Shown piece after piece: positions 1 through 64,000 of a stretch of DNA of 64,000 bases; the first letter of the stretch is position 1, and every line of letters begins with the position of its first letter. The notes under the pieces were generated by a model. That model did not search any database, had not been told where the DNA came from, and worked only from the letters and a program-made list of their open reading frames with translations. The stretch lies in assembly GCA_003252295.1 (NCBI GenBank), contig QKEV01000015.1:24242-88241 (forward strand), in the 5' to 3' direction. This DNA comes from a bacterium. Its GTDB lineage: Bacteria; Patescibacteriota; Minisyncoccia; Phycocordibacterales; UBA12088. The position numbers and the translations under genes were made by a program.

Positions 1-2
1 AC

Positions 3-140
3 CAAGGTGATATATTACAAGCTCACCCAGGAATAGATAAGCTTGGGGTCAGTGTTCGTCCATTCTGGAAAGGAAGCTTCCCAGAGTCGACTGATGATAT
101 TGTTGTGATTACAGAGCTTGACGAAAATACCACTTTCTGA
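3..140 (+). CDS. C-terminal fragment of an upstream hypothetical protein (runs off the window start)
   Basis: Open frame QGDILQAHPGIDKLGVSVRPFWKGSFPESTDDIVV...TF* ending just before infA. Confidence 0.6.
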   Translation, partial: QGDILQAHPGIDKLGVSVRPFWKGSFPESTDDIVVITELDENTTF

Positions 141-160
141 TACTCTTTCTTCCACGCTCA

Positions 161-376
161 ATGCAGGATAAAACAGATAAGCAAATTGTAACAGGGACGG
201 TCGAGGAGGCACTCCCGAACGCACTTTTTCGTGTCATTACAGACGATGGTACGGAGGTGCTTGCTTATATTGCCGGCAAGATGCGTCTGCACCGTATTAA
301 AGTTTTAGTTGGAGACACGGTACAGTTACAGCTCGACCCATATGGTGGAAGAGCAAGAATTGTGCGAAGAAGTTAA
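161..376 (+). CDS. infA: translation initiation factor IF-1
   Basis: GTVEEALPNALFRV...LAYIAGKMRLHRIKVLVGD motif; precedes rpmJ-rpsM. Confidence 0.97.
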   Translation: MQDKTDKQIVTGTVEEALPNALFRVITDDGTEVLAYIAGKMRLHRIKVLVGDTVQLQLDPYGGRARIVRRS

Positions 377-385
377 AAAGAAGTT

Positions 386-502
386 ATGAAAGTACGTTCA
401 TCAATAAAGAAAAGAAGTCCAGATGACAAGATCGTGCGCAGGCGCGGTCGTTTGTATGTAATTAATAAAAAGCGCCCAAGGAATAAGCAGCGCCAAGGGT
501 AA
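386..502 (+). CDS. rpmJ: 50S ribosomal protein L36 (Cys-free type)
   Basis: Manual translation [38 protein letters not shown]; canonical position between infA and rpsM. Confidence 0.95.
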
Positions 503-513
503 TAGTTTACAGT

Positions 514-897
514 ATGAGAATCGCAGGTATCACACTTCCAGATAATAAGAGAATGGAAATCGGTCTAACAGCCGTATATGGCGTTGGTCGCCCTCTCGCA
601 CAAGAGATATTAACTGAAGCAAAAATTGATTTTGGAAAGAAAGCTTCAGAACTTACTACTGAAGAGGAAAATACCATCAGAGGTATTATCGAAGAGAAGG
701 GGATTCTTATTGAAGGAGAACTTCGTCGTGAAGTTGGTTCACATATCAAACGTTTGAAGGATATTAACAGCTATCGTGGCAGTCGACACAAGAAGCACCT
801 TCCTGCTCGTGGTCAGCGTACCAAAACGAATGCACGTACATTGAAGGGTACAAAGAAGACTATGGGTAGTGGACGAAGGAAGGTTGAAAAGAAATAG
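514..897 (+). CDS. rpsM: 30S ribosomal protein S13
   Basis: MRIAG...YRGSRHKKHLPARGQRTKTNART. Confidence 0.97.
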   Translation: MRIAGITLPDNKRMEIGLTAVYGVGRPLAQEILTEAKIDFGKKASELTTEEENTIRGIIEEKGILIEGELRREVGSHIKRLKDINSYRGSRHKKHLPARGQRTKTNARTLKGTKKTMGSGRRKVEKK

Positions 898-927
898 TAC
901 TTAATGCAATTGTTTACATAATAGATT

Positions 928-1362
928 ATGGGAAAGAAAAGAATCATAAGAAAACAGGGGACATCAGTAAACGAAGGACTTCGTTCTCGTGCGCTATCTC
1001 GTGCTGCTAAAAAGAAGATCGATAAAGGTACGCTTCATATTCAGGCAACCTACAATAACACTATTGTTACCCTCACCGACAAGCGAGGTAATTCGCTTAT
1101 GGCGAGTTCAAGTGGATGTCTTGGTTTCAAGGGTGCAAAGAAGAGTACACCATTTGCAGCAGCAAAGGTTGGTGAACTTGTTGCTGATAAGGCATTGCAG
1201 ATGGGTATGAAGGAGGTTGATGTTGTTATTCGAGGTGTAGGTGCTGGGCGAGAGGCAAGTATGCGCTCTTTCACAGCAAAGGGAATTTCAATTACCGGTA
1301 TTCGTGATGAGACACCGGTTCCATTTAATGGTCCACGTGCAAGGAAGCCACGTCGAGTTTAG
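928..1362 (+). CDS. rpsK: 30S ribosomal protein S11
   Basis: ATYNNTIVTLTD, KSTPFAA, DETPVPFNG motifs. Confidence 0.97.
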   Translation: MGKKRIIRKQGTSVNEGLRSRALSRAAKKKIDKGTLHIQATYNNTIVTLTDKRGNSLMASSSGCLGFKGAKKSTPFAAAKVGELVADKALQMGMKEVDVVIRGVGAGREASMRSFTAKGISITGIRDETPVPFNGPRARKPRRV

Positions 1363-1391
1363 TAGTAATAGTAGTAAGAGAGACTTTCAGT

Positions 1392-2029
1392 ATGAAAACA
1401 AAAGCAACATATAAAGTATGTCGACGACTCGGCGCAGGAGTATTTGATAAGCAGGAGTATTTGATAAGTGTCAGACACAGAAGTACACCTTGAGTGAGGC
1501 ACGTCATGCAAAGAACGTGCGTGGTCGAGGAAGGAAGAATATTTCTGACTTTGGTAAGCAGCTTTTAGAGAAGCAACGTGTTCGTTTTGCATATGGTATT
1601 TCTGAGCGCCAGTTGAGCAGGTATGTTGAGGAGGCAAACCGTGTTGCTGTACTTGGAATTGATCCAAAGGTCCGATTAGTAGAACAACTTGAGTTACGAC
1701 TCGATAATGTTGTATACAAGCTCGGTTTTGCTCCTACACGTCGAGCAGCACGACAATTGGTGTCACATGGACACGTTGTTATTAATGGTGTTCGAAGTAC
1801 TGTGCCTAGCCATATGACAAAAGAAGGTGATATTATTACCGTTCGAGATCGAACTAAGAACCTTCCAGTCATGGAGCGTGTTAAAACAGGAGTTGAGGAA
1901 GTAGTACTTCCTGCATGGCTCACGTTTAACCTTAAGAAATTTGAGGCAAAAGTTGATGGCAAGCCAAACTTGGAGAATACAGAAATGCCTGGATCAGTTG
2001 CAGCTATTCTTGAGTACTACAGTAGGTAG
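1392..2029 (+). CDS. rpsD: 30S ribosomal protein S4, frameshifted near its 5' end by a 17-bp tandem duplication
   Basis: ATG at 1392 gives MKTKATYKVCRRLGAGVFDK; downstream frame has LELRLDNVVY...RRAARQLVSHGH; removing one copy of gcaggagtatttgataa (1434-1467) joins them. Confidence 0.92.
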
Positions 2030-2081
2030 TAACATAAATTATTTTATTTTCATTATTAACGCTTAAAGTCATTGTTTTTGT

Positions 2082-3065
2082 ATGGACAACAACGTAGCAT
2101 TACCGTCAAAACCACGAGTCGTTACAGAGTCTGAAACCTCTGCGAGTTTTGAGATTGATGGTCTTTTCCCAGGGTATGGACACACCCTCGGTAACTCACT
2201 CCGAAGGATTATTTTGTCCTCACTTACTGGTGCTGCTGTAACTTCTGTAAAGATAGAGGATGTACCTCACGAGTTCTCAACCATTAGTGGTGTACAGGAG
2301 GACGTTATTACCATTCTTTTGAACCTAAAACGTGTTCGTTTCTCAATGACTGGAAATGAGCCACAGGTGCTCAAGCTTACCAAGAAGGGTACAGGAGTTG
2401 TTACAGCAAAGGATATTGAGACAACAGGACAGGTTGAGATATTAAATCCTGACCAACATATTGCTGAACTTACTGATAAGGGGGCAACACTTTCAATGGA
2501 AATAACGGTAGAGAAGGGACTTGGTTATGTACCACGTGAACTTCGCAGTGAGGAAAAAGCAGAGATTGGTATTATTCAACTTGATGCAACATTTACACCA
2601 ATCAGGCGTGTTAACTATGAAGTAGAAAACATGCGTGTTGGTGATCGAACAGATTTCAACAGACTTCGCATCTTTATTGAGACTGATGGTGCCATTACAC
2701 CACGTGAGGCGCTTGAACGTTCTATTGAGATCATGATTCATCAGCTCAAGGCAATTGTTGGTTTCAAGGATTCTCATGAAGAAGAGGTTGAGGAGAATGC
2801 AGCTGCTGAGATTGAGAAACCTGAACCAGTTCTTACTGCGCCAAAGCAGAAGGAGCAGGTTGATGCTGAGGTACTGAAGACACGTGTTGAATCACTTAAG
2901 CTTTCAACGCGAACGATAAGTGCTCTTGATCAAGCAAACATTCGTACCGTGGGTGGACTTGCTCGAAAGCGTGAAGAGGATATTCTTGCTATCGAGGGAC
3001 TTGGTATCAAGGGATTACAAGAAATAAAACGAGCTCTATCTGAGTTTGGAATAACACTTAGATAG
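2082..3065 (+). CDS. rpoA: RNA polymerase alpha subunit
   Basis: GYGHTLGNSLRRIILSS, HEFSTISGVQED, alpha-CTD. Confidence 0.98.
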   Translation: MDNNVALPSKPRVVTESETSASFEIDGLFPGYGHTLGNSLRRIILSSLTGAAVTSVKIEDVPHEFSTISGVQEDVITILLNLKRVRFSMTGNEPQVLKLTKKGTGVVTAKDIETTGQVEILNPDQHIAELTDKGATLSMEITVEKGLGYVPRELRSEEKAEIGIIQLDATFTPIRRVNYEVENMRVGDRTDFNRLRIFIETDGAITPREALERSIEIMIHQLKAIVGFKDSHEEEVEENAAAEIEKPEPVLTAPKQKEQVDAEVLKTRVESLKLSTRTISALDQANIRTVGGLARKREEDILAIEGLGIKGLQEIKRALSEFGITLR

Positions 3066-3101
3066 TTGAAAAACGTATAAGAATGAGTATACTCAAAGAC
3101 C

Positions 3102-3455
3102 ATGCTGCATCACAATAAAACAAGAAAATTTGGAAGGAAGCGTAACGTACGTACAGCGCTTATGCGTTCTCTGGCGCACAACCTCATTCTTGAAGAAAAG
3201 ATCATAACTACAGAGGCGAAAGCAAAGTCACTACGTCCGTACGTGGAGAAGCTCGTGACACATGCAAAAACTGACTCTGTCGCAAAACGACGTCTTGTGG
3301 AAGCACAGCTTGGAAATGATGTTGCAGCGACAAAGAAATTGTTTACAACACTTGGACCACGCTATGCTGAGCGGAACGGTGGTTATACACGTATCGTAAA
3401 GGTGGGTGTACGATCTGGGGATGCTGCAGTAAAAGCGTATATTGGATTTGTATAA
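3102..3455 (+). CDS. rplQ: 50S ribosomal protein L17
   Basis: IITTEAKAK, RNGGYTRIVK. Confidence 0.97.
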   Translation: MLHHNKTRKFGRKRNVRTALMRSLAHNLILEEKIITTEAKAKSLRPYVEKLVTHAKTDSVAKRRLVEAQLGNDVAATKKLFTTLGPRYAERNGGYTRIVKVGVRSGDAAVKAYIGFV

Positions 3456-3459
3456 AAGT

Positions 3460-3819
3460 ATGAGTGACATGAAAGAACAACACGTAATAGATGCATCAGG
3501 GAAGCGCCTCGGACGCGTAGCTACTGAAGTAGCAACCATTCTTATGGGTAAACATAAAGCTGATGCTGTAAAGAATACCGTAGCACCTGTTGAGGTGAAG
3601 GTAGAGCATGTGAGTAAGCTCCTTATTGATGAGAAAAAACGCAATGAGAAAGAGTATACGCATTACACTGGTCACCCTGGAGGTCTCCGCAAGATAAGTA
3701 TGCAGAAACTTATTGAGAAGAAAGGTTTTAGTGAAGTATTCAAGAAAGCAGTGTATGGCATGCTTCCAAGCAACCGACTACGTTCACAGCGTATGAAAAA
3801 TCTAATAGTAACAGAGTAG
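3460..3819 (+). CDS. rplM: 50S ribosomal protein L13
   Basis: IDASGKRLGRVA, YTGHPGGL, AVYGMLP; start taken at ATG 3460. Confidence 0.95.
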   Translation: MSDMKEQHVIDASGKRLGRVATEVATILMGKHKADAVKNTVAPVEVKVEHVSKLLIDEKKRNEKEYTHYTGHPGGLRKISMQKLIEKKGFSEVFKKAVYGMLPSNRLRSQRMKNLIVTE

Positions 3820-3820
3820 T

Positions 3821-4222
3821 ATGGCAGATGATACACGATACATTGAAGCAGTAGGACGACGTAAGACATCAACATGTCGAGCACGTATAGTTCCTGCAAA
3901 AAAGATGGAAATAACTATTAATGGAAAAACTGTTGAAGAGTACTTTCCAACTGACACACTTCGAGCAAAGGTGCTACAACCGTTTAAGGTTGAAGGTCTT
4001 GAGACTGAGTTTACCGTTACTGTGCAGGTAAATGGTGGAGGTATTGCATCACAGTCAGAAGCTGTACGACACAGTATCGCTCGTGCACTTACTAAGTTTG
4101 AGGAGACACTACGAAAGCCACTCAAGGCTGAAGGGTACCTCAAACGTGATCCACGTATGAAGGAACGACGTAAGTTTGGTTTAAAGAAGGCACGACGTGC
4201 ACCACAGTGGAGCAAGCGATAA
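3821..4222 (+). CDS. rpsI: 30S ribosomal protein S9
   Basis: GRRKTS...ERRKFGLKKARRAPQWSKR. Confidence 0.98.
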   Translation: MADDTRYIEAVGRRKTSTCRARIVPAKKMEITINGKTVEEYFPTDTLRAKVLQPFKVEGLETEFTVTVQVNGGGIASQSEAVRHSIARALTKFEETLRKPLKAEGYLKRDPRMKERRKFGLKKARRAPQWSKR

Positions 4223-4236
4223 TCAAATTATAATGC

Positions 4237-4269
4237 AACAAAAAAACCGGTACTGCCGGTTTTTTGTTA
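4237..4269. terminator. intrinsic terminator after rpsI (symmetric)
   Basis: aacaaaaaaaccgg-tactg-ccggttttttgtt hairpin with T tract. Confidence 0.8.
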
Positions 4270-4304
4270 TAAGTATTCAGGTGATAAATCACCTGAATAC
4301 TTAT
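4269..4304. repeat. perfect 17-bp inverted repeat
   Basis: ataagtattcaggtgat-aa-atcacctgaatacttat. Confidence 0.75.
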
Positions 4305-4332
4305 TATGTTTTTAACATAAATCTTTAATCTT

Positions 4333-4455
4333 TAGAACTTTCATATCTGAATGAAATTCAAGGCGCAAAGGAGCAAATAAGTGAGTCGTATAAATATACG
4401 GTGAGCTTATGAGCGACTGCAGCAACGATGAAGTTTGTCAGATATGAGAGTTCTA
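4333..4455. mobile_element. 123-bp palindromic MITE/RPE-like element
   Basis: Terminal inverted repeats tagaactttcatatctga / tcagatatgagagttcta (17/18) and central cgtata-aa-tatacg palindrome. Confidence 0.6.
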
Positions 4456-5343
4456 ATCAAAGAGTTCTATCAAGTACGTATCTATCTCACGCTGTTCAAG
4501 GTCGTAGAAGTACTCATCATTCTTAAAGAGGTATCGTGCAAGATCTTTACCTACAAAACGCCAGTGCCATGGTTCGTACTCGTAGTACTCATTACCCTCA
4601 GGGTACGACATGGTAAAACCATACTTATAAGCATTTTTGAGGAGCCAGTTGTATGCCTCGGTGTTTTCAAAACCATCGAGTGCGCCGTTCAAGCCAGTTA
4701 CGGTAAAGTCTACTGTTGTTCCTAGTTGGTGCTCTGAGTAGCCTTGGTCAGCGGAGAAGGTATTAGCTCCTACACCATAGGTCGAGGTGTACATACCCTT
4801 CAAGGTACTCTGCTCATCGTAGGAGCGGTATCCAGAGAGTACGAGGATATCAACCCTGTCGTCGCGTGCTTCATCAAGAAGATCCTCGAGGTATGGCCAC
4901 ACTTCACTTGAAATACTCACTTCTTTACCGTTGTCATAGATGTACTTATCATCGAGGGCGGTAAGGTCTGCAGGTGCATAGTGTTCGTTGAGGAAGTATA
5001 CCTTAGAGTACTTCTGCAGTAGCTCAGGGTCAGTTGTGCTGAGTTTTTCAAGATCATCTACGCTATCAGTAAGCTTATCAAAGCTGCGATCATATTTTTT
5101 TAATGCATCTTGAATATCCTCTACGTCCTGCTGTCCCGCATAAATAGAGTCAGAAAGTTCAATAATACGTTGTTCAGTCGTTTCTGTGTTGTTTGTTACA
5201 TCAGTTTGAAGACCTGTAAGTATGTTTGAGGTTTCAATATTTGCTGTGTTAAGGGTGGTGATCTTGTCATACATGTAGTACGACGCTCCAAGCTGTGCAA
5301 CAGCAAGTACAGCGAGGGCGTAGAGTAATTTTGAATGTTCCAT
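4453..5343 (-). CDS. M15B family D-Ala-D-Ala carboxypeptidase (VanY/LdcB-like) with N-terminal TM and coiled coil
   Basis: SGYRS, SEHQLGTTVD, YEPWHWRFVG; start moved to ATG 5343 because the longer ORF crosses a terminator. Confidence 0.88.
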   Translation of the reverse strand: MEHSKLLYALAVLAVAQLGASYYMYDKITTLNTANIETSNILTGLQTDVTNNTETTEQRIIELSDSIYAGQQDVEDIQDALKKYDRSFDKLTDSVDDLEKLSTTDPELLQKYSKVYFLNEHYAPADLTALDDKYIYDNGKEVSISSEVWPYLEDLLDEARDDRVDILVLSGYRSYDEQSTLKGMYTSTYGVGANTFSADQGYSEHQLGTTVDFTVTGLNGALDGFENTEAYNWLLKNAYKYGFTMSYPEGNEYYEYEPWHWRFVGKDLARYLFKNDEYFYDLEQREIDTYLIELFD

Positions 5344-5377
5344 TGTACCCACTATTGTACCACTCAAGTAGAACGAG

Positions 5378-5412
5378 AACACCCCTCCTACAAAGTGTAG
5401 AAGGGGTGTTTT
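5378..5412 (-). terminator. terminator of the lipoprotein gene
   Basis: aacacccct-cctacaaagtgtaga-aggggtgtt hairpin. Confidence 0.6.
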
Positions 5413-5423
5413 CATTCATAGTT

Positions 5424-6170
5424 TTACTTGTTGCCCTGTGCCGTCCTAATGTACCTTTCCATTGCACTGCTTCTTATTGTTGCAATAGGTATAAGAACAT
5501 ACTTAAAAGGAAATTTATCAGGATGAACAAGTTCTGACGAATCTTTTGCTGCTGCCATGGCAATAGCAAATGTTTGGTTTCCAACATTAACATTTGCCTC
5601 GTAGAGGAGCTGCATGAAGACTGCTTCCTCTTTGATCTCATCACCAAACTCATTTGCATTTTTGTCTATGTACTTTATCCAATCAGATTTGATTGGCATG
5701 AGGTCATAGAGATTGAGAGGTTTGGGTATGAGTGTTGTAGGCACCATGTAGAACACGTTCTTTACACCAAGTGCTGCACCATAACGGTCTACAATCAGAA
5801 GGTTGTTAACGTCACGTGGGAGCGTATTGAGTATCTCTTGGTGATTGAAAATATCCTCAAGAAAGAAGGGGAATTCACCAACACTGATCGGTGAAATAAA
5901 CATACTTCTTCCAGTTATGTTCATGCGATCTGTCTCTTCAAGAAACCTGATCAGGTTTCGAAGAGTGCCTTCGTCATACACTTCGGCAAGCTTGCCGGCA
6001 AGTACCTCCTTAAGAAAGGCGATGTTGTCTTTTGTTGCTGCTTTTACCTGCTGCTCTCGTGTCTGCTCTACTGTAGTTGCTTGCACATGTCCATCATTTA
6101 CTTGGGCGGTGTGCATGCTCTGACAAGAACACAGAGTAAAGACTAGTACGAGTAAAAGTGTATATTTCAT
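5424..6170 (-). CDS. hypothetical lipoprotein
   Basis: Signal peptide with lipobox-like LCSC; SD aggagga and TTGACA promoter upstream. Confidence 0.75.
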   Translation of the reverse strand: MKYTLLLVLVFTLCSCQSMHTAQVNDGHVQATTVEQTREQQVKAATKDNIAFLKEVLAGKLAEVYDEGTLRNLIRFLEETDRMNITGRSMFISPISVGEFPFFLEDIFNHQEILNTLPRDVNNLLIVDRYGAALGVKNVFYMVPTTLIPKPLNLYDLMPIKSDWIKYIDKNANEFGDEIKEEAVFMQLLYEANVNVGNQTFAIAMAAAKDSSELVHPDKFPFKYVLIPIATIRSSAMERYIRTAQGNK

Positions 6171-6342
6171 TGAATCTCCTCCTGTATATGTATGAATGAA
6201 ATTGAGAAATAACTGTATTTTGACTTACTATATAATACATTAAAATATGAATATGTCAATGTTACTCAGAGCACACAAGTGTTCATAAGGGAATCTGATT
6301 ATGGCTTAAAACAATGGTATACTGTTCTGATACAGTACGACC

Positions 6343-7431
6343 ATGATGGTAGATTTCATAAAAGTAATCAGCCCCACTGCAATAGCATTCTTCGTAGGGA
6401 TAGCAATCACCCCGATTGTTACGCATTACCTGTACAAGTACAAGTGCTGGAAGAAAAAGTCGGGAAAGGGAGGTGGCCTAGGGGGTGGCAAAACCCCTAT
6501 TTTTGATGAACTTCACAAAAATAAAGAAGTTGGTACACCGAGAATGGGTGGCATTGTTATCTGGGCTAGTGTGTTTATCACAACATTGAGCATCTGGCTC
6601 TTGAACAGGTACGTTGGTGGATCAGTACTTGAGAAGCTTGAGTTTATATCACAAAGTCAGACATGGTTACCACTCTTTGCACTTCTTGTTGGTGCAACTG
6701 TTGGTCTCGTGGATGATTTACTTGAAGTAAATGGGAACGGTAAGTACTTTGCTGGGGGGTTACCACTTTCAAGACGACTTCTTTTGGTGGGTACTTTTTT
6801 TGTGTTTGCTGGATACTGGTTTTACGACAAGCTTGATGTGTCAACAGTGTCAGTACCTTTTGATGGGGTGGTAGACCTTGGAGCATGGTTTATTCCATTC
6901 TTTGTTCTTGTGGGATTAGCAATATACGCAGGGGGTGTCATAGATGGTATTGATGGTCTCTCTGGTGGTGTGTTTGCTATTATCTTTGCATCGTACGGCA
7001 TCATTGCACTTGCACAACAGCAGATCGACCTCGCGACGCTTTGTGCTACAGTCGTTGGTGGTTTACTAGCGTTTCTCTGGTTCAACATTCCTCCTGCACG
7101 GTTTTACATGACGGAGACGGGTGTGATGGGACTCACACTCATGCTCACCATTACTGCTTTTATGACAGACACTATTGTTGATGGAGGGAAGGGGCTTGCA
7201 GTACTTCCAGTTATTGCTTTTCCACTCGTTGTGACTGTTCTTTCAAATATCATACAGGTAGGTTCAAAGAAGTTGAGAAAAGGAAAAAAGGTATTTCTTG
7301 TTGCACCTCTCCATCATCATTTTGAAGCACTCGGTTGGCCTGCATACAAGGTGACCATGCGCTACTGGGTACTTACCGCTGTTACTGCCTTTGTTGGGGT
7401 CACCATTGCACTCGCTGGTTCTCTTTTCTAA
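6343..7431 (+). CDS. mraY: phospho-N-acetylmuramoyl-pentapeptide transferase
   Basis: GTPRMGG, GLVDD, DGIDGL, APLHHHFE. Confidence 0.95.
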   Translation: MMVDFIKVISPTAIAFFVGIAITPIVTHYLYKYKCWKKKSGKGGGLGGGKTPIFDELHKNKEVGTPRMGGIVIWASVFITTLSIWLLNRYVGGSVLEKLEFISQSQTWLPLFALLVGATVGLVDDLLEVNGNGKYFAGGLPLSRRLLLVGTFFVFAGYWFYDKLDVSTVSVPFDGVVDLGAWFIPFFVLVGLAIYAGGVIDGIDGLSGGVFAIIFASYGIIALAQQQIDLATLCATVVGGLLAFLWFNIPPARFYMTETGVMGLTLMLTITAFMTDTIVDGGKGLAVLPVIAFPLVVTVLSNIIQVGSKKLRKGKKVFLVAPLHHHFEALGWPAYKVTMRYWVLTAVTAFVGVTIALAGSLF

Positions 7432-7432
7432 T

Positions 7433-8542
7433 ATGCCAAGAGCACCAAAAAAAATTGATAGACCGTACCTTTTTGCTGTGATCGCACTTACGGTTACGGG
7501 TATGTTTATTTTTAGTTCTGCCTCACTTGGCCTTATGGTGCGTGGAGGTAAGACATTTTCTGATCTTATTTTTTCTCAGTTTTTTCTTGGACTTGGAGGT
7601 GGTATCATCGCACTTTTAATACTTGTAAATATTCCATACCGTTCCTATCGTGCCGTAGCACCGTACCTCTTTGGTGTGTCACTTTTTTTAACCGCATTGG
7701 TGTTTGTGCCAATAATTGGCGTTGAGGCAAATGGTGCAAGGAGGTGGCTTGATCTCTTTGGTGTTTCCTTTCAACCTGCTGAATTTTTGAAAATCACATT
7801 TGTCCTTGCACTTGCTTGGTACTACAGTATGTACTACAGAAAAATGAACAGCATACAATACTCTCTTGGAGGGCTCTGTGGTGCACTCGGTGTTATGGCT
7901 ATCGTTCTCCTTTTACAACCTGACACAGGAACCTTCCTTATTCTTGCTTCAACAGGAGTAGCGATGGCAATGGGTGCAGGGGTACAGTTCAAGCACCTTG
8001 CACTCTTGGGCGTCGTTCTACTCATCGGTGTTGTACTTTTGGTGCTCATGCGACCATACCTGCTTGAGCGGGTAAAGACACTCATTGATCCCATGGGAGA
8101 TCCTGACGCGAGCTATCAGATAAAGCAATCACTCATTGGTATCGGTTCCGGAGGGTGGTTTGGTAGGGGGTATGGGCAGGGGGTGCAAAAGTTCAAGTAC
8201 CTACCTGAACCAAGTAGTGACTCTATTTTTAGTGTTGCTGCTGAGGAGTTTGGTTTTATGGGCTGTGTATTGTTTATACTTATGTATGCATTTCTTGCTA
8301 TACGGGGACTCTATATAGCGTCATGGGCACCTGACAGGTTTGGTGGACTAACGGTTATTGGAATTGTTATACTTATTGCAACTCAATCATTTATTAATAT
8401 TGGCTCAGTGGTTGGGCTTGTACCGTTTACTGGAGAGCCGTTGACATTTATTAGCCATGGAGGCACTGCACTCTTGTTTACCTTTATTGGAGTTGGGATA
8501 GTGCTTAACATATCGCGCTACAAGACGGTGCGACAAAACTAG
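7433..8542 (+). CDS. ftsW: SEDS peptidoglycan glycosyltransferase FtsW
   Basis: GARRW, FQPAEFLK, QPDTGT, LPEPSSDSIF; lies between mraY and murG. Confidence 0.92.
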   Translation: MPRAPKKIDRPYLFAVIALTVTGMFIFSSASLGLMVRGGKTFSDLIFSQFFLGLGGGIIALLILVNIPYRSYRAVAPYLFGVSLFLTALVFVPIIGVEANGARRWLDLFGVSFQPAEFLKITFVLALAWYYSMYYRKMNSIQYSLGGLCGALGVMAIVLLLQPDTGTFLILASTGVAMAMGAGVQFKHLALLGVVLLIGVVLLVLMRPYLLERVKTLIDPMGDPDASYQIKQSLIGIGSGGWFGRGYGQGVQKFKYLPEPSSDSIFSVAAEEFGFMGCVLFILMYAFLAIRGLYIASWAPDRFGGLTVIGIVILIATQSFINIGSVVGLVPFTGEPLTFISHGGTALLFTFIGVGIVLNISRYKTVRQN

Positions 8543-8545
8543 TGT

Positions 8546-9679
8546 ATGAAGATTGCATTTACAGGAGGTGGAACAGGTGGTCATTTTTACCCACTTATAG
8601 CAGTAGCAGAGGAGTTGAATGATATTGTTCAAAAGAAGAACCTTATCACTCCGGAGATGTACTATCTCTCCAATATGCCATATGACGAACGTGTACTTTT
8701 CGAAAATAAGATCGAGTATAAGCATGTGACAGCTGGGAAGATGCGTAAGTACTTTTCACTCAAGAATGGCTTTGATTTTTTTAAGACGCTCGTGGGGCTC
8801 CCAAGTGCAGTAGCACTACTGTTCAAAATGTATCCTGACGTCGTGTTTAGCAAAGGTGGGTATGTGTCGGTACCAGTGGTGTTTGCGGCGCGACTTTTAC
8901 GTATCCCCGTGTTCATTCATGATTCTGATGCAATACCAGGCAGAGCAAACCTGTGGGCGGGAAAGTTTGCGGCTCGTGTTGCAGTGAGCTATCCTGATGC
9001 TGCTGATTACTTCAAACATAAAGAACGAGTAGCATACGTAGGTAATCCTGTTCGTAGGAAGATGCAGCTACCTGCAACAACCGAGTCTCATGCACACTTC
9101 AACTTACTGCCTAGTATTCCAACCATACTCGTACTCGGTGGCTCTCAGGGTGCAGAACATATTAATAATACGATGCAGCAAGCACTCAGCGAGCTTCTCA
9201 ATAACTATCAAGTGATACATCAGGTAGGAAAGGCGAACTATGATGTATACAAGAGAATTATTGATATGGAACTACAGGATCATCCAAACATTTCTCGGTA
9301 CAAAGTGGTTCCATTTTTAGAAGAGCTTGACATGCGTAATGCTGCAGGATGTGCAGATCTTATTATTTCTCGTGCTGGGTCAGGATCTATCTTTGAAATG
9401 GCTTGTTGGGCAAAACCTGCGATACTTGTCCCAATACCTGAGAGTGTGAGTCGTGATCAACGTAAGAATGCGTATGCGTATGCGCGTACAGGTGCAGCTG
9501 AGGTGATTGAACAGGAGAACTTCACCCCGCATGTACTTGTCTCAGAGGTGACCAGGTTAATGCAAGATGCAGCGACACGGGAAAAAATGAAGGAGGGTGC
9601 AAAACAGTTTGCTAAACCAGAGGCAGCGCATGTGATAGCACAAGAACTTTTGAAAATGATGCTTGAGCATGAGAAGTAG
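8546..9679 (+). CDS. murG: MurG GlcNAc transferase
   Basis: GGGTGGHFYP, GGYVS, GGSQGA, SRAGSG. Confidence 0.96.
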   Translation: MKIAFTGGGTGGHFYPLIAVAEELNDIVQKKNLITPEMYYLSNMPYDERVLFENKIEYKHVTAGKMRKYFSLKNGFDFFKTLVGLPSAVALLFKMYPDVVFSKGGYVSVPVVFAARLLRIPVFIHDSDAIPGRANLWAGKFAARVAVSYPDAADYFKHKERVAYVGNPVRRKMQLPATTESHAHFNLLPSIPTILVLGGSQGAEHINNTMQQALSELLNNYQVIHQVGKANYDVYKRIIDMELQDHPNISRYKVVPFLEELDMRNAAGCADLIISRAGSGSIFEMACWAKPAILVPIPESVSRDQRKNAYAYARTGAAEVIEQENFTPHVLVSEVTRLMQDAATREKMKEGAKQFAKPEAAHVIAQELLKMMLEHEK

Positions 9680-9708
9680 TATCAGTGAGTAAAGTAGAAA
9701 AAGAATTT

Positions 9709-10074
9709 ATGTCAGAAAAAGTAGCAACACCTATAGTACCGAGTCTAACAAGACTCTTTCACATGGAAACAGCACAAAGTGCACCATTTAACTATTTGTA
9801 TAATAAGAAGCATAGTGGTGAGTTTATTGTGTGTGTTGAAGACACAGATCAAGCACGAAGCAAGAAAGAGTATGAAGATGATTTTACATACGACGTCGTA
9901 AGGGATGCAGTATGGGAGTATGATGAAGAAGTAGGGAAGGGGGATGTGCTCTGGCTACTGCGTGTTGCACTCTCTGGCAAGGAACGTTCCCCTGGCCCAT
10001 TCTTACTTGCTGAGTCACTTGGAAAAGAGGAAACACTGACATGTATTCAAGGAGCAAGAGTGGTGTATAGCTAG
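9709..10074 (+). pseudogene. gltX: internally deleted, decayed glutamyl-tRNA synthetase relic
   Basis: N-term PSLTRLFHMET...FNYLY..KHSGEF...EDTD fused in frame to C-term LRVALSG...SP...LGKEETL; HIGH motif destroyed. Confidence 0.8.
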
Positions 10075-10084
10075 TTAAAAACAT

Positions 10085-11419
10085 ATGTCGTACGTAGTGT
10101 ACAAAAAAATAGCAACACTCATGACACTATTTTCGTTAGTGTGTGTGCTTGCTCTTGGTACTGCGTTGCAGATTGTTGGTGCAGAAGAGAGTGTCAGTGA
10201 GTTACGTGATAAGATCTCTGAGAGTCAAAAGCAGCTCAAGCTCATTGAGGAAGAAATAAAGAAGTATGAGCAACAGTTGAACGAGGTTGGGGCTGAGAAG
10301 GCAACACTGCAGAGTGCTATTCGTGAACTTGACCTCTCTCGTGAGAAAGTGAAAGCAAACATTCGTGCAACCGAGGAAAAGATATCCTCAACGGATCTAG
10401 AGATTGAAGAGCTTGAACGAGAGATTTACATTAAGGAACTTGAGATAACAAAGAACATGGAGGCAGTTGCTGAGACCTTTAGAAGTGTTGATCAGACTGA
10501 GGGGCAGACGATAATAGAGGTGATACTCGGTCATGACTCTATGGCAGAAGTATGGGATGAGCTTGAAGAGCAGACGCTCTTACAAGACTCACTTCGTCAG
10601 TCAGTGCGTATCCTGAATGCTCTTAAGACTGAGTATGAGAAAGCAAAGAACAAATCACTGGTAAAACGAGGTGAGCTTCAGGAGCTGAATAACGAGTTGA
10701 CCGGTGAGCAGAAATCACTCACCAATACGATATATCAAAAAGATACACTGCTTGATCAAACAAAAAATGAAGAGGCGGAGTATCAGCGTGTTCTTGCAGA
10801 AAAGAAAGCTGCAAAGGAGCGATTTGAAAAAGAGATAAGTGATTACGAAGCAAAGCTCAAGTTTATTTTGGATCCATCAACCATACCAGCTGCAGGTAGC
10901 GGTGTTTTGAAGTGGCCGTTTGAGCCGAGTTACATGGCGGACTGTCCAAGCTACGCTTCAGCGCTTGGTAACCAGTACTGTCTAACACAGTACTTTGGTA
11001 ACACTGCATTTGCGCAGTCTGGAGCATACAATGGACAAGGGCATAATGGTGTAGACTTTAGGGCTCAGATTGGTACAAGGGTGAACGCAGCTCTTGGTGG
11101 TACGGTACAGGAAGTGAACTATATCGCAGCGCAGAACTGTCAGTATGGTAAGTGGGTTCTCATAAAGCACGGCAATGGTCTTACAACACTCTATGGACAC
11201 CTTTCATCAGTGAGTGTTTCCAAGGGACAGTCGGTTAGTACAGGACAGCTTATTGGATACAGCGGTAACACTGGCTACTCAACAGGACCACACCTACACT
11301 TTACGGTATATGCATCAGATGCTGTACAGTTCAAAGACTACACCTGTAACAGTGGTCCAACGGTAAAGGTGCCGGTATCTGCTTATACGGGATACTTGAA
11401 CCCACTTAACTACTTGTAA
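10085..11419 (+). CDS. M23 peptidase with long coiled coil (EnvC/CwlO-like)
   Basis: HNGVD, YGHL, STGPHLHF motifs. Confidence 0.9.
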   Translation: MSYVVYKKIATLMTLFSLVCVLALGTALQIVGAEESVSELRDKISESQKQLKLIEEEIKKYEQQLNEVGAEKATLQSAIRELDLSREKVKANIRATEEKISSTDLEIEELEREIYIKELEITKNMEAVAETFRSVDQTEGQTIIEVILGHDSMAEVWDELEEQTLLQDSLRQSVRILNALKTEYEKAKNKSLVKRGELQELNNELTGEQKSLTNTIYQKDTLLDQTKNEEAEYQRVLAEKKAAKERFEKEISDYEAKLKFILDPSTIPAAGSGVLKWPFEPSYMADCPSYASALGNQYCLTQYFGNTAFAQSGAYNGQGHNGVDFRAQIGTRVNAALGGTVQEVNYIAAQNCQYGKWVLIKHGNGLTTLYGHLSSVSVSKGQSVSTGQLIGYSGNTGYSTGPHLHFTVYASDAVQFKDYTCNSGPTVKVPVSAYTGYLNPLNYL

Positions 11420-11449
11420 AAAACTTTTATAAGAGTAACGTAATTGTAT

Positions 11450-11722
11450 ATGGATAAGGAACAAAAAAACTCACACCAAAATGAGGTGAAGAAAGAAATA
11501 CAAATACAAGTGCCACGTGACATGAAGCCAATGTATGCAAATAGCGTAAAAATAAATGTCACTGATGAAGAAGTGATGTTGCAGTTTGCATACCTTCGTC
11601 CTGATCAAGGTACTGGTGTCTTGGTTGGCGATATGGTGCTTTCGCCAAAGCATGCCATGCGTTTTCAGAAGGCACTTGATGAGACCTTAAAGAAACACTT
11701 TACCAGGCATCTACCTGAATAG
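11450..11722 (+). CDS. DUF3467-like small protein
   Basis: YANSVKI...LQF...LSPKHAMRFQKAL pattern. Confidence 0.65.
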   Translation: MDKEQKNSHQNEVKKEIQIQVPRDMKPMYANSVKINVTDEEVMLQFAYLRPDQGTGVLVGDMVLSPKHAMRFQKALDETLKKHFTRHLPE

Positions 11723-12060
11723 TCTAAGGTGAACGTACGTACACATAAAGATGAGCAGTGTCATATGTACTCTGCTCATTTTTTTAATGATAAAAAATAG
11801 TTACTAAATATTGTGCGACATTAAAACAGGGGATTAAAAGGGTAGAGCAGAGTAAAACGGAGTAGTGCACTACCTCTAAGGTATGGTGTGGACCTGTTAG
11901 AGGTGTGTCATAGACTGGTGGTGTGATACATGTATGTAGACGTATAAAATATTTTTAAAAAAAGTGATCAAAAATTTCAGTAAAATAATTTTGTATGATT
12001 TTTGTACTGTGGATAACTACAGCACGCTTAGACGAGATATTTGGCTGTATTGTCCACTTT

Positions 12061-12088
12061 AATTCGTTTTACATATATTGTGCGAACC
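12061..12088. other. candidate dif-like Xer recombination site
   Basis: Reverse strand ggttcgcacaa-tatatg-taaaacgaatt resembles a dif XerC arm plus 6-bp spacer, directly upstream of the Xer gene; shared atattgtgcga also at 11808-11818. Confidence 0.4.
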
Positions 12089-12116
12089 AATGTATATGCT
12101 ACAATAGCACTACCCT

Positions 12117-13088
12117 ATGAAGATTCATCGTAGTTCAGAGCCAATAATTGAGCACATTATTCCTTTTCTTGACTACTGTGAGGTTGAGAAAGGTCTCTCA
12201 CAAAATACGCAGAAGAATTATCACCAGTACCTCCAACTTTTTACAAAGTGGCTTAGAGAGACTGGTAATGACTCCCTACTCCCCCACCAACTTGAGGGTA
12301 GTCATATTTGGGACTATCGACTATACCTCGCTCGTAAGTATAAGACGTCGAGGGGCGACTATCTTACAAAGAAATCTCAAAACTACTACCTCATTGCTCT
12401 TCGCGCATTACTAACCTACCTCACTGATCGTGACATCGAGACACTACCTCCATCAAAGGTGAAGTTGGCAAAGCAAAAGACTGAGGAGACGATTTCTTTT
12501 CTTGAGGTACGCGACATCGAGAAGATGCTTGCGATACCTGATACAACGACGTCGGTAGGTCTTCGCAATAGAGCTATCATGGAACTGTTCTTCTCGTCTG
12601 GTATGCGTATTTCTGAGCTCGTAGCACTCGATGTGGACCAGGTATCGTTTCTTGGTGATGGTAGTACCACGAGGACCTATGAGCTCTCCATTGTTGGTAA
12701 AGGAAGTCATGTGCGAACTATTTTTATCTCACCTCGTGCTGCTGAGTGGTTGCGTACCTACATCAAGAAAGAACGTCACGATGTACACAGGCCGCTCTTT
12801 ATTAACTTCCGTTCGAACTCAAAGAGTAGACGCCTTACTGCTCGTTCTATACAGAAGATGATCTCTCGCTATGCAATACTGGCTGGGCTCTCAAAGAAAG
12901 TGACGCCACACACCTTGCGACATACCTATGCTACTGACCTACTCTCCCACGGAGCGGACCTGAGGAGCGTACAAGAGCTTTTAGGTCACAAGAATGTCTC
13001 TACTACACAGATTTACACACATGTCACCAACAAACGTCTACGTGACATACATGAAAAGTTCCATGGTGGCAGTGATATGGAGCAGTAA
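12117..13088 (+). CDS. XerC/XerD-family tyrosine recombinase
   Basis: N-terminal SAM-like domain; SGMRISEL, GKG, HTLRH, LLGH, TTQIY catalytic motifs. Confidence 0.93.
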   Translation: MKIHRSSEPIIEHIIPFLDYCEVEKGLSQNTQKNYHQYLQLFTKWLRETGNDSLLPHQLEGSHIWDYRLYLARKYKTSRGDYLTKKSQNYYLIALRALLTYLTDRDIETLPPSKVKLAKQKTEETISFLEVRDIEKMLAIPDTTTSVGLRNRAIMELFFSSGMRISELVALDVDQVSFLGDGSTTRTYELSIVGKGSHVRTIFISPRAAEWLRTYIKKERHDVHRPLFINFRSNSKSRRLTARSIQKMISRYAILAGLSKKVTPHTLRHTYATDLLSHGADLRSVQELLGHKNVSTTQIYTHVTNKRLRDIHEKFHGGSDMEQ

Positions 13089-13181
13089 TGCTTGAATCCC
13101 CTACTGTTGTTACTAAAACAAATCAACCCCGGGCTGCATGTATGTAGCGCGGGGTTGTATAAAATTTCCTTCTCGTTGCAC

Positions 13182-13958
13182 CTACCAACAGGAGGAGTTT
13201 GTGAGAGTTTTATCAATACATGTAGTAACCATGCTCACATTGATCTCAGAGCGACGATACTCATGGTCTACTTTTGGTATTACTTGGAATATGAAATTCT
13301 TATTTTGCTGATCACAGTACTTTTGTATATCTTCAGGGGTGCAGGTACTGTCATGCTCTCCTGCAAAGACAAATACCGGAACCTGCACTATGTGTGATTC
13401 AAGCAGTATGTCATATCGTGAGAAGTCGAGTGCATATGTGTATGGTACTAAGTACTCTAAACTGTACGTTGGGTTGTTAGGTAGATCTCTATTTGAGACC
13501 TTTACACCCTTTTTCTTCCAAAGAGAAAGGGTGTGCTCTGTCATTGCTCTTTTTACGGAGGGCATGATAGCGATCACTGCTTGTGCCATTCCATATCGTG
13601 CGGCAAAGAGTATTGCACAAGTTCCGCCAAGTGAATGTCCGCCTACGACAAGGTGGGAATACACTCCCCTTGTTTTCATGTACTCAATAATGGAATTGAA
13701 GTCCTGAAGTGTTTGTGTTATTGAGTAGTTATCGATTCTGCCATCACTGCTCCATGTGCCTGTTGGGTCAAATGTGACCACAGTATACTCGTGCTTTCGG
13801 GATATGAGTTCAGCTATTCGTGTGAGTCCCAGGTAGTCTTTTGAGTCAAGGAATCCCGGACAGAGCACCAGTAGCTTGTTCGAGTTTCGCTCTGCAAAGT
13901 AAATCGTAATCCCAATGGTACCGCTGGTTCCAGGAATAGTCTGCTGTTTAATATCCAT
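13182..13958 (-). CDS. alpha/beta hydrolase
   Basis: GHSLGG nucleophile elbow, GEHD, DH. Confidence 0.85.
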   Translation of the reverse strand: MDIKQQTIPGTSGTIGITIYFAERNSNKLLVLCPGFLDSKDYLGLTRIAELISRKHEYTVVTFDPTGTWSSDGRIDNYSITQTLQDFNSIIEYMKTRGVYSHLVVGGHSLGGTCAILFAARYGMAQAVIAIMPSVKRAMTEHTLSLWKKKGVKVSNRDLPNNPTYSLEYLVPYTYALDFSRYDILLESHIVQVPVFVFAGEHDSTCTPEDIQKYCDQQNKNFIFQVIPKVDHEYRRSEINVSMVTTCIDKTLTNSSCW

Positions 13959-14115
13959 TATCTCCCCCTTTTTTCTCTGAAGTTAAGAATTTTACTTTTT
14001 ATTATTGAACTAACCATTTATTACAATACAATATTATGTAATTTTGTCTAGTAATACAGTGCCATGATGCACAACAATCCGCCTAAGTAAAACATAGGCG
14101 GATGTTTGTGTAGTG

Positions 14116-14631
14116 CTACGTCGCACTGAGCCGTTTCTGAGATATGATAGTTTTCAGACGGATAAGCGATTGGTCAAACAACTTCTTGTACACTGGTGTC
14201 TTCTCTGTACTCTCAATAAATACAAACTTTGTGTCACCTAATATCAGAAGTTTTTCCAGGGCAATAGATACTTTTCGTTTTTGACCTCTCTTTCCAATAA
14301 ATACCACTTTGCCAGGTACTACATTTCCCCTTTCAAAGTAAGCTTCGCATTGGGACAGGTACCCTTCTAGTGTTGCAGAGTTTTGCTCGAGTACAATTTC
14401 TGCACATGCACCTTCTTGAAAAAGTAACTGGCAGGTGAGATCAGCTGCTGTTCCCGCAAGAGTGTTTCCAGAAACATCTTCTTTCTGCCCATTGAAGACA
14501 ATGTACTTTGTCTCTGCTTCGCTTTTCAGTACCTCCTGTACCGCTAACTTACATCGTTCAATGTGGTCCGCTGTAAGTTTGTTTGAAACGAACGTGTCAC
14601 CATACACAATCACTGCAAGTATCTCTTCCAT
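14116..14631 (-). CDS. hypothetical protein, possibly a degenerate DUF218/YdcF fold
   Basis: AVIVYG...ERCKLA...IVFNG...IVLEQNSAT layout; strong SD. Confidence 0.55.
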   Translation of the reverse strand: MEEILAVIVYGDTFVSNKLTADHIERCKLAVQEVLKSEAETKYIVFNGQKEDVSGNTLAGTAADLTCQLLFQEGACAEIVLEQNSATLEGYLSQCEAYFERGNVVPGKVVFIGKRGQKRKVSIALEKLLILGDTKFVFIESTEKTPVYKKLFDQSLIRLKTIISQKRLSAT

Positions 14632-14717
14632 AGCACACCTCCCCTTTAGAGTGAAAACTATTTACTAGTTTTATAGTAAGACAGTGTTGCTGTTTGTCAA
14701 TGCTAGCTATAGGATAG

Positions 14718-15206
14718 CTAGCTGTTTGTTGTCACCTCAGCACAGCGTACGAGTGAAAAGGTGTTTTCGACAATCCCTCCGTCTTTGCCAAAGAAAAAGG
14801 TTCCCTCAAAGCACTTCCCTTTGAGGAGTTCAGGAAGCCAGTAGATATCATCTGGCCACATGTCGTCATACGGTATGTCATCAACCTTGTACCAAACTGG
14901 TCGCATCTCTTCTGACTCTGTTGGCGTACCGGTGTAGTCTCTGGTGCCAAAAATATGCACCTCGAGGATCTCATCTGGTTTTTCGAGGAACCGAAACTCG
15001 AGTACACCGTGAGCCTTGAGGTTGGCAACAGTAACACCTGCCTCTTCCTCTGTCTCACGTATGGTTGCTTCTTCTATGGTTTCGCCCTCCTCTACCTTGC
15101 CTCCAAAGCCGTTCCATTTTCCCTCTCCGAAGCCACGCTTCTTCATGCCGAGGAGTACTCTATTCTTCTGGTGGAGTATGCATAGTGTGAGCACCCTCTT
15201 TTCCAT
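14718..15206 (-). CDS. Nudix hydrolase, MTH1/8-oxo-dGTPase-like
   Basis: GMKKRGFGEGKWNGFGGKVEEGETIEEATIRETEEEAG; MWPDD. Confidence 0.9.
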   Translation of the reverse strand: MEKRVLTLCILHQKNRVLLGMKKRGFGEGKWNGFGGKVEEGETIEEATIRETEEEAGVTVANLKAHGVLEFRFLEKPDEILEVHIFGTRDYTGTPTESEEMRPVWYKVDDIPYDDMWPDDIYWLPELLKGKCFEGTFFFGKDGGIVENTFSLVRCAEVTTNS

Positions 15207-15290
15207 ATATACAATGTAGCATTATTTATAAATACAACAAAGGTCTTATCAGTTGTACTGATAAGACCTTTTATTATCTGAAGTAGATAG

Positions 15291-15476
15291 TTATATATTT
15301 TCCCACCAAGGCATAAGGAGAGCTGCAGCACCAGTAAGCGGTAATACTATAGGACCGGAGATGATTCGTACAGGAAGTGATGCATTGGTCCAGAGGGGCC
15401 ATGCGTGATGTGCGGTGATACAAACCGGTACCACAACAACACCTGTCATAAATTTAAATATGATACTCCAGTTCAT
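15291..15476 (-). CDS. small hydrophobic hypothetical protein
   Basis: 61-aa ORF with two hydrophobic segments, flanked by hairpins. Confidence 0.45.
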   Translation of the reverse strand: MNWSIIFKFMTGVVVVPVCITAHHAWPLWTNASLPVRIISGPIVLPLTGAAALLMPWWENI

Positions 15477-15580
15477 ACTCGTTTAATGGATAACTAAAAA
15501 AGCACTCTTACGAGTGCTTTTTTAGGGGCTTCCAGCTAACCACTAAAAATACAATCGTGTATCTCTAGTATAGGATGCTT

Positions 15581-16072
15581 TTAGCGCATTGCAAGTAGGT
15601 TGTCGTTCCAACAAGCGCTCGATGCGCTCCATGGTTGCGTTCCCTCTTTTTCGTAAAGGTATCGAGCGTACGCGAGGTTGTCCTCTAGGTTCGTAAGCTC
15701 AAGTCCCATGTTTTCTGCCGTTTGCTCGTGGTAGTACTCATTGATCTGCATAACGCCGACATCTAATGGGTTTACTCTTCCACGAGTTACCAAGCCAGTA
15801 GTAGGATCAATGTGAGTAAAATGTGATTCACATCGAGCTACTTCTGCCATGATCGGTATATCTTCAAAATATGAACGTACTTCTTCTTCTACTGTGAGGT
15901 CTGAGTTAGCAAGTGCTATCCCCTTAACCTTTAGTATTTCTCCTTGTGCTGCGACTGTTTGAGTCTGCACATCAGTGTTTAATTCTATCGCAACAGTTGG
16001 TACCGTTAGAAAGGTTGAAGCTGCTGCCACTCCGTAAGCGATAATCGTGCCTAAAATAAGCCGTATCTTAAT
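15581..16072 (-). CDS. secreted lysozyme/SLT-like transglycosylase domain protein
   Basis: ARCES, GVMQIN, YARYLY..EG..PW; start uncertain (GTG 16030 or ATT 16072). Confidence 0.75.
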   Translation of the reverse strand: MKIRLILGTIIAYGVAAASTFLTVPTVAIELNTDVQTQTVAAQGEILKVKGIALANSDLTVEEEVRSYFEDIPIMAEVARCESHFTHIDPTTGLVTRGRVNPLDVGVMQINEYYHEQTAENMGLELTNLEDNLAYARYLYEKEGTQPWSASSACWNDNLLAMR

Positions 16073-16262
16073 GGTAAGGACCCTGACGTATCAGGACCGC
16101 TTCAAATACTGTACACACGTTTTTTACCGAAAATAAAAAACTGCAGGTGTACTGCAGAAGCAGACACATTATAGCATTTTAACCCTTGACAGTCAAGGGT
16201 TAAATGTGGTGTAATGTTAGAAAATGAAGCGAAAAAAAAGCAAATAAATAGGTTTTAAGCCA

Positions 16263-17111
16263 TTATTTGTCTTTACGGATTTGCTGATTAACGTATACCA
16301 TGGCGCCGTAAAGTCCACCCATGTCCTCAAGTTTTGCTTTTTTTACAGCTGGTTTATCAGGATAAATACAGAGGATGTCATCGAGGTGTTCAGCTATCCT
16401 ATCTACCGGTATTGCAGGGTCACCTACTATCATAGAACCACCAAGAACAACTGAATTTGGTGCCCAATGTACGATAGTGTTGTTGAGCATGAAGGCGAGC
16501 CAACGAGAAAGTTGCTCCCAAACCTCTGGTTCCATCACCTCGTATGCTTTTTTATGAAAACGGTGCTCAGTTGCGGTTCCAGAAAGATAGTCTTGTGCGA
16601 CAACTGAATAGCACTCAGGACATGCAGACTTGTCAAAATCAATGATCTGGTGTCCTGGTTCAAAGTTATGGACACCCTTATCAAGATGTCCGTCAACTAT
16701 TCGTGTACCACCTACTCCTGTTGAGACAGTAATATAGGCCATTATTTTATCACCCTTCCCTGCACCATGATGCGCCTCGCCAAGTCCGACAATAGCAGTA
16801 TCATTGCGCATGTATACTGGGCATCCAAGTTTTGTACTCAGGTCCTGTACGAGTGGTTTCCCAGCCCAGTCTGGAAGATTTGGTGAGTTAATGAGCATGG
16901 TGTGTTCACTATCAACCGGACCGGCCACACCACCTCCTGCAGCTTCTATTGGTGTACCATCAGCGAGTTCCAAAATCTTTTCTGTAACAAGCGCTATACC
17001 TTCGTTATAGTCTTTTGGTGTGTCGAACTTAACAGGATCATCAAAACTGTTGCCATCGAGTGATATGACGACACGTGATTTTGTTCCTCCAATATCAAAA
17101 TATGCAAACAT
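16263..17111 (-). CDS. ROK family sugar kinase (glucokinase-like)
   Basis: DIGGTK, ND...LGE, STGVGG, EPGH; adjacent to pgi. Confidence 0.88.
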   Translation of the reverse strand: MFAYFDIGGTKSRVVISLDGNSFDDPVKFDTPKDYNEGIALVTEKILELADGTPIEAAGGGVAGPVDSEHTMLINSPNLPDWAGKPLVQDLSTKLGCPVYMRNDTAIVGLGEAHHGAGKGDKIMAYITVSTGVGGTRIVDGHLDKGVHNFEPGHQIIDFDKSACPECYSVVAQDYLSGTATEHRFHKKAYEVMEPEVWEQLSRWLAFMLNNTIVHWAPNSVVLGGSMIVGDPAIPVDRIAEHLDDILCIYPDKPAVKKAKLEDMGGLYGAMVYVNQQIRKDK

Positions 17112-17116
17112 ACATG

Positions 17117-18415
17117 TTATTTATCGAGTAATCTACGGACCTCTTTTTTATACATTTCAACTGCTGGTTGATCAAAAGCATTTACATCAAATATTTGAGC
17201 AAGGTACATGATAGCTACCATGTGTAGTGCCATGAATGCTCCAAGTTCACGCTCATTTATCTCAGCTAGTTCGATCGAAATGTATGGCAAACCATGGTTT
17301 TCGTATGTTTTTTGTACGCCACGTAGTATAGCGGTCATAACATCACCATCTTGCTTTTCTTCAAGTACTTCAAGCATGAAAGGTGAATCTTTTATGAATG
17401 ACCCACCTTTTTTATTCCAGACACTTGGAGCACTTACAAAGGTAGTAAAGCGATCATTGTGTCCTCCAAACACGAGTTGTCCAACTGAATGTAGGTCTAT
17501 AGAACCGATCTCAACTGTGGGTGTAAAGCCAATCTTGGTACCATCTTTACGCTCCTTACCAATAGATTCGGCAAGTAGTTGGCGGTACCACTTTCCAAGT
17601 GTCTCAAGTTCAGGGTGCCATATGAAGAGTTCGTGTACACGTGAACCTTGCAAGTATGCCTCAAATAGGTACGCTGCTATAACAGCAGCACTGGAAGCTT
17701 TTTCGGGTGCAACAGATGCACTTATGGCACGTTGTGCGCCAAGCATGAATGCTTTTGTGTCAAAGCCAAGTAGAGCGAGTGGTACAAGGCCGACAGCAGT
17801 AAAGACTGAAAAGCGTCCACTAACCATACTTGGGAAGCTGATGACTGATATGTTTTTTTCTGTTGCTGACCTTGCCAGTGGACTTTCTGCATCGGTGATA
17901 ACAATGGTCTGTTCACTAGCTTCTTTGGTGCCATAATGTTGCACCAATATCTCATAGAGTATATTTGCGTTTGCAATGGTTTCGGTTGTGTTTCCTGATT
18001 TACTTATCACAACGAGAGCAATCTCTTTTGGATTCTTGTGTGAGGTGACAACCTCGTTTAAGGCAGCTAGCAGTTTTGGTTCGATAGTATTTGCGGTGAT
18101 GAGTCTTGGTGTTGCCTCACTTGTAATGTCATGATGACCACGAAGTGCATCATATACTGCACGGGTACCCATATCACTTCCACCAATACCAACAAGGAGT
18201 ACTGTTTTTACATCAGATCCAAATCTCTTCAACTCCTCCAGTACCTCGTCGTGCCTTTTGGTGTCAAAAGGAATTCTGAGGGATGCTTCAGGATTTGAGT
18301 AGGTCTCGTCAAGAATGACTTGCTCAAGGTGTTTTTTGTAGGTTTTAAGCATCTGCAGGTGTGCGAGCACCATGTTCTCTGAAGCTTTATCTGCATGTTG
18401 TGTATGTATTTCCAT
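17117..18415 (-). CDS. pgi: glucose-6-phosphate isomerase
   Basis: GIGGS, SKSGNTTET, GRFSV, QLLAESIGK, FDQPAVE. Confidence 0.92.
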   Translation of the reverse strand: MEIHTQHADKASENMVLAHLQMLKTYKKHLEQVILDETYSNPEASLRIPFDTKRHDEVLEELKRFGSDVKTVLLVGIGGSDMGTRAVYDALRGHHDITSEATPRLITANTIEPKLLAALNEVVTSHKNPKEIALVVISKSGNTTETIANANILYEILVQHYGTKEASEQTIVITDAESPLARSATEKNISVISFPSMVSGRFSVFTAVGLVPLALLGFDTKAFMLGAQRAISASVAPEKASSAAVIAAYLFEAYLQGSRVHELFIWHPELETLGKWYRQLLAESIGKERKDGTKIGFTPTVEIGSIDLHSVGQLVFGGHNDRFTTFVSAPSVWNKKGGSFIKDSPFMLEVLEEKQDGDVMTAILRGVQKTYENHGLPYISIELAEINERELGAFMALHMVAIMYLAQIFDVNAFDQPAVEMYKKEVRRLLDK

Positions 18416-18428
18416 ACTATACTATCTA

Positions 18429-19154
18429 TTACTTTTCGGTTACCTTGTCTGTATCTTCGTTGTTCCCATTACCGTCAAGTTCTTTTATGAGCTTGTATGC
18501 TTCGTCAGCAGAATCAACAATATGGAAGAGCGCTATATCGTCTTTCCCGATAGTTTTGTGCTCTTCATAGAGTGTGTGTGTAAACCAGTCAATGAGTGGC
18601 TGCCAATACCCTTTTCCGAGGAGAATAATAGGCACTTTAGTTATTTTCCCTGTTTGAATAAGTGTTACCAGTTCAAAGAACTCATCGAGTGTACCAAAGC
18701 CACCTGGGAAGTAGATGTATACTTCGCTAGCAAATGAAAGCATCACCTTTCTTGTAAAGAAGAAGGTAAAAGTTTCAGAATCAGTAACATAGCTGTTGAG
18801 TCTTTGCTCATGTGGCAGCTTAATGTTCAAGCCGACTGAGTGAGCCCCTGCTTCATATGCTCCCTTGTTTGCGGCTCCCATAATACCACCACCACCTCCA
18901 GTAATAATCGTAAAACCATCCTTACCAAGTAGGTAGCCAAGTTTTTGTGACTCTTGGTACCAGTGACTGTCAGGTAGTGAACGTGCTGAACCAAATACGG
19001 TTGCTGCAAGCTTGTATTTTCGTAAAAGGTCAAAACCTGAGACGAACTCAGCCATTATTCTAAAAATTCTCCATGATGTAGCAGATACATCCTCTTCCCC
19101 TTGCTGAAGAAGCTCATGCTCCGGTGAGCGTAGTTTTGTATTTTTTGGATCCAT
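18429..19154 (-). CDS. LOG family (TIGR00730) nucleotide-binding protein
   Basis: FGSAR, TGGGGGIM, PGGFGTLDE. Confidence 0.9.
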   Translation of the reverse strand: MDPKNTKLRSPEHELLQQGEEDVSATSWRIFRIMAEFVSGFDLLRKYKLAATVFGSARSLPDSHWYQESQKLGYLLGKDGFTIITGGGGGIMGAANKGAYEAGAHSVGLNIKLPHEQRLNSYVTDSETFTFFFTRKVMLSFASEVYIYFPGGFGTLDEFFELVTLIQTGKITKVPIILLGKGYWQPLIDWFTHTLYEEHKTIGKDDIALFHIVDSADEAYKLIKELDGNGNNEDTDKVTEK

Positions 19155-19325
19155 GTAGGTAGAGTATAGCATGGTGTACTGGGTCATTTTTTTCTCCACG
19201 TGTGAGTAATGAGTGCAAAAGCGATGTATTGACAGTATGTATGTATATGTTGTATAAAATTAAGCAGGAAATAGTTTCGACTTTATTAGACAAGACAACA
19301 TTACCTATTACAGGAGGAGAAACAA

Positions 19326-19805
19326 GTGAAAAAAATGACACAAAAGTTATCAGGGCTTTCTCTAAGTGTGTGTATTGTTTTGCTTTTGACCTGCAGTGTG
19401 TATGCAGATGAATGCAAGAGGGTGGAGACACATGCTTGTCTGCAGCAAAAGGTTAAGTACGTTGTACTCATTTTTGATGAAGAACAGCTAGAGACAATGG
19501 CTACCATTAGTCAAATTACGTTGCGATTTCACGCTGACCACCAGAGACCATGTATATGGTATCCATCATGCATCGAACGGTACGACGGTACCCACAACAT
19601 AGTAGCAGATATACGTTTTAACGATATCAATGTTACTGTTAGTGAAATTTGCAACCGTGTTGTTTCTGAAGCCTACAATCACTTAAAGCCAACCAACTGC
19701 GTCGTGGTTTTTCGTAATGAGCAAGAGTATGCTCAAGTGATGAAGGTTTCGGAGTTTGGTCTGAGTAGTGCAGAAGTTTCTGTGCTGAAGGTTGAAATAA
19801 TGTAG
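19326..19805 (+). CDS. hypothetical secreted protein
   Basis: GTG start after aggagga; signal peptide; followed by hairpin gccagtttt/aaaactggc. Confidence 0.65.
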   Translation: MKKMTQKLSGLSLSVCIVLLLTCSVYADECKRVETHACLQQKVKYVVLIFDEEQLETMATISQITLRFHADHQRPCIWYPSCIERYDGTHNIVADIRFNDINVTVSEICNRVVSEAYNHLKPTNCVVVFRNEQEYAQVMKVSEFGLSSAEVSVLKVEIM

Positions 19806-19851
19806 CACAACTTTATGCTGCCAGTTTTACAAAACTGGCAGCATGTTTGTT

Positions 19852-20289
19852 TTAGCAATTCGTGCAGAGCGTATTCCCTGCACTTACCCATGCACCAATG
19901 CCTCCTTGAAGGTCGACGACGTTGGTGAAGCCAAGTGACTCCATGAACATGAGTGTCTGACCACTCCTGTTTCCTGAACGGCAGTAGATTGCGTAGGGTG
20001 TGTTCTTATTGAGTTGTGAAATCTTGTCGCTAAAGTCTCCGGCATAGAAATCTATATTTTGTGCTCCTGCAATATGTCCCTCAGCGTATTCTTCCGGGGT
20101 ACGAACATCAATAATGGTTCTGTTATTCTTGGTTTCGTTTGCAAAATCAAGTGCTCCAACGCTTGCTATCATGCTCTTTGTTTCGTTAGTGGTGTGTGCT
20201 TGTAATGAGACGGTATCTGTTTTGATGAGGGCGTAACCGATAAAACCTACTGAAAATGCTAATGCTGCTAAGGTGAGTTTCTTTTCCAT
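19852..20289 (-). CDS. rhodanese-like domain protein
   Basis: IDVRTPEEY..GHI, YCRSGNRS, LQGGIGAW. Confidence 0.9.
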   Translation of the reverse strand: MEKKLTLAALAFSVGFIGYALIKTDTVSLQAHTTNETKSMIASVGALDFANETKNNRTIIDVRTPEEYAEGHIAGAQNIDFYAGDFSDKISQLNKNTPYAIYCRSGNRSGQTLMFMESLGFTNVVDLQGGIGAWVSAGNTLCTNC

Positions 20290-20303
20290 AGAGTACAAGT
20301 TGG

Positions 20304-20894
20304 TTATGAAAAGTCTGGCACTTCATGTGCATTGAATTCATCTAGTAATTTTTTCCCATACAGGAGTCGGTGTGCCATTTCTGCATGGTAGAGCGCACCG
20401 GTTAGAGCGTTGTGTGGTTCCGGTTCCTCAGGCATACCGAGGTAGGTTGCTATAGTTTCAATGTTGAGTGCACTGTGTCGTTTGGCAATAGGTACCTCTT
20501 TTCCGTGTAAGACGTAGTGCATGTACGCAAGGGAGTGCGTATCAATGGTGCGGTGTGCAAATGGGTAGTTGTAGCCAGCTCGCAGGCAGGCAGCCTTCAC
20601 ATAGTCACGGTCAAACGACACATTTTGTCCTAAGAACGTTTGGTCTTCAATCCCCTCTGCCCAGGTGAGGAACTGTGCAATGAGCTGTGCTTCCGTTTCC
20701 TTGGTATCATCAGTTGCCTCATCCTCGGTAAAGCCACAAACAGCAATAGCCTCTGGGTCTATGTGTGCACCCTCCCAAGCCTGACATTCAAGATAGATGC
20801 GATTTTTAGGGTTATTAAAATCAAGTGCTCCTAATGAGAGAATGGAGTGTTTTTCGTAGTTGGTGCCGGTGGCTTCAATATCTATAACAATCAT
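20304..20894 (-). CDS. DEDDh 3'-5' exonuclease
   Basis: DIEATG, GQNVSFD, HNAL. Confidence 0.85.
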   Translation of the reverse strand: MIVIDIEATGTNYEKHSILSLGALDFNNPKNRIYLECQAWEGAHIDPEAIAVCGFTEDEATDDTKETEAQLIAQFLTWAEGIEDQTFLGQNVSFDRDYVKAACLRAGYNYPFAHRTIDTHSLAYMHYVLHGKEVPIAKRHSALNIETIATYLGMPEEPEPHNALTGALYHAEMAHRLLYGKKLLDEFNAHEVPDFS

Positions 20895-20917
20895 GTGCCC
20901 TATTCTAACATATTTAT

Positions 20918-21292
20918 TTACTCTAACCCTTTACAGTTTGCTGCTGGGCGATATCCTGCTTTTTCTGCTTCTTCTTTTGATGCAAACCACACCTTATTCT
21001 CTTCTTTAATGCGTTGTGCTCCTGAGCACCATGGAAAATGGTATACTGAGCCATTTTTACTTGCTACAATAGTTCCTGATGATACTTCATTTATGTCATC
21101 TGAGATGATTGTGTCTGTATTGTAAATGATCGGGGTGGCACTCTCACAAGAAAGTATACTTGCTTTACTGTTTGTTTGAGCAGAAAGTCTACCGAGACCA
21201 AATGACAAGACCCCTAAGAGTGCAATAAGGAGTATGAGAGCAGTATTTATACCCTTGCGCGAGTAGAGTATCTCTGGTATGTTATTGACCAC
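20918..21292 (-). CDS. membrane-anchored Ada-like metal-binding domain protein
   Basis: TM then VASKNGSVYHFPWC...F.S.EEA..AGY. Confidence 0.75.
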   Translation of the reverse strand: MVNNIPEILYSRKGINTALILLIALLGVLSFGLGRLSAQTNSKASILSCESATPIIYNTDTIISDDINEVSSGTIVASKNGSVYHFPWCSGAQRIKEENKVWFASKEEAEKAGYRPAANCKGLE

Positions 21293-21350
21293 GTTAGGGA
21301 TAGTATAGCAGAGTATTGTCTGCTTCCCTGTAATGAAAAGATAAAGACAT

Positions 21351-21623
21351 ATGGCACATAGAAAAGCTGGAGGTTCAGCAAAAAACCTAAAGGATTCAAA
21401 CCCAAAATACTTGGGTACGAAGCTCTACGCTGGACAGAAGGCGAAGGCTGGTTCAGTGATCGTTCGTCAGCGTGGTACCAAGATCATGGCTGGTAAAAAC
21501 ACAGATACTGGCAAAGATCACACAATTTTTGCACTTAAAGAGGGTACTGTTTCTTTCAGGGAGGTAAGAAAGACACGTTTTGACGGAAAGACTTCAATGA
21601 AGAAGGTGGTAGATGTACTCTAA
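21351..21623 (+). CDS. rpmA: 50S ribosomal protein L27
   Basis: [25 protein letters not shown]. Confidence 0.97.
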
Positions 21624-21636
21624 GGAAAATACATGA

Positions 21637-21678
21637 TTACAATAAAAAAGACGCTTAATGCGTCTTTTTTATTGTAAT
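21637..21678. terminator. bidirectional terminator between rpmA and rplI
   Basis: ttacaataaaaaagacgc-ttaat-gcgtcttttttattgtaa. Confidence 0.85.
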
Positions 21679-21695
21679 GGGTAGTTTGAGTACCG

Positions 21696-22148
21696 TTAGT
21701 CTTCCTCTTTTGTTACCTCAACAGTAATAGTTGCTTTAATACCTAATACTTCAATGTCTACCTGATGTTCCCCTACTTCTCCAAGTGGTGAATCAAGTAA
21801 AATAGCAGTTTCTGCAAGTTCTATACTGAGTTGCTCTTTGAGAGCTTCAGAAACATCTGCACGATGGAGTTTCTTGTAGAGGTGCCCTTGATCATCACAT
21901 TTGGTTGCGATAGTGACCTTTGCTTCCTCACCAAGTGTCTCAAATTTTTCTTTGAGAGCTGCTACACGTGCCTCCTCTTCTGCACGAAGTGCTTCACGCT
22001 TCTTCTCTAGTTCTGCTACGCGTGCGTCAGTTGCAGGTTCTGCAAGACCTCTCGGGTAGAGAAAATTGTTGGCATAACCATTGGCTACATCCACTACGTC
22101 ATACTGACGTCCAACACGTGGTATATCTTGTGTAAGTATTACTTTCAT
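21696..22148 (-). CDS. rplI: 50S ribosomal protein L9
   Basis: MKVILTQD..G...DVANGYANNFLYPRGLA. Confidence 0.93.
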   Translation of the reverse strand: MKVILTQDIPRVGRQYDVVDVANGYANNFLYPRGLAEPATDARVAELEKKREALRAEEEARVAALKEKFETLGEEAKVTIATKCDDQGHLYKKLHRADVSEALKEQLSIELAETAILLDSPLGEVGEHQVDIEVLGIKATITVEVTKEED

Positions 22149-22175
22149 ACGATCGTTTTTAGTGTGCAAAGCATA

Positions 22176-23480
22176 CTACTCTATTTCGTCCATTGCTTCA
22201 ACTGTTTCCGGTGTCTGAGTTTCTTCTTCAGTTACCGCCTGTATATCAACCTCTTCCCCTTGTGTATCCTGCGTCAGGTCCTCCAGGTTACCGGTGTTGA
22301 GGTAATATACCGCAGCTTCGAGTTGTGGATCTGCTTCTGCTTCAATATCTTCACGTGTTATATCTATCTCAAGATCAGGAGCGAGACCAACTTGAGAAAT
22401 GGAATTGCCGTTTGGTGTAAGCCAGCGTGCAACAGTTATCTTTATTGAGGTATCGTCAGTAACATTGACGAGTTCCTGTACTGAACCTTTGCCAAAGGTG
22501 TTCTTACCGATGAGTACCGCACGGCCGTGTTCACGAAGTGCTCCAGCGAGTATCTCAGAAGCACTTGCTGAACCACCATCTATGAGAACTGCTATCGTGA
22601 AGTCATCTTCAGAGAGATTGTATCCTTTTGAACGATGTGTGTAAGGTTCGGCAGTATCACCGTAGTCTTCAATAACAACTGTTTTGCCGAGTGGTAAAAA
22701 CCAGCTCGCTATTTCAACTGCTGCATCAAGGTAGCCGCCAGGATTACCGCGAAGGTCGAGGAGTAACTTATCTGATCCAGAAGCAACAAAATCTCTGAGT
22801 GCGGTGCGCATTTCCTTTGTCGCAGTAGCGCCAAAGTTGTAAAGTGCAATAGTAAAGATACCATCATCACGAAGTTCAGCGTGAATGGTTGGTATTTCAA
22901 TGGTGTCACGAATGATTTCAATATCAAGGAATTCGTTTTCCCCCTCACGAGCGATGGTGAGTGTAACTGTTGTTCCTACCTCACCTCGTATGATAGCCAC
23001 TGCTTCATCAGTGGACATGTTTTGTGTTGAGATACCATCAACACTTACGATGTAGTCACCAGAGAGGAGACCTGCTTCATCAGCAGGAGTTCCCTTGAGT
23101 GGTGCTATGACAGTAAGTAGTCCATCACGGATACCCATCTCTATACCTATTCCACCAAAGCTTCCCTCTATGTCCTCTTCAAACTGTCGTGATTCTTCAG
23201 GAGGAAAGAAGACGGTGTATGGGTCATCATATGAACTTGCCAACCCTTTGATAATCCCCCATACATGATCTTTGGTTGTGAATGTTTCCGTTGTTGATGC
23301 AGGGACAAATTTTTCTTCAAGAAGTCTCCATGCTTCCCACATTGGTGCAAGGTCAGCATTATACTCATTTGGTGTTACTGTCGATGTTGGTGCCTGTACT
23401 TTTTCTCCTGCAACAAAACCGAGCGTAAAAGAAAATGCAATGACTGCAAGTGTATAGAACCCCTTTTCAGTTGTCTTCAT
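22176..23480 (-). CDS. S41 carboxy-terminal processing protease with PDZ domain
   Basis: DPYT, GGIGI, DLRGNPGG, SASASEI, TFGKGSVQ. Confidence 0.93.
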   Translation of the reverse strand: MKTTEKGFYTLAVIAFSFTLGFVAGEKVQAPTSTVTPNEYNADLAPMWEAWRLLEEKFVPASTTETFTTKDHVWGIIKGLASSYDDPYTVFFPPEESRQFEEDIEGSFGGIGIEMGIRDGLLTVIAPLKGTPADEAGLLSGDYIVSVDGISTQNMSTDEAVAIIRGEVGTTVTLTIAREGENEFLDIEIIRDTIEIPTIHAELRDDGIFTIALYNFGATATKEMRTALRDFVASGSDKLLLDLRGNPGGYLDAAVEIASWFLPLGKTVVIEDYGDTAEPYTHRSKGYNLSEDDFTIAVLIDGGSASASEILAGALREHGRAVLIGKNTFGKGSVQELVNVTDDTSIKITVARWLTPNGNSISQVGLAPDLEIDITREDIEAEADPQLEAAVYYLNTGNLEDLTQDTQGEEVDIQAVTEEETQTPETVEAMDEIE

Positions 23481-23578
23481 AGGTAATATGGTACCACATA
23501 ATACTCTCAACACTTACTCACATTACTTGTGGGGTAATACCTTAGTCCTTTGGTATACTATATGTAATTAGTTTCAGT

Positions 23579-24496
23579 ATGATTACGAGACAGACACATG
23601 GTGAACTTGTTTGGGTGGACGTAGTTTCTCCAACAGGTGAAGAGGTTCGTGAACTTATGGAAGAGTTCACACTTGATCCGCTCATTGCGGAGGAGCTTAT
23701 GGTTCCTTCCGTACGTAACAGGGTAGATGCACGAGATGACTACTTTTATGCAGTATTTCACTTCCCTACCTTCAAGCATTTGCATGATGTTGCTTCTGAG
23801 CCACTCGAACTTGACTTTATTGTTGGTAAAAAATGGATCATTACTGCGCGCTACGTCAAGATCGACCCATTGCATCAGTTTTCAAAATTATTTGAGATCG
23901 AAACTATTTTGAATCGTAAGGAAATGGGTGAGCATGCTGGAAACGTGTTCTACTACATGTTGAACGAGCTCTACAAGACCCTCTTTGATGAGCTCATGCA
24001 TATAAGTGCTCGTCTTGATGTTGCCGAGGAACGTATTTTTGAAGGGTATGAACAAGAGATGGTGAGAGAACTTTCTAATATCAGTCGTGACCTTTTGAAC
24101 TATAAGCAGGCACTCGATGTGCATGAGGGTATGCTTCACTCACTTGAAACACCGGGTGTTGCCCTCTTTGGGTATGAGTATGCACGCAGTATCCGCAACG
24201 TAGCTGGTGAGTATACGCGTCTTGATAATGCACTTCGAAGTAACACAGCATCTCTTCAAGAGCTACGTGACACGAACAACTCACTCTTGAGTACGAAACA
24301 AAATGAGATAATGCAGATCTTTACCATCATGGCGTTCGTCACCTTCCCTCTTTCCCTCATTGCTTCTGTGTTTGGAATGAACTCAATACACATGCCTATC
24401 ATTGGAAATGAGTGGGATTTTTGGATCATAGTTGGCATCATGTTTGCAGCAGCAACTGCCTTTTTTGCCTTCTTCCGATACAAAAAATGGATTTAG
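23579..24496 (+). CDS. corA: CorA family Mg/Co transporter
   Basis: FGMN motif and two C-terminal TMs. Confidence 0.88.
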   Translation: MITRQTHGELVWVDVVSPTGEEVRELMEEFTLDPLIAEELMVPSVRNRVDARDDYFYAVFHFPTFKHLHDVASEPLELDFIVGKKWIITARYVKIDPLHQFSKLFEIETILNRKEMGEHAGNVFYYMLNELYKTLFDELMHISARLDVAEERIFEGYEQEMVRELSNISRDLLNYKQALDVHEGMLHSLETPGVALFGYEYARSIRNVAGEYTRLDNALRSNTASLQELRDTNNSLLSTKQNEIMQIFTIMAFVTFPLSLIASVFGMNSIHMPIIGNEWDFWIIVGIMFAAATAFFAFFRYKKWI

Positions 24497-24586
24497 TTGC
24501 TACAAGCTGTTGCTGTTTACACTAAGGACGAAGCACTCCCCTTCTTCCTTTTATTTTTTTATTCCTAGCTATATACTGCACATAAC

Positions 24587-26068
24587 ATGATCCCAATACT
24601 TTTTACAGGTTCGGTAGATGCCACACAGGACGCAAAACCACCTTTGAAACTCTTTAACACCCTTTCTCGAGAAAAGGAGATTTTTACTCCGCTCAAGGAC
24701 GATTATGTACGAATGTACAACTGTGGACCAACAGTGTATGACAGGATACACATTGGGAATCTTCGAGCATTTGTGTTTGCTGATATACTACGCCGCGCTT
24801 TTCTTTTGAATGGGTACAAGGTGATGCAGGTGATGAATATTACTGACGTTGGCCACCTCACCTCAGATGCTGATGAGGGTGATGATAAGATGAGTCTTGC
24901 GGTTAAGCGTTCAGGGAAAGAACTTACACTCGCATCAATGTATGAGGTTGCTACTGAGTTCATGGAGTACTTTCTTGAAGATGTTGATGCGCTCAATATT
25001 AAACGACCGAGTGTTATCCCACGAGCGTCTGAGCATATAACTGGAGACATTGCACTCATTGATACCCTTATGCAAAAAGAATATGCCTATGAGACGAGTG
25101 ATGGAGTGTACTTTGATACCACACGCTTTAAAGAGTACGGGAAGCTTGGTGGAATGGATCTGAAGGGTCAGAAATCAGGAGCACGAGTTGCAGTGAATGA
25201 AGAAAAACGAAATCCTGTTGACTTTGCTCTCTGGAAGAAAAATGATGAACTTGGGTGGGATAGTCCTTGGGGTAAGGGTTTCCCTGGTTGGCATATAGAG
25301 TGTTCTGCGATGGCAATGGAGTATCTCGGTAAGGAGATAGATGTGCATACAGGCGGTATTGATCTTTCAGGAACACATCACAACAATGAGATAGCACAGA
25401 GTGAGTGTGCCACAGGTAGACCGTTTGCGCATTACTGGATGCATAATGAGTATGTGAGTATAGAGGGGTCAAAGATCGGTAAATCACTTGGTAATGCGGT
25501 GGCACTCAAACAGCTTATAGAGCATGGTTACAATCCACTCGCTTACCGGTACTGGCTCTTAACGGGTCACTATCGTACAAAGGTAAACTTTAGCTTTACT
25601 GCTCTTGATGCATCACAGAAAGCACTCACTCGATTGTACCGGTACTTTGCTGAGTATCTTCGCAAGGCGCGTGGTGGAACTATTAGTGAGGAGTACGCTC
25701 TTCGTCTCCTAGAGGCTGTGAACGATGATCTGGATACACCTCGTGCACTTGCACTCCTCTGGGAACTTGTAAAAGATGAAGCGATCATTCCTCAAGATAA
25801 ACGTGCAACACTGCTTCATTTTGACAAGGTGCTTGGTCTTGGTTTACTTGCGCTTGCAAAGAAAGATGCTGAAGCGGTTTCGGTTTCCGTGGAAGGTACC
25901 GTTTCCCTCGACGAGCTTTCTGAAGAGGTACAGCAACTCGTAGAAGATCGTGAGGTGGCAAGAAAAGAGAAAGACTGGAACAGAGCTGATGCACTCCGTG
26001 ATGAACTCAAGGAAAAAGGTTTTGAAGTGAAAGATGGAGAAGACGGTCCTAAGGTAGTGCGGGTCTAG
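24587..26068 (+). CDS. cysS: cysteinyl-tRNA synthetase
   Basis: CGPTVY, HIGN, DFALWK, GWHIECSAM, KIGKS. Confidence 0.97.
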   Translation: MIPILFTGSVDATQDAKPPLKLFNTLSREKEIFTPLKDDYVRMYNCGPTVYDRIHIGNLRAFVFADILRRAFLLNGYKVMQVMNITDVGHLTSDADEGDDKMSLAVKRSGKELTLASMYEVATEFMEYFLEDVDALNIKRPSVIPRASEHITGDIALIDTLMQKEYAYETSDGVYFDTTRFKEYGKLGGMDLKGQKSGARVAVNEEKRNPVDFALWKKNDELGWDSPWGKGFPGWHIECSAMAMEYLGKEIDVHTGGIDLSGTHHNNEIAQSECATGRPFAHYWMHNEYVSIEGSKIGKSLGNAVALKQLIEHGYNPLAYRYWLLTGHYRTKVNFSFTALDASQKALTRLYRYFAEYLRKARGGTISEEYALRLLEAVNDDLDTPRALALLWELVKDEAIIPQDKRATLLHFDKVLGLGLLALAKKDAEAVSVSVEGTVSLDELSEEVQQLVEDREVARKEKDWNRADALRDELKEKGFEVKDGEDGPKVVRV

Positions 26069-26137
26069 CTATTGAATATACCAATGAACATACCTGTGGT
26101 TGTTCATTGGTACTCTGTGTGCTGTATGAAAGGAGTA

Positions 26138-27496
26138 CTACTCCTCCTTCCCTATCTCAAGTCGCTTTGCAAGGAGCGGTGTAAGCGGTGGTTCGATGAT
26201 GAGTGTGTAGAGCATAACCCATACACCGATTGAGAAGATGAGTTCAATGTGGTGTGTAAATCCTGAAGCGAAGATGTAGAGCATAAGCACTGCTGCAATA
26301 GCCCCTGTTTCTCGAATGAATGAGAGAAAGAGCACTTCTCTCCATGAGAGGAGTGAATGTTTAGCGATCATCCATGGCAGAAGTGAAATGTAGACAACAA
26401 GAGGACGGACAAAAAACATAAAGGCGATAGACGCGAAGGTGCCGATGAATATAACATTTGGTTGTGCAAGTGTTGCGAGTGGTACGAGTGCACCAAGGAG
26501 GATGAACACCGTTGGACGCAAGAGTTTTTCCACTAAGCTTTCAAAGAAGAGGTGTACCTCGCGAGCTCGGTGATGTACTTCGTATGTGAGTCCGGCAACA
26601 AATGCAGCGAGAAAACCAGCGCCAGGAATGAGAGAGCCAAGTGCGAGACAAAGTATTGGTACAGAGATAAAGAGCGCAGGATCAGACCAGTGTTTCTTGC
26701 CGACAGTCTCACCCCAAGTTCGTAGTATCCATCCGCCAAGAAGACCAACCATGATACCCCAAACAGTAACCACAGAGAAAAAATCGAGAGCGGTACGTGA
26801 AAATAGTGTAGAAAATTCTTCACTCACTGAGTAGGTTGCAGTTGTTGCGGTGGCACCGAGTGCGGCAATAAGGAAGAAACGTGTAATAACCATACCCACA
26901 ACATCATTCACTGCGCTTTCAGAAACGGCTATATCTTTTAAGAACGGTCGTTTAAAGTGTAGGTGCTCAAGTGTTGGAAGTATGGTTGTTGGGTCTATTG
27001 ATGAGAGAATTGCTGCAATAAGAATGAGAGATATGGCTGATATGTTAAAGCCATATAGTGCAGTAATAACTGAAAGGATCACTGCAAAAATAAGTACACT
27101 GAGCATTGTTCCAAGAAGTGACAGTGTTGCTATTGGTGCAAAATACTTCTTAAAGTTCTTTACCGGGACAGTTATACCAGCAGTAAACAGGATAAATGCA
27201 GCAAATAGTTCAATGAGTACAAGAAGTGCATTTTTATCAGAGAGGAGGTAGTGGAATGGTGTTTGCAGTGCTATACCAAAGAGGATTGCCCATGCAAACA
27301 GTGGCATGGTGACATACTTCTCAATGCGCGTTATTCCTATTGCCACAAGGAGAAGGAGTGAGATTGAAAAGTAAAATCCTGCAGGTGATAGAGCGAGTGT
27401 CTCTGTAAAGAACGGTGAGGTTTTTGTTGCTAAAGAGAGTCCAAACATGAGGACAAGAAGCAGTATTGTTGGGAAGTATTTATTGAGTGTTTTCAT
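26138..27496 (-). CDS. CPA1/NhaP-type cation:proton antiporter
   Basis: Multi-TM protein with SIDP and ESAVND motifs. Confidence 0.8.
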   Translation of the reverse strand: MKTLNKYFPTILLLVLMFGLSLATKTSPFFTETLALSPAGFYFSISLLLLVAIGITRIEKYVTMPLFAWAILFGIALQTPFHYLLSDKNALLVLIELFAAFILFTAGITVPVKNFKKYFAPIATLSLLGTMLSVLIFAVILSVITALYGFNISAISLILIAAILSSIDPTTILPTLEHLHFKRPFLKDIAVSESAVNDVVGMVITRFFLIAALGATATTATYSVSEEFSTLFSRTALDFFSVVTVWGIMVGLLGGWILRTWGETVGKKHWSDPALFISVPILCLALGSLIPGAGFLAAFVAGLTYEVHHRAREVHLFFESLVEKLLRPTVFILLGALVPLATLAQPNVIFIGTFASIAFMFFVRPLVVYISLLPWMIAKHSLLSWREVLFLSFIRETGAIAAVLMLYIFASGFTHHIELIFSIGVWVMLYTLIIEPPLTPLLAKRLEIGKEE

Positions 27497-27524
27497 AGGT
27501 ACATAATAATAATTAATGTGCGCT

Positions 27525-30293
27525 CTATCCTATGCCATAGCGCATTTGAACTTGACGTTCAATTTCTGATAATGGTTTTCCATATTTTTGCAGTGACAGC
27601 TGCTTTATGTGTAGGGCACGTTCAGGACTCTTTGCGGGACCAGGTGGCACAAGAATCGAAAATGGTTTTTGTGGTACTCCGTTTGCGAGGATCTTTACAT
27701 AAGCATTACGGTTCTCAATATTCATGATATCTTGGGCAGCAAAAACTGGTTGGAACTGAGTCTGTAAAAATTCTGCATCTTCAGCACCGACACGGAATGT
27801 TGCAAGTGATCCGACGTTACCAAAAATTGAATCACGAATACCTGGGTCGATTTGTGCAATGAACTGGTGAGCTATATTGAGTGAAAGTTTATACTTTCTT
27901 GCCTCAGAAAGTATTGCTGAAATAGAGTCAGTGGTAATGTTTTGAAACTCATCAATGTAGAGATGAAATGCTGGAAGGTCGGTTGCAAGAGCATCAACTC
28001 GGGAAAGTGCAGCCATGAGTATTTTCCCAACGAGTACCATACCAAGAAGGTTTGCGTTTATCTCTCCCAACTTACCTTTACTCAGGTTGACGAGGAGTAT
28101 CTTTCGAGAATCCATCACTTCGCGCATGAGGAAGCTGCTCTTTTGTTGGGCAATGATCGGTCGCATGATGTCGTTTGCGGTGAAGATATCAAATTTATTA
28201 GTGATGTACGGCACCATGTTTTGGAGTGATGCTTCACCTTGTGCCTTTGTTGCAATTTCACGCCAGAATTGATTTACTATCGGATTTTTACTGCGTGCAA
28301 GTTTTACCTCACGGTACTTTGCATCTGCAAGTACTCGGGATATATCAAGCATGGTGCTTCCTGTACTTGGGTCCTCAAGTACGAGAGCAGTTGCATTTCT
28401 GAAGTACTGTTCAAATGCAGGTCCCATACTTTCAGGAGTTCCAGCGTAGAGTTTCTTGAATATAGAAAAAAGCTCGTTAATGACGAAGGTTTTTTGCTCT
28501 GGGTAACGTGCATCATACTCCAGCATGTTGAGACCGATGACGTGTTGTGTGTTTGTTGGATCAAAGTAGATGACATCGTCCATACGATGTTCAGGTATTG
28601 ATGCGAGTACATCTTCTATGTCTGAACCATGTGGGTCGATGAAGCATACTCCATCCCCTGCCTCGATATCCTGCTGTATGAGGTTTTTCATGAAGTATGT
28701 TTTACCAGTACCAGTTTGTCCTATGATGTAGAGATGACGCAAGCGGTCCTCTGGAGTGAGGTATGCTTTTGTTTCAACACCTCTAAAGTGGTTGCTGCCA
28801 AGCAGTGTGCCGCTCGTAGGTAAGCCAATAGGGGCCGGTGCTTCTGCCGTGCGACTTCGTTTCAATTGCGGTGTAGCTGCAAGCGAATGAGATGGGAAAT
28901 GTATGAGTCCAGTAAGTTCAGCAAGGGAAAGTGGCATACTCTGCTTGCTTGAGAATTCACGAAAGGTGTACTGATGTGCAAGCTTCCTTGCTTTGCTACC
29001 TGCCAAACGTTCAAACCGCATGCGGTTACCGTTTGCATTGTAGAACTGATTAAAGGAACTCTCTATATCTCGAAGTATAGTTTCGGATCGTTCCATGGTG
29101 GCGGCACTTGCCACTAGACGAATATTAACCTCAGGTATTGCTGTAGCAAGTTTTTTACGTATCTGCTCAACGAGTGTTTGGTCAACGTGTGGCGGTTCTT
29201 CAGGTGTTTCAGGTTTTTTTTGTGTTGAAAGTATGTCTTTAAAGGTATGTAGCACTTCAGCGGTAAAATCTTTCGGTGTTTCTTTTATTGCTTGAGAAAG
29301 TGATTTTCCTTTTTCGATTTTTTCTAGAACTTTTTGACAGTACTTTTTGTGTCCGCTGCCAACAGGGTTTACGATAAACTGTACAGCAGCTCCCTCTCCG
29401 ACGGTTGCTATTTTGGTGAGTGTGTTCACTAAGGTTGAGAGCGGGTCATGATCAAATTCCGTGTAGTCTTTGAGAGGAAGCAAGTAGGGGTGTTTGAGAG
29501 TTGCATACGAGACTGCATAGGCACCATCATGGAGGAACACATTGTAGTCGTTTGGGGCAAGGTGGGCACGTGCTCGGGGAAATGTTGAAAGCAGCTGTTT
29601 TTCAAACAGGTCCTCCTTGTCTCTCGGTACTGCAAGATAGAAGACAATATCTTCTCGCTCACCTGAAACAGCAACTTCAATGGAAAAGTAACGATCCCCT
29701 TTTGTCTTGAGTTCTGTGTCAACTGAAAACATGCCAAGGTAGAATTGCTCCATTACTGAGATGGTTTCCTTGAGTGTCTTCTGCCCCTCTTCAGGTGTTG
29801 GTTCTGGGAGTGTTACCTCAAAGAGTGTCATATTGAGAACATTCCAGAGCGGTGTTTTTTCCTTGATCTGTGGTGTGTCGTGGTATCTTGCAACGTACTG
29901 CACGAGCGCACGATGAAAATCATCTTCTAGGTGGGGATTTTGCATACGCTCGGCAACGGTGAGTGCATTCTTTATTCCCTTTTCCTCAAGTATTCCCAAA
30001 AGCTCTTCCATCACTTGATCATCCTTGTCTGGACTGAGTTCAAAATCACGAAGGATTGAATCAACCTCATTGTTACTTACTGCATGTGATTCATGGAGCA
30101 CCTCATGACTTGGCTGTTCTTTGTAGTTTTGGAGTTCTTCATAGATGAGTGCATTCTTTTCTGGAGTGTGACCCGCAGTCTTAAGCTGACGCTCTTTCTC
30201 AGCGACTTGGGCACGCAAAAATGCAATCTCCTCAGCAGGTGATGTAAAACGCTTATCACCACGCTCGGGATGTTCTCCGAACGGTTCTGGCAT
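27525..30293 (-). CDS. VirD4/TraG/HerA-like P-loop ATPase
   Basis: HLYIIGQTGTGKT, IDPHG, LYIDEFQN, SEARKY, AHQ. Confidence 0.85.
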   Translation of the reverse strand: MPEPFGEHPERGDKRFTSPAEEIAFLRAQVAEKERQLKTAGHTPEKNALIYEELQNYKEQPSHEVLHESHAVSNNEVDSILRDFELSPDKDDQVMEELLGILEEKGIKNALTVAERMQNPHLEDDFHRALVQYVARYHDTPQIKEKTPLWNVLNMTLFEVTLPEPTPEEGQKTLKETISVMEQFYLGMFSVDTELKTKGDRYFSIEVAVSGEREDIVFYLAVPRDKEDLFEKQLLSTFPRARAHLAPNDYNVFLHDGAYAVSYATLKHPYLLPLKDYTEFDHDPLSTLVNTLTKIATVGEGAAVQFIVNPVGSGHKKYCQKVLEKIEKGKSLSQAIKETPKDFTAEVLHTFKDILSTQKKPETPEEPPHVDQTLVEQIRKKLATAIPEVNIRLVASAATMERSETILRDIESSFNQFYNANGNRMRFERLAGSKARKLAHQYTFREFSSKQSMPLSLAELTGLIHFPSHSLAATPQLKRSRTAEAPAPIGLPTSGTLLGSNHFRGVETKAYLTPEDRLRHLYIIGQTGTGKTYFMKNLIQQDIEAGDGVCFIDPHGSDIEDVLASIPEHRMDDVIYFDPTNTQHVIGLNMLEYDARYPEQKTFVINELFSIFKKLYAGTPESMGPAFEQYFRNATALVLEDPSTGSTMLDISRVLADAKYREVKLARSKNPIVNQFWREIATKAQGEASLQNMVPYITNKFDIFTANDIMRPIIAQQKSSFLMREVMDSRKILLVNLSKGKLGEINANLLGMVLVGKILMAALSRVDALATDLPAFHLYIDEFQNITTDSISAILSEARKYKLSLNIAHQFIAQIDPGIRDSIFGNVGSLATFRVGAEDAEFLQTQFQPVFAAQDIMNIENRNAYVKILANGVPQKPFSILVPPGPAKSPERALHIKQLSLQKYGKPLSEIERQVQMRYGIG

Positions 30294-30356
30294 ACCACAA
30301 GTATACCAAGAAGAAGTGGTTGATTTTTTTGTTTACAGAGTGGCGTGTGGACACTA

Positions 30357-31367
30357 CTATTTTGCGATCATGCTGCGCTTGTAGGTGTTGAGATGTGTGA
30401 GTGCGATACCGGTACCTCGTGCGACGCACAGTGGTGCATGTTCAGCAAGCGTTGCCCGTACTCCTGCTCTACGGAAGATGAGTTCTGGCAGGTTTCGTAA
30501 CTGACTTGTACCACCGGTCATGATGATACCGCGGTCGATAATGTCTGCAGCAAGTTCAGGTGGTGTCTCCTGCAGTACGTACTTAATAGCATCGATCATT
30601 TCAGTAAGCTCTTTCTTTGTTGCCTTTACTACCTCATTGGTGCCTATTTCCGTTGTTTTTGGTAGTCCTGAGATAACATCACGTCCCTTTACCTCCATGG
30701 TAAGCTCTTCTTCAACTGGCAGTGCTGAACCGACATTTATCTTTATCTCCTCAGCAGTTTTCTCTCCTATTGCCATGTTGTGGGTTTTTTTGACGTAGTC
30801 TTGTATAGCATGATCAAGTCGGTTGCCTGCACACTTCACTGACGTTGATGCAACAATACCACCAAGTGAGATAACAGCTACATCAATGGTGCCGCCGCCA
30901 ATATCGGTTACGATGTGTCCTCGTGGTTCTTGGATAGGAATGCCGGCACCAATAGCTGCAAGTACCGGTTCTTTCACGACGTAGGCGTTCTTTGCGCCGG
31001 CTTTTACTGCTGCTTCTATAACAGCACGTCGTTCCGTTGAGGTGACGCCTGCTGGAACGGAGAGAATAACGTCTGGTTTAAAGTAGTTGAAACGACCAAG
31101 TGCTTTTTTTATGTAGTATGAGAGCATTGCTTCAGTAACACGGTAGTTTGCAATAACGCCATCCTTCATCGGTTTGTAGGCAACAATACTGTCAGGTGTT
31201 TTACCCACCATGATCTTAGCGTCAGCGCCAACCGCAAGAATTTTTTTGTCTTCCAGTGAGACAGCAACCACGGATGGTTCATTCAAGACGACACCCTTCT
31301 CAGGGACGTATACGAGCGTGGTGGTGGTGCCTAGGTCTATGCCAAGTTTTGGTGTGAAGAACGACAT
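30357..31367 (-). CDS. mreB: rod shape-determining protein MreB/Mbl
   Basis: GIDLGT, EPSVVA, DIGGGT, TPPEL. Confidence 0.95.
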   Translation of the reverse strand: MSFFTPKLGIDLGTTTTLVYVPEKGVVLNEPSVVAVSLEDKKILAVGADAKIMVGKTPDSIVAYKPMKDGVIANYRVTEAMLSYYIKKALGRFNYFKPDVILSVPAGVTSTERRAVIEAAVKAGAKNAYVVKEPVLAAIGAGIPIQEPRGHIVTDIGGGTIDVAVISLGGIVASTSVKCAGNRLDHAIQDYVKKTHNMAIGEKTAEEIKINVGSALPVEEELTMEVKGRDVISGLPKTTEIGTNEVVKATKKELTEMIDAIKYVLQETPPELAADIIDRGIIMTGGTSQLRNLPELIFRRAGVRATLAEHAPLCVARGTGIALTHLNTYKRSMIAK

Positions 31368-31541
31368 GTAGTGTTAGCTAGCATATAGGGAAAATGAAAA
31401 CTAATCCAGTACCTAAGGGAGTAGAGAATCTTGACAAGTGTGTAAAATAACGTGTTTTACTCAATTCTTGACGACTAAGTACTGTTGTGCGATTCACAAT
31501 AGATGACAGGCAACAAATGTGTATGGTGCTACAATAGGTTC

Positions 31542-32858
31542 ATGACGTCACAACAAAAACAAATGATCTTTACCGTTAACGGCGGTAAAAAATTACATGG
31601 TGAGGTGACCGTTGATGGATCAAAGAATGGTTCTGTTGGGTTGCTTGCAGCTTCTTTGTTAAATCGTGCACCAACCACATATACGAATATTCCTAAAATT
31701 GAGGAGGTAAATAGATTACTGGAGGTACTTGAGTCTATCGGGATGAGTTGCGTATGGGAAAATGGTGCTCTTACGTTGGTGCCTCCTCAAAAGTACAATC
31801 TTGATTCACTTAATATTGAGGCTGCAAAAAAAACGCGATCAATACTCATGTTTATTGGTCCTTTGATACATTTGCTTAAGAATTTTTCATTACCGCATTC
31901 CGGTGGTTGCAAACTTGGGAACCGTACCGTGCGTCCGCACTTTTACGCCCTTGAGAGACTCGGTGTAAAGATACACACCGATGATACTGCTTGGCAGGTT
32001 TCAAGAGGTGTTCTCAAACCTGCTGAAATAGTGATGTATGAATCGAGTGATACAGCGACCGAGAATGTCATCATGGCTGCTGCACTTGTTCCTGGAAAAA
32101 CCACCATCAAGTATGCTTCTGCAAACTACATGGTTCAGGAGCTCTGTTTTTTCTTGGAGGATTGCGGTATTAAGATTGAAGGGATTGGTACCACAACACT
32201 TGTGGTACATGGTAAAAAGAGTATCGATAAACCATTGGTTTACAATATTTCCGAAGACCCTATCGTGACCATGATGTATCTTTCGGCAGCTATTGTAACA
32301 AGATCGAGTGTCACCATTAAACGTGCACCAATAGAGTTTCTCGAACAGGAACTTCTCGTTTTGGAGAAAATGGGTTTCAAGTACGAGATACTAAAACGTT
32401 ACACCTCAAAGAATAAACGCACAAAGCTCGTTGACCTTAAGACGAAACCATCCAGACTCACAGCGCCACTTGATAAAGTGCATGCACGACCGTATCCGGG
32501 ACTCAACACGGACAACCTCCCCTTCTTTGCTGCCATTGCAACACAGGCTGAAGGGACGACACTCATCCACGACTGGATATTTGAAAAACGAGCTCTATAC
32601 TTCACCGACCTAGATAAGCTCGGGGCAGATACTATGCTTGCAGATCCACACAGGATTTATATTGAAGGACCTACAGAGTTACGTGCAAATGAGCTTGTTG
32701 CTCCCCCTGCACTACGTCCAGCAGTAGTGCTTCTTGTTGCCATGCTTGCTGCGAAAGGTACATCTATATTACGGAACGTGTATCCGATCAATCGCGGATA
32801 TGAGGATATTGTTGGGAAGCTACGGTCAATTGGGGCAGATATTTCAATTACAAACTAG
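31542..32858 (+). CDS. murA: UDP-N-acetylglucosamine 1-carboxyvinyltransferase
   Basis: GSKN, GGCKLGNR, ATEN, PYPG..TD, RGY. Confidence 0.92.
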   Translation: MTSQQKQMIFTVNGGKKLHGEVTVDGSKNGSVGLLAASLLNRAPTTYTNIPKIEEVNRLLEVLESIGMSCVWENGALTLVPPQKYNLDSLNIEAAKKTRSILMFIGPLIHLLKNFSLPHSGGCKLGNRTVRPHFYALERLGVKIHTDDTAWQVSRGVLKPAEIVMYESSDTATENVIMAAALVPGKTTIKYASANYMVQELCFFLEDCGIKIEGIGTTTLVVHGKKSIDKPLVYNISEDPIVTMMYLSAAIVTRSSVTIKRAPIEFLEQELLVLEKMGFKYEILKRYTSKNKRTKLVDLKTKPSRLTAPLDKVHARPYPGLNTDNLPFFAAIATQAEGTTLIHDWIFEKRALYFTDLDKLGADTMLADPHRIYIEGPTELRANELVAPPALRPAVVLLVAMLAAKGTSILRNVYPINRGYEDIVGKLRSIGADISITN

Positions 32859-32906
32859 CAAAACCTCAAGATTTTGAGTACCAAAAAACATGCTACTATG
32901 TGAGCT

Positions 32907-34799
32907 ATGTTTACGGTAACCGTAGTACCAATTTCACGTGGGAGCAACATATCAGAACTCACCTACTACAGCAGTGTGGCGTACCCACAAGGGTCTTTCA
33001 TTTATGTACCAGTTCGTAGCACTGAACGTCTTGCACTCGTTCTTTCGTGTAGTGAGGTAAAAAAGGTAAAAGCAACGTTACGTAATCGATCATTTGCACT
33101 GAAGAAGGTACGGAAACAAAAAAGTAAACAGTTGGTAACGCAAGAATTTGTTCGTGCTGTTGAGACAGTTGCAAAAAAACACGCAGCAAGTGTCGGTGCA
33201 GTACTTTTTTCAGTGGTTCCTAAAGCACTCATGGATTTTGCTGAAAGTATTGGTGAGACGGTGGAAGTAGCAAAACCAAAATTGAGAGGTTACATTGTGC
33301 CACGCCTCTACCAAGGGTTAGCAAAGAGTAGGGTTGAGTTTTACAAAACCTCGATACGTGAGGCGTTTGCTGCAGGTGGTTCAGTGTTTCTCATGGTACC
33401 AACCATTGCTGACGGTGAGCGTGTTCAAAGTGAACTTTGTAACGGTATTGAGAAATACTCTTTTTTCCTTCACGGTGGTGTATCAAAGAAAAAGCAGCAA
33501 ACAATGGTGCAGAATATTTTACAGTCTGAGCACCCAGTACTTGTTATTGCTCCATACCAGTACCTGTCTCTGCCGCGTCACGATCTTGTTACAGTGATCG
33601 TTGAACGTGAAGGTTCTCCGTTATATCGTTCACGTACTCGTCCTTTCGTGGATGCACGAGTATTGGCACATGAACTTGCTGCTGAGATCGGTGGTCAGCT
33701 TTTCTTGGCTGATCTCCCACTTCGTATTGAGAGTGTCTACATGCGTTCACTTGGTGAGTATGAAGAGATCGTAACAGGTGATCATAGGATGCATTTCCCC
33801 ACAAAAGTAGAGCTATTGAACTTACAAGGAACTACCACTTCAAGTGATAAACGTTTTCAAGCAATCGATGGTTCATTGTTTGATAAGATTCGAGACACAG
33901 GTCTTCATGGAGGACGCACCTTTTTGTATGTTGCAAGACGAGGTCTTTCTCCAGTAACACTTTGTCAGGATTGTGGAACAGTGGTGAAGTGTAATGAGTG
34001 TGGTGTCTCAGTGGTACTGCACCATGGAAGCAGTGAGAATCACTTTCTCTGTCATTCGTGTGGTGCACTCCGTCATGCACGAGAGCGGTGCAGTAACTGC
34101 ACAAGCTGGAGACTTGCAGCTTTCGGTATAGGAACAGAGTTGGTGGAGCAAGAGGTAAAAGAAGTACTACCAAAACGTGACGTTTTTGTTATCTCAAGTG
34201 ATACAGTAAAAACCCATAAGCAAGCAGATGCTGTTGTTCAAGAGTTCTACAAGACACCGAAATCAGTGCTCGTTGGTACAGAGATGGCGCTACCTTACCT
34301 CACGAAACATGTCCCCCTTGTTGGTGTTGCTTCGTTGGATTCCCTTCTCTCTCTTGCAAGTTGGAACATATATGAACGCATTGCGGCAACACTAACCCGT
34401 TTGCGCGAGATAGCGGGAGAAGAACTTGTCGTGCAGACGAGGTGTCCAGAAGCAGAAGTGCTCCGTAAGGTGATGAGTGGCAACTTTTCTGGTTTTTATA
34501 AAGATGAATTGGAGGTGCGAAAGATACTCGGCTACCCTCCATATACAGTCCTCTTGAAGGTCTCCTATACGGGTACACAGGAGTTGGTTGAGCAAAAAAT
34601 GAAGGAAGCTGTTGAACATCTAAAACCTTATGAACTCATACTATTTTCTCGTTTTCTTCAAGCTCCAGGTGGTAAGCATACATTGCATGGTTTTCTTAGG
34701 GTTGAGCGTGAGTCATGGCCTGATGCAGGTCTGCTCGACCGTTTACTCTCCTTACCGCCGAGCTATCAGGTCTCTGTTGATCCGGACAGTATCTTGTAG
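32907..34799 (+). CDS. priA: primosomal protein N' (degenerate helicase core)
   Basis: RRG + 4x CxxC zinc region, GIGTE, YPPY; lies before def-fmt. Confidence 0.82.
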   Translation: MFTVTVVPISRGSNISELTYYSSVAYPQGSFIYVPVRSTERLALVLSCSEVKKVKATLRNRSFALKKVRKQKSKQLVTQEFVRAVETVAKKHAASVGAVLFSVVPKALMDFAESIGETVEVAKPKLRGYIVPRLYQGLAKSRVEFYKTSIREAFAAGGSVFLMVPTIADGERVQSELCNGIEKYSFFLHGGVSKKKQQTMVQNILQSEHPVLVIAPYQYLSLPRHDLVTVIVEREGSPLYRSRTRPFVDARVLAHELAAEIGGQLFLADLPLRIESVYMRSLGEYEEIVTGDHRMHFPTKVELLNLQGTTTSSDKRFQAIDGSLFDKIRDTGLHGGRTFLYVARRGLSPVTLCQDCGTVVKCNECGVSVVLHHGSSENHFLCHSCGALRHARERCSNCTSWRLAAFGIGTELVEQEVKEVLPKRDVFVISSDTVKTHKQADAVVQEFYKTPKSVLVGTEMALPYLTKHVPLVGVASLDSLLSLASWNIYERIAATLTRLREIAGEELVVQTRCPEAEVLRKVMSGNFSGFYKDELEVRKILGYPPYTVLLKVSYTGTQELVEQKMKEAVEHLKPYELILFSRFLQAPGGKHTLHGFLRVERESWPDAGLLDRLLSLPPSYQVSVDPDSIL

Positions 34800-34851
34800 A
34801 AAGTCATGTTTTGTGTTGCCGAAGCAGCAATGAGCGTGTATCATCTCGAAT

Positions 34852-35379
34852 ATGAAGGAAATAGTACAACTTGGCGAGCACGAGGCGCTTCGTATGAAAG
34901 CACAAGACGTGCCTCTTAAAGATATACAGAGTAAAAAAATACAGGACATCATTGCTGACATGAAAGAGACGCTTGAAAAAGAACCTGACGGTGCTGCGCT
35001 TGCTGCACCACAGATCGGTGTACCACTGCGTATTTTCTTACTCGCTGAGAAGGTGTTTGGGGTTGATAGCTCACATAAGGCAGCGAGCAAGGATCCACAT
35101 CTTGTATTTATAAACCCTGTCATTATTAAGCGTTCTGGCAAGAAGGCGCTCATGGATGAAGGATGTCTTTCTCTGCGAGGTAAGTATGGCACAATACAAC
35201 GTTCTACTAATGTGACCGTTGAGGCGTATGATGAGCATGGTAAGAAGTTTACCCGTGGTGCAGGAGGACTGCTTGCACAAGCGTTTCAGCATGAATGTGA
35301 TCACTTTGATGGTGTGCTTTTCTGTGATGGTGCAAAAGAGCTCTGGGATGTTGATATGTCAGAGCAAAAGAAAAATTAG
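34852..35379 (+). CDS. def: peptide deformylase
   Basis: LAAPQIG, EGCLS, QHECDH. Confidence 0.96.
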   Translation: MKEIVQLGEHEALRMKAQDVPLKDIQSKKIQDIIADMKETLEKEPDGAALAAPQIGVPLRIFLLAEKVFGVDSSHKAASKDPHLVFINPVIIKRSGKKALMDEGCLSLRGKYGTIQRSTNVTVEAYDEHGKKFTRGAGGLLAQAFQHECDHFDGVLFCDGAKELWDVDMSEQKKN

Positions 35380-35385
35380 TTTTGC

Positions 35386-36249
35386 ATGAAAGATATACGA
35401 ATAGCGTTTTTTGGAACACCAGAACTTGCCGTGTATGTGCTCGATGAGTTAAAGCGTGGGGGTATTGCACCTGCGCTTGTAGTTACGGCTCCGGACAGGA
35501 AGGCGGGCAGGAAACTTGTACTCACCCCTCCTCCAGTAAAGGTGTGGGCAGAAGAGTATGACATTGAGGTTTTGCAACCCGAGTCGTTAAAAAATAGTGA
35601 TGAGTTGGAGATACTCAAGAATAGCGAATGGGACCTTTTTATTGTTGCTGCGTACACAATATTTCTTCCAAAATATCTACTGGAACTTCCAAAGTATGGT
35701 GTACTCAACGTACACCCTTCCCTTTTGCCAAAGTTGCGTGGACCTTCACCAATTCGCACTGCTATTCGAGATGATCTTGAAGATGAAACGGGTGTGAGTG
35801 TTATCCTTCTTGATGAGGAAATGGATCATGGACCTATTGTGGCACAAGCTACTGTGGAGCTTCCCGAGTGGCCAGTACAAGGAAGAGTGCTCGATGAACT
35901 TCTCTTTCGTGAGGGAGGGCGTTTATTGCTTGAGGTGATACCAGAGTGGGTGAAGAAAACCATAACACCAGACCCACAGGAGCATGGGCAAGCAACGTAT
36001 ACACAACAGATAGCAAAAGCTGATGGAGAACTGCATCTTGATGGTGATGCGTATGAAAACTACTGTAAGTACTGTGCCTACGATGGTTGGCCTGGTGTCT
36101 TCTTCTTTGAGGAACGAAATGGTAAAACAGTGCGTGTGAAGGTCACAGACGCACTGTTTGAGAATGGTCAATTTTTAATACAGAGAGTTATACCAGAGGG
36201 TAAAAAAGAGATGTCGTACACTGATTGGATGAGAAATGCCGACGACTAG
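35386..36249 (+). CDS. fmt: methionyl-tRNA formyltransferase
   Basis: FFGTPE, NVHPSLLPKLRGPSPI, MDHGP. Confidence 0.95.
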   Translation: MKDIRIAFFGTPELAVYVLDELKRGGIAPALVVTAPDRKAGRKLVLTPPPVKVWAEEYDIEVLQPESLKNSDELEILKNSEWDLFIVAAYTIFLPKYLLELPKYGVLNVHPSLLPKLRGPSPIRTAIRDDLEDETGVSVILLDEEMDHGPIVAQATVELPEWPVQGRVLDELLFREGGRLLLEVIPEWVKKTITPDPQEHGQATYTQQIAKADGELHLDGDAYENYCKYCAYDGWPGVFFFEERNGKTVRVKVTDALFENGQFLIQRVIPEGKKEMSYTDWMRNADD

Positions 36250-36608
36250 GCGGTTTCGCGAATCATCTTCTTGAGCACACGTGCCCCTCCCCTCTTTTGC
36301 GTTTCGTGCTTTCCCTTGTCTACTTTGAGCGCTTGCAGTATGTCGTCTTTTACTTTGTCGATAGCTTTTTCAAAGGTTGGCTCATCTTTGCTTACTCGGT
36401 ATATTCTACCTTCAGCTTCTAGGGTTACCTCTGCTGTGTACACATCTCCTGTTTGATGCTTTGGGTCTTTGCGAAATTCAACGTAACAAACGGCTGCTTC
36501 AACACTCTTTTCATCAAGTAGCTTTGAAAAAGCTGCTAGTTTGGTTTCTGCGTATGCTTTAAGTTTTTCGTCAGCGTCAGTACCGGTAAACTTTATGTTT
36601 GTTTTCAT
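36246..36608 (-). CDS. hpf: ribosome hibernation factor HPF/RaiA
   Basis: MKTNIK...LKAYAETKL...AEVTL...AIDKVKD. Confidence 0.82.
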   Translation of the reverse strand: MKTNIKFTGTDADEKLKAYAETKLAAFSKLLDEKSVEAAVCYVEFRKDPKHQTGDVYTAEVTLEAEGRIYRVSKDEPTFEKAIDKVKDDILQALKVDKGKHETQKRGGARVLKKMIRETA

Positions 36609-36612
36609 AGTA

Positions 36613-36876
36613 TTAACTATTACTTAATAATTGATACGTCTTTGAAGGTGTTTGTGCTCCTTTTATGAGTCGTAGCATATTGGGCATACATTTGAGCTCT
36701 TGTGCCACGAGTTCACGTACCCGTCTATTTGCAAGTCCTCGTTCTGCTTTTTCTTTTACGGTTATGTAAAAGGTTTCGTTTCTTATGGTAACTGTTTCTC
36801 TCTTTGCATTAGTTACTACGCGTACGTGAAGGTACTTTCTTTCATTCTCTGTGTTTTTAGTTTTGTTGACGTTCAT
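36613..36876 (-). CDS. DUF167 (YggU) family protein
   Basis: VRVVTNAKRE...AERGLAN...LIKG.....K. Confidence 0.8.
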   Translation of the reverse strand: MNVNKTKNTENERKYLHVRVVTNAKRETVTIRNETFYITVKEKAERGLANRRVRELVAQELKCMPNMLRLIKGAQTPSKTYQLLSNS

Positions 36877-37456
36877 ATGTTCCCATGAGTTCCCCTTGAG
36901 AGAGAATGTGTCCTTTCATGAGCTCCAAAACCTCCTCTTTTGTTGCTCCTTCTTCAAGTCTCAAAATAGTGTCGAGTGCATATACTTTAAAGAAGTAGCG
37001 ATGTTCTCTGTCAGGTGGACATGGTCCAGTATAGGTGAGTCCTTGTGAGGTAGTGATACCTGGAGTTGAAGTTGGTGCTTCGCCTTCACCGATGCGTAGT
37101 GTGTTAGGTGGAATATTGAAAAGTACCCAATGGTTCCACATACCATCTTCTCGAAGGTTTGTAGGAACATCAGGGTCTTCCATGATGAGTGCGAGAGATG
37201 TTGCATTCTCTGGTATGTTATCAATAGCGAGCGGTGGAGAAATGTTCTCACCATCACAGGTGTATTTTTCTGGGATAGTGTGTTCGTTAGCAAAGGCAGG
37301 AGAGCGAATAATAAGGTCGTTCATAGGCAGTACGTTATCGCTAGTAAGAGGTGCTTGTAGACTTTGTTCCTGCTCTTCTGTGTGTTCAAGAGTGTAGTAG
37401 ATGCCGTATATGAGTACTAGGAAGCCAAGTCCTTGTAGCATCCATGCTGTTCGCAT
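36857..37456 (-). CDS. YbhB/YbcL PEBP family protein with N-terminal anchor
   Basis: SPPL, EDPD, HWVLFNI, GPCPP, HRYFFKVYALD. Confidence 0.9.
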   Translation of the reverse strand: MRTAWMLQGLGFLVLIYGIYYTLEHTEEQEQSLQAPLTSDNVLPMNDLIIRSPAFANEHTIPEKYTCDGENISPPLAIDNIPENATSLALIMEDPDVPTNLREDGMWNHWVLFNIPPNTLRIGEGEAPTSTPGITTSQGLTYTGPCPPDREHRYFFKVYALDTILRLEEGATKEEVLELMKGHILSQGELMGTYERQQN

Positions 37457-37526
37457 AGTTATAGTATAGCAGAGAAAAATGTAAACCCGAACCATTGCAT
37501 GGCCCGGGTTTATTGTTCTGTAATAT

Positions 37527-37667
37527 CTAACAGATTATGGGAACCTGAATAGATCCTAACTCCCACATACGACGTTCTTCTTCTGCTGAAATTCCTGTGC
37601 AGGCAGTACGTACTTCATCGTCTGTTGTGGGTACTTTCTTCTCTTCTGTTGGTCCTTCTTGCATCAT
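37527..37667 (-). CDS. 46-aa hypothetical protein
   Basis: MMQEGPTEEKK...QVPIIC after SD aaggggg; TTGACA upstream and hairpin downstream. Confidence 0.5.
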   Translation of the reverse strand: MMQEGPTEEKKVPTTDDEVRTACTGISAEEERRMWELGSIQVPIIC

Positions 37668-37910
37668 TTCCCCCTTTCATTTCTGTTTTTGTTGAAGATT
37701 TTCTAGTGTTCAGTCCGATGACAACCATACAGTATGTTACATATCATGTCAATGGTTTATCCACAGAAATGTATTGACATATATATAATCAAGTGCTACT
37801 TTATCGCTAGTTCTGTACATTGTTAACAGAATGCTACATTTAGTTTACTTGGACAAAGGTGTCCATTTACTGGCCAAAACTGGTCACAAAAAACGAAACG
37901 GAGGTGCACA

Positions 37911-38969
37911 ATGAAGAGATGGAGGGTGTTTTTTGCAGTAATCCTGTCGCTGTTTCTTACAGCAGGTATGTCGTTTGCAGGTGGGAAAGTGCAGGGACCG
38001 ACCCAGAATGGGTCGATTCACCACAACAATACTACTATTGTAGAAGGTGGTGGTGATATCACAAACACCAACACCACAGATCAGGTTGTTGATGTTGTGA
38101 ATAATGTTGCTACCCCTACCACGGTCAACACTGAGACGAATTTTGGTCTCAATAACGACGTTGAAGGCGGTGATGCGATTAGTCTTGCAGGTGGTGGTGC
38201 AGGTGGTGCAGGTGGTGCAGGTGGAACAGGTGTCGGTTATGCAATCGTGGATCAAAGTGGAAATAAGACGTACTCCGTAAATTTCCCACTTTCACCAGGT
38301 GTTGCGCAATCGATTGCACCAGACATGTACGTTCCGGATACAATTCACTGGAACTTCAGACCACCAACCTTTCAGTTTTACACTGGAGAGACCGGTAGTA
38401 ATACCACCGAGGTTGAAATTGTAGAAAAAAGTGGTGTTTTTTACAACAAGCCACCGGAAAAATGCGATTGGAAAGGAGCTGTGTTTCTTGGAAAAGTGCT
38501 TCTTGAACCTACTTTTGATACTCCCTACGAGCGGATTGCATACATCCCTGTTCCAGGGGCAGCAAAACCGTTGAGTTCAGAGATGATGAGGATGGCCGGT
38601 AAGCATAATGGTCCTGCCGAGCTTGAGATGTTTATTCTCGATATGGCACAAAAGCATTGTGCAAACATTATCCTCAACATTGGTGCAGGTACTCGTAAAG
38701 ATCTTGAGGCCTTTACAACAAGCAAGGCTCTTGGTAACGCCGGCAGTGTTGCTCATGCTGCAGAAACTGCGCTTGGTATGACCGTGACACCTGGTATGGG
38801 TAATGGACATGGTGAGACCATCACCTCATCCGAGTACTATCGTCAGTTCCGGATGTTCCAAGTTCCGGATGATTTTGACTGGAAAACGCTTCAGGTTTTT
38901 GTCATCCAGAAACCTGAAGAGGACAAGGCAGATACAGAAACGGCAGTTGACGTGAAGAAAGTCAAATAA
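37911..38969 (+). CDS. secreted Gly/Asn/Thr-rich hypothetical protein
   Basis: Signal peptide, low-complexity N-half with GGGAGGAGGAGG; SD ggaggt. Confidence 0.8.
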   Translation: MKRWRVFFAVILSLFLTAGMSFAGGKVQGPTQNGSIHHNNTTIVEGGGDITNTNTTDQVVDVVNNVATPTTVNTETNFGLNNDVEGGDAISLAGGGAGGAGGAGGTGVGYAIVDQSGNKTYSVNFPLSPGVAQSIAPDMYVPDTIHWNFRPPTFQFYTGETGSNTTEVEIVEKSGVFYNKPPEKCDWKGAVFLGKVLLEPTFDTPYERIAYIPVPGAAKPLSSEMMRMAGKHNGPAELEMFILDMAQKHCANIILNIGAGTRKDLEAFTTSKALGNAGSVAHAAETALGMTVTPGMGNGHGETITSSEYYRQFRMFQVPDDFDWKTLQVFVIQKPEEDKADTETAVDVKKVK

Positions 38970-39000
38970 TGCCAGGTAAATAAAAACGAGAGGTCATGAA

Positions 39001-39147
39001 ATGGTAAAGAAAACGCTAACAGTACTTATACTCTTTGGAGTACTTCTTTCAGTTGCTGCTTGCGGCCGCCCTTCTGGTGAGATTCATGAAGTGCAAATGC
39101 ATATTCCCGGTAATACGCCGGTAGTACTGCAACCCGTTAATAACTAG
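39001..39147 (+). CDS. 48-aa putative lipoprotein
   Basis: MVKKTLTVLILFGVLLSVAAC lipobox; SD gagagg; hairpin downstream. Confidence 0.6.
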   Translation: MVKKTLTVLILFGVLLSVAACGRPSGEIHEVQMHIPGNTPVVLQPVNN

Positions 39148-39297
39148 CACGCATTCTGTTCAGGTGCCCCCGATCACGTAGTGGTCGGGGGTTGTTTTTA
39201 ATTAAAATACAAAAGAGGTCTAAGATGTCGTAACATCCTAGACCTCTTATTTGGCATTTAAAGCCAAATTGTGATGCCGGCATTCCAGCGCAATAGA

Positions 39298-39720
39298 TCA
39301 GAAAAAAGAATTAAAGCTTGCCTGTGACGTGGCGATTGCGTTGCCGGTGACAGCAACACTCGTTCCAAGTAAAAACGTTCCACCATCAAAGTCTGCCTGC
39401 ATTGCAGTAGCCGCTTGGGCTGGACCATTTGCCTGTGAAAACGTAAGTGCGTCTATGTAGGCAAGTCCTGCCTTGATGTCGGTAACAGCAAGGGCATTTA
39501 ACGCTGTAGCTGTGCCACCAAGCGAAATACCTCTTGATTCCAGGTCTGCGATGGTGATGGTGTGATCCGTTACAATAGAGCCAAATACGCCAATCTCAAC
39601 TCCGCCTCTGTCAGCAGATATGGAAGTTGTAATAGTACCCACATCTGATGCGAAAGCAGCGACTGCCATGACAGTTGTCATCAGAATCGATGTAAGCAAA
39701 ATATTGATCGTTTTCTTCAT
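39298..39720 (-). CDS. secreted Ala/Thr/Gly-rich hypothetical protein
   Basis: MKKT... signal peptide ending AFA; SD aggagg. Confidence 0.75.
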   Translation of the reverse strand: MKKTINILLTSILMTTVMAVAAFASDVGTITTSISADRGGVEIGVFGSIVTDHTITIADLESRGISLGGTATALNALAVTDIKAGLAYIDALTFSQANGPAQAATAMQADFDGGTFLLGTSVAVTGNAIATSQASFNSFF

Positions 39721-40038
39721 TTCAAACCTCCTGTGAGAGATGAATTGTGCCACAGCGGCAAGTTGAAGAGGTGCAACTACTTGTTGCACAACCCCTTCCC
39801 AAACGAAAATTCTAAAAAACAAAAACTGTTTGAAATCTACTAAATTTTTTATATTGGTCAATATTGCAATTAATAATTGTTATGTTCTTGTGTTTTCTTG
39901 TATGTATGTACTAAATAAGCCATTTCTCCCAAGTTGTTTTTTAAAAACTTATTGTATTGAAATGTGGACAATAGGTTTGCTGGTTAGTCTAGAAAACCCT
40001 CAGCCAAAAGCGGCTGAGGGTGTGCTACAGGTTAAGGA

Positions 40039-40482
40039 TTAGTGGAACACTGCATTGACCCATCCGCTAGAGAATGCGGTACCAGAGCCGACAGTATAAG
40101 TACGAGTAATGATGTTGGTAGTAGTGTAAGTGTTTGGTGTGTGGATAAACATGCTGTTTTTACCAAAAGCACTTGCCGCACCAAAACCAGGGTTCACATG
40201 AGTGAAAGCACTGCTTTTTGCTGCGATCATCATGGTGCCGTACCATTCTCCAAAGTATTGCCTGTTGTTGAGCAAACTTTGACCGTTGAGTGCTGACCCA
40301 CAAGATTCCATAAAACCAATAGCGCTCATGTTCGAGGCGCTCAAGCCGGCAACTGACTTAGCGTTTGCAAAGCCAATTCCCCCAATGTTGAGTTCCTGTG
40401 TTGCGGAACCTAATACACCGGCTTGAGCTGATGCAGCCAAGGCGAAAGTCACTCCAATTGCAAACATAAAAGCTTTTTTCAT
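40039..40482 (-). CDS. secreted Ala/Ser/Gly-rich hypothetical protein
   Basis: MKKAF...AQA signal peptide; SD ggag. Confidence 0.75.
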   Translation of the reverse strand: MKKAFMFAIGVTFALAASAQAGVLGSATQELNIGGIGFANAKSVAGLSASNMSAIGFMESCGSALNGQSLLNNRQYFGEWYGTMMIAAKSSAFTHVNPGFGAASAFGKNSMFIHTPNTYTTTNIITRTYTVGSGTAFSSGWVNAVFH

Positions 40483-40790
40483 GTGTTTTCTCCATACATT
40501 TTTTTGAGTTAAACTACAATTTATACTTCAAGTTTCGCATGTTGGTTGCCAACCAGTATGGGCAGGTCCCCCCTTCCCTGTGTATTAACGAACAAACCAG
40601 AGGCCATACTACCCGGTATGACTCTATTATGTCAAACAAAACGTGTGTTTTTATGTTGCAGAATATGCCGTGAACATGTACAATCATCCCTAGTTTCGAA
40701 AGAAACAATACGTTCTGCGCCGTGTCCTTCGTGGCCATACATAACTTTAGTGAAGTGGGAGTAAAGAAGGAGTTGCGTAGAAACCAGCAT

Positions 40791-40863
40791 TCCGCGGTAG
40801 CTCAGCTGGTAGAGCGATCGGCTGTTAACCGATTGGTCGCAGGTTCGAGTCCTGCCCGCGGAG
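40791..40863 (+). tRNA. tRNA-Asn(GTT)
   Basis: Acceptor tccgcgg/ccgcgga, D arm gctc..gagc, anticodon loop ctGTTaa, T loop gttcgag; CCA not encoded. Confidence 0.96.
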
Positions 40864-40867
40864 CAAC

Positions 40868-40903
40868 TAGAAAAGCACTATTCTTAGTGCTTTTCTGCGT
40901 ATA
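40868..40903 (+). repeat. 36-bp terminator-containing direct repeat, copy 1
   Basis: tagaaaagcactattcttagtgcttttctgcgtata, identical at 45903-45938. Confidence 0.9.
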
Positions 40904-40940
40904 AGGGGAACGGGAATAGAACTTTTGTTATACTTTGCGT

Positions 40941-41489
40941 ATGAAAGCACCAAATATTGAAACAAACTCTTACCTAATAAGACCCTTTAAAACTAGCGAT
41001 GCGGAACTATGGCAGAAGTGGGATATAGACCCAGAAGTTCAGGCATTTATGCCTGAACCATTTAATGAAGTGCAAGATATTGAAGAGCAATACAAATACA
41101 TTGAAGAATGTGAAGCTGATGAAGAAGGGTGCTACTGGTCAATTGAGACTAAAAACGGAACTACTATCGGTACGGTGGCACTTACAGAGATCAATGAGTA
41201 TCACAAAATTGCCAACCTTGGTATAGTGATCGGTGATAAAAACCACTGGGGCAAGGGAGTTGCAACTGAGGTAATTACTGCCATAGTTGCACACGCATTT
41301 GAACAACTACATCTTTGCAGGATCAGTGCTGAAGTTGAAGAAGGGAACGTGGGAATGATAAAGGTTTTTAAAAAGGTTGGGTTTAAACAAGATGGACTTT
41401 TGGAATCAGCACGTCTGAAGAATACAAAACGTATCAATGTCCACCATTTTGGTTTTGTTAAACCTTCATGCAAAGTTAAATCAAAATAA
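40941..41489 (+). CDS. RimJ/RimL-type GNAT acetyltransferase
   Basis: IGTVAL, LGIVIG...WGKGVATE, N......KKVGF. Confidence 0.88.
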   Translation: MKAPNIETNSYLIRPFKTSDAELWQKWDIDPEVQAFMPEPFNEVQDIEEQYKYIEECEADEEGCYWSIETKNGTTIGTVALTEINEYHKIANLGIVIGDKNHWGKGVATEVITAIVAHAFEQLHLCRISAEVEEGNVGMIKVFKKVGFKQDGLLESARLKNTKRINVHHFGFVKPSCKVKSK

Positions 41490-41646
41490 TCAGATTACTT
41501 TTCCCTCCATCGCCCGAATGAACATCAACTGATTGTACATGCCCGTCATGTACTTTCCGTCACCCAGAATGCTTATAATAGCGTCATGTTCGCGGAGCTT
41601 GATAAAGCACGTTCAGAAATGAACGTGCTTTTGGTATAGTTTGGGT

Positions 41647-42441
41647 ATGGAAGCGATACTTATAACAATAGGACTATTTGTCAGAACCATACAACTACTA
41701 TTACCTGGTTTCTCAAAAATTGATGTTGCAAATATCTTTATTGCAATCGTTGCTGGATTATTTCTTGCGGGCAAGGCAGGAGCAATATTAGCTTTTCCAT
41801 TTGGTTTTGCCCTAATTATTGCTTTATTTTATAAAAATAAAATTTTACCAACAATTACCGAAGGGACTTTATTTTTATACGCTGTAGTTGCAACATATAT
41901 TGCTGTCAGGGACATTGAGTCATTTTCAGCACTATCTAGCACTTATTTAATATTGCTTTTGTTTCTTTCACTTTACGTACTTGTGGGTTTTTACCTTTGT
42001 GTAACAAAAACGAAAGTGCCATCCTTTTTGCAAATCATTTTAATGGTATTTTTTCTTTCAAATGCAATTTATATCGCGTACCAAAGTAGTCTAGTGTTTC
42101 TCATTACTGATAGTTCACCTTTAACACATTTATTGATTGGATATTTTGGTCTCTATTTTATAAGTCACATTTTGTATATCCTCGCCTTAATCCCACTTCC
42201 TGGGAAACATCAATCTTTTAAAGATAGGATGAAAGAGGTGAGAAAACACGCTCAATTCCTAGAAAAGAAATATTCGGATAAAGATATCAATATTAAAAAT
42301 ACTCTAGGTCTTGTTGCTGTAATTATATTGGCCTTCTCCTATAATTATTTCTACAATGATTGGATTACTAGTGTTGTATTACTCCTTATTATAGGTGGCT
42401 ACTTAGCCGCACCAAATAATTTTAAGTTATTAAGCAAATAA
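41647..42441 (+). CDS. multi-pass membrane hypothetical protein
   Basis: AT-rich ORF with many hydrophobic segments. Confidence 0.7.
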   Translation: MEAILITIGLFVRTIQLLLPGFSKIDVANIFIAIVAGLFLAGKAGAILAFPFGFALIIALFYKNKILPTITEGTLFLYAVVATYIAVRDIESFSALSSTYLILLLFLSLYVLVGFYLCVTKTKVPSFLQIILMVFFLSNAIYIAYQSSLVFLITDSSPLTHLLIGYFGLYFISHILYILALIPLPGKHQSFKDRMKEVRKHAQFLEKKYSDKDINIKNTLGLVAVIILAFSYNYFYNDWITSVVLLLIIGGYLAAPNNFKLLSK

Positions 42442-42568
42442 TTTATTTTACTCAATTCAACCTCTATCTTTTTCCAATTCAGAGTTCTGAACTTGTCCAG
42501 CACGGGAGCAATAAGAAAAAACAGTATCGTCTTGATACTGTTTTTTCTTATCTCGCTATCATGGTCAC

Positions 42569-42651
42569 GGACTCGAACCTATGGACCACATTTTCAAGGA
42601 GTGGAGCGACCATGAAAATGTAGGATCTCGACCATAGGGAGAGGCGAGTCC
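42569..42651. repeat. nested palindromic element abutting a tRNA 3' end copy
   Basis: ggactcg/cgagtcc, cctatgg/ccatagg and cattttca/tgaaaatg nested stems. Confidence 0.65.
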
Positions 42652-42687
42652 TGCTTGTGCGTCGAAACGAAGTGAAGGAGTGCCCGC

Positions 42688-42725
42688 GGAGCAATTGACA
42701 ATACCACTATCTAGTGGTATTGTTT
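42688..42725 (+). promoter_or_regulatory. 38-bp repeat with TTGACA-N17-TATTGT promoter inside a hairpin, copy 1
   Basis: ggagcaattgacaataccactatctagtggtattgttt, identical at 43325-43362; partial at 44021-44037. Confidence 0.7.
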
Positions 42726-42755
42726 GTTTAGTTAGCCTTTTGAAAAGGAGGAAGG

Positions 42756-43172
42756 ATGGAAACAATATATGCGATACTAAAAACATTAAAAAGTTTTGGG
42801 TCAGCAAAAGATGTTCCTTTTAGAAAAAGGTCACCTCAGGAAATCATCAGCTCGGGAGTATTTAGTGGATGTTCTGATGTAGCACTTGCTTTTGCGTATC
42901 TGTGCAAGAGTTCAGAGATAAGGGTTCATATTGTTGATACTTTTGACAAAATAATGTTCTCCAAAACCCTAGGTATGGAAGGTATAACAGGGCATGTGTA
43001 TTGTCAGGTATTTAATTCCGATGACACCTGGGTCATGGTTGACCCAACAGTAGGTGCCGTTGATGTTGATATCTGCTCGGATGGACGTGTCCCTATTGTG
43101 TCATACCTAGACAACAGTAAGCTCCTTTCATATGAAGAACTGTGTTTTATAAAAAGTACCTTTCAGGACTAG
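42756..43172 (+). CDS. transglutaminase-like (Cys-His-Asp) domain protein
   Basis: GCSDVALAF, GHVY, WVMVDPT. Confidence 0.7.
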   Translation: METIYAILKTLKSFGSAKDVPFRKRSPQEIISSGVFSGCSDVALAFAYLCKSSEIRVHIVDTFDKIMFSKTLGMEGITGHVYCQVFNSDDTWVMVDPTVGAVDVDICSDGRVPIVSYLDNSKLLSYEELCFIKSTFQD

Positions 43173-43324
43173 CCCGCCCACAACGAAAACCGTTGGAGGG
43201 CGGTTTTCTTTTTATGCAAAGGAGTTCTGAACTACTCTATTTTTAAATAACTCAAAAAACATACCTTGTTTCAATTCACGTTGTATTCTCTTCCAGTTCA
43301 CAGTTCTGAACTTGTCCAGTACGG

Positions 43325-43362
43325 GGAGCAATTGACAATACCACTATCTAGTGGTATTGTTT
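43325..43362 (+). promoter_or_regulatory. 38-bp promoter/hairpin repeat, copy 2
   Basis: Identical to 42688-42725. Confidence 0.7.
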
Positions 43363-43428
43363 TGTTTGGCTAAAGTCTGTTCCTACGGTAATTGAATCAC
43401 AAATCATTTAGCATGCTTGGAGGAATAA

Positions 43429-43938
43429 ATGAAAAGTATAGAATATACTGAAATTGCTGGTCATGATAATCTGAATAAGTTTTTAAACGACAGAAATAAA
43501 ATTATCTTAGAATGCAACGATGCGATTCGTAAAGTTGCTAACAAGTTAATTATCAAAGCGAAAGATGAAAGGATTACACTCTGCCGGTTACCTTTGAAAG
43601 CAGTGTTGTTTCGCACAAAAGAAGACCGTGAAGCTAAACGTAATAACACTTTCATCAACTATGGTGAGTATCATGTGGATGAACTTGAACTGTATTACGT
43701 GGAATTTTTTGTACACAACGAAGCAAGAGTTGCTGGCAATATAGGACTCATTATTTCTGGAAAACAGCCAGATCGAACTACAGGTGATTTTAGTTATATT
43801 TGTGGTTTCGAGGATTTTGATTACGTTGATTTGTCATGGGGAAAGAACTGGTTCTTTTTAAACAAAAATGACTATTTTACGTTTAAGGAAGTAGTCTTGA
43901 ATTTTAAAAAGGAACTACCCTCTTGCGTAGTGCAGTAA
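43429..43938 (+). CDS. hypothetical protein
   Basis: 169-aa ORF with SD ggagga and downstream hairpin. Confidence 0.65.
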   Translation: MKSIEYTEIAGHDNLNKFLNDRNKIILECNDAIRKVANKLIIKAKDERITLCRLPLKAVLFRTKEDREAKRNNTFINYGEYHVDELELYYVEFFVHNEARVAGNIGLIISGKQPDRTTGDFSYICGFEDFDYVDLSWGKNWFFLNKNDYFTFKEVVLNFKKELPSCVVQ

Positions 43939-44125
43939 AATACGTACAAAAAACCTGTCTAGTAGCCTGTCTCTGGACAGGTTACTTTTTATATACACGT
44001 TCGAACATCGTCCCACGCTCGGAGCAATTGACAATACAGTAGTAAAATGACATTGTTAATTTTGGATAATTTCTGTTTTTTACTATGTAATAAATTTAAA
44101 AAACTTTTGAAAACATGAGGTTGTT

Positions 44126-44296
44126 ATGAATCGACGAAGTGACAAGTTTTGTGCTCCACCACCAACATCTCGTTCCTATCCAGGTAAGGGTAGTTATCAG
44201 ATGGAATGTTTAAGGCGCAACGCAATAATCAAACTTCAGTTTGTTGTTGTAGCAGTTGTCATAGTAGCTATTTTGGTTACCCTGCCTTTTTTGTAA
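44126..44296 (+). CDS. 56-aa protein with C-terminal TM
   Basis: MNRRSDKF...FVVVAVVIVAILVTLPFL; SD gaggt; hairpin at 44334-44366. Confidence 0.55.
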   Translation: MNRRSDKFCAPPPTSRSYPGKGSYQMECLRRNAIIKLQFVVVAVVIVAILVTLPFL

Positions 44297-44390
44297 GTTT
44301 TGGTCGTTTGTATGTTTGTAGACAGAAACTATTAAGCCGCTTAGGAAGATGTAATCCAAGCGGCTTTAATTTGTAAAATATAACTGAATA

Positions 44391-44433
44391 ATGGGGTCTG
44401 ACCCCGTTTCATAAAAGGTGACTGACCCCTTTT
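44391..44433. repeat. pair of short REP-like palindromes
   Basis: ggggtctgacccc and aaaaggtgactgacccctttt. Confidence 0.45.
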
Positions 44434-44647
44434 TTCCTTGCTGTTTCTCTCTAACAAGGACCAGGAAAATTTTCTGGCCCTTTTGCGTTACAAGTGTCTT
44501 AGGGGTAAACCGCTTTGTTTAATCAATGAATGAACATGCCATGCCTGCCCGGCACCCTTTGTGGTGTCTCGGGGCATGTTCATTGGATGCTGCGGAGCTT
44601 GATAAAAAAACATATAAAATAAATGTTATTGGTGTATTATAGGATAT

Positions 44648-44776
44648 ATGAAATTTGAAGAAGTGCATTACCAAGAGCCGGTTCCAGAAATGGAAAGTTT
44701 TGAAAAAGTTGACGACTTTCTTGAAAATGAAGAAGGGGTCCTTGCAACTCTTCGTAAAAAAACAAAAAAGAGGTGA
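44648..44776 (+). CDS. 42-aa small protein
   Basis: MKFEEVHYQEPVPEMESFEKVDDFLENEEGVLATLRKKTKKR; its stop overlaps the SD of the next gene. Confidence 0.45.
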   Translation: MKFEEVHYQEPVPEMESFEKVDDFLENEEGVLATLRKKTKKR

Positions 44777-44780
44777 TAAC

Positions 44781-44948
44781 TTGGAAGCAGTAAATGTAGA
44801 ACACAAAGAAGATTTAGTTCTTGGTTTTGTTGGACCTCTAACTGATGAATTTTCTTCACAGATGCAACCGCACAATGCAGAAAATTTTGGCTGCGTAGAC
44901 TGTATTGATTGTGTATGTGATGTAGGTCCTTGCGATTGCGACACTTAA
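44781..44948 (+). CDS. 55-aa peptide with Cys/Asp-rich C-terminus
   Basis: TTG after gaggtg; ends GCVDCIDCVCDVGPCDCDT; hairpin at 44972-44998. Confidence 0.6.
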   Translation: MEAVNVEHKEDLVLGFVGPLTDEFSSQMQPHNAENFGCVDCIDCVCDVGPCDCDT

Positions 44949-45032
44949 GTCGCTTAAAAGTTAATCTCAACATACTGGCCATTTTCTTTGGCCAGTATTA
45001 TTTTATAATCAAATAAACATTTTAAAAAGATA

Positions 45033-45722
45033 ATGAGCAAGGTCATATTTGGCACTAATAAAGACAAAGATTTCAGAAACCATCTTATACAGCTGAGATG
45101 GCGAAATAAAACTGGTTTTACGTATTCTCCAGCAGAAAGTGAGTACTTTGATTCTCTGGAGAGATGTAAGGATGAGCTTGAGCAATGGAAGCTGTTTGAA
45201 GATTACTCACGTGAGTATTATTTGGAGGACAATAAACAGACAATTAATTCTGTTTTAAGTTATTTTCAAACATTGTGGAATAATGTTGAAGAAGTGTATG
45301 TTAAAAAAATGGAAGAAATGCACAATAAAGTATTTCCTTACAAAACAGTTTATGGTTATTTGTCTACGTCGCCAGGTGGCTGGGGCTTCAATTTAAATAA
45401 AAAAAACCCTTGGTTTGCATGTCCCAATAAAAAGAATGACAAGTTCCTAAAAGTTGCAATGCATGAACTCATGCATGGTTTTTTTATTGAATATTTTAGA
45501 GATGACTTAAAAGAAAAATACCGTTTAACTGACAACAAACTTTGGGATATTCAAGAGTCATTAACGGTGCTTCTAAATATTGAATTAGGTGATATTCTGC
45601 CTCACAAAGACTTGGGGTATCCACAACACAAAGAGTTACGCGAAGAAGTTAAGTCGGTATGGTTAGAGACAAGTGATATTGATGAGGTCCTGCGACGTGC
45701 AAGTCAATTTACTAAAGGGTAA
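45033..45722 (+). CDS. HEXXH-motif putative zinc metallopeptidase-fold protein
   Basis: HELMH followed by downstream E (IQESLT). Confidence 0.7.
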   Translation: MSKVIFGTNKDKDFRNHLIQLRWRNKTGFTYSPAESEYFDSLERCKDELEQWKLFEDYSREYYLEDNKQTINSVLSYFQTLWNNVEEVYVKKMEEMHNKVFPYKTVYGYLSTSPGGWGFNLNKKNPWFACPNKKNDKFLKVAMHELMHGFFIEYFRDDLKEKYRLTDNKLWDIQESLTVLLNIELGDILPHKDLGYPQHKELREEVKSVWLETSDIDEVLRRASQFTKG

Positions 45723-45902
45723 TACCTTTGACTATTTTGTTTATACAAACGAAATGTGTTTGTAATTATTAAAAACTAATTTTAGTTGTTCTCTAACGAT
45801 AAATTTTGTTGTTGTAATGCTGATGCAACAGGACTTCTTTCCAGTTTTCTTTCCCATTCTACCCAGTTCACGTTTATAAAGGTGCTTAGGTGTTGGAGCC
45901 CT

Positions 45903-45938
45903 TAGAAAAGCACTATTCTTAGTGCTTTTCTGCGTATA
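45903..45938 (+). repeat. 36-bp direct repeat, copy 2
   Basis: Identical to 40868-40903. Confidence 0.9.
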
Positions 45939-46050
45939 GGGGGAACAGGATTTGAACCATACTAAATACTATATAGTAAATATAACAATATTATGCTAAA
46001 ACACAGGTAGAAAAATAAATGACCACAATACCTAATATCAAATATGGAGG

Positions 46051-47232
46051 TTGTTGCATATGCAAACTGATCAAGTTTTGTCGGCACTGTACGAGTGTTT
46101 TCGTGGGAAGGGTTGGAGGTTATATACCTGCACTACATGTAATAATCTCATTTTCTCAAAAAATGCGAAAACACTTTGTTGGAGAAGGAAAGAATGTGGG
46201 CAAGAAAAAAAGTTTTTGTCATTACCAAAACAGAAAGCGATGGTAGTTCCGGGGCAAATCAAGGATGTAATAGAAAAAGCTGCTACAAAAAAGGGTTACA
46301 ATCGCGTGGAAAGTATTCCACTTACCGCTAACCATGGGAAAACAGATTTAATTATTGCTGGTGTACAGCTGTATAACGATGTAATTCATGGGAAAGCAAT
46401 ACAATCTTGCTTTCCTGACCGTTGTGTAATATCTCAACCGTGTGTACGGATGCAGTTTGCTGATAAGGTTGGTAAAGTAGATGGTATTTCGACCGCATTT
46501 GTAAACACATGTACCGAGCACGTTGGAGCTACGGTTGTCGAACATGCATTTGCCGTGGATTTTTGGCTAGACGTGCTTTCATGCCTTGGTTTGCATGTGT
46601 GTGATGTGTCGCTGGTATATCGTACAAAGAAACGAAATTGGGGGACAGGTGATTTTCTTTCCCATGATTTATTTTTTATGTATGGTGATTTAGAACTGGG
46701 TGATGCTTCCTATGCAGTTGTCCCAACTAGGTGTGCAGGTGGTTCAGGGGTATTGCAGATTAGTGACGTAGGCTTTGGGGTAGAACGAATCGGATGGGCA
46801 ATCAATAAAACTGATACGTACTATGACGTGTTACAACCATGGGACATGCAGTATACGACAGAAGTTAACGATCTGTACCGTACACTTACGTTACTTGCTA
46901 TGACCGGTGTTAAACCTGGACCAAAAGGTGCAGGGTTACAGTTTCGTCGCCTTGCAAAACAATTATACCTTCTGACTCCAAACATCTTTTCATTTGGTCT
47001 TGTAAGTTACTATTTTCGGTATTGGGGTTCGTTTACGACATGTCTTTGTGGATTAGAAGTTTCTTCTTCTGTAATTTCTCGCGAGTATGATAGGTTGCGT
47101 AACAATGGGATCGCAAGTAACAATAATTGGCCTGCCCCAAAAAATGATGAGAGTACAGAAGAATACCTTGAAAGAATGGTGTATAGTAAAATAGTAACTC
47201 CCAGTGAGTTGCGTAAGATGTACACACCATGA
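46051..47232 (+). CDS. stand-alone alanyl-tRNA synthetase-like class II catalytic domain protein with N-terminal Cys cluster
   Basis: AGVQ, QPCVR...D.VG, STAF, DVGFGVERI resemble AlaRS motifs 2/3; no editing domain; likely ATG at 46060. Confidence 0.72.
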   Translation: MLHMQTDQVLSALYECFRGKGWRLYTCTTCNNLIFSKNAKTLCWRRKECGQEKKFLSLPKQKAMVVPGQIKDVIEKAATKKGYNRVESIPLTANHGKTDLIIAGVQLYNDVIHGKAIQSCFPDRCVISQPCVRMQFADKVGKVDGISTAFVNTCTEHVGATVVEHAFAVDFWLDVLSCLGLHVCDVSLVYRTKKRNWGTGDFLSHDLFFMYGDLELGDASYAVVPTRCAGGSGVLQISDVGFGVERIGWAINKTDTYYDVLQPWDMQYTTEVNDLYRTLTLLAMTGVKPGPKGAGLQFRRLAKQLYLLTPNIFSFGLVSYYFRYWGSFTTCLCGLEVSSSVISREYDRLRNNGIASNNNWPAPKNDESTEEYLERMVYSKIVTPSELRKMYTP

Positions 47233-47918
47233 AAAAACAAAAACTAAAGCTATACTTGTCTGGGGGTGGTGACGAAACACAGTCATTCGCCCTCGACAAG
47301 CTTTTTTTTACTTCAATTCCTGAAAATGGAAAGGTTTTGTATATACCTATAGCTTTACGTGGTCACAAACTCTTTTTAAATGCACATATGTGGTTTTCTG
47401 GTGTAGTAAAGAAACATGGTCGTGATGATATACAGGTTGTGCGTTGTGATGATGTTGACACAATAACAATTAAGAAAATATCTCTGTATGATGCTGTGTA
47501 TATAGGTGGAGGAAATACTTGGTCACTTATAAAAGAAGTATCTGAAGCTGGTTTTGATGAAGTGTTAAAAAAATATATAACAGAAGGAGGGGTGGTATAC
47601 GGCGGGAGTGCTGGTGCAATTCTTCTTGGCACTTGTATTGATACAAGTGATGATGAAAATGTTGTGAAATGGAATAATATAAATGGATTAGATCTTATTT
47701 CTCCTTACTCAGTGGTTTGTCACTATACGGAAGTCATGGAGAAACGATATTCTGGTTGGGCAAACAAACATGGACCTATTATTTGCATTCCTGAAAATGC
47801 AGGGATGTACACAGAAGGTAACAGTTTGGTAAATTGTGGTAACGGTATGATAACCGTTTTTGATACTTCTGGAAAAAAAATAGAATACTCTGCAAATGAG
47901 TGCTTAATGTTCGAATAA
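47229..47918 (+). CDS. peptidase S51 (dipeptidase E-like)
   Basis: YIPIA, YIGGGNT, GGSAGA, CHY; overlaps the upstream stop (ATGA). Confidence 0.85.
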   Translation: MKKQKLKLYLSGGGDETQSFALDKLFFTSIPENGKVLYIPIALRGHKLFLNAHMWFSGVVKKHGRDDIQVVRCDDVDTITIKKISLYDAVYIGGGNTWSLIKEVSEAGFDEVLKKYITEGGVVYGGSAGAILLGTCIDTSDDENVVKWNNINGLDLISPYSVVCHYTEVMEKRYSGWANKHGPIICIPENAGMYTEGNSLVNCGNGMITVFDTSGKKIEYSANECLMFE

Positions 47919-47968
47919 ACTGTAAAAGCACTTCGGGTATCGAAGTGCTTTTATTGTCAAACCAGTTC

Positions 47969-49225
47969 TCAGTAAAGGATGCATTTACCTTCAATGATTT
48001 CCTGAGAAAGAACAGAAAGGTTTTTCATAGTATCAATGTAAATATCTTTCACTGTATCTTCGTGCCTCCCGAGTAGTTTGGGTCTGTTTATTTCTATAGA
48101 AGCCATCCAAGGATCATCCAGGTTTCTGCCCATCTGGGATGTGATAAACACCTTACATTCTGTGTTTATTGCATTGAATACATTGTCCGCAATTCTTTGT
48201 GCTGCTGCTGTGTACAGTTTTCCAACATGGTAAATAGGATTTTTGCCACAACATGCCTCCATACTCATGTTTCTTGTAAACGGGATAATGCCGTTATGTC
48301 GGTTCCCTCGACCTACCACACCTTCGTCACCGCTTTCGATGGCACTTCCTATGGCAGTTAAGTAAAAATCTTGACGAGCCGCATTATCACGAGTATTTAA
48401 CTCAACTGAGTAGTTGTAGTACGGATACATTGTCTTTGCGTGTCCCAGTATTATCTCTGAAACCTCTTGAAGAGATTTGCGATAAAAAACCAGGGAGTTT
48501 GTATACGCAGCGACAAATGGTATACATGCGGTGATTTTTACGTTTCTGCCATTTCTTACTGACATAACCTTGATGTCAGTACCAACATAAGGATGCTCCT
48601 TTTTAAAACCCTTAAATTCGTTGAGTTGGTTTTCGATAGCAATGGTAAGTAGTTCTATTTCGCTTAACGGAGCATACGCCACAGCAGTTGAAGTGTCGTT
48701 GGAGCGGAGATCATTGTCGTGATAACGGGCAAATTTTATGTTCGGTACTGTAAAAAAATGCCCGCGTTCATTTTTTGTATTACCGTCCTTGCTATGTACA
48801 ACCCCCGGTCCGGGTGCCATATGAGTGTTGTCAATAATTGTTAGCCATTGTTCAACGTCAAGGAGCGGCATTACAGCTTTAAAGTGTTTCTTTGCAGCAT
48901 TGCTCGCGATATCAAGATAAGGTACCTCGCGTCCTTCAAAGTCTTTAGTAAAACGACAGTTCAGGTATAGGTGTATCGGACGTTCCATAAATCCTTTACC
49001 AAACTGAACGTGTGAGGCTCCTCCAGCAAGTGCAATTTTGTCCACCATGTGTCGTAACACCACACCGTGTTCATTAAGAGTGTATTGTGAATATGCCTGT
49101 GAAATTTTTTCAGCAATTGTGTCACAGAGTGTGTCTGGGTGACCTATTCCCTTTCGTTCCACCACCTCAAACGGTGTTTCTGAGCAAAGTGTGTTTTGTT
49201 GAGCAATAACTGTAAAATTGTTCAT
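47969..49225 (-). CDS. archaeal-type S-adenosylmethionine synthetase
   Basis: EVVERKGIGHPDTLCD, NDTS, GTDIKVM, ESGDEGVVGRGNR, GKNPIYHVGKLY. Confidence 0.88.
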   Translation of the reverse strand: MNNFTVIAQQNTLCSETPFEVVERKGIGHPDTLCDTIAEKISQAYSQYTLNEHGVVLRHMVDKIALAGGASHVQFGKGFMERPIHLYLNCRFTKDFEGREVPYLDIASNAAKKHFKAVMPLLDVEQWLTIIDNTHMAPGPGVVHSKDGNTKNERGHFFTVPNIKFARYHDNDLRSNDTSTAVAYAPLSEIELLTIAIENQLNEFKGFKKEHPYVGTDIKVMSVRNGRNVKITACIPFVAAYTNSLVFYRKSLQEVSEIILGHAKTMYPYYNYSVELNTRDNAARQDFYLTAIGSAIESGDEGVVGRGNRHNGIIPFTRNMSMEACCGKNPIYHVGKLYTAAAQRIADNVFNAINTECKVFITSQMGRNLDDPWMASIEINRPKLLGRHEDTVKDIYIDTMKNLSVLSQEIIEGKCILY

Positions 49226-49571
49226 CGTATCTCTCCTTTAGGTTTCCTTGATTGTGAGCTTCTCTTTTCTGCACCTGTAATAACACGTTTATTTTACTAT
49301 TTCAATAGTAGAGCTTTGTCTTCGGTAAGTGCAATACATAAACTTTGTATATTTTTTTGCACTGTCTTTCACTTCACAGTTCTGAACTTGTCCAAGAGTG
49401 GGAGTAAAGAGATTAAGCACCAGAAATGGTGCTTTTTAATATCAGCTTAAAAATTACGATATATTGACAAAATAGATATTTATGATTATATATCAAAGGT
49501 TTTGTCATGGTGACACTTTCATGGAGATGGTGCACCACTTTTCAAAAAACATATAGAAAAAGGGGAAACAC

Positions 49572-50162
49572 ATGAACAAAGTGCTCGTAGGACTTCTTGT
49601 AATCGTTGCAGTGGTTGTAGTAACCGTTTGGACTGGCTACAATGGCATCGTAACGAAGGATGAGGATGTCAGTAAGTCGTGGAGCGAAGTACAAAATCAG
49701 CTTAAACGGCGGTCAGACCTTATTCCAAATCTTGTTAAGACCGTTGAAGAGTATGCAAAGCATGAGCGCGGTGTGTTCAATGAGGTTACCGAGGCTCGAG
49801 CAAAAGTTTCGCAGGCGATCAACATCAATGCATCAGACCTGGCAAACAACCCTATGTTGCAAAAGCAACTCAGTGAAGCTCAGCAAAGCTTGAATGCTTC
49901 CCTGAGCCGACTCATTGCAGTATCGGAAAACTATCCAGATCTCAAAGCGAACCAAAACTTCCTCAAGCTCCAAGATGAGCTTGCTGGGACGGAAAATAGG
50001 ATTGCGGTTGCACGTGGTCGTGCTATTGATTCGACGAACAGCTACAATGCTTCCCGTCGCCGGTTCCCTGTAAATCTGCTTGCAAACTTCTTTGGTTTCG
50101 GAGCCAAAGAGTATTACAAAGCAGAGGAGAGTGCTCAGGCGGTGCCGGTTGTATTCAACTGA
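49572..50162 (+). CDS. lemA: LemA family protein
   Basis: LKRRSDLIPNLV, ENYPDLKANQNF, ENRIAVAR. Confidence 0.93.
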   Translation: MNKVLVGLLVIVAVVVVTVWTGYNGIVTKDEDVSKSWSEVQNQLKRRSDLIPNLVKTVEEYAKHERGVFNEVTEARAKVSQAININASDLANNPMLQKQLSEAQQSLNASLSRLIAVSENYPDLKANQNFLKLQDELAGTENRIAVARGRAIDSTNSYNASRRRFPVNLLANFFGFGAKEYYKAEESAQAVPVVFN

Positions 50163-50182
50163 ACCACAACAGGAGGGGTGAT

Positions 50183-51028
50183 ATGAAGTTTCGGTCTATT
50201 ATGACGATCGTGATCGCATTTTGCACATTCACGTTCGCTACGGCATCAATTGCTGCATCGGTTCCAAAGCTCACGGGGCACGTAAATGATTACGCTGGTC
50301 TCATGAGTAAGGAGCAACGTGCTGTGCTTGAACAGACGCTGACGGATCTCGAAAAACGTACCACCGCACAGGTTGCCATCCTCACGGTCAAAAACCTTAA
50401 TGGTGAAGACCTTGAGGATTACTCAATCAATGTTGCAAGTACCTGGAAACTCGGTCAAAAGGATGTCGATAATGGCCTCCTTATCCTCTATACGGTACAG
50501 GAAGATAAGTACAGAGTAGAGGTGGGTTACGGACTTGAGGGCGGTATTCCTGACGGTAAGGCGGGTGACATTATCCGTCAAAAGCTACGTGCACATGCTG
50601 ACCCATCAAAAGGTCTTCATGATTTTTCTGCAGGGTTCAATGCTGCTGTGCAGTCAATCTCAGACATAATTACCAAAGAGTACGCTAAAGATCCAACCGG
50701 AAAGAGTCTTGCAAAAGATACTAGTGGTGAAAAATTGATCTTCGTTCTTATTGCCATTGCCCTTGTTGCAAATGTTGTGGGACTACTTACTGGTGAAATA
50801 CCTGGTACGATCATAGGTTGTGGTATAGGGTTCACTGGAGCGTGGCTGCTCGGATATGCTTTGTTTGGATACATTATGTTAGCTTTGCTTGGGGCCATTT
50901 GTGGTTTTGTCGGAAGAGAAGTATCCGTTGTTGATATTGCTCTAAGTAGTAGCTCAGGCGGTGGCGGTTTAGGCGGCGGATTCAGTGGCGGCGGTGGCGG
51001 TTTCGGCGGTGGCGGCGCAAGCGGTTGA
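50183..51028 (+). CDS. TPM domain (YgcG-like) membrane protein
   Basis: VNDYAG, WKLG..DNG, VEVGYGLEG, C-terminal GGGGGFGGGGASG; follows lemA. Confidence 0.92.
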   Translation: MKFRSIMTIVIAFCTFTFATASIAASVPKLTGHVNDYAGLMSKEQRAVLEQTLTDLEKRTTAQVAILTVKNLNGEDLEDYSINVASTWKLGQKDVDNGLLILYTVQEDKYRVEVGYGLEGGIPDGKAGDIIRQKLRAHADPSKGLHDFSAGFNAAVQSISDIITKEYAKDPTGKSLAKDTSGEKLIFVLIAIALVANVVGLLTGEIPGTIIGCGIGFTGAWLLGYALFGYIMLALLGAICGFVGREVSVVDIALSSSSGGGGLGGGFSGGGGGFGGGGASG

Positions 51029-51188
51029 TGTTAAATCTTTTTCTTTTTAAAAAGGCCAGGAGCATGCTCTTGGCCTTTTATGTTTCTTTTTTTAAAAATG
51101 CTATATATCGACAAATAAAACATTGTTGTACATTATCTCCAGGAACCGTAGTTTACATAGCACTTTAAATATTTTTTTGGGAGGATAT

Positions 51189-51463
51189 ATGTCTGCCGTA
51201 ACTACAATAATTCGTCTGTCTCAAAACAGTGTCAATGATCTGTTTGCAAGGCAGGAGCGTGTCTTGTCATGAGTAACGATGAAACAACTCTAGATGTTAA
51301 AGTTGATCTTACCAGGTATAGGATTGTTTTTTTTCCACTCTGATGAACTTCATGACAACTTCAGTATGCCAGAAGGAAAATATGACAGGGTAAGGTTGAT
51401 TAAAAAATCTTCAAACAGAAAGCGGTTAGTAAAAGAGACGAGTGATAATGTTATGATGAAGTG
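51189..51463 (+). pseudogene. possible frameshifted small gene remnant
   Basis: SD gggagga + ATG, then short overlapping frames with a break in a T8 run; hairpin at 51490-51522. Confidence 0.3.
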
Positions 51464-51569
51464 ATCATTACTAAAAGTAGCGACACAAACCCACTAATAA
51501 GAGCAGTACTCTCATTAGCGGGTTTTCTTTTACGTATGGTTATTTCATGATTAAGACTGTTGATTTTGT

Positions 51570-51941
51570 TTAACTTTTCTTGCTAATAAACAAGAAAAGT
51601 AATGACACTACAATCAGTGGGATACCAACCATAAAGTAGTACACTGAGTATGTTGTGTCTGCTCCAGCAATATCTATGACACCTTGGTACATACTGCCAA
51701 CAGTGAGTGTTGCCACCCCGGCATTGTATAGGTTGTACGAAACTCTTTCATACTCACCTCTGAAGTAGAGTGCTGTGTACACACCTACACCAAGGACAAG
51801 TGGGTACAGAAAAGCAAGTCGCATGCTGTTTGATATGACACCGTGTCCAAGGTACGAGTAGACATTACTAAAAACTATGCAGAAGAGTGTTACTGCTGAG
51901 TACACCATGATTGTTTTTTTAAGTGTCTTCTTTGTGTTCAT
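51570..51941 (-). CDS. small membrane protein
   Basis: Four hydrophobic segments; last gene of a three-gene operon. Confidence 0.75.
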   Translation of the reverse strand: MNTKKTLKKTIMVYSAVTLFCIVFSNVYSYLGHGVISNSMRLAFLYPLVLGVGVYTALYFRGEYERVSYNLYNAGVATLTVGSMYQGVIDIAGADTTYSVYYFMVGIPLIVVSLLFLFISKKS

Positions 51942-51943
51942 GT

Positions 51944-52891
51944 TTAGTATCCGATGTAAATAATGTCACTCACAGCCCGCTCACCTATACCGTGTCCAGA
52001 TGTTGGGTTGTTCACAACCTCACCATTAAAGATCATGGTAGATGAACCACCTCCATCTAAGTTGTACGCAACGGTGCATCCATAATCCTGCATGATTGTC
52101 GCGAGCTCATAGAGTGAAAGACCAGCACTGGCGCTCGTTCGTCCATCAGAGACCACAAATATGTAGTGTTGTGGATCGATCATGCCGATTGCTGTTCTCG
52201 GGTTACTGTTCATGGATCGTGAGGATACCTCTGAGTTGGTGTCCACGGTGAGTTCCCCTTCTACTATGAGACTTGGTCCAAAGGAGTATATCTGTACTGC
52301 TCCATCATTGAGAAGTTCTTCTGCATCAGTACTACTTTCGTCAACAACAGCAAAGCTACCATCGCTATAAATGACCAGATCTTCCGTACCATCACTTTGA
52401 GCTGTGCTTCGATATAGAACGCCATTTCGAAGCACAAAGCCATTGTTTCTAAAGCCGTAGTAGTCTCCATTTATTGCTAAGATGGCATTGTGGTTACTTG
52501 CTATAGTGGAAGTGTGTTCACTGATATTTCTACCGTAGCTATTTTCAGCAAATGCACTCTGCAGGTACTCAACACTGCTCACCTGAACATCAGCAATGTA
52601 CACCTCTGTATCGTACTCATTGACCGTGTGTAGTGTAATCTGTATGTTTTCATCCGCATATGTTGTATCCGTTATTGTTGCTTCATTGGTAGTCACTTCG
52701 GATGTTGCACCTATTGCTGTGCTGTTTGTTGTGTCAGTGTAGGCGAGTGTTTGTGTATTCTCTTTTGACACCTCAACCACTTCGTACCTCTGCACAATCA
52801 CAAAGGTGCTCAATAAGAACCAAACAGTTATTGTTGCAAGGAGTAGTGTGTATGTAATACCAAATATGCTTTTGTATCGTATAGGTTCCAT
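51944..52891 (-). CDS. phosphodiester glycosidase (NAGPA/DUF2233) family protein
   Basis: AINGDYY, NPRTAIG, DGR, AYNLDGGGSS. Confidence 0.9.
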   Translation of the reverse strand: MEPIRYKSIFGITYTLLLATITVWFLLSTFVIVQRYEVVEVSKENTQTLAYTDTTNSTAIGATSEVTTNEATITDTTYADENIQITLHTVNEYDTEVYIADVQVSSVEYLQSAFAENSYGRNISEHTSTIASNHNAILAINGDYYGFRNNGFVLRNGVLYRSTAQSDGTEDLVIYSDGSFAVVDESSTDAEELLNDGAVQIYSFGPSLIVEGELTVDTNSEVSSRSMNSNPRTAIGMIDPQHYIFVVSDGRTSASAGLSLYELATIMQDYGCTVAYNLDGGGSSTMIFNGEVVNNPTSGHGIGERAVSDIIYIGY

Positions 52892-52907
52892 GATGGTTCT
52901 TGTCGTG

Positions 52908-53975
52908 TTAATAAGCTTTTCTGCTGAATACCCAGTTTTTTTGAATCATAAAATTTGTCATAAACAGTACGAGGTCAACAAACATCTTGATGAACAGTAG
53001 TACAAATTTTGATGCACCGAACAATGCATTAAGGAGACTCGTTGCTATACCACTCACAAACATTTGAACACTAAATAGTGCGAAATATTTTTTCGACTCA
53101 GTTCCGGTGTTCTGTGAGTCCTTCTTTTCAAACGTCCATACTTTATTTAGGGTGAAATTGTAAGCACCGGAAAGAAGACGTGCCAAAATAGTTGAGAGGA
53201 TAATCGCATTGCCGACACTGATAACGTTAACCAGAAGGATGAAGAGTGTCACATCAAGAACAGCGGAAGAAAGCGATGAGAACACGTTCCGAAAAAAAGT
53301 TTTGTATATGCTATATGAGTCACTTAAGAACCGGAAGTGTGTCGTCCAGTCGGCATCGTAGATTGTGCTGATATCTACAGTTGTGTACGTAATGTCATGT
53401 TTGCACATGCTCTCTAGGAAGCGCATTTCGTAGTCATACCTGCTTCCTGGAACATTGAGTGCAAATGGGATGTACCTGCTTGGGATACCTCGTAAACCTG
53501 TTTGTGTGTCTTTTAAATCCTTTCCAGTTTTCAGTTTGAAGTACAGTGAAGAAAAAGAGTTCCCTATCTTGCTGGTGACGGGCATATTCTTGTTGTCAAA
53601 TTTTCTGGTACCCAAAACAACAGTGTCATTTTTCAACACTTCTTGCGCAACGTTTTTAATATCTTGTGGTGCATGCTGTCCATCGCCGTCAGCAGTAACA
53701 ATAACAGTGATATTTTTTTGGTTTTCAGAAATACGCTGTATTCCGGTTTTTAAAGCATCTCCCTTACCCCTGTTGACTGGGTGATGAGAAACATCACAGC
53801 CAAGTTCTTCAAGTTCACAAAAAATACTCTCGGAGATGTTGTTTGAGCCATCGTTCACGATGTATATGTTATACATGCCGATATCCATTAGTCGTTTTAC
53901 CAAGGCAACTAGTTTTGTATCTGGGTTTAATGTTGGAATGAGTACTGCTACATTTTTCATAAGCAATGAGAGCAT
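52908..53975 (-). CDS. GT2 glycosyltransferase fused to GtrA domain
   Basis: VNDGS, NRGKG, DGDGQH, DTQTGLRG, C-terminal 4-TM ending WVF. Confidence 0.9.
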   Translation of the reverse strand: MLSLLMKNVAVLIPTLNPDTKLVALVKRLMDIGMYNIYIVNDGSNNISESIFCELEELGCDVSHHPVNRGKGDALKTGIQRISENQKNITVIVTADGDGQHAPQDIKNVAQEVLKNDTVVLGTRKFDNKNMPVTSKIGNSFSSLYFKLKTGKDLKDTQTGLRGIPSRYIPFALNVPGSRYDYEMRFLESMCKHDITYTTVDISTIYDADWTTHFRFLSDSYSIYKTFFRNVFSSLSSAVLDVTLFILLVNVISVGNAIILSTILARLLSGAYNFTLNKVWTFEKKDSQNTGTESKKYFALFSVQMFVSGIATSLLNALFGASKFVLLFIKMFVDLVLFMTNFMIQKNWVFSRKAY

Positions 53976-54130
53976 ATATCACTGCTCTCATTGCTCTAGT
54001 ACGTACGTTTGCACCACGGTCTTTCATATCAGACTTTAGAAATATTGACTAATATATAAAATATTGTATAAATAAATACGGTACATAGTGAGAATATAGC
54101 TATATTACCCTCAACCAAAGGAGTGTTGAT

Positions 54131-54304
54131 ATGGAATCAAAAGCAATCAAAGAATTTACGGTAAGAGAAGGAAGTGTCGGTACCTACTACAAGATCGAAG
54201 TGTTATTTCGTGGTAAGGTTGTTGATACGTTTTTTAAACCCACTATGAAAGAAGCACAGTCAGCGTTTGAGAATGCTGGATACATAGCGGTTGTAAGTAA
54301 ATGA
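54131..54304 (+). CDS. 57-aa hypothetical protein
   Basis: MESKAIKEF...AVVSK; SD aaggag; TTGACT promoter upstream. Confidence 0.55.
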   Translation: MESKAIKEFTVREGSVGTYYKIEVLFRGKVVDTFFKPTMKEAQSAFENAGYIAVVSK

Positions 54305-54332
54305 CCCCAGCAAATTCTTGTGGAGAAATTGT

Positions 54333-54530
54333 ATGGATTTTACAGAAAAAATGGCTATAAAAGCCAATACAAGAAGAAAGAAGGGGCGAAGGTGGAAGAG
54401 AAACCCCGGCAGTTGGACCAATGAGGAAAAAGAGTTATTTACCCTGCTTACCGTTGGATATCTGACTGCAAGTGGTTACCGCTGTGAGTACGATATTCAC
54501 GGTTTTACAGGAAATGTATCACCAGCATAA
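54333..54530 (+). CDS. small basic hypothetical protein
   Basis: SD ggag; followed by hairpin 54533-54565. Confidence 0.5.
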   Translation: MDFTEKMAIKANTRRKKGRRWKRNPGSWTNEEKELFTLLTVGYLTASGYRCEYDIHGFTGNVSPA

Positions 54531-54687
54531 AAACCCTGCCCTGAGACCTGTCTCCGGGCAGGTTTCTTTTTTCACACCCTTGACTATCTTTTTTGAAATT
54601 CTATACTCGGCAAAGTGAGTTTTTTGAAAGTGCTAAACTAAAAGATCTATCAACAATGCATTGCTATCAACTACAGAGAGGTTGCCA

Positions 54688-54996
54688 ATGGAAGAATATT
54701 TTAAAAAAGTGGATGACTGCATACATGAGTTGCTAAACAAGAACCAGTATTGGACACATGAAAAAAAGATACGAGATCAAATAAGGATAATTAAGGGAGG
54801 TAATTTTGTTACAGATGAACTAGTTGAACGTATCTTTAACTATCGATCTGAGTCCGCTCTTGATATTTGGCAATTTCGGAGAGGTCTTGTTGATATCTGC
54901 AATGACTTATCAGTAGAACTTCCCAAGGACCCACACACCTTTGCTGTTTTTGTTGATTATTTGTTCCATATGGAGGATGTTGATGCACTCATTTGA
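54688..54996 (+). CDS. hypothetical protein
   Basis: SD gaggt; own TTGACT promoter-like sequence. Confidence 0.55.
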   Translation: MEEYFKKVDDCIHELLNKNQYWTHEKKIRDQIRIIKGGNFVTDELVERIFNYRSESALDIWQFRRGLVDICNDLSVELPKDPHTFAVFVDYLFHMEDVDALI

Positions 54997-55104
54997 TTTT
55001 TCATGAAAGAGCAAGAGTTTTTAGATAAAGTAGTTTTTATTGAATAGAATGAATAAGTAACAGGCGCCAGTTTGAAACTGGCGCCGTTTTGCTACTTACG
55101 TAGT

Positions 55105-55281
55105 TTAACTTTTTTGTTTTGCCTTTGCACAAGCTTTTTCAAAGGCTTTTTGTGATGCCTCTGGTGTACTACCATGACCGGTATGAACACCATTGGTGGT
55201 TTTATTACCATTCTCAATGTTGAAAATGATAACACCTGACTCTTTGGTTGTGCGGACGTCGTGAGCTTTCTTGTTAGACAT
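55105..55281 (-). CDS. 58-aa basic hypothetical protein
   Basis: MSNKKAHDVRTTK...KAKQKS; SD aaaggag. Confidence 0.55.
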   Translation of the reverse strand: MSNKKAHDVRTTKESGVIIFNIENGNKTTNGVHTGHGSTPEASQKAFEKACAKAKQKS

Positions 55282-55619
55282 GTTTGTCTCCTTTCATTGA
55301 GGTTGTACTACTTGATGCAGTATGCCCCATGCAAACTACACCAACCCTGCTTTTTTGACGACTGCATTTGGTGTACTGCTTTTTTTAACGACTCACGATC
55401 GTTCCGACCAAAAATATTAACTATTTATGACACTATCATTGTCATAAATTATGTCAATAATTTTTTAAGTCCCCAACAGAGGTGGGTCGTCGAGGATTTA
55501 TTTTATATTTGCTTTTTTACTGATCAGTAGTTTTAAGTAAGAGTAAAGAGTAGAGACTACCCTTCACTTTTTGTACAAAATAGTCGGTGTGTTGTGGTAA
55601 CACACCGACTATGTAGTTG

Positions 55620-56894
55620 CTATTTAGCTGCCCCCGCAATAAGCCTGTTCTTTCTAAACCAGGTAAACGGAACAACTACAATTCCCTCCTCGGTGACGGT
55701 AAAACCTCTTTCTCGATCACGATCGTGATCGAGACCAATTTCCGTACCTTTTGGTACGATAAGTCGTTGGTGTGGTCTCAGGTACGGGTCACTCACAAGA
55801 ATTGTCTTGTGCAGCGAACAATCAGACTCTATCGTTACCTGTGAGGGTATGATAGATGTAATAACCTTGCAACCCTCTTGCACGTTAACAGATATACCTA
55901 GTGTTGTGTACAACAAGTACGAATCAACAATAATGCATCCGTTTGGCACCATTGAGTTGAGTATTGAACTGCTATCCCTTTTGCCGCTACCAAACTTACT
56001 GGGCGCTGCCATGTAGTCACGAGGTGGTATCCTGAAAATATCGGAATACAAGTTCAGGGATGGGTTGTCAGAGCAAAAATTCTGATGTTCCTCCCAATAT
56101 GCCTTGATTGTTCCAACATCACGCCAGTACGGCTGCTGACCATCGACCATAGTTTCGCTAAACGGAAAGGCGTACACCTTTTTTCCATCAGCGATCATTT
56201 TTGGCACGATATCTTTACCGAAATCATGGTCTGAGGTTGGGTCAGCGGCATCGGCTTTCAGGTATCGTTCAAGTACTTTTTTCTTGAAGCAGTACACACC
56301 CATGGAACAAAATGCATGTCCAGGGTTACCTTGTACTTCAACAGGAACAGAAGGTTTTTCCGTAAAACCATAGATCTTGTTGTTTTGATCTGCTTCAATC
56401 ACACCGAACGCTTTTGCATCCTGAACAGGAACCGTAATTGCCATTACAGAAAGATCAGCACCACGTTCTCTGTGGAATTGCTCAAAGGCACTAAAATCTG
56501 CTTTGTAAATATGATCTCCCGAAACGATCATTACTGTTTCGTATCCGGCTGCATGATGAATGTGCTGCCATACAGCATCGGCAGTACCAGAGAACTCATT
56601 TCTCCCACATCGTCCTTCGGGACACAGTGTTTGAATATACACCCCTCCCCCAGGTCGTCTTGGAAAAACAGCATCAATGTGCTCAGTCAACGAAACGGCA
56701 TTCTTTTGAACAAGAACACCTATGTCTCGCAAACCAGAGTAAAACAGCGACCACATGACGAAGTCAAAAATGACATACACACCCAGAAATGGCACTGCCG
56801 GTTTGGCATACATCTCCGTGAGTGGTGATAGTCTGCTGCCTGCTCCACCTGCAAGTGCAAATGTTTTTACAGTATTCAGTAGCTTGTTGTGCAT
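55620..56894 (-). CDS. glgC: glucose-1-phosphate adenylyltransferase
   Basis: LAGGAGSRLSPLT, AKPAVPF, GTADAV, GDHIYK, FTEKP, DFGKDI, YWRDVGT. Confidence 0.93.
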   Translation of the reverse strand: MHNKLLNTVKTFALAGGAGSRLSPLTEMYAKPAVPFLGVYVIFDFVMWSLFYSGLRDIGVLVQKNAVSLTEHIDAVFPRRPGGGVYIQTLCPEGRCGRNEFSGTADAVWQHIHHAAGYETVMIVSGDHIYKADFSAFEQFHRERGADLSVMAITVPVQDAKAFGVIEADQNNKIYGFTEKPSVPVEVQGNPGHAFCSMGVYCFKKKVLERYLKADAADPTSDHDFGKDIVPKMIADGKKVYAFPFSETMVDGQQPYWRDVGTIKAYWEEHQNFCSDNPSLNLYSDIFRIPPRDYMAAPSKFGSGKRDSSSILNSMVPNGCIIVDSYLLYTTLGISVNVQEGCKVITSIIPSQVTIESDCSLHKTILVSDPYLRPHQRLIVPKGTEIGLDHDRDRERGFTVTEEGIVVVPFTWFRKNRLIAGAAK

Positions 56895-57184
56895 CGTACA
56901 CCCCCTTTTTTTGAATATTATTGCAACTTCTATAAATTACTATGCTGTGAAAATTATACAATTATTTTACAAATAGTCAATTAGTAACAACTACTCTCTT
57001 TAAAAATAAATTAAGTATGGAGGAGTGATCACTAATTCATAAATAGACTTCTCTGTTTAAAAGTTTTGAACAGTGTTCTGAAAATATGACCAAAATACAA
57101 CACAAACTGTACTATACTTGTATATGTACACAAATTTATTAGTTAATATTCCGTAATTTTTTCAATTACGCATAATTACTACTC

Positions 57185-59467
57185 ATGAATAAACTAGCAC
57201 CTCAAAAGATACTTTTTCTTGCTGGTATTGTCAGTGCCCTGATCCTTGTTGGATCTATCGGGTACGTAAATCACGAAAAGGTTAAGCAGCAGGAGTATGT
57301 TGCTTCTGTTATTAACTCACAGTTGGCAAAAGACAAAACAACCTCTGATGACGGGAAGGTATTTCCAACAGTAAGTCTTGAAGGACGGGCACATCTAGAT
57401 GATGCTGTTGCACGTCTTGGTGATAAGTTGCCAGAAGTTGCAGCTTGGTACGGCTACTCACCTGCCAGTCTCAGGACCATGTTAAAAAACGATCACTCAC
57501 TATGGCTTGATAAAGAAGCGCATTTGTATTACGCGGAAGATGTCCCAGAAGGTATAGAAACAGTGAGTTCAGCTACAGAAAGTATAGCGATTGGTTCACT
57601 CTATCCACTTGAGGATACTTTTAAGCTTCACAGTAATCCTGATGCAAAAAATGTTATCTATCTTGATTTTGATGGAATGCTTATTTCAGGCACCATGTGG
57701 AACACAAGTGACAACTCAGGAGAGGATATTGATGCTCCGGCTTGGGATATTGATGGTGATACGTCTACATTTGGTACCACTGAACGTGAGCGCATACAAC
57801 GGATTTGGCAACGAGTTGCTGAAGATTACGCACCGTTTAATGTGGATGTCACAACAGAACAACCTCCTCTTGATAGAATTCAACGGACTTCAACTTCGGA
57901 TGAGTACTACGGTACTGTTGCTCTCATCAGCCCGATTTCTAGCTACTTTGGCAACTACGGAGGTATTGCATATGTTGGTATATACAACATGACAAATAAC
58001 ATCTTTTATCAACCAGCACTAGTTTTTTCTGAGAAACTACAGAACAATGAAAAGTATATTGCGGAGGCTATATCACATGAGGTTGGTCATAATTTTGGTC
58101 TTTCACATGATGGAACAACTGATGGAACTAGTTACTATGGTGGTTCAGGAGTATGGGCGCCTATCATGGGCAGTAGTTACTACAAAAAAATAACTCAATG
58201 GAGTAAGGGAGAGTATCCACTTGCAAACAATACTCAAGATGATATCTCCATCATTGCTTCTAAGGGTCCTTCAGTTCTTGTTGATGATTGCGGCAGCACA
58301 CTTTCATCAGCGTGTATTCTTGGTTACAGTAGTGGTTCTGTGTTTGCAGATGGACTTATCGAACGTGCAGGTGATACTGATTTCTACTCATTTATGAGTG
58401 ATGCAGGATCTATGTCAATCACAGTAACCATGCACCCATCTGCTCCAAACCTAAATGCTCGAGTAAAACTTCTTGATGGAAGTGGAAATACTATTGCGAC
58501 TGCTTCTGATAGCTATACTTCGGTGGTACTTACTGCAACCGTAGAGAGTGGCACCTACTACATATCAGTACAGGGTGTTGCTGGAGCTGATTTTACTAAC
58601 TATGCGAGTTTGGGTCAGTACCAGATAAGTGGTACGGTAAACTACACAGGTAGTATGCCTCCAGTGGCAACAGCATCAGCAAATGTTACCTCAGGAAAAG
58701 CACCACTCACTGTTGATTTTTCAAGTGATGGTTCGTATGATCCTGATGGCCTCATTTCTTCTTACACTTGGTCCTTCGGTGATGGAGCAACTTCAAATGA
58801 AGTGAATCCAACACATATATTTACAGCAAGCGGTACCTACTCTGTGTCGTTAACCGTAACTGATGAGGAAGGTTTCAGTAGCTCAGACTCTGTTACTGTT
58901 TCAGTTACCAACAACGCTCCTGTTGCTGAAGTGACTGCGTCTCCTATACGTGGAAATATTCCTCTTGAAGTAGCTTTCGATGGTACTGACTCATATGACG
59001 TGGATGGAACGATTGTTGCATATGATTGGGTCTTTGGTGATGGTATGCGAGGTTCTGGTATGACGATTACACACACCTATGAAGCAGCAGGAACTTTCGT
59101 AGCGCAGCTTACGGTTACCGATAATGAGGGTGTTTCAAACTCTGCACCAGTAACCATTTCTGTTGTTGACCTGAATGCTGTTGCTGCTCCGACAGACCTG
59201 GCTGCTGTAAATGAAAGAAAGACAAGCAACGTTAACCTTACCTGGACTGACAATGCAGATAACGAGACGAGTTATGAGGTGTACCGTGCACTCTACGTAC
59301 GGAAAGCGACACCGAGCTACACGCTCATGGCTACACTTTCTGCTGACAGTGAGAGCTACAGTGAGACAACTCCGGGCAGTGGAACGTACCTCTACTACGT
59401 ACGTGCTGTGAATGCTACTGCTCAAACTGAAGCAGTGTCTGAAACTGTTAGTGTCAGAATAAAGTAA
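57185..59467 (+). CDS. secreted metzincin metalloprotease with PPC-like, two PKD and FN3-like domains
   Basis: HEVGHNFGLSH + APIMG Met-turn; WSFGDG and WVFGDG PKD motifs. Confidence 0.85.
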   Translation: MNKLAPQKILFLAGIVSALILVGSIGYVNHEKVKQQEYVASVINSQLAKDKTTSDDGKVFPTVSLEGRAHLDDAVARLGDKLPEVAAWYGYSPASLRTMLKNDHSLWLDKEAHLYYAEDVPEGIETVSSATESIAIGSLYPLEDTFKLHSNPDAKNVIYLDFDGMLISGTMWNTSDNSGEDIDAPAWDIDGDTSTFGTTERERIQRIWQRVAEDYAPFNVDVTTEQPPLDRIQRTSTSDEYYGTVALISPISSYFGNYGGIAYVGIYNMTNNIFYQPALVFSEKLQNNEKYIAEAISHEVGHNFGLSHDGTTDGTSYYGGSGVWAPIMGSSYYKKITQWSKGEYPLANNTQDDISIIASKGPSVLVDDCGSTLSSACILGYSSGSVFADGLIERAGDTDFYSFMSDAGSMSITVTMHPSAPNLNARVKLLDGSGNTIATASDSYTSVVLTATVESGTYYISVQGVAGADFTNYASLGQYQISGTVNYTGSMPPVATASANVTSGKAPLTVDFSSDGSYDPDGLISSYTWSFGDGATSNEVNPTHIFTASGTYSVSLTVTDEEGFSSSDSVTVSVTNNAPVAEVTASPIRGNIPLEVAFDGTDSYDVDGTIVAYDWVFGDGMRGSGMTITHTYEAAGTFVAQLTVTDNEGVSNSAPVTISVVDLNAVAAPTDLAAVNERKTSNVNLTWTDNADNETSYEVYRALYVRKATPSYTLMATLSADSESYSETTPGSGTYLYYVRAVNATAQTEAVSETVSVRIK

Positions 59468-59556
59468 ACAGTACTCGTAAAAAACAAAAACCTCCCGAAA
59501 CATGCGGGAGGTTTTTGTTTGTACCACACACCATGTACTGTGTGTATACTTACCTT

Positions 59557-60057
59557 ATGAAGCACATCATCGTCAATGACTCAATGCAAGAGTACTCATA
59601 CGTGCTTACTGAAAAGGTTGGTACAAACTTTCATCCTGACTTTACACCTCATCTTACCCCTCAGGAAATGCTCGAGCTTGGTGTCTTTGGTGGTCTCTAC
59701 ATGAGTGATGTTCCAGATGAGTTCCCTTCCCTTTGGTTTGAACATGCGAAGTTGTCACGCGATGGGAAACAACATAAGGAACTGAACTATTTTCATGTGC
59801 TAGCCAGTCAACCACTTGCGGTGTGGCGTGCAAAAGGGTGGATACATACTGATGATCCACGAGGGTGGTTCCAATGGTACTGCCGTTACTACCTAGGACG
59901 CAGACATGAGGATGACGATCGACAGATACGGCGGTGGAAAGCGATGCAGAGACATGTGGCGCAAGTGGTTCAAAATTGTCGAGTTGGTGATGAGTTTTGT
60001 AGACCACGGCAACGGCAAGCGTTGCTTCAATGGGCTTATGATTCGCGTAGATTGTAG
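59557..60057 (+). CDS. conserved hypothetical protein
   Basis: TPQEMLELGVFGG..DPRGWFQWYCRYYLGRR..DDRQIRRW pattern. Confidence 0.75.
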   Translation: MKHIIVNDSMQEYSYVLTEKVGTNFHPDFTPHLTPQEMLELGVFGGLYMSDVPDEFPSLWFEHAKLSRDGKQHKELNYFHVLASQPLAVWRAKGWIHTDDPRGWFQWYCRYYLGRRHEDDDRQIRRWKAMQRHVAQVVQNCRVGDEFCRPRQRQALLQWAYDSRRL

Positions 60058-60146
60058 TTCTACACGTACACTTCTTTACAAGTCATAATAAAAGCTGTAT
60101 TTTCAAAAAAGAGTTACTAAACTTTACTTCTATTGGGAGGTGCGTT

Positions 60147-60569
60147 ATGAGTGCAAACATAGTGCCTGTAGAACATGGAAGGTATTTGGCTGACAAGAAG
60201 GTAGCAATGAGTGATGCAACAGGATTTCTTACACAAACACATGTTGACAACTTTGCATGGCAGGCAAAGTTAGGGTTGAGTGCAGGTTTACAGGGGAGAG
60301 AGTTTTCGAGAAATGATGTAGAGCGGGTAAAAGTGTTCCTTGTAGAGGTGTTTGGTGTACAGGTGACCAATGTCAGCTATGCGAAGGCATTTGGTCAACG
60401 TAACTTTTACTATATCGGTCATGTGCAAGACAATGCAGGGTTGCGGCTTGTGGGAGTTGACCAACGGTTTGAAGATGTTTTTGAACGTGTAAAAAGATTG
60501 GTAGAGATAGGAGAGTTCACAAATAGAGATGCGTCTGAAATGATGATTAATATCTCAAATAACTACTGA
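60147..60569 (+). CDS. hypothetical protein
   Basis: 140-aa ORF with SD gggaggt. Confidence 0.65.
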   Translation: MSANIVPVEHGRYLADKKVAMSDATGFLTQTHVDNFAWQAKLGLSAGLQGREFSRNDVERVKVFLVEVFGVQVTNVSYAKAFGQRNFYYIGHVQDNAGLRLVGVDQRFEDVFERVKRLVEIGEFTNRDASEMMINISNNY

Positions 60570-60700
60570 CATGAAAGGTTGCAATGAATGATGAAGCACG
60601 TTGATGAGCCATCCTGGTTGTACACAGGGTGGCTCATTTTTTAATGAAAGTATGTTGTTATAGTATCGTCTGTAAAACTATGGATAAAGGAAAACAAAAC

Positions 60701-61774
60701 ATGGAGGATATTGGTTACAGTGCCTTTTTTGAGACGGAACGTGAGAAGCTGGGTCTTATCGATTTCCCTGTTGCACGAGTTGTTGCTGAACATAGAGAGT
60801 TGTACAGGGTGTTGACTGAGCAGGGTGAGCTAGAGGCACGGGTAACCGGTAAGAGGACTTTTGAGGCAACAGGTAGAGAGGACTTCCCTGCTGTTGGTGA
60901 TTTTGTGGTGCTTGATAAGGTGGAAAATGATAAGGCAGTGATACATGAGATCCTACCGAGGAAGACGGTGCTCAAAAGGAAGCGCGGAAACGGTGAAGTA
61001 CAGGTTATTGCAACAAATGTAGACACTGCTTTTATTGTGGAGTCTTTAAACCGTGACTACAGTGTAAACCGTTTTGAGCGGTACTGCGCTATAGCTCGGG
61101 ATAGCGGTATAGTACCTGTTGCTGTACTCAATAAAACTGACCTCATCTCACTTGAGGACAAAGAAGAAAAGGTTAGAGAGCTAAAAGAACGCTTGGGTGA
61201 AGATGTTATTGTGATATGTACGAGCATTGAAACTGGTGAAGGTGTTAATGAACTTGATGCATGTATTACTGCTGGTGCAACGTACTGTTTCCTTGGTTCA
61301 TCTGGTGTTGGTAAATCCTCACTTATTAACGCACTCATTGGTAAAGATGTGCTGGAGGTGCGAGAGATAGGTGAGCAGACAGGTAGAGGTAAACATACCA
61401 CAGTACAGCGTGAAATGTTTTTCTTAGAACATGGTGGAATCCTTATAGACAATCCAGGGGTGCGAGAAGTGGGGCTCACTGACATGCAAGCAGGTATTGG
61501 AGAACAGTTTGCGGTGCTTGAGCAGCTTGGTAAGAAGTGTAAGTTTGCTGACTGTACCCACAGGCATGAACCGGGATGTAAGCTACGCGGTGCAATGGAA
61601 GCAGGACTCATTAATGAGGGTGAGTATGAAAACTATCTTTCCTTAAGGAAAGAAACTGAGCATTTTAGTATGACTGATCAAGAACGAAGAAAGAAAGATA
61701 AGAAATTCGGTAAGTTTCTACAGGTGACAAAAAAAGATCTAAAGCGGATGCATCACAAAGATTACGATCTCTAG
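60701..61774 (+). CDS. rsgA: ribosome small subunit-dependent GTPase A
   Basis: NKTD, GSSGVGKSS, GKHTT, DNPG, CKFADCTHRHEPGC. Confidence 0.93.
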   Translation: MEDIGYSAFFETEREKLGLIDFPVARVVAEHRELYRVLTEQGELEARVTGKRTFEATGREDFPAVGDFVVLDKVENDKAVIHEILPRKTVLKRKRGNGEVQVIATNVDTAFIVESLNRDYSVNRFERYCAIARDSGIVPVAVLNKTDLISLEDKEEKVRELKERLGEDVIVICTSIETGEGVNELDACITAGATYCFLGSSGVGKSSLINALIGKDVLEVREIGEQTGRGKHTTVQREMFFLEHGGILIDNPGVREVGLTDMQAGIGEQFAVLEQLGKKCKFADCTHRHEPGCKLRGAMEAGLINEGEYENYLSLRKETEHFSMTDQERRKKDKKFGKFLQVTKKDLKRMHHKDYDL

Positions 61775-61870
61775 CATCGGTACTACACTCTTGACATATA
61801 GTGAAATCACTTGTACTTTATTGTAAGGAAAAGGGATACTGTTTTCAACTACCAAAAAAGAGGAGGAGTA

Positions 61871-62203
61871 ATGTTAATTATTATCTGCTCAGTAGGTAAC
61901 ATCCAGTCAATGGTTGGAATATTGCAACGTTTACCACGTTCTGGTTGTTGTATCGTGGTATCGCAAGAAGAGCAAACTTCTGAGGCGGTAAAACAGATGG
62001 AACCTATGAATATAGATTTCGTAAGTTCATTATCAGAGTTACCCGATATCTCAGATATGTGTAGGGTAATTTCTGCAGGTGAATCACTACCAGTTGAAAT
62101 CGTTCGTATGACCACTCGAAGACGTTGCTATGTTGATGTAGCAGTGGATTGCTCAGATCCGTTCTTATTTAAGAGGCGAATATTCCGGTATCGCCAGCCA
62201 TAG
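61871..62203 (+). CDS. hypothetical protein
   Basis: SD aggaggag; TTGACA upstream and hairpin downstream. Confidence 0.55.
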   Translation: MLIIICSVGNIQSMVGILQRLPRSGCCIVVSQEEQTSEAVKQMEPMNIDFVSSLSELPDISDMCRVISAGESLPVEIVRMTTRRRCYVDVAVDCSDPFLFKRRIFRYRQP

Positions 62204-62371
62204 TTTTTACCCATTTTTTACAAGACTGCATTCATGCAGTCTTGTCTTGTTTTATGTAATTTTTGTTGACAAGTATGTATACCTGTTGGGGTATATATAA
62301 AACCTGAAAGAAAAGTATGTTCGGTGCGTAGTAATAGGGGCGGTACCCAAGTTAAAAATAACAAACATACA

Positions 62372-62782
62372 ATGAAAACAAAAAACACACTTGCAGTAGG
62401 AGCACTTGCTCTGCCACTACTACTAGGTGCGGGAGCTATGACTGCTTCAGCGTACCAGGGAGATTACACGGTACAAGGACCTATGTACGATGAAGATCGT
62501 CATGAGGCTATGGAAGCGGCATTCGAAAATCTTGATTATGATGCATGGCTTGAGCTCATGGATGGACGTGGACGTATCACGGACATTATTGATAGTGAAG
62601 AGGACTTTGAACTCTTTGCAGAAGCTCATGAGGCAGCTGAAGAGGGTGACTACGATACAGCTGCAGAGATTCGTGAAGAGCTTGGTCTAGGAAATGGAGC
62701 TGGAATGGGTGCAGGATGCACTGGTGAAGGAAATGGTACAAGAGGAGGTCGTGGTATGGGTTACAGACAGAACCAAGGATAG
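62372..62782 (+). CDS. secreted acidic/Gly-rich hypothetical protein
   Basis: Signal peptide; DYDAW...F.EAH....GD...A.EIREELGLG. Confidence 0.75.
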   Translation: MKTKNTLAVGALALPLLLGAGAMTASAYQGDYTVQGPMYDEDRHEAMEAAFENLDYDAWLELMDGRGRITDIIDSEEDFELFAEAHEAAEEGDYDTAAEIREELGLGNGAGMGAGCTGEGNGTRGGRGMGYRQNQG

Positions 62783-62859
62783 TATCAGTTCATAATCAAA
62801 TACATAAATATAAAAACCTCTCAGAATGAGAGGTTTTTATATGTTTTTTGTGAATTTTC

Positions 62860-63999
62860 CTAGTCTTCAAGTTCTATTTCAACTTCGTTTGAGTAGGTGC
62901 CACACTCAGTACCGCCAATGTACTCACAGACGCGTACGTAGTAGGTACCAGCACCATCAAACGCATCAAGGATAGCATCATCTCTTGAGCTGCTGTCATA
63001 TGAGAGGAGTTCATCACTATCTCGTGTTGGATAGGTTGGGTTTTCGTCCATAGACCAGACCACCTTGAATCCTTTTTTCGCGGTTCCATCGGTTTCCCAT
63101 TCAACCTCATTGTTGCTGTTCCCTACTTCAAGATCGATTGCATCAACGTAAGAAGTGTATTCTGATTCAAGTTCTATTTCAACTTCGTTTGAGTAAGCAC
63201 CACATTTGCTGCTGCCAAGATTTTCACAAACTCGTACGTAGTAAGTGCCTGGACCATCAAAAGCGTAGAGGGTTCTTCCACCACCATCTTTGCTGTAGCT
63301 AAGTAGTGACTTGTCGCCGTCACGTGTTGGATAGGTTGGGTTTTCGTCCATAGACCAGACCACCCTAAACCCCTTTTTAGAAGGTTCACTAGATTCCCAA
63401 GTGATGGTTGCTTCATCCTCATCTTCTACCTGAAGGGTGATTTCGATAGAATCCTCATTTGTATCCTCATCTGCGTCTTCATTGTCATCAGTCTCTTCCT
63501 CATCGTCACTCTTGTTGAGCTGTTCACGTTTTTGCTCCTGTTCTTGCTTTCTAAGTGCTATACAGTTGTGATACTGCTCTTGCATCATTGATCGAGTTTG
63601 TGGACCAACGATACCTACCTGATCAATACCATATTTCTCCTGGTATCGCTTAACCGCCTTTTCAGTGAGAGGACCAAAGTATCCTGTGATCTGCCCCTCA
63701 GGGTAAATACTTAGGTCAGACGCAAGGAATTCCTGAAGTTGTGTTACTTCGTCACCTTGTGATCCGAGTTGCAAAGCATTTTTAAATTGTCCGTATGCGC
63801 AAAGGTTGCCTGTTTCGGTATCACTTGATGTGTCCTCTCCATCCTCATCTTCTTCTTGACCAGCTGCGTACTCACGAGCCAAATCAGCTTTATCTTCTGG
63901 GATAATGTTGAGTGCAACGAGCATTTCAATGAGGCTCGAAATATTCACCGTGTCTGCCCTCGCCTGCACGGCACTTGGCTGAAGTGCGTACGTACACGC
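62860..63999 (-). CDS. peptidoglycan-binding domain protein with two tandem ~100-aa C-terminal domains (5' end outside the window)
   Basis: LQLGSQGDEVTQLQEFL..TGYFGPLTEKAV..YQ; duplicated GF.VVWSMDENPTYP...GTYYVRVCE. Confidence 0.85.
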   Translation of the reverse strand, partial: ACTYALQPSAVQARADTVNISSLIEMLVALNIIPEDKADLAREYAAGQEEDEDGEDTSSDTETGNLCAYGQFKNALQLGSQGDEVTQLQEFLASDLSIYPEGQITGYFGPLTEKAVKRYQEKYGIDQVGIVGPQTRSMMQEQYHNCIALRKQEQEQKREQLNKSDDEEETDDNEDADEDTNEDSIEITLQVEDEDEATITWESSEPSKKGFRVVWSMDENPTYPTRDGDKSLLSYSKDGGGRTLYAFDGPGTYYVRVCENLGSSKCGAYSNEVEIELESEYTSYVDAIDLEVGNSNNEVEWETDGTAKKGFKVVWSMDENPTYPTRDSDELLSYDSSSRDDAILDAFDGAGTYYVRVCEYIGGTECGTYSNEVEIELED

Positions 64000-64000
64000 A

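Follow-up and report, generated by a model that had tools for sequence, protein, structure and literature searches.

Within the 64,000-nucleotide stretch of DNA analyzed here (the window), a tRNA-Asn site that seems unoccupied is followed by about seven cassettes of 0.6 to 3.5 kb, with no large serine recombinase (LSR). The array is integron-like, with small cassettes placed between cut-off serine-recombinase tails, and these are likely the scars of mobile elements. We consider it probable that the clear repeats are attR-type junctions, left by elements that integrated serially at tRNA-Asn and then lost their recombinase module. A literature search found no paper on such an LSR-tail cassette array. 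Junctions (J) are graded below as clear tails (J2, J4, J8), degenerate tails (J5, J7) or core only (J1, J6).

40791..40864, + strand: tRNA-Asn(GTT), Rfam 72.7 bits, the sole tRNA-Asn among the genome's 40 tRNAs
40867..40922, + strand: leader T0, hairpin AGAAAAGCACTATTCTTAGTGCTTTTCT plus ~25 nt
40935..41489, + strand: cassette 1 gene, GNAT acetyltransferase, 184 aa (PF13302, 1.5e-29)
41592..41606, + strand: J1, GCGGAGCTTGATAAA, core only, no recognizable tail; hairpin 41605-41632 directly after it
41641..42441, + strand: cassette 2 gene, 266 aa, no family match, hydrophobic and membrane-like in appearance (sequence judged by eye)
42402..42515, - strand: J2 tail, ..APVLDKFRTLNWKKIEVEL.., P arm 42474-42509; GTCC-GGAGC spacing one base short, shifting the frame at the junction
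42511..42551, + strand: hairpin T2, perfect 18-bp stem, native-type start of a tRNA trailer
42567..42656, + strand: structured element of 85-90 nt, part of the tRNA trailer module, 8/26 pairs compensatory
42645..42694, + strand: J3, copy of the tRNA-Asn 3' end (CGAGTCCTGC, a 28-nt insert, then CCCGCGGAGCAA), B-type arm, no tail
42695..42723, + strand: leader P3, promoter-like site TTGACA-17-TATTGT (best of the region, 10/12), also a hairpin
42756..43172, + strand: cassette 3 gene, 138 aa, weak transglutaminase-core match (PF01841, 1.6e-4; 22.3 bits, under the Pfam cut-off of 23)
43215..43334, - strand: J4 tail, QLLPVLDKFRTVNWKRIQRELKQGMFFELFKNRVVQNSFA, open, full length
43429..43938, + strand: cassette 4 gene, 169 aa, no family match
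43989..44027, - strand: J5 degenerate tail, LLRAWDDVRTCI then stop; GTTCGAACATCGTCC-N7-GGAGCAA
44126..44296, + strand: cassette 5, putative 56-aa ORF
44592..44606, + strand: J6, GCGGAGCTTGATAAA, core only
44655..45722, + strand: cassette 6, 97-aa ORF and 229-aa protein
45785..45901, - strand: J7 diverged tail, GLQHLSTFINVNWVEWERKLERS..., core GGAGCCC
45895..45957, + strand: leader T0', copy of T0
46051..49225, both strands: cassette 7, the next three genes
46051-47232, + strand: paralogue of the AlaRS core
47229-47918, + strand: S51 peptidase
47969-49225, - strand: archaeal-type SAM synthetase
49369..49410, - strand: J8 tail, SLLPLLDKFRTVK then early stop, P arm 49379-49405, core mutated to GAGT

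Most units here measure 0.6-1.3 kb and hold one gene, and to the right of J8 lie a hairpin (49415-49434) and then LemA. The genes between motif copies show no relatedness to one another. They are accessory, as judged from low G+C (0.355-0.388 over 42-48 kb versus 0.41-0.46 for the majority of the window's remaining 2-kb bins), from the archaeal-type SAM synthetase, which only 1 of 10 genomes in the genus carries, and from the different genes carried by a congener (G004).

The repetition of the tRNA 3' end first described in the sequence-only reading is real. The motif AGTTCTGAACTTGTCCA-N6/7-GGAGC exceeds chance and is restricted to one locus of the 1.1-Mb genome, and GTCC-N7-GGAGCAA occurs exactly three times (40849, 43314, 44010) against 0.03 expected, with none of 100 shuffles giving three. 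Further copies lie at 42495 (6-nt spacer), at ~49390 (GTCCAAGAGTGGGAGTAA, one mismatch) and at ~41583 (GTCATGTTCGCGGAGCTT, three mismatches). Exact repeats comprise the 17-mer AGTTCTGAACTTGTCCA (42483, 43302, 49378), GGAGCAATTGACAATAC (42688, 43325, 44021), the 12-mer CCCGCGGAGCAA (40855, 42683) and the 15-mer GCGGAGCTTGATAAA (41592, 44592), and 45895-45957 repeats 40860-40922 (63 nt, 89%). Across the genome's 20 contigs, the 17-mers and the 28-nt hairpin have no exact copy outside the locus, the matches with three mismatches being at chance level.

The tail translations on the minus strand are as that reading gave them, and its junctions at J2, J4 and J8 (clear) and J5 and J7 (degenerate) stand, but three others are not tails. 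At 41583 and 44592 only a GGAGCTT core is common, and 42681-42694 repeats the tRNA 3' end downstream of an 85-nt structured element, which is present behind four other tRNAs as well. Indeed, the hairpin, the 85-nt element and the tRNA 3' copy also follow tRNA-Ile, tRNA-His and two tRNA-Arg genes of this genome, with the layout of hairpin T2 recurring behind tRNA-Ile, -Arg and -His. As the right side of J2 is thus native trailer, 40867-42510 is an insert between tRNA-Asn and its own trailer. P3 recurs at 43332-43360 and, less exactly, at 44028, two of the three copies agreeing at 37/37 nt. The duplications of T0/T0', of P3 (three copies) and of the J1/J6 15-mer are not predicted by serial integration with deletion.

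The tail itself was characterized with a profile (A1) built from 9 tails, with 5831 candidates from a database of 5.8 billion proteins. Of 14 proteins at E<=1, six are 533-597 aa long (E 2.3e-9 to 9.2e-4), and their domains, confirmed by hmmscan, are PF00239 (6/6), PF07508 (5/6) and PF13408 (2/6). The profile matches the extreme end of these LSRs, ...WLPLVDKFRTANW..IKS.LQFSGIL.LFP.L.LQN and stop, which is their most conserved part across subfamilies otherwise 23-30% identical. By profile comparison the tail peptide is thereby shown to be the C terminus of full-length LSRs. Coding character is apparent in 68 tails, where third codon positions are the most variable both near the core (0.56/0.37/0.87 bits) and over codons +9 to +30, which played no part in selection (1.14/0.90/1.40 bits). 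Ser at tail position +17 is conserved in these tails through different codons, and 54 of the 68 solo tails are open over the 34 codons checked. Within the window, the J4 tail matches residues 488-533 of P0006 (E 0.0056), and its P arm (43293-43329) equals those of intact elements in quality. J7 is only 21% identical to J4, with F9 and W14 invariant, and retains the tail residues F, VNW, R and L, though encoded by different codons. As a counter-point, J2, one base short, and J8, with its GAGT core and early stop, seem defective, the tails of J5 and J7 are degenerate, and J1 and J6 are tail-less.

Comparison of tRNA-Asn loci among relatives connects these tails to their recombinases. The set holds 77 loci, the lineage-naming titles all being Patescibacteria/CPR groups except L074 (Cytophagales), and counts across it overstate support because related genomes are not independent. 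In at least 10 loci (L022, L024, L026, L037, L042, L043, L048, L080, L081, L093), an LSR body without its last ~35-40 codons ends 13-15 nt from the antisense tRNA-Asn, and nine of these also have, on the strand of the LSR and 4.5-8 kb upstream of its start, a tail preceded by no more than a short frame. Six further loci have an LSR fragment alone beside tRNA-Asn, and three use tRNA-Gln. The body at the antisense tRNA-Asn corresponds to attL (tRNA...GAGC/CA-GTTAGGACTA.., codons ..LELAxxPNW) and the tail at the far end of the 5-9-kb element to attR (..AGTTCTGAACTTGTCCAnnnnnGGGAGC, then unrelated sequence), so that, judged from this layout, attP is inside the LSR gene. In L033 the P+P' site is uninterrupted. 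That the tails are displaced integrase C termini in register with the antisense tRNA, as the sequence-only reading had put forward, is supported by integrated LSRs of relatives terminating in frame within the antisense tRNA (..PNWLRGLDSNQRPIA); the antisense frame of tRNA-Asn here translates to LLRGQDSNLRPIG.

Arrays also occur among these relatives. At least two P arms are present in 14 of the 77 loci and at least three in 3, and the units between junctions (n=16) have a median of 798 bp, with the longest ORF in tRNA sense in 12/16. In L053, 4 directly ordered tails accompany a full-length LSR body; in L072 (3 tails), L085 and L089 (2 each), the tails accompany partial LSR fragments beside the tRNA. 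Homologues of the 229-aa cassette 6 protein lie in two loci (L092, L067) that are also tail-bearing. At the same tRNA, 98% identical, G004 carries different genes with tails of its own, and a motif resembling J5. A megablast comparison of the 77 loci and the window array (>=85% identity, >=250 bp) linked no locus to the window array, and hence gives no direct demonstration of cassette transfer; its 18 matches are all among other loci, at least 13 of them inside the LSR/tRNA end.

When these observations are combined, a route to the array can be proposed. Each clear repeat would join the last ~35 LSR codons to the GGAGC core common to the tRNA-Asn 3' end. Only GAGC is common to attL, attR and attP, and the B' arm, to the right of GAGC, is unrelated between sites. 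Crossover would thus fall within GAGC, with the tail DNA as the P half-site and a permissive B' arm, such that any sequence behind the tRNA could again serve as attB once the module is lost. The tRNA-Asn 3' end ...CCCGCGGAGC (J0) contains this core, as placed by the attL/attR comparison, and now looks like an unoccupied attB. What is retained would be the tail-proximal accessory gene or genes, already cassette-oriented in intact elements: 8 of 12 have 1-4 tail-proximal genes in that orientation, and all 16 ORFs opposing the LSR are of this kind. Some cassettes here probably came in blocks, through an element whose excision used a distal attR in one host and its own attR in this one. The succession of elements and the deletion of the rest, as in the sequence-only reading, are what we infer from these junctions. 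According to the accessible text of PMC3783163, attL is not a target for known LSRs, so that serial integration requires a rather clean, unobserved removal of the P' arm at every round. The array could have grown by serial integration with loss of the recombinase module, or by shuttling of cassettes through alternative attL x attR excision.

This second route, a variant that need not exclude the first, treats the array as a working exchange platform, and we put it forward tentatively, as the less probable of the two. An LSR element seated at the tRNA creates attL, and any attR downstream could serve as its partner for excision, which would collect the intervening cassettes and make the tail of that attR the new end of the LSR gene; in the next host, excision with a proximal attR could leave cassettes behind. 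Rather than dead scars, the tails would then be half-sites open to reuse and last exons open to exchange. Related donors and recipients are predicted to yield insert starts that copy the target's downstream arm, as for T0/T0' and for P3 at J3, J4 and J5. The LSR body or fragments with several tails in L053, L072, L085 and L089 also fit, as does the coding signature of solo tails, but the latter may be mere inheritance from recent LSR genes, and two of the three clear tails in the window are damaged. Promoter-like sites follow 15 of 80 junctions, compared with 0.6% of random 45-nt windows, and the units therefore look self-contained. Integrase-less Dehalococcoides ssrA islands are proposed to move likewise in the available text of PMC3146451. 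Against both routes, no excision or alternative joint was seen in contigs of the probable source sample, and the megablast comparison showed no cassette shared with the window array; against the second, no circle was seen in those contigs and no recombination directionality factor was identified. The array, described in the sequence-only reading as lacking an integrase, indeed has no recombinase gene: a whole-genome LSR search returned only C9, C6, C1, the start of C16 and the J4 tail. Also against the first route, an LSR of the tail-bearing family is absent from the genome (best match 23% identity), leaving no present means of moving cassettes here; the closest tyrosine recombinase is 28 kb off (window ~12498-13034).

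It is improbable that cassettes move freely as in integrons, with neighboring junctions recombining into circles that re-insert at the tRNA through an LSR acting in trans. The small, uniform, mostly single-gene units, each bounded by a conserved site and, on the opposite side, often by a promoter, would suit this. A circle would, however, hold just P and B', a site resembling attR; no junction of the array has the P' arm that intact elements conserve, and studied LSRs pair attR with neither attR nor attB, as far as the accessible part of PMC3783163 describes. An origin without recombination, whether as a regulatory or terminator repeat copied locally or through tandem duplication of a single gene end, accords with the adjoining hairpins and promoter-like sites and the restriction to one locus, but is scarcely credible for a motif that matches LSR C termini at E down to 2e-9, that occurs apart from LSR bodies at tRNA-Asn across many lineages, and whose copies enclose mutually unrelated genes.

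Serial integration with recombinase loss can also be placed beside known systems, the closest being the Dehalococcoides ssrA islands, SCC composite islands and Mx8 IntP/IntX. SCC/SCCmec islands (rlmH (orfX); CcrAB/CcrC LSRs) are likewise tandem stacks at an essential gene's 3' end, some units without a recombinase, but their target is a protein gene, their units are tens of kb, and their att site is not known to lie within ccr; excision there may use any pair of boundary sites. SSV1-type integrases have attP within their coding sequence, as the sequence-only reading noted; they and those of Mx8 are tyrosine recombinases, whereas the enzyme here is an LSR with a conserved displaced tail, and no cassette arrays are described for them. 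Integrons are one-directional rows of small cassettes, mostly with one gene each, and have a recombination site at every seam; the present array lacks the IntI tyrosine recombinase, attI and the attC hairpin, is anchored on a tRNA gene, and has cassettes that often bring their own promoter.

In the accessible text on Dehalococcoides (DsiB; McMurdie et al. 2011, PMC3146451), tandem islands likewise stand behind a single-copy essential small-RNA gene, with a reverse-strand serine recombinase of ~540 residues beside attL, a conserved motif on the element side of each repeat and many units without an integration module, proposed to be cis-mobilizable by accretion. There tmRNA (T-loop) is the target, the direct repeat measures 20 bp and the islands are large, in contrast to tRNA-Asn, a GAGC core and mostly 0.6-1.3-kb single-gene units; a split recombinase gene was not found reported in that text (PMC3146451), whereas attP here lies inside the LSR gene. 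Myxophage Mx8 also has attP in its integrase coding sequence, and integration gives the integrase a new 3' end, the old one remaining at the other prophage end (PMC6070905, available portion). In the literature on phage serine integrases, no case was found of attP within the integrase gene or of an apparently unconstrained B' arm. Like the att sites of A118/LI, phiC31 and Bxb1, as given in the accessible parts of PMC3783163 and PMC3556126, those here appear short and imperfectly dyad-symmetric (P has AGTTCTGAAC, P' has AGTTCTAG), with identity between partners confined to a tiny core.

The peptide tails that open on the minus strand at the junctions behind tRNA-Asn can be assigned to large serine recombinases (LSRs), as the last ~35-40 codons of the LSR gene. 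A profile of nine tails (A1), searched against longer proteins (5831 candidates), gave 14 matches at E<=1. Six are proteins of 533-597 aa, carrying PF00239 (6 of 6), PF07508 (5 of 6), and PF13408 (2 of 6); the other eight are proteins or fragments of 84-138 aa. The match falls at the extreme C-terminus of the full-length proteins, ...WLPLVDKFRTANW..IKS.LQFSGIL.LFP.L.LQN followed by the stop. With hmmscan, Resolvase, Recombinase, and zinc ribbon domains (PF00239, PF07508, and PF13408) were found together in the LSR proteins P0008 and P0004 and in that of locus L048; P0014 has the first two of these. Overall identity among the six LSRs is just 23-30%, and 16 consecutive invariant columns span the tail. 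A match to recombinase C-termini, which the sequence-only reading had proposed as the check on its displaced integrase ends, is therefore found.

The tail motif was also found in further genomes of this order, where its frame opens only at the junction in all cases, and it is conserved at the protein level, with codons exchanged synonymously (AGA/CGA for Arg, CCC/CCT/CCA for Pro, GAC/GAT for Asp). Among 68 tails with short upstream frames, drawn from related and non-independent genomes, variability by codon position is 0.56/0.37/0.87 bits near the core and 1.14/0.90/1.40 bits over codons +9 to +30, which had no part in tail selection. The tails diverged as coding sequence, whether before or after deposition, since third positions are the most variable and 54 of the 68 are open across the 34 codons checked. 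The absence of such codon-level conservation had been named among the grounds for giving up the earlier interpretation; a coding signature is present.

Additional insight is gained from relatives that retain the recombinase. We fetched 77 loci from species-representative genomes with the six LSRs, and a script mapped the LSR bodies, the tails, and the tRNAs of each; the record titles that name a lineage are all Patescibacteria/CPR, except that of L074 (Cytophagales). In 10 of the 77 (L022, L024, L026, L037, L042, L043, L048, L080, L081, and L093), a gap of 13-15 nt separates the end of the LSR body from an antisense tRNA-Asn. This body corresponds to P0008 residues 1 to ~499, all but the tail. 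In nine of the 10, a tail is found on the LSR strand, 4.5-8 kb upstream of where the LSR begins, and only a short open frame precedes it. Six more loci keep only the last ~90 body residues beside tRNA-Asn. The same LSR family is found at tRNA-Gln in L039, L066, and L077, where the integrated C-termini read antisense tRNA-Gln. An uninterrupted site, with the tail-side half (P arm) joined to the LSR-body side (P'), is held by L033.

The attL site reads tRNA...GAGC, then CA-GTTAGGACTA..AGCTAGTTCTAGTAC, the reverse of codons ..SPFNLVLELAxxPNW, and attR reads ..CCAATTnAGAGTTCTGAACTTGTCCAnnnnnGGGAGC, then unrelated sequence. The tRNA of L026 and L048 has ..CCCGAGC as its end, and attL and attR there agree in the letters GAGC alone, from which we infer a crossover at this position. 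The integrated LSR gene of L037 ends in the antisense tRNA (..PNWLRGLDSNQRPIA), and this is the tRNA antisense frame with which the sequence-only reading had found the tails in register. In relatives, then, integration splits the LSR gene and alters its C-terminus; the window has tails only.

A similar design is known from SSV1, whose tyrosine integrase has the att site inside its own gene. In Mx8, too, according to the review PMC6070905, the att site lies within the integrase gene and integration changes the integrase end. Both have the attP-inside-integrase arrangement in common with the present systems, whereas their enzymes are tyrosine recombinases and ours are serine recombinases (PF00239), the tyrosine chemistry being absent. 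The earlier comparison with SSV1 holds, accordingly, for the position of attP and fails for the enzyme.

In the window, the array starts from a tRNA-Asn(GTT) gene at 40791-40864 (ARAGORN and Rfam), the sole tRNA-Asn among 40 tRNAs in this 1.1-Mb genome of 20 contigs. The pattern GTCC-N7-GGAGCAA, previously reported as a recurring tRNA 3' end, is exact at 40849, 43314, and 44010, with 0.03 expected and three reached in 0 of 100 shuffles, and the minus-strand translations reported with it were reproduced as given. Further repeats are as follows.

42483, 43302, and 49378: exact copies of the 17-mer AGTTCTGAACTTGTCCA
42688, 43325, and 44021: exact copies of GGAGCAATTGACAATAC
40855 and 42683: exact copies of CCCGCGGAGCAA
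41592 and 44592: exact copies of GCGGAGCTTGATAAA
40860-40922 (63 nt, from the last tRNA bases): repeated at 45895-45957 with 89% identity

These repeated motifs are genuine and above chance. The 17-mers and hairpin have no exact copies in the rest of the genome (all contigs searched), and Rfam over 40500-49700 at E<=1 gave the tRNA, two sub-threshold chance matches, and no other family. G+C goes down to 0.355-0.388 across 42-48 kb. Nine junctions can be placed.

Junctions of the array (coordinate: final base of GGAGCxx)
J0, 40866: tRNA-Asn itself
J1, 41600: shares only GCGGAGCTTGATAAA with J6; tail absent
J2, 42510: P-arm pattern, one base missing between GTCC and GGAGC
J3, 42694: tRNA-Asn 3' end, duplicated from the T-loop onwards and carrying a 28-nt insert
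J4, 43331: P-arm pattern; full-length tail, equal to the P arms of intact elements
J5, 44027: degenerate tail LLRAWDDVRTCI and stop, spacing unchanged; similar motif in the congener G004
J6, 44600: shares only GCGGAGCTTGATAAA with J1; tail absent
J7, 45901: F, VNW, R, and L retained via different codons
J8, 49407: P-arm pattern, GAGT replacing GAGC; stop after 12 codons

The tails described earlier stand at J2, J4, and J8, and in degenerate form at J5 and J7; that claimed at 41600 (J1) does not. J1 and J6 were considered as tails and, their translated sequence having no convincing likeness, were kept as core-only sites. The boundaries take the form of element arm, short core, and host arm without a long direct repeat, the P arm being conserved as far as GGGAGC and the sequence beyond it unrelated. 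One target gene is followed by several units in direct order, an att-type site of one kind marking the limits of each, and none of them holds a recombinase; tandem accretion islands (SCC, ssrA-GI, CIME) have such an arrangement, with the recombinase lacking from some units.

The only real tRNA 3' copy in the array, J3, requires a different explanation. It is preceded by a hairpin and then an 85-90-nt element, and the same module, in the order hairpin, element, and repeated 3' end of the tRNA concerned, also stands 46-80 nt downstream of tRNA-Ile, tRNA-His, and two tRNA-Arg genes of this genome. The sequence at 42681-42694, formerly counted as an att-like junction, thus belongs to a tRNA trailer module.

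Copies of the 85-90-nt element behind tRNA genes
Window, 42567-42656
Contig C7, 38618-38704
Contig C1, 69211-69297
Contig C10, 93331-93417
Contig C10, 163331-163450

The left arm of each of the five copies is antisense to the T-arm of its tRNA, and compensatory changes affect 8 of 26 predicted pairs (5 sequences), which excludes the element as the coding tail of another recombinase. Its covariance model finds matches in 26 of 101 related genomes; among the best 19 foreign matches, 8 follow a tRNA at a distance of 30-142 nt and 4 coincide in part with the 3' end of a tRNA-Gln. Rfam has no match for it. Because the module recurs behind the other four tRNAs, the right side of J2 is native tRNA trailer and 40867-42510 an insert between tRNA-Asn and that trailer. 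The attR interpretation thus has a built-in control.

No LSR of the tail family was found in the window or elsewhere in the genome by whole-genome search, so the window holds remnants, without an element. Tyrosine recombinase (PF00589) matches occur only at ~12.5 kb of the window and on contig C10. A classical tyrosine-integrase tRNA island finds no support in the window, where the long tRNA 3' repeat at the far boundary and the adjoining integrase are both absent. An integron in the strict sense differs from the array as well: an IntI-type tyrosine integrase with attI beside the array and attC sites at the cassette ends are absent, and the seams are LSR tail sequences matching no Rfam family. 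Four LSR genes of other families lie in the genome outside the window, two of them full-length and two fragmentary (C9:72181-73716, C6:13666-15252, C1:89210-90598, and C16:1-600), the fragmentary ones at contig ends; the tail is absent from all four.

The cargo is accessory. Pfam names GNAT, S51 peptidase, and archaeal-type SAM synthetase; a transglutaminase core and an AlaRS catalytic core are matched weakly, under the cut-off, and the remaining cassette proteins have no match; PADLOC gave no matches on nine cassette proteins, and every NCBIfam match lies below its curated cut-off. Two features deserve mention.

47969-49225, minus strand: archaeal-type SAM synthetase, the sole one detectable in the genome
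46051-47918, plus strand: 393-aa alanyl-tRNA synthetase catalytic-core paralogue (AlaRS matches all far below curated cut-offs), overlapping an S51 (PepE/cyanophycinase-like) peptidase gene by 4 nt

Across ten genomes of the genus, one has the archaeal-type synthetase, two have bacterial MetK, and seven have neither. The overlap suggests that the AlaRS paralogue and S51 genes probably form one operon. Homologues of S51 occur in L092, L091, L027, and L044, and homologues of a 229-aa protein and of the S51 protein are found in other tail-holding loci. Several cassette left ends are promoter-like: the region's two best sigma-70-type matches (TTGACA-17-TATTGT) come immediately after J3 and J4, and TTGAY-N15-19-TAnnnT lies within 45 nt of 15 of 80 junctions (77 loci) versus 0.6% of random windows.

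Comparison of the tRNA-Asn locus across relatives, as the sequence-only reading had suggested, bears out a change of content: in G004 the tRNA-Asn is 98% identical and is followed by different genes and its own tails. Gene order could be compared here over 2.5 kb, the other five of six congeners having a contig end within ~2.5 kb of tRNA-Asn or an intron-split tRNA. At E<=1e-8, an order-wide DNA search with the whole array matched 16 of 301 genomes; each match is to a single gene (GNAT, SAM synthetase, or tail), and none is syntenic with the array. By megablast of the 77 loci plus the array, the window cassettes were unmatched at >=85% identity, and the 18 matches between other loci are mostly LSR or tRNA ends. 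Logan contigs of two public runs (probably one source sample filed twice), matched at 90% likeness, end at the repeats (40874-42573, 42544-42717, 42696-43354, 45909-...); joints and circles were not seen in them, and they are uninformative on excision. Loose contig ends at 42457, 45407, and 46095 are single contigs each, possibly from other organisms.

How the array arose can be approached from intact elements. In 8 of 12, one to four tail-adjacent genes are oriented like cassettes, and the ORFs opposite to the LSR are tail-proximal, in cassette orientation, in 16 of 16 cases. Loss of the recombinase module from an integrated element would, because of this orientation, leave the pattern seen, and the shortened locus would again serve as attB, since the B' arms (host side, right of GAGC) are unrelated from site to site. 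Arrays are common, two or more P arms being present in 14 of the 77 loci, with a median inter-junction unit of 798 bp. Three points speak against serial integration with module loss as the sole account. The inserts open with a duplicate of the leader that belongs to the target itself (T0/T0', and P3 three times), tidy deletions would be required, and, according to PMC3783163, attL is not used as a target by the LSRs studied.

It is conceivable that an element used a distal attR for its excision from a related donor, and its proximal attR for that from the window's host. Such a route would yield exactly the leader duplications observed and, according to PMC3146451, was proposed for the integrase-less ssrA islands of Dehalococcoides; no such event was observed in the public contigs or in the megablast of the 77 loci and the array.

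SCC elements, mobilized by serine recombinases, are stacked in tandem at one essential gene. The Dehalococcoides ssrA islands, as described in PMC3146451, are likewise stacked by serine recombinases at one essential gene, and the tRNA-Asn array has this in common with both. In the literature no description was found of an LSR split by its own attP or of tRNA-Asn arrays in CPR, nor of the present combination of such a split LSR, a four-base tRNA-Asn core, a B' arm that looks unconstrained, and CPR cassettes of sub-kilobase size with promoters of their own. It might be speculated, tentatively and with more doubt than confidence, that Patescibacteria have here a serine-recombinase counterpart of the integron, with tRNA-Asn as the dock and a cassette end that is at once a half att site and a spare last LSR exon. 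Elements would then gain or drop cassettes by choice of attR, swapping the C-terminal tail, and the tail may set direction, the full-length enzyme integrating and the tail-less one excising.

Ultra-small CPR/Patescibacteria genomes are thought to be poor in routes of gene gain. Here one tRNA gene has served as landing pad for at least seven accessory units, one of which brings the genome's only detectable SAM synthetase. What is unusual in the recombinases behind such arrays is that the end of their own gene is the attachment site, and the different tails of the free and integrated LSR offer a natural, testable handle on serine-integrase directionality. In the host site, just one half seems to be specifically required by these LSRs, which is relevant to mining serine integrases as genome-engineering tools, and the 27-33-nt P arm is a simple annotation marker for delimiting cassettes in hundreds of MAGs.

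Some minor observations concern the same loci. In the congeners G006, G007, and G003, tRNA-Asn carries a group I intron (Rfam RF00028) at its anticodon loop, and these genes are missed by ARAGORN.

L104 (G006), 238-532: group I intron, 84.4 bits
L100 (G007), 4387-4699: group I intron, 60.0 bits
L103 (G003), 2139-2493: group I intron, 45.9 bits, below the gathering score of 50

The J4 tail holds AGTTCTGAAC twice (43223-43239 and 43302-43318), one copy lying in the FRT codons and the other in the last codons (..VVQNS); the latter may be an additional site of binding, or may be there by chance through the conserved LQN end. A terminator hairpin at 43174-43215 (CCGCCC...GGGCGG) is 97-98% identical to terminators that stand behind unrelated genes in G280, G125, and G001, genomes of other families or species.
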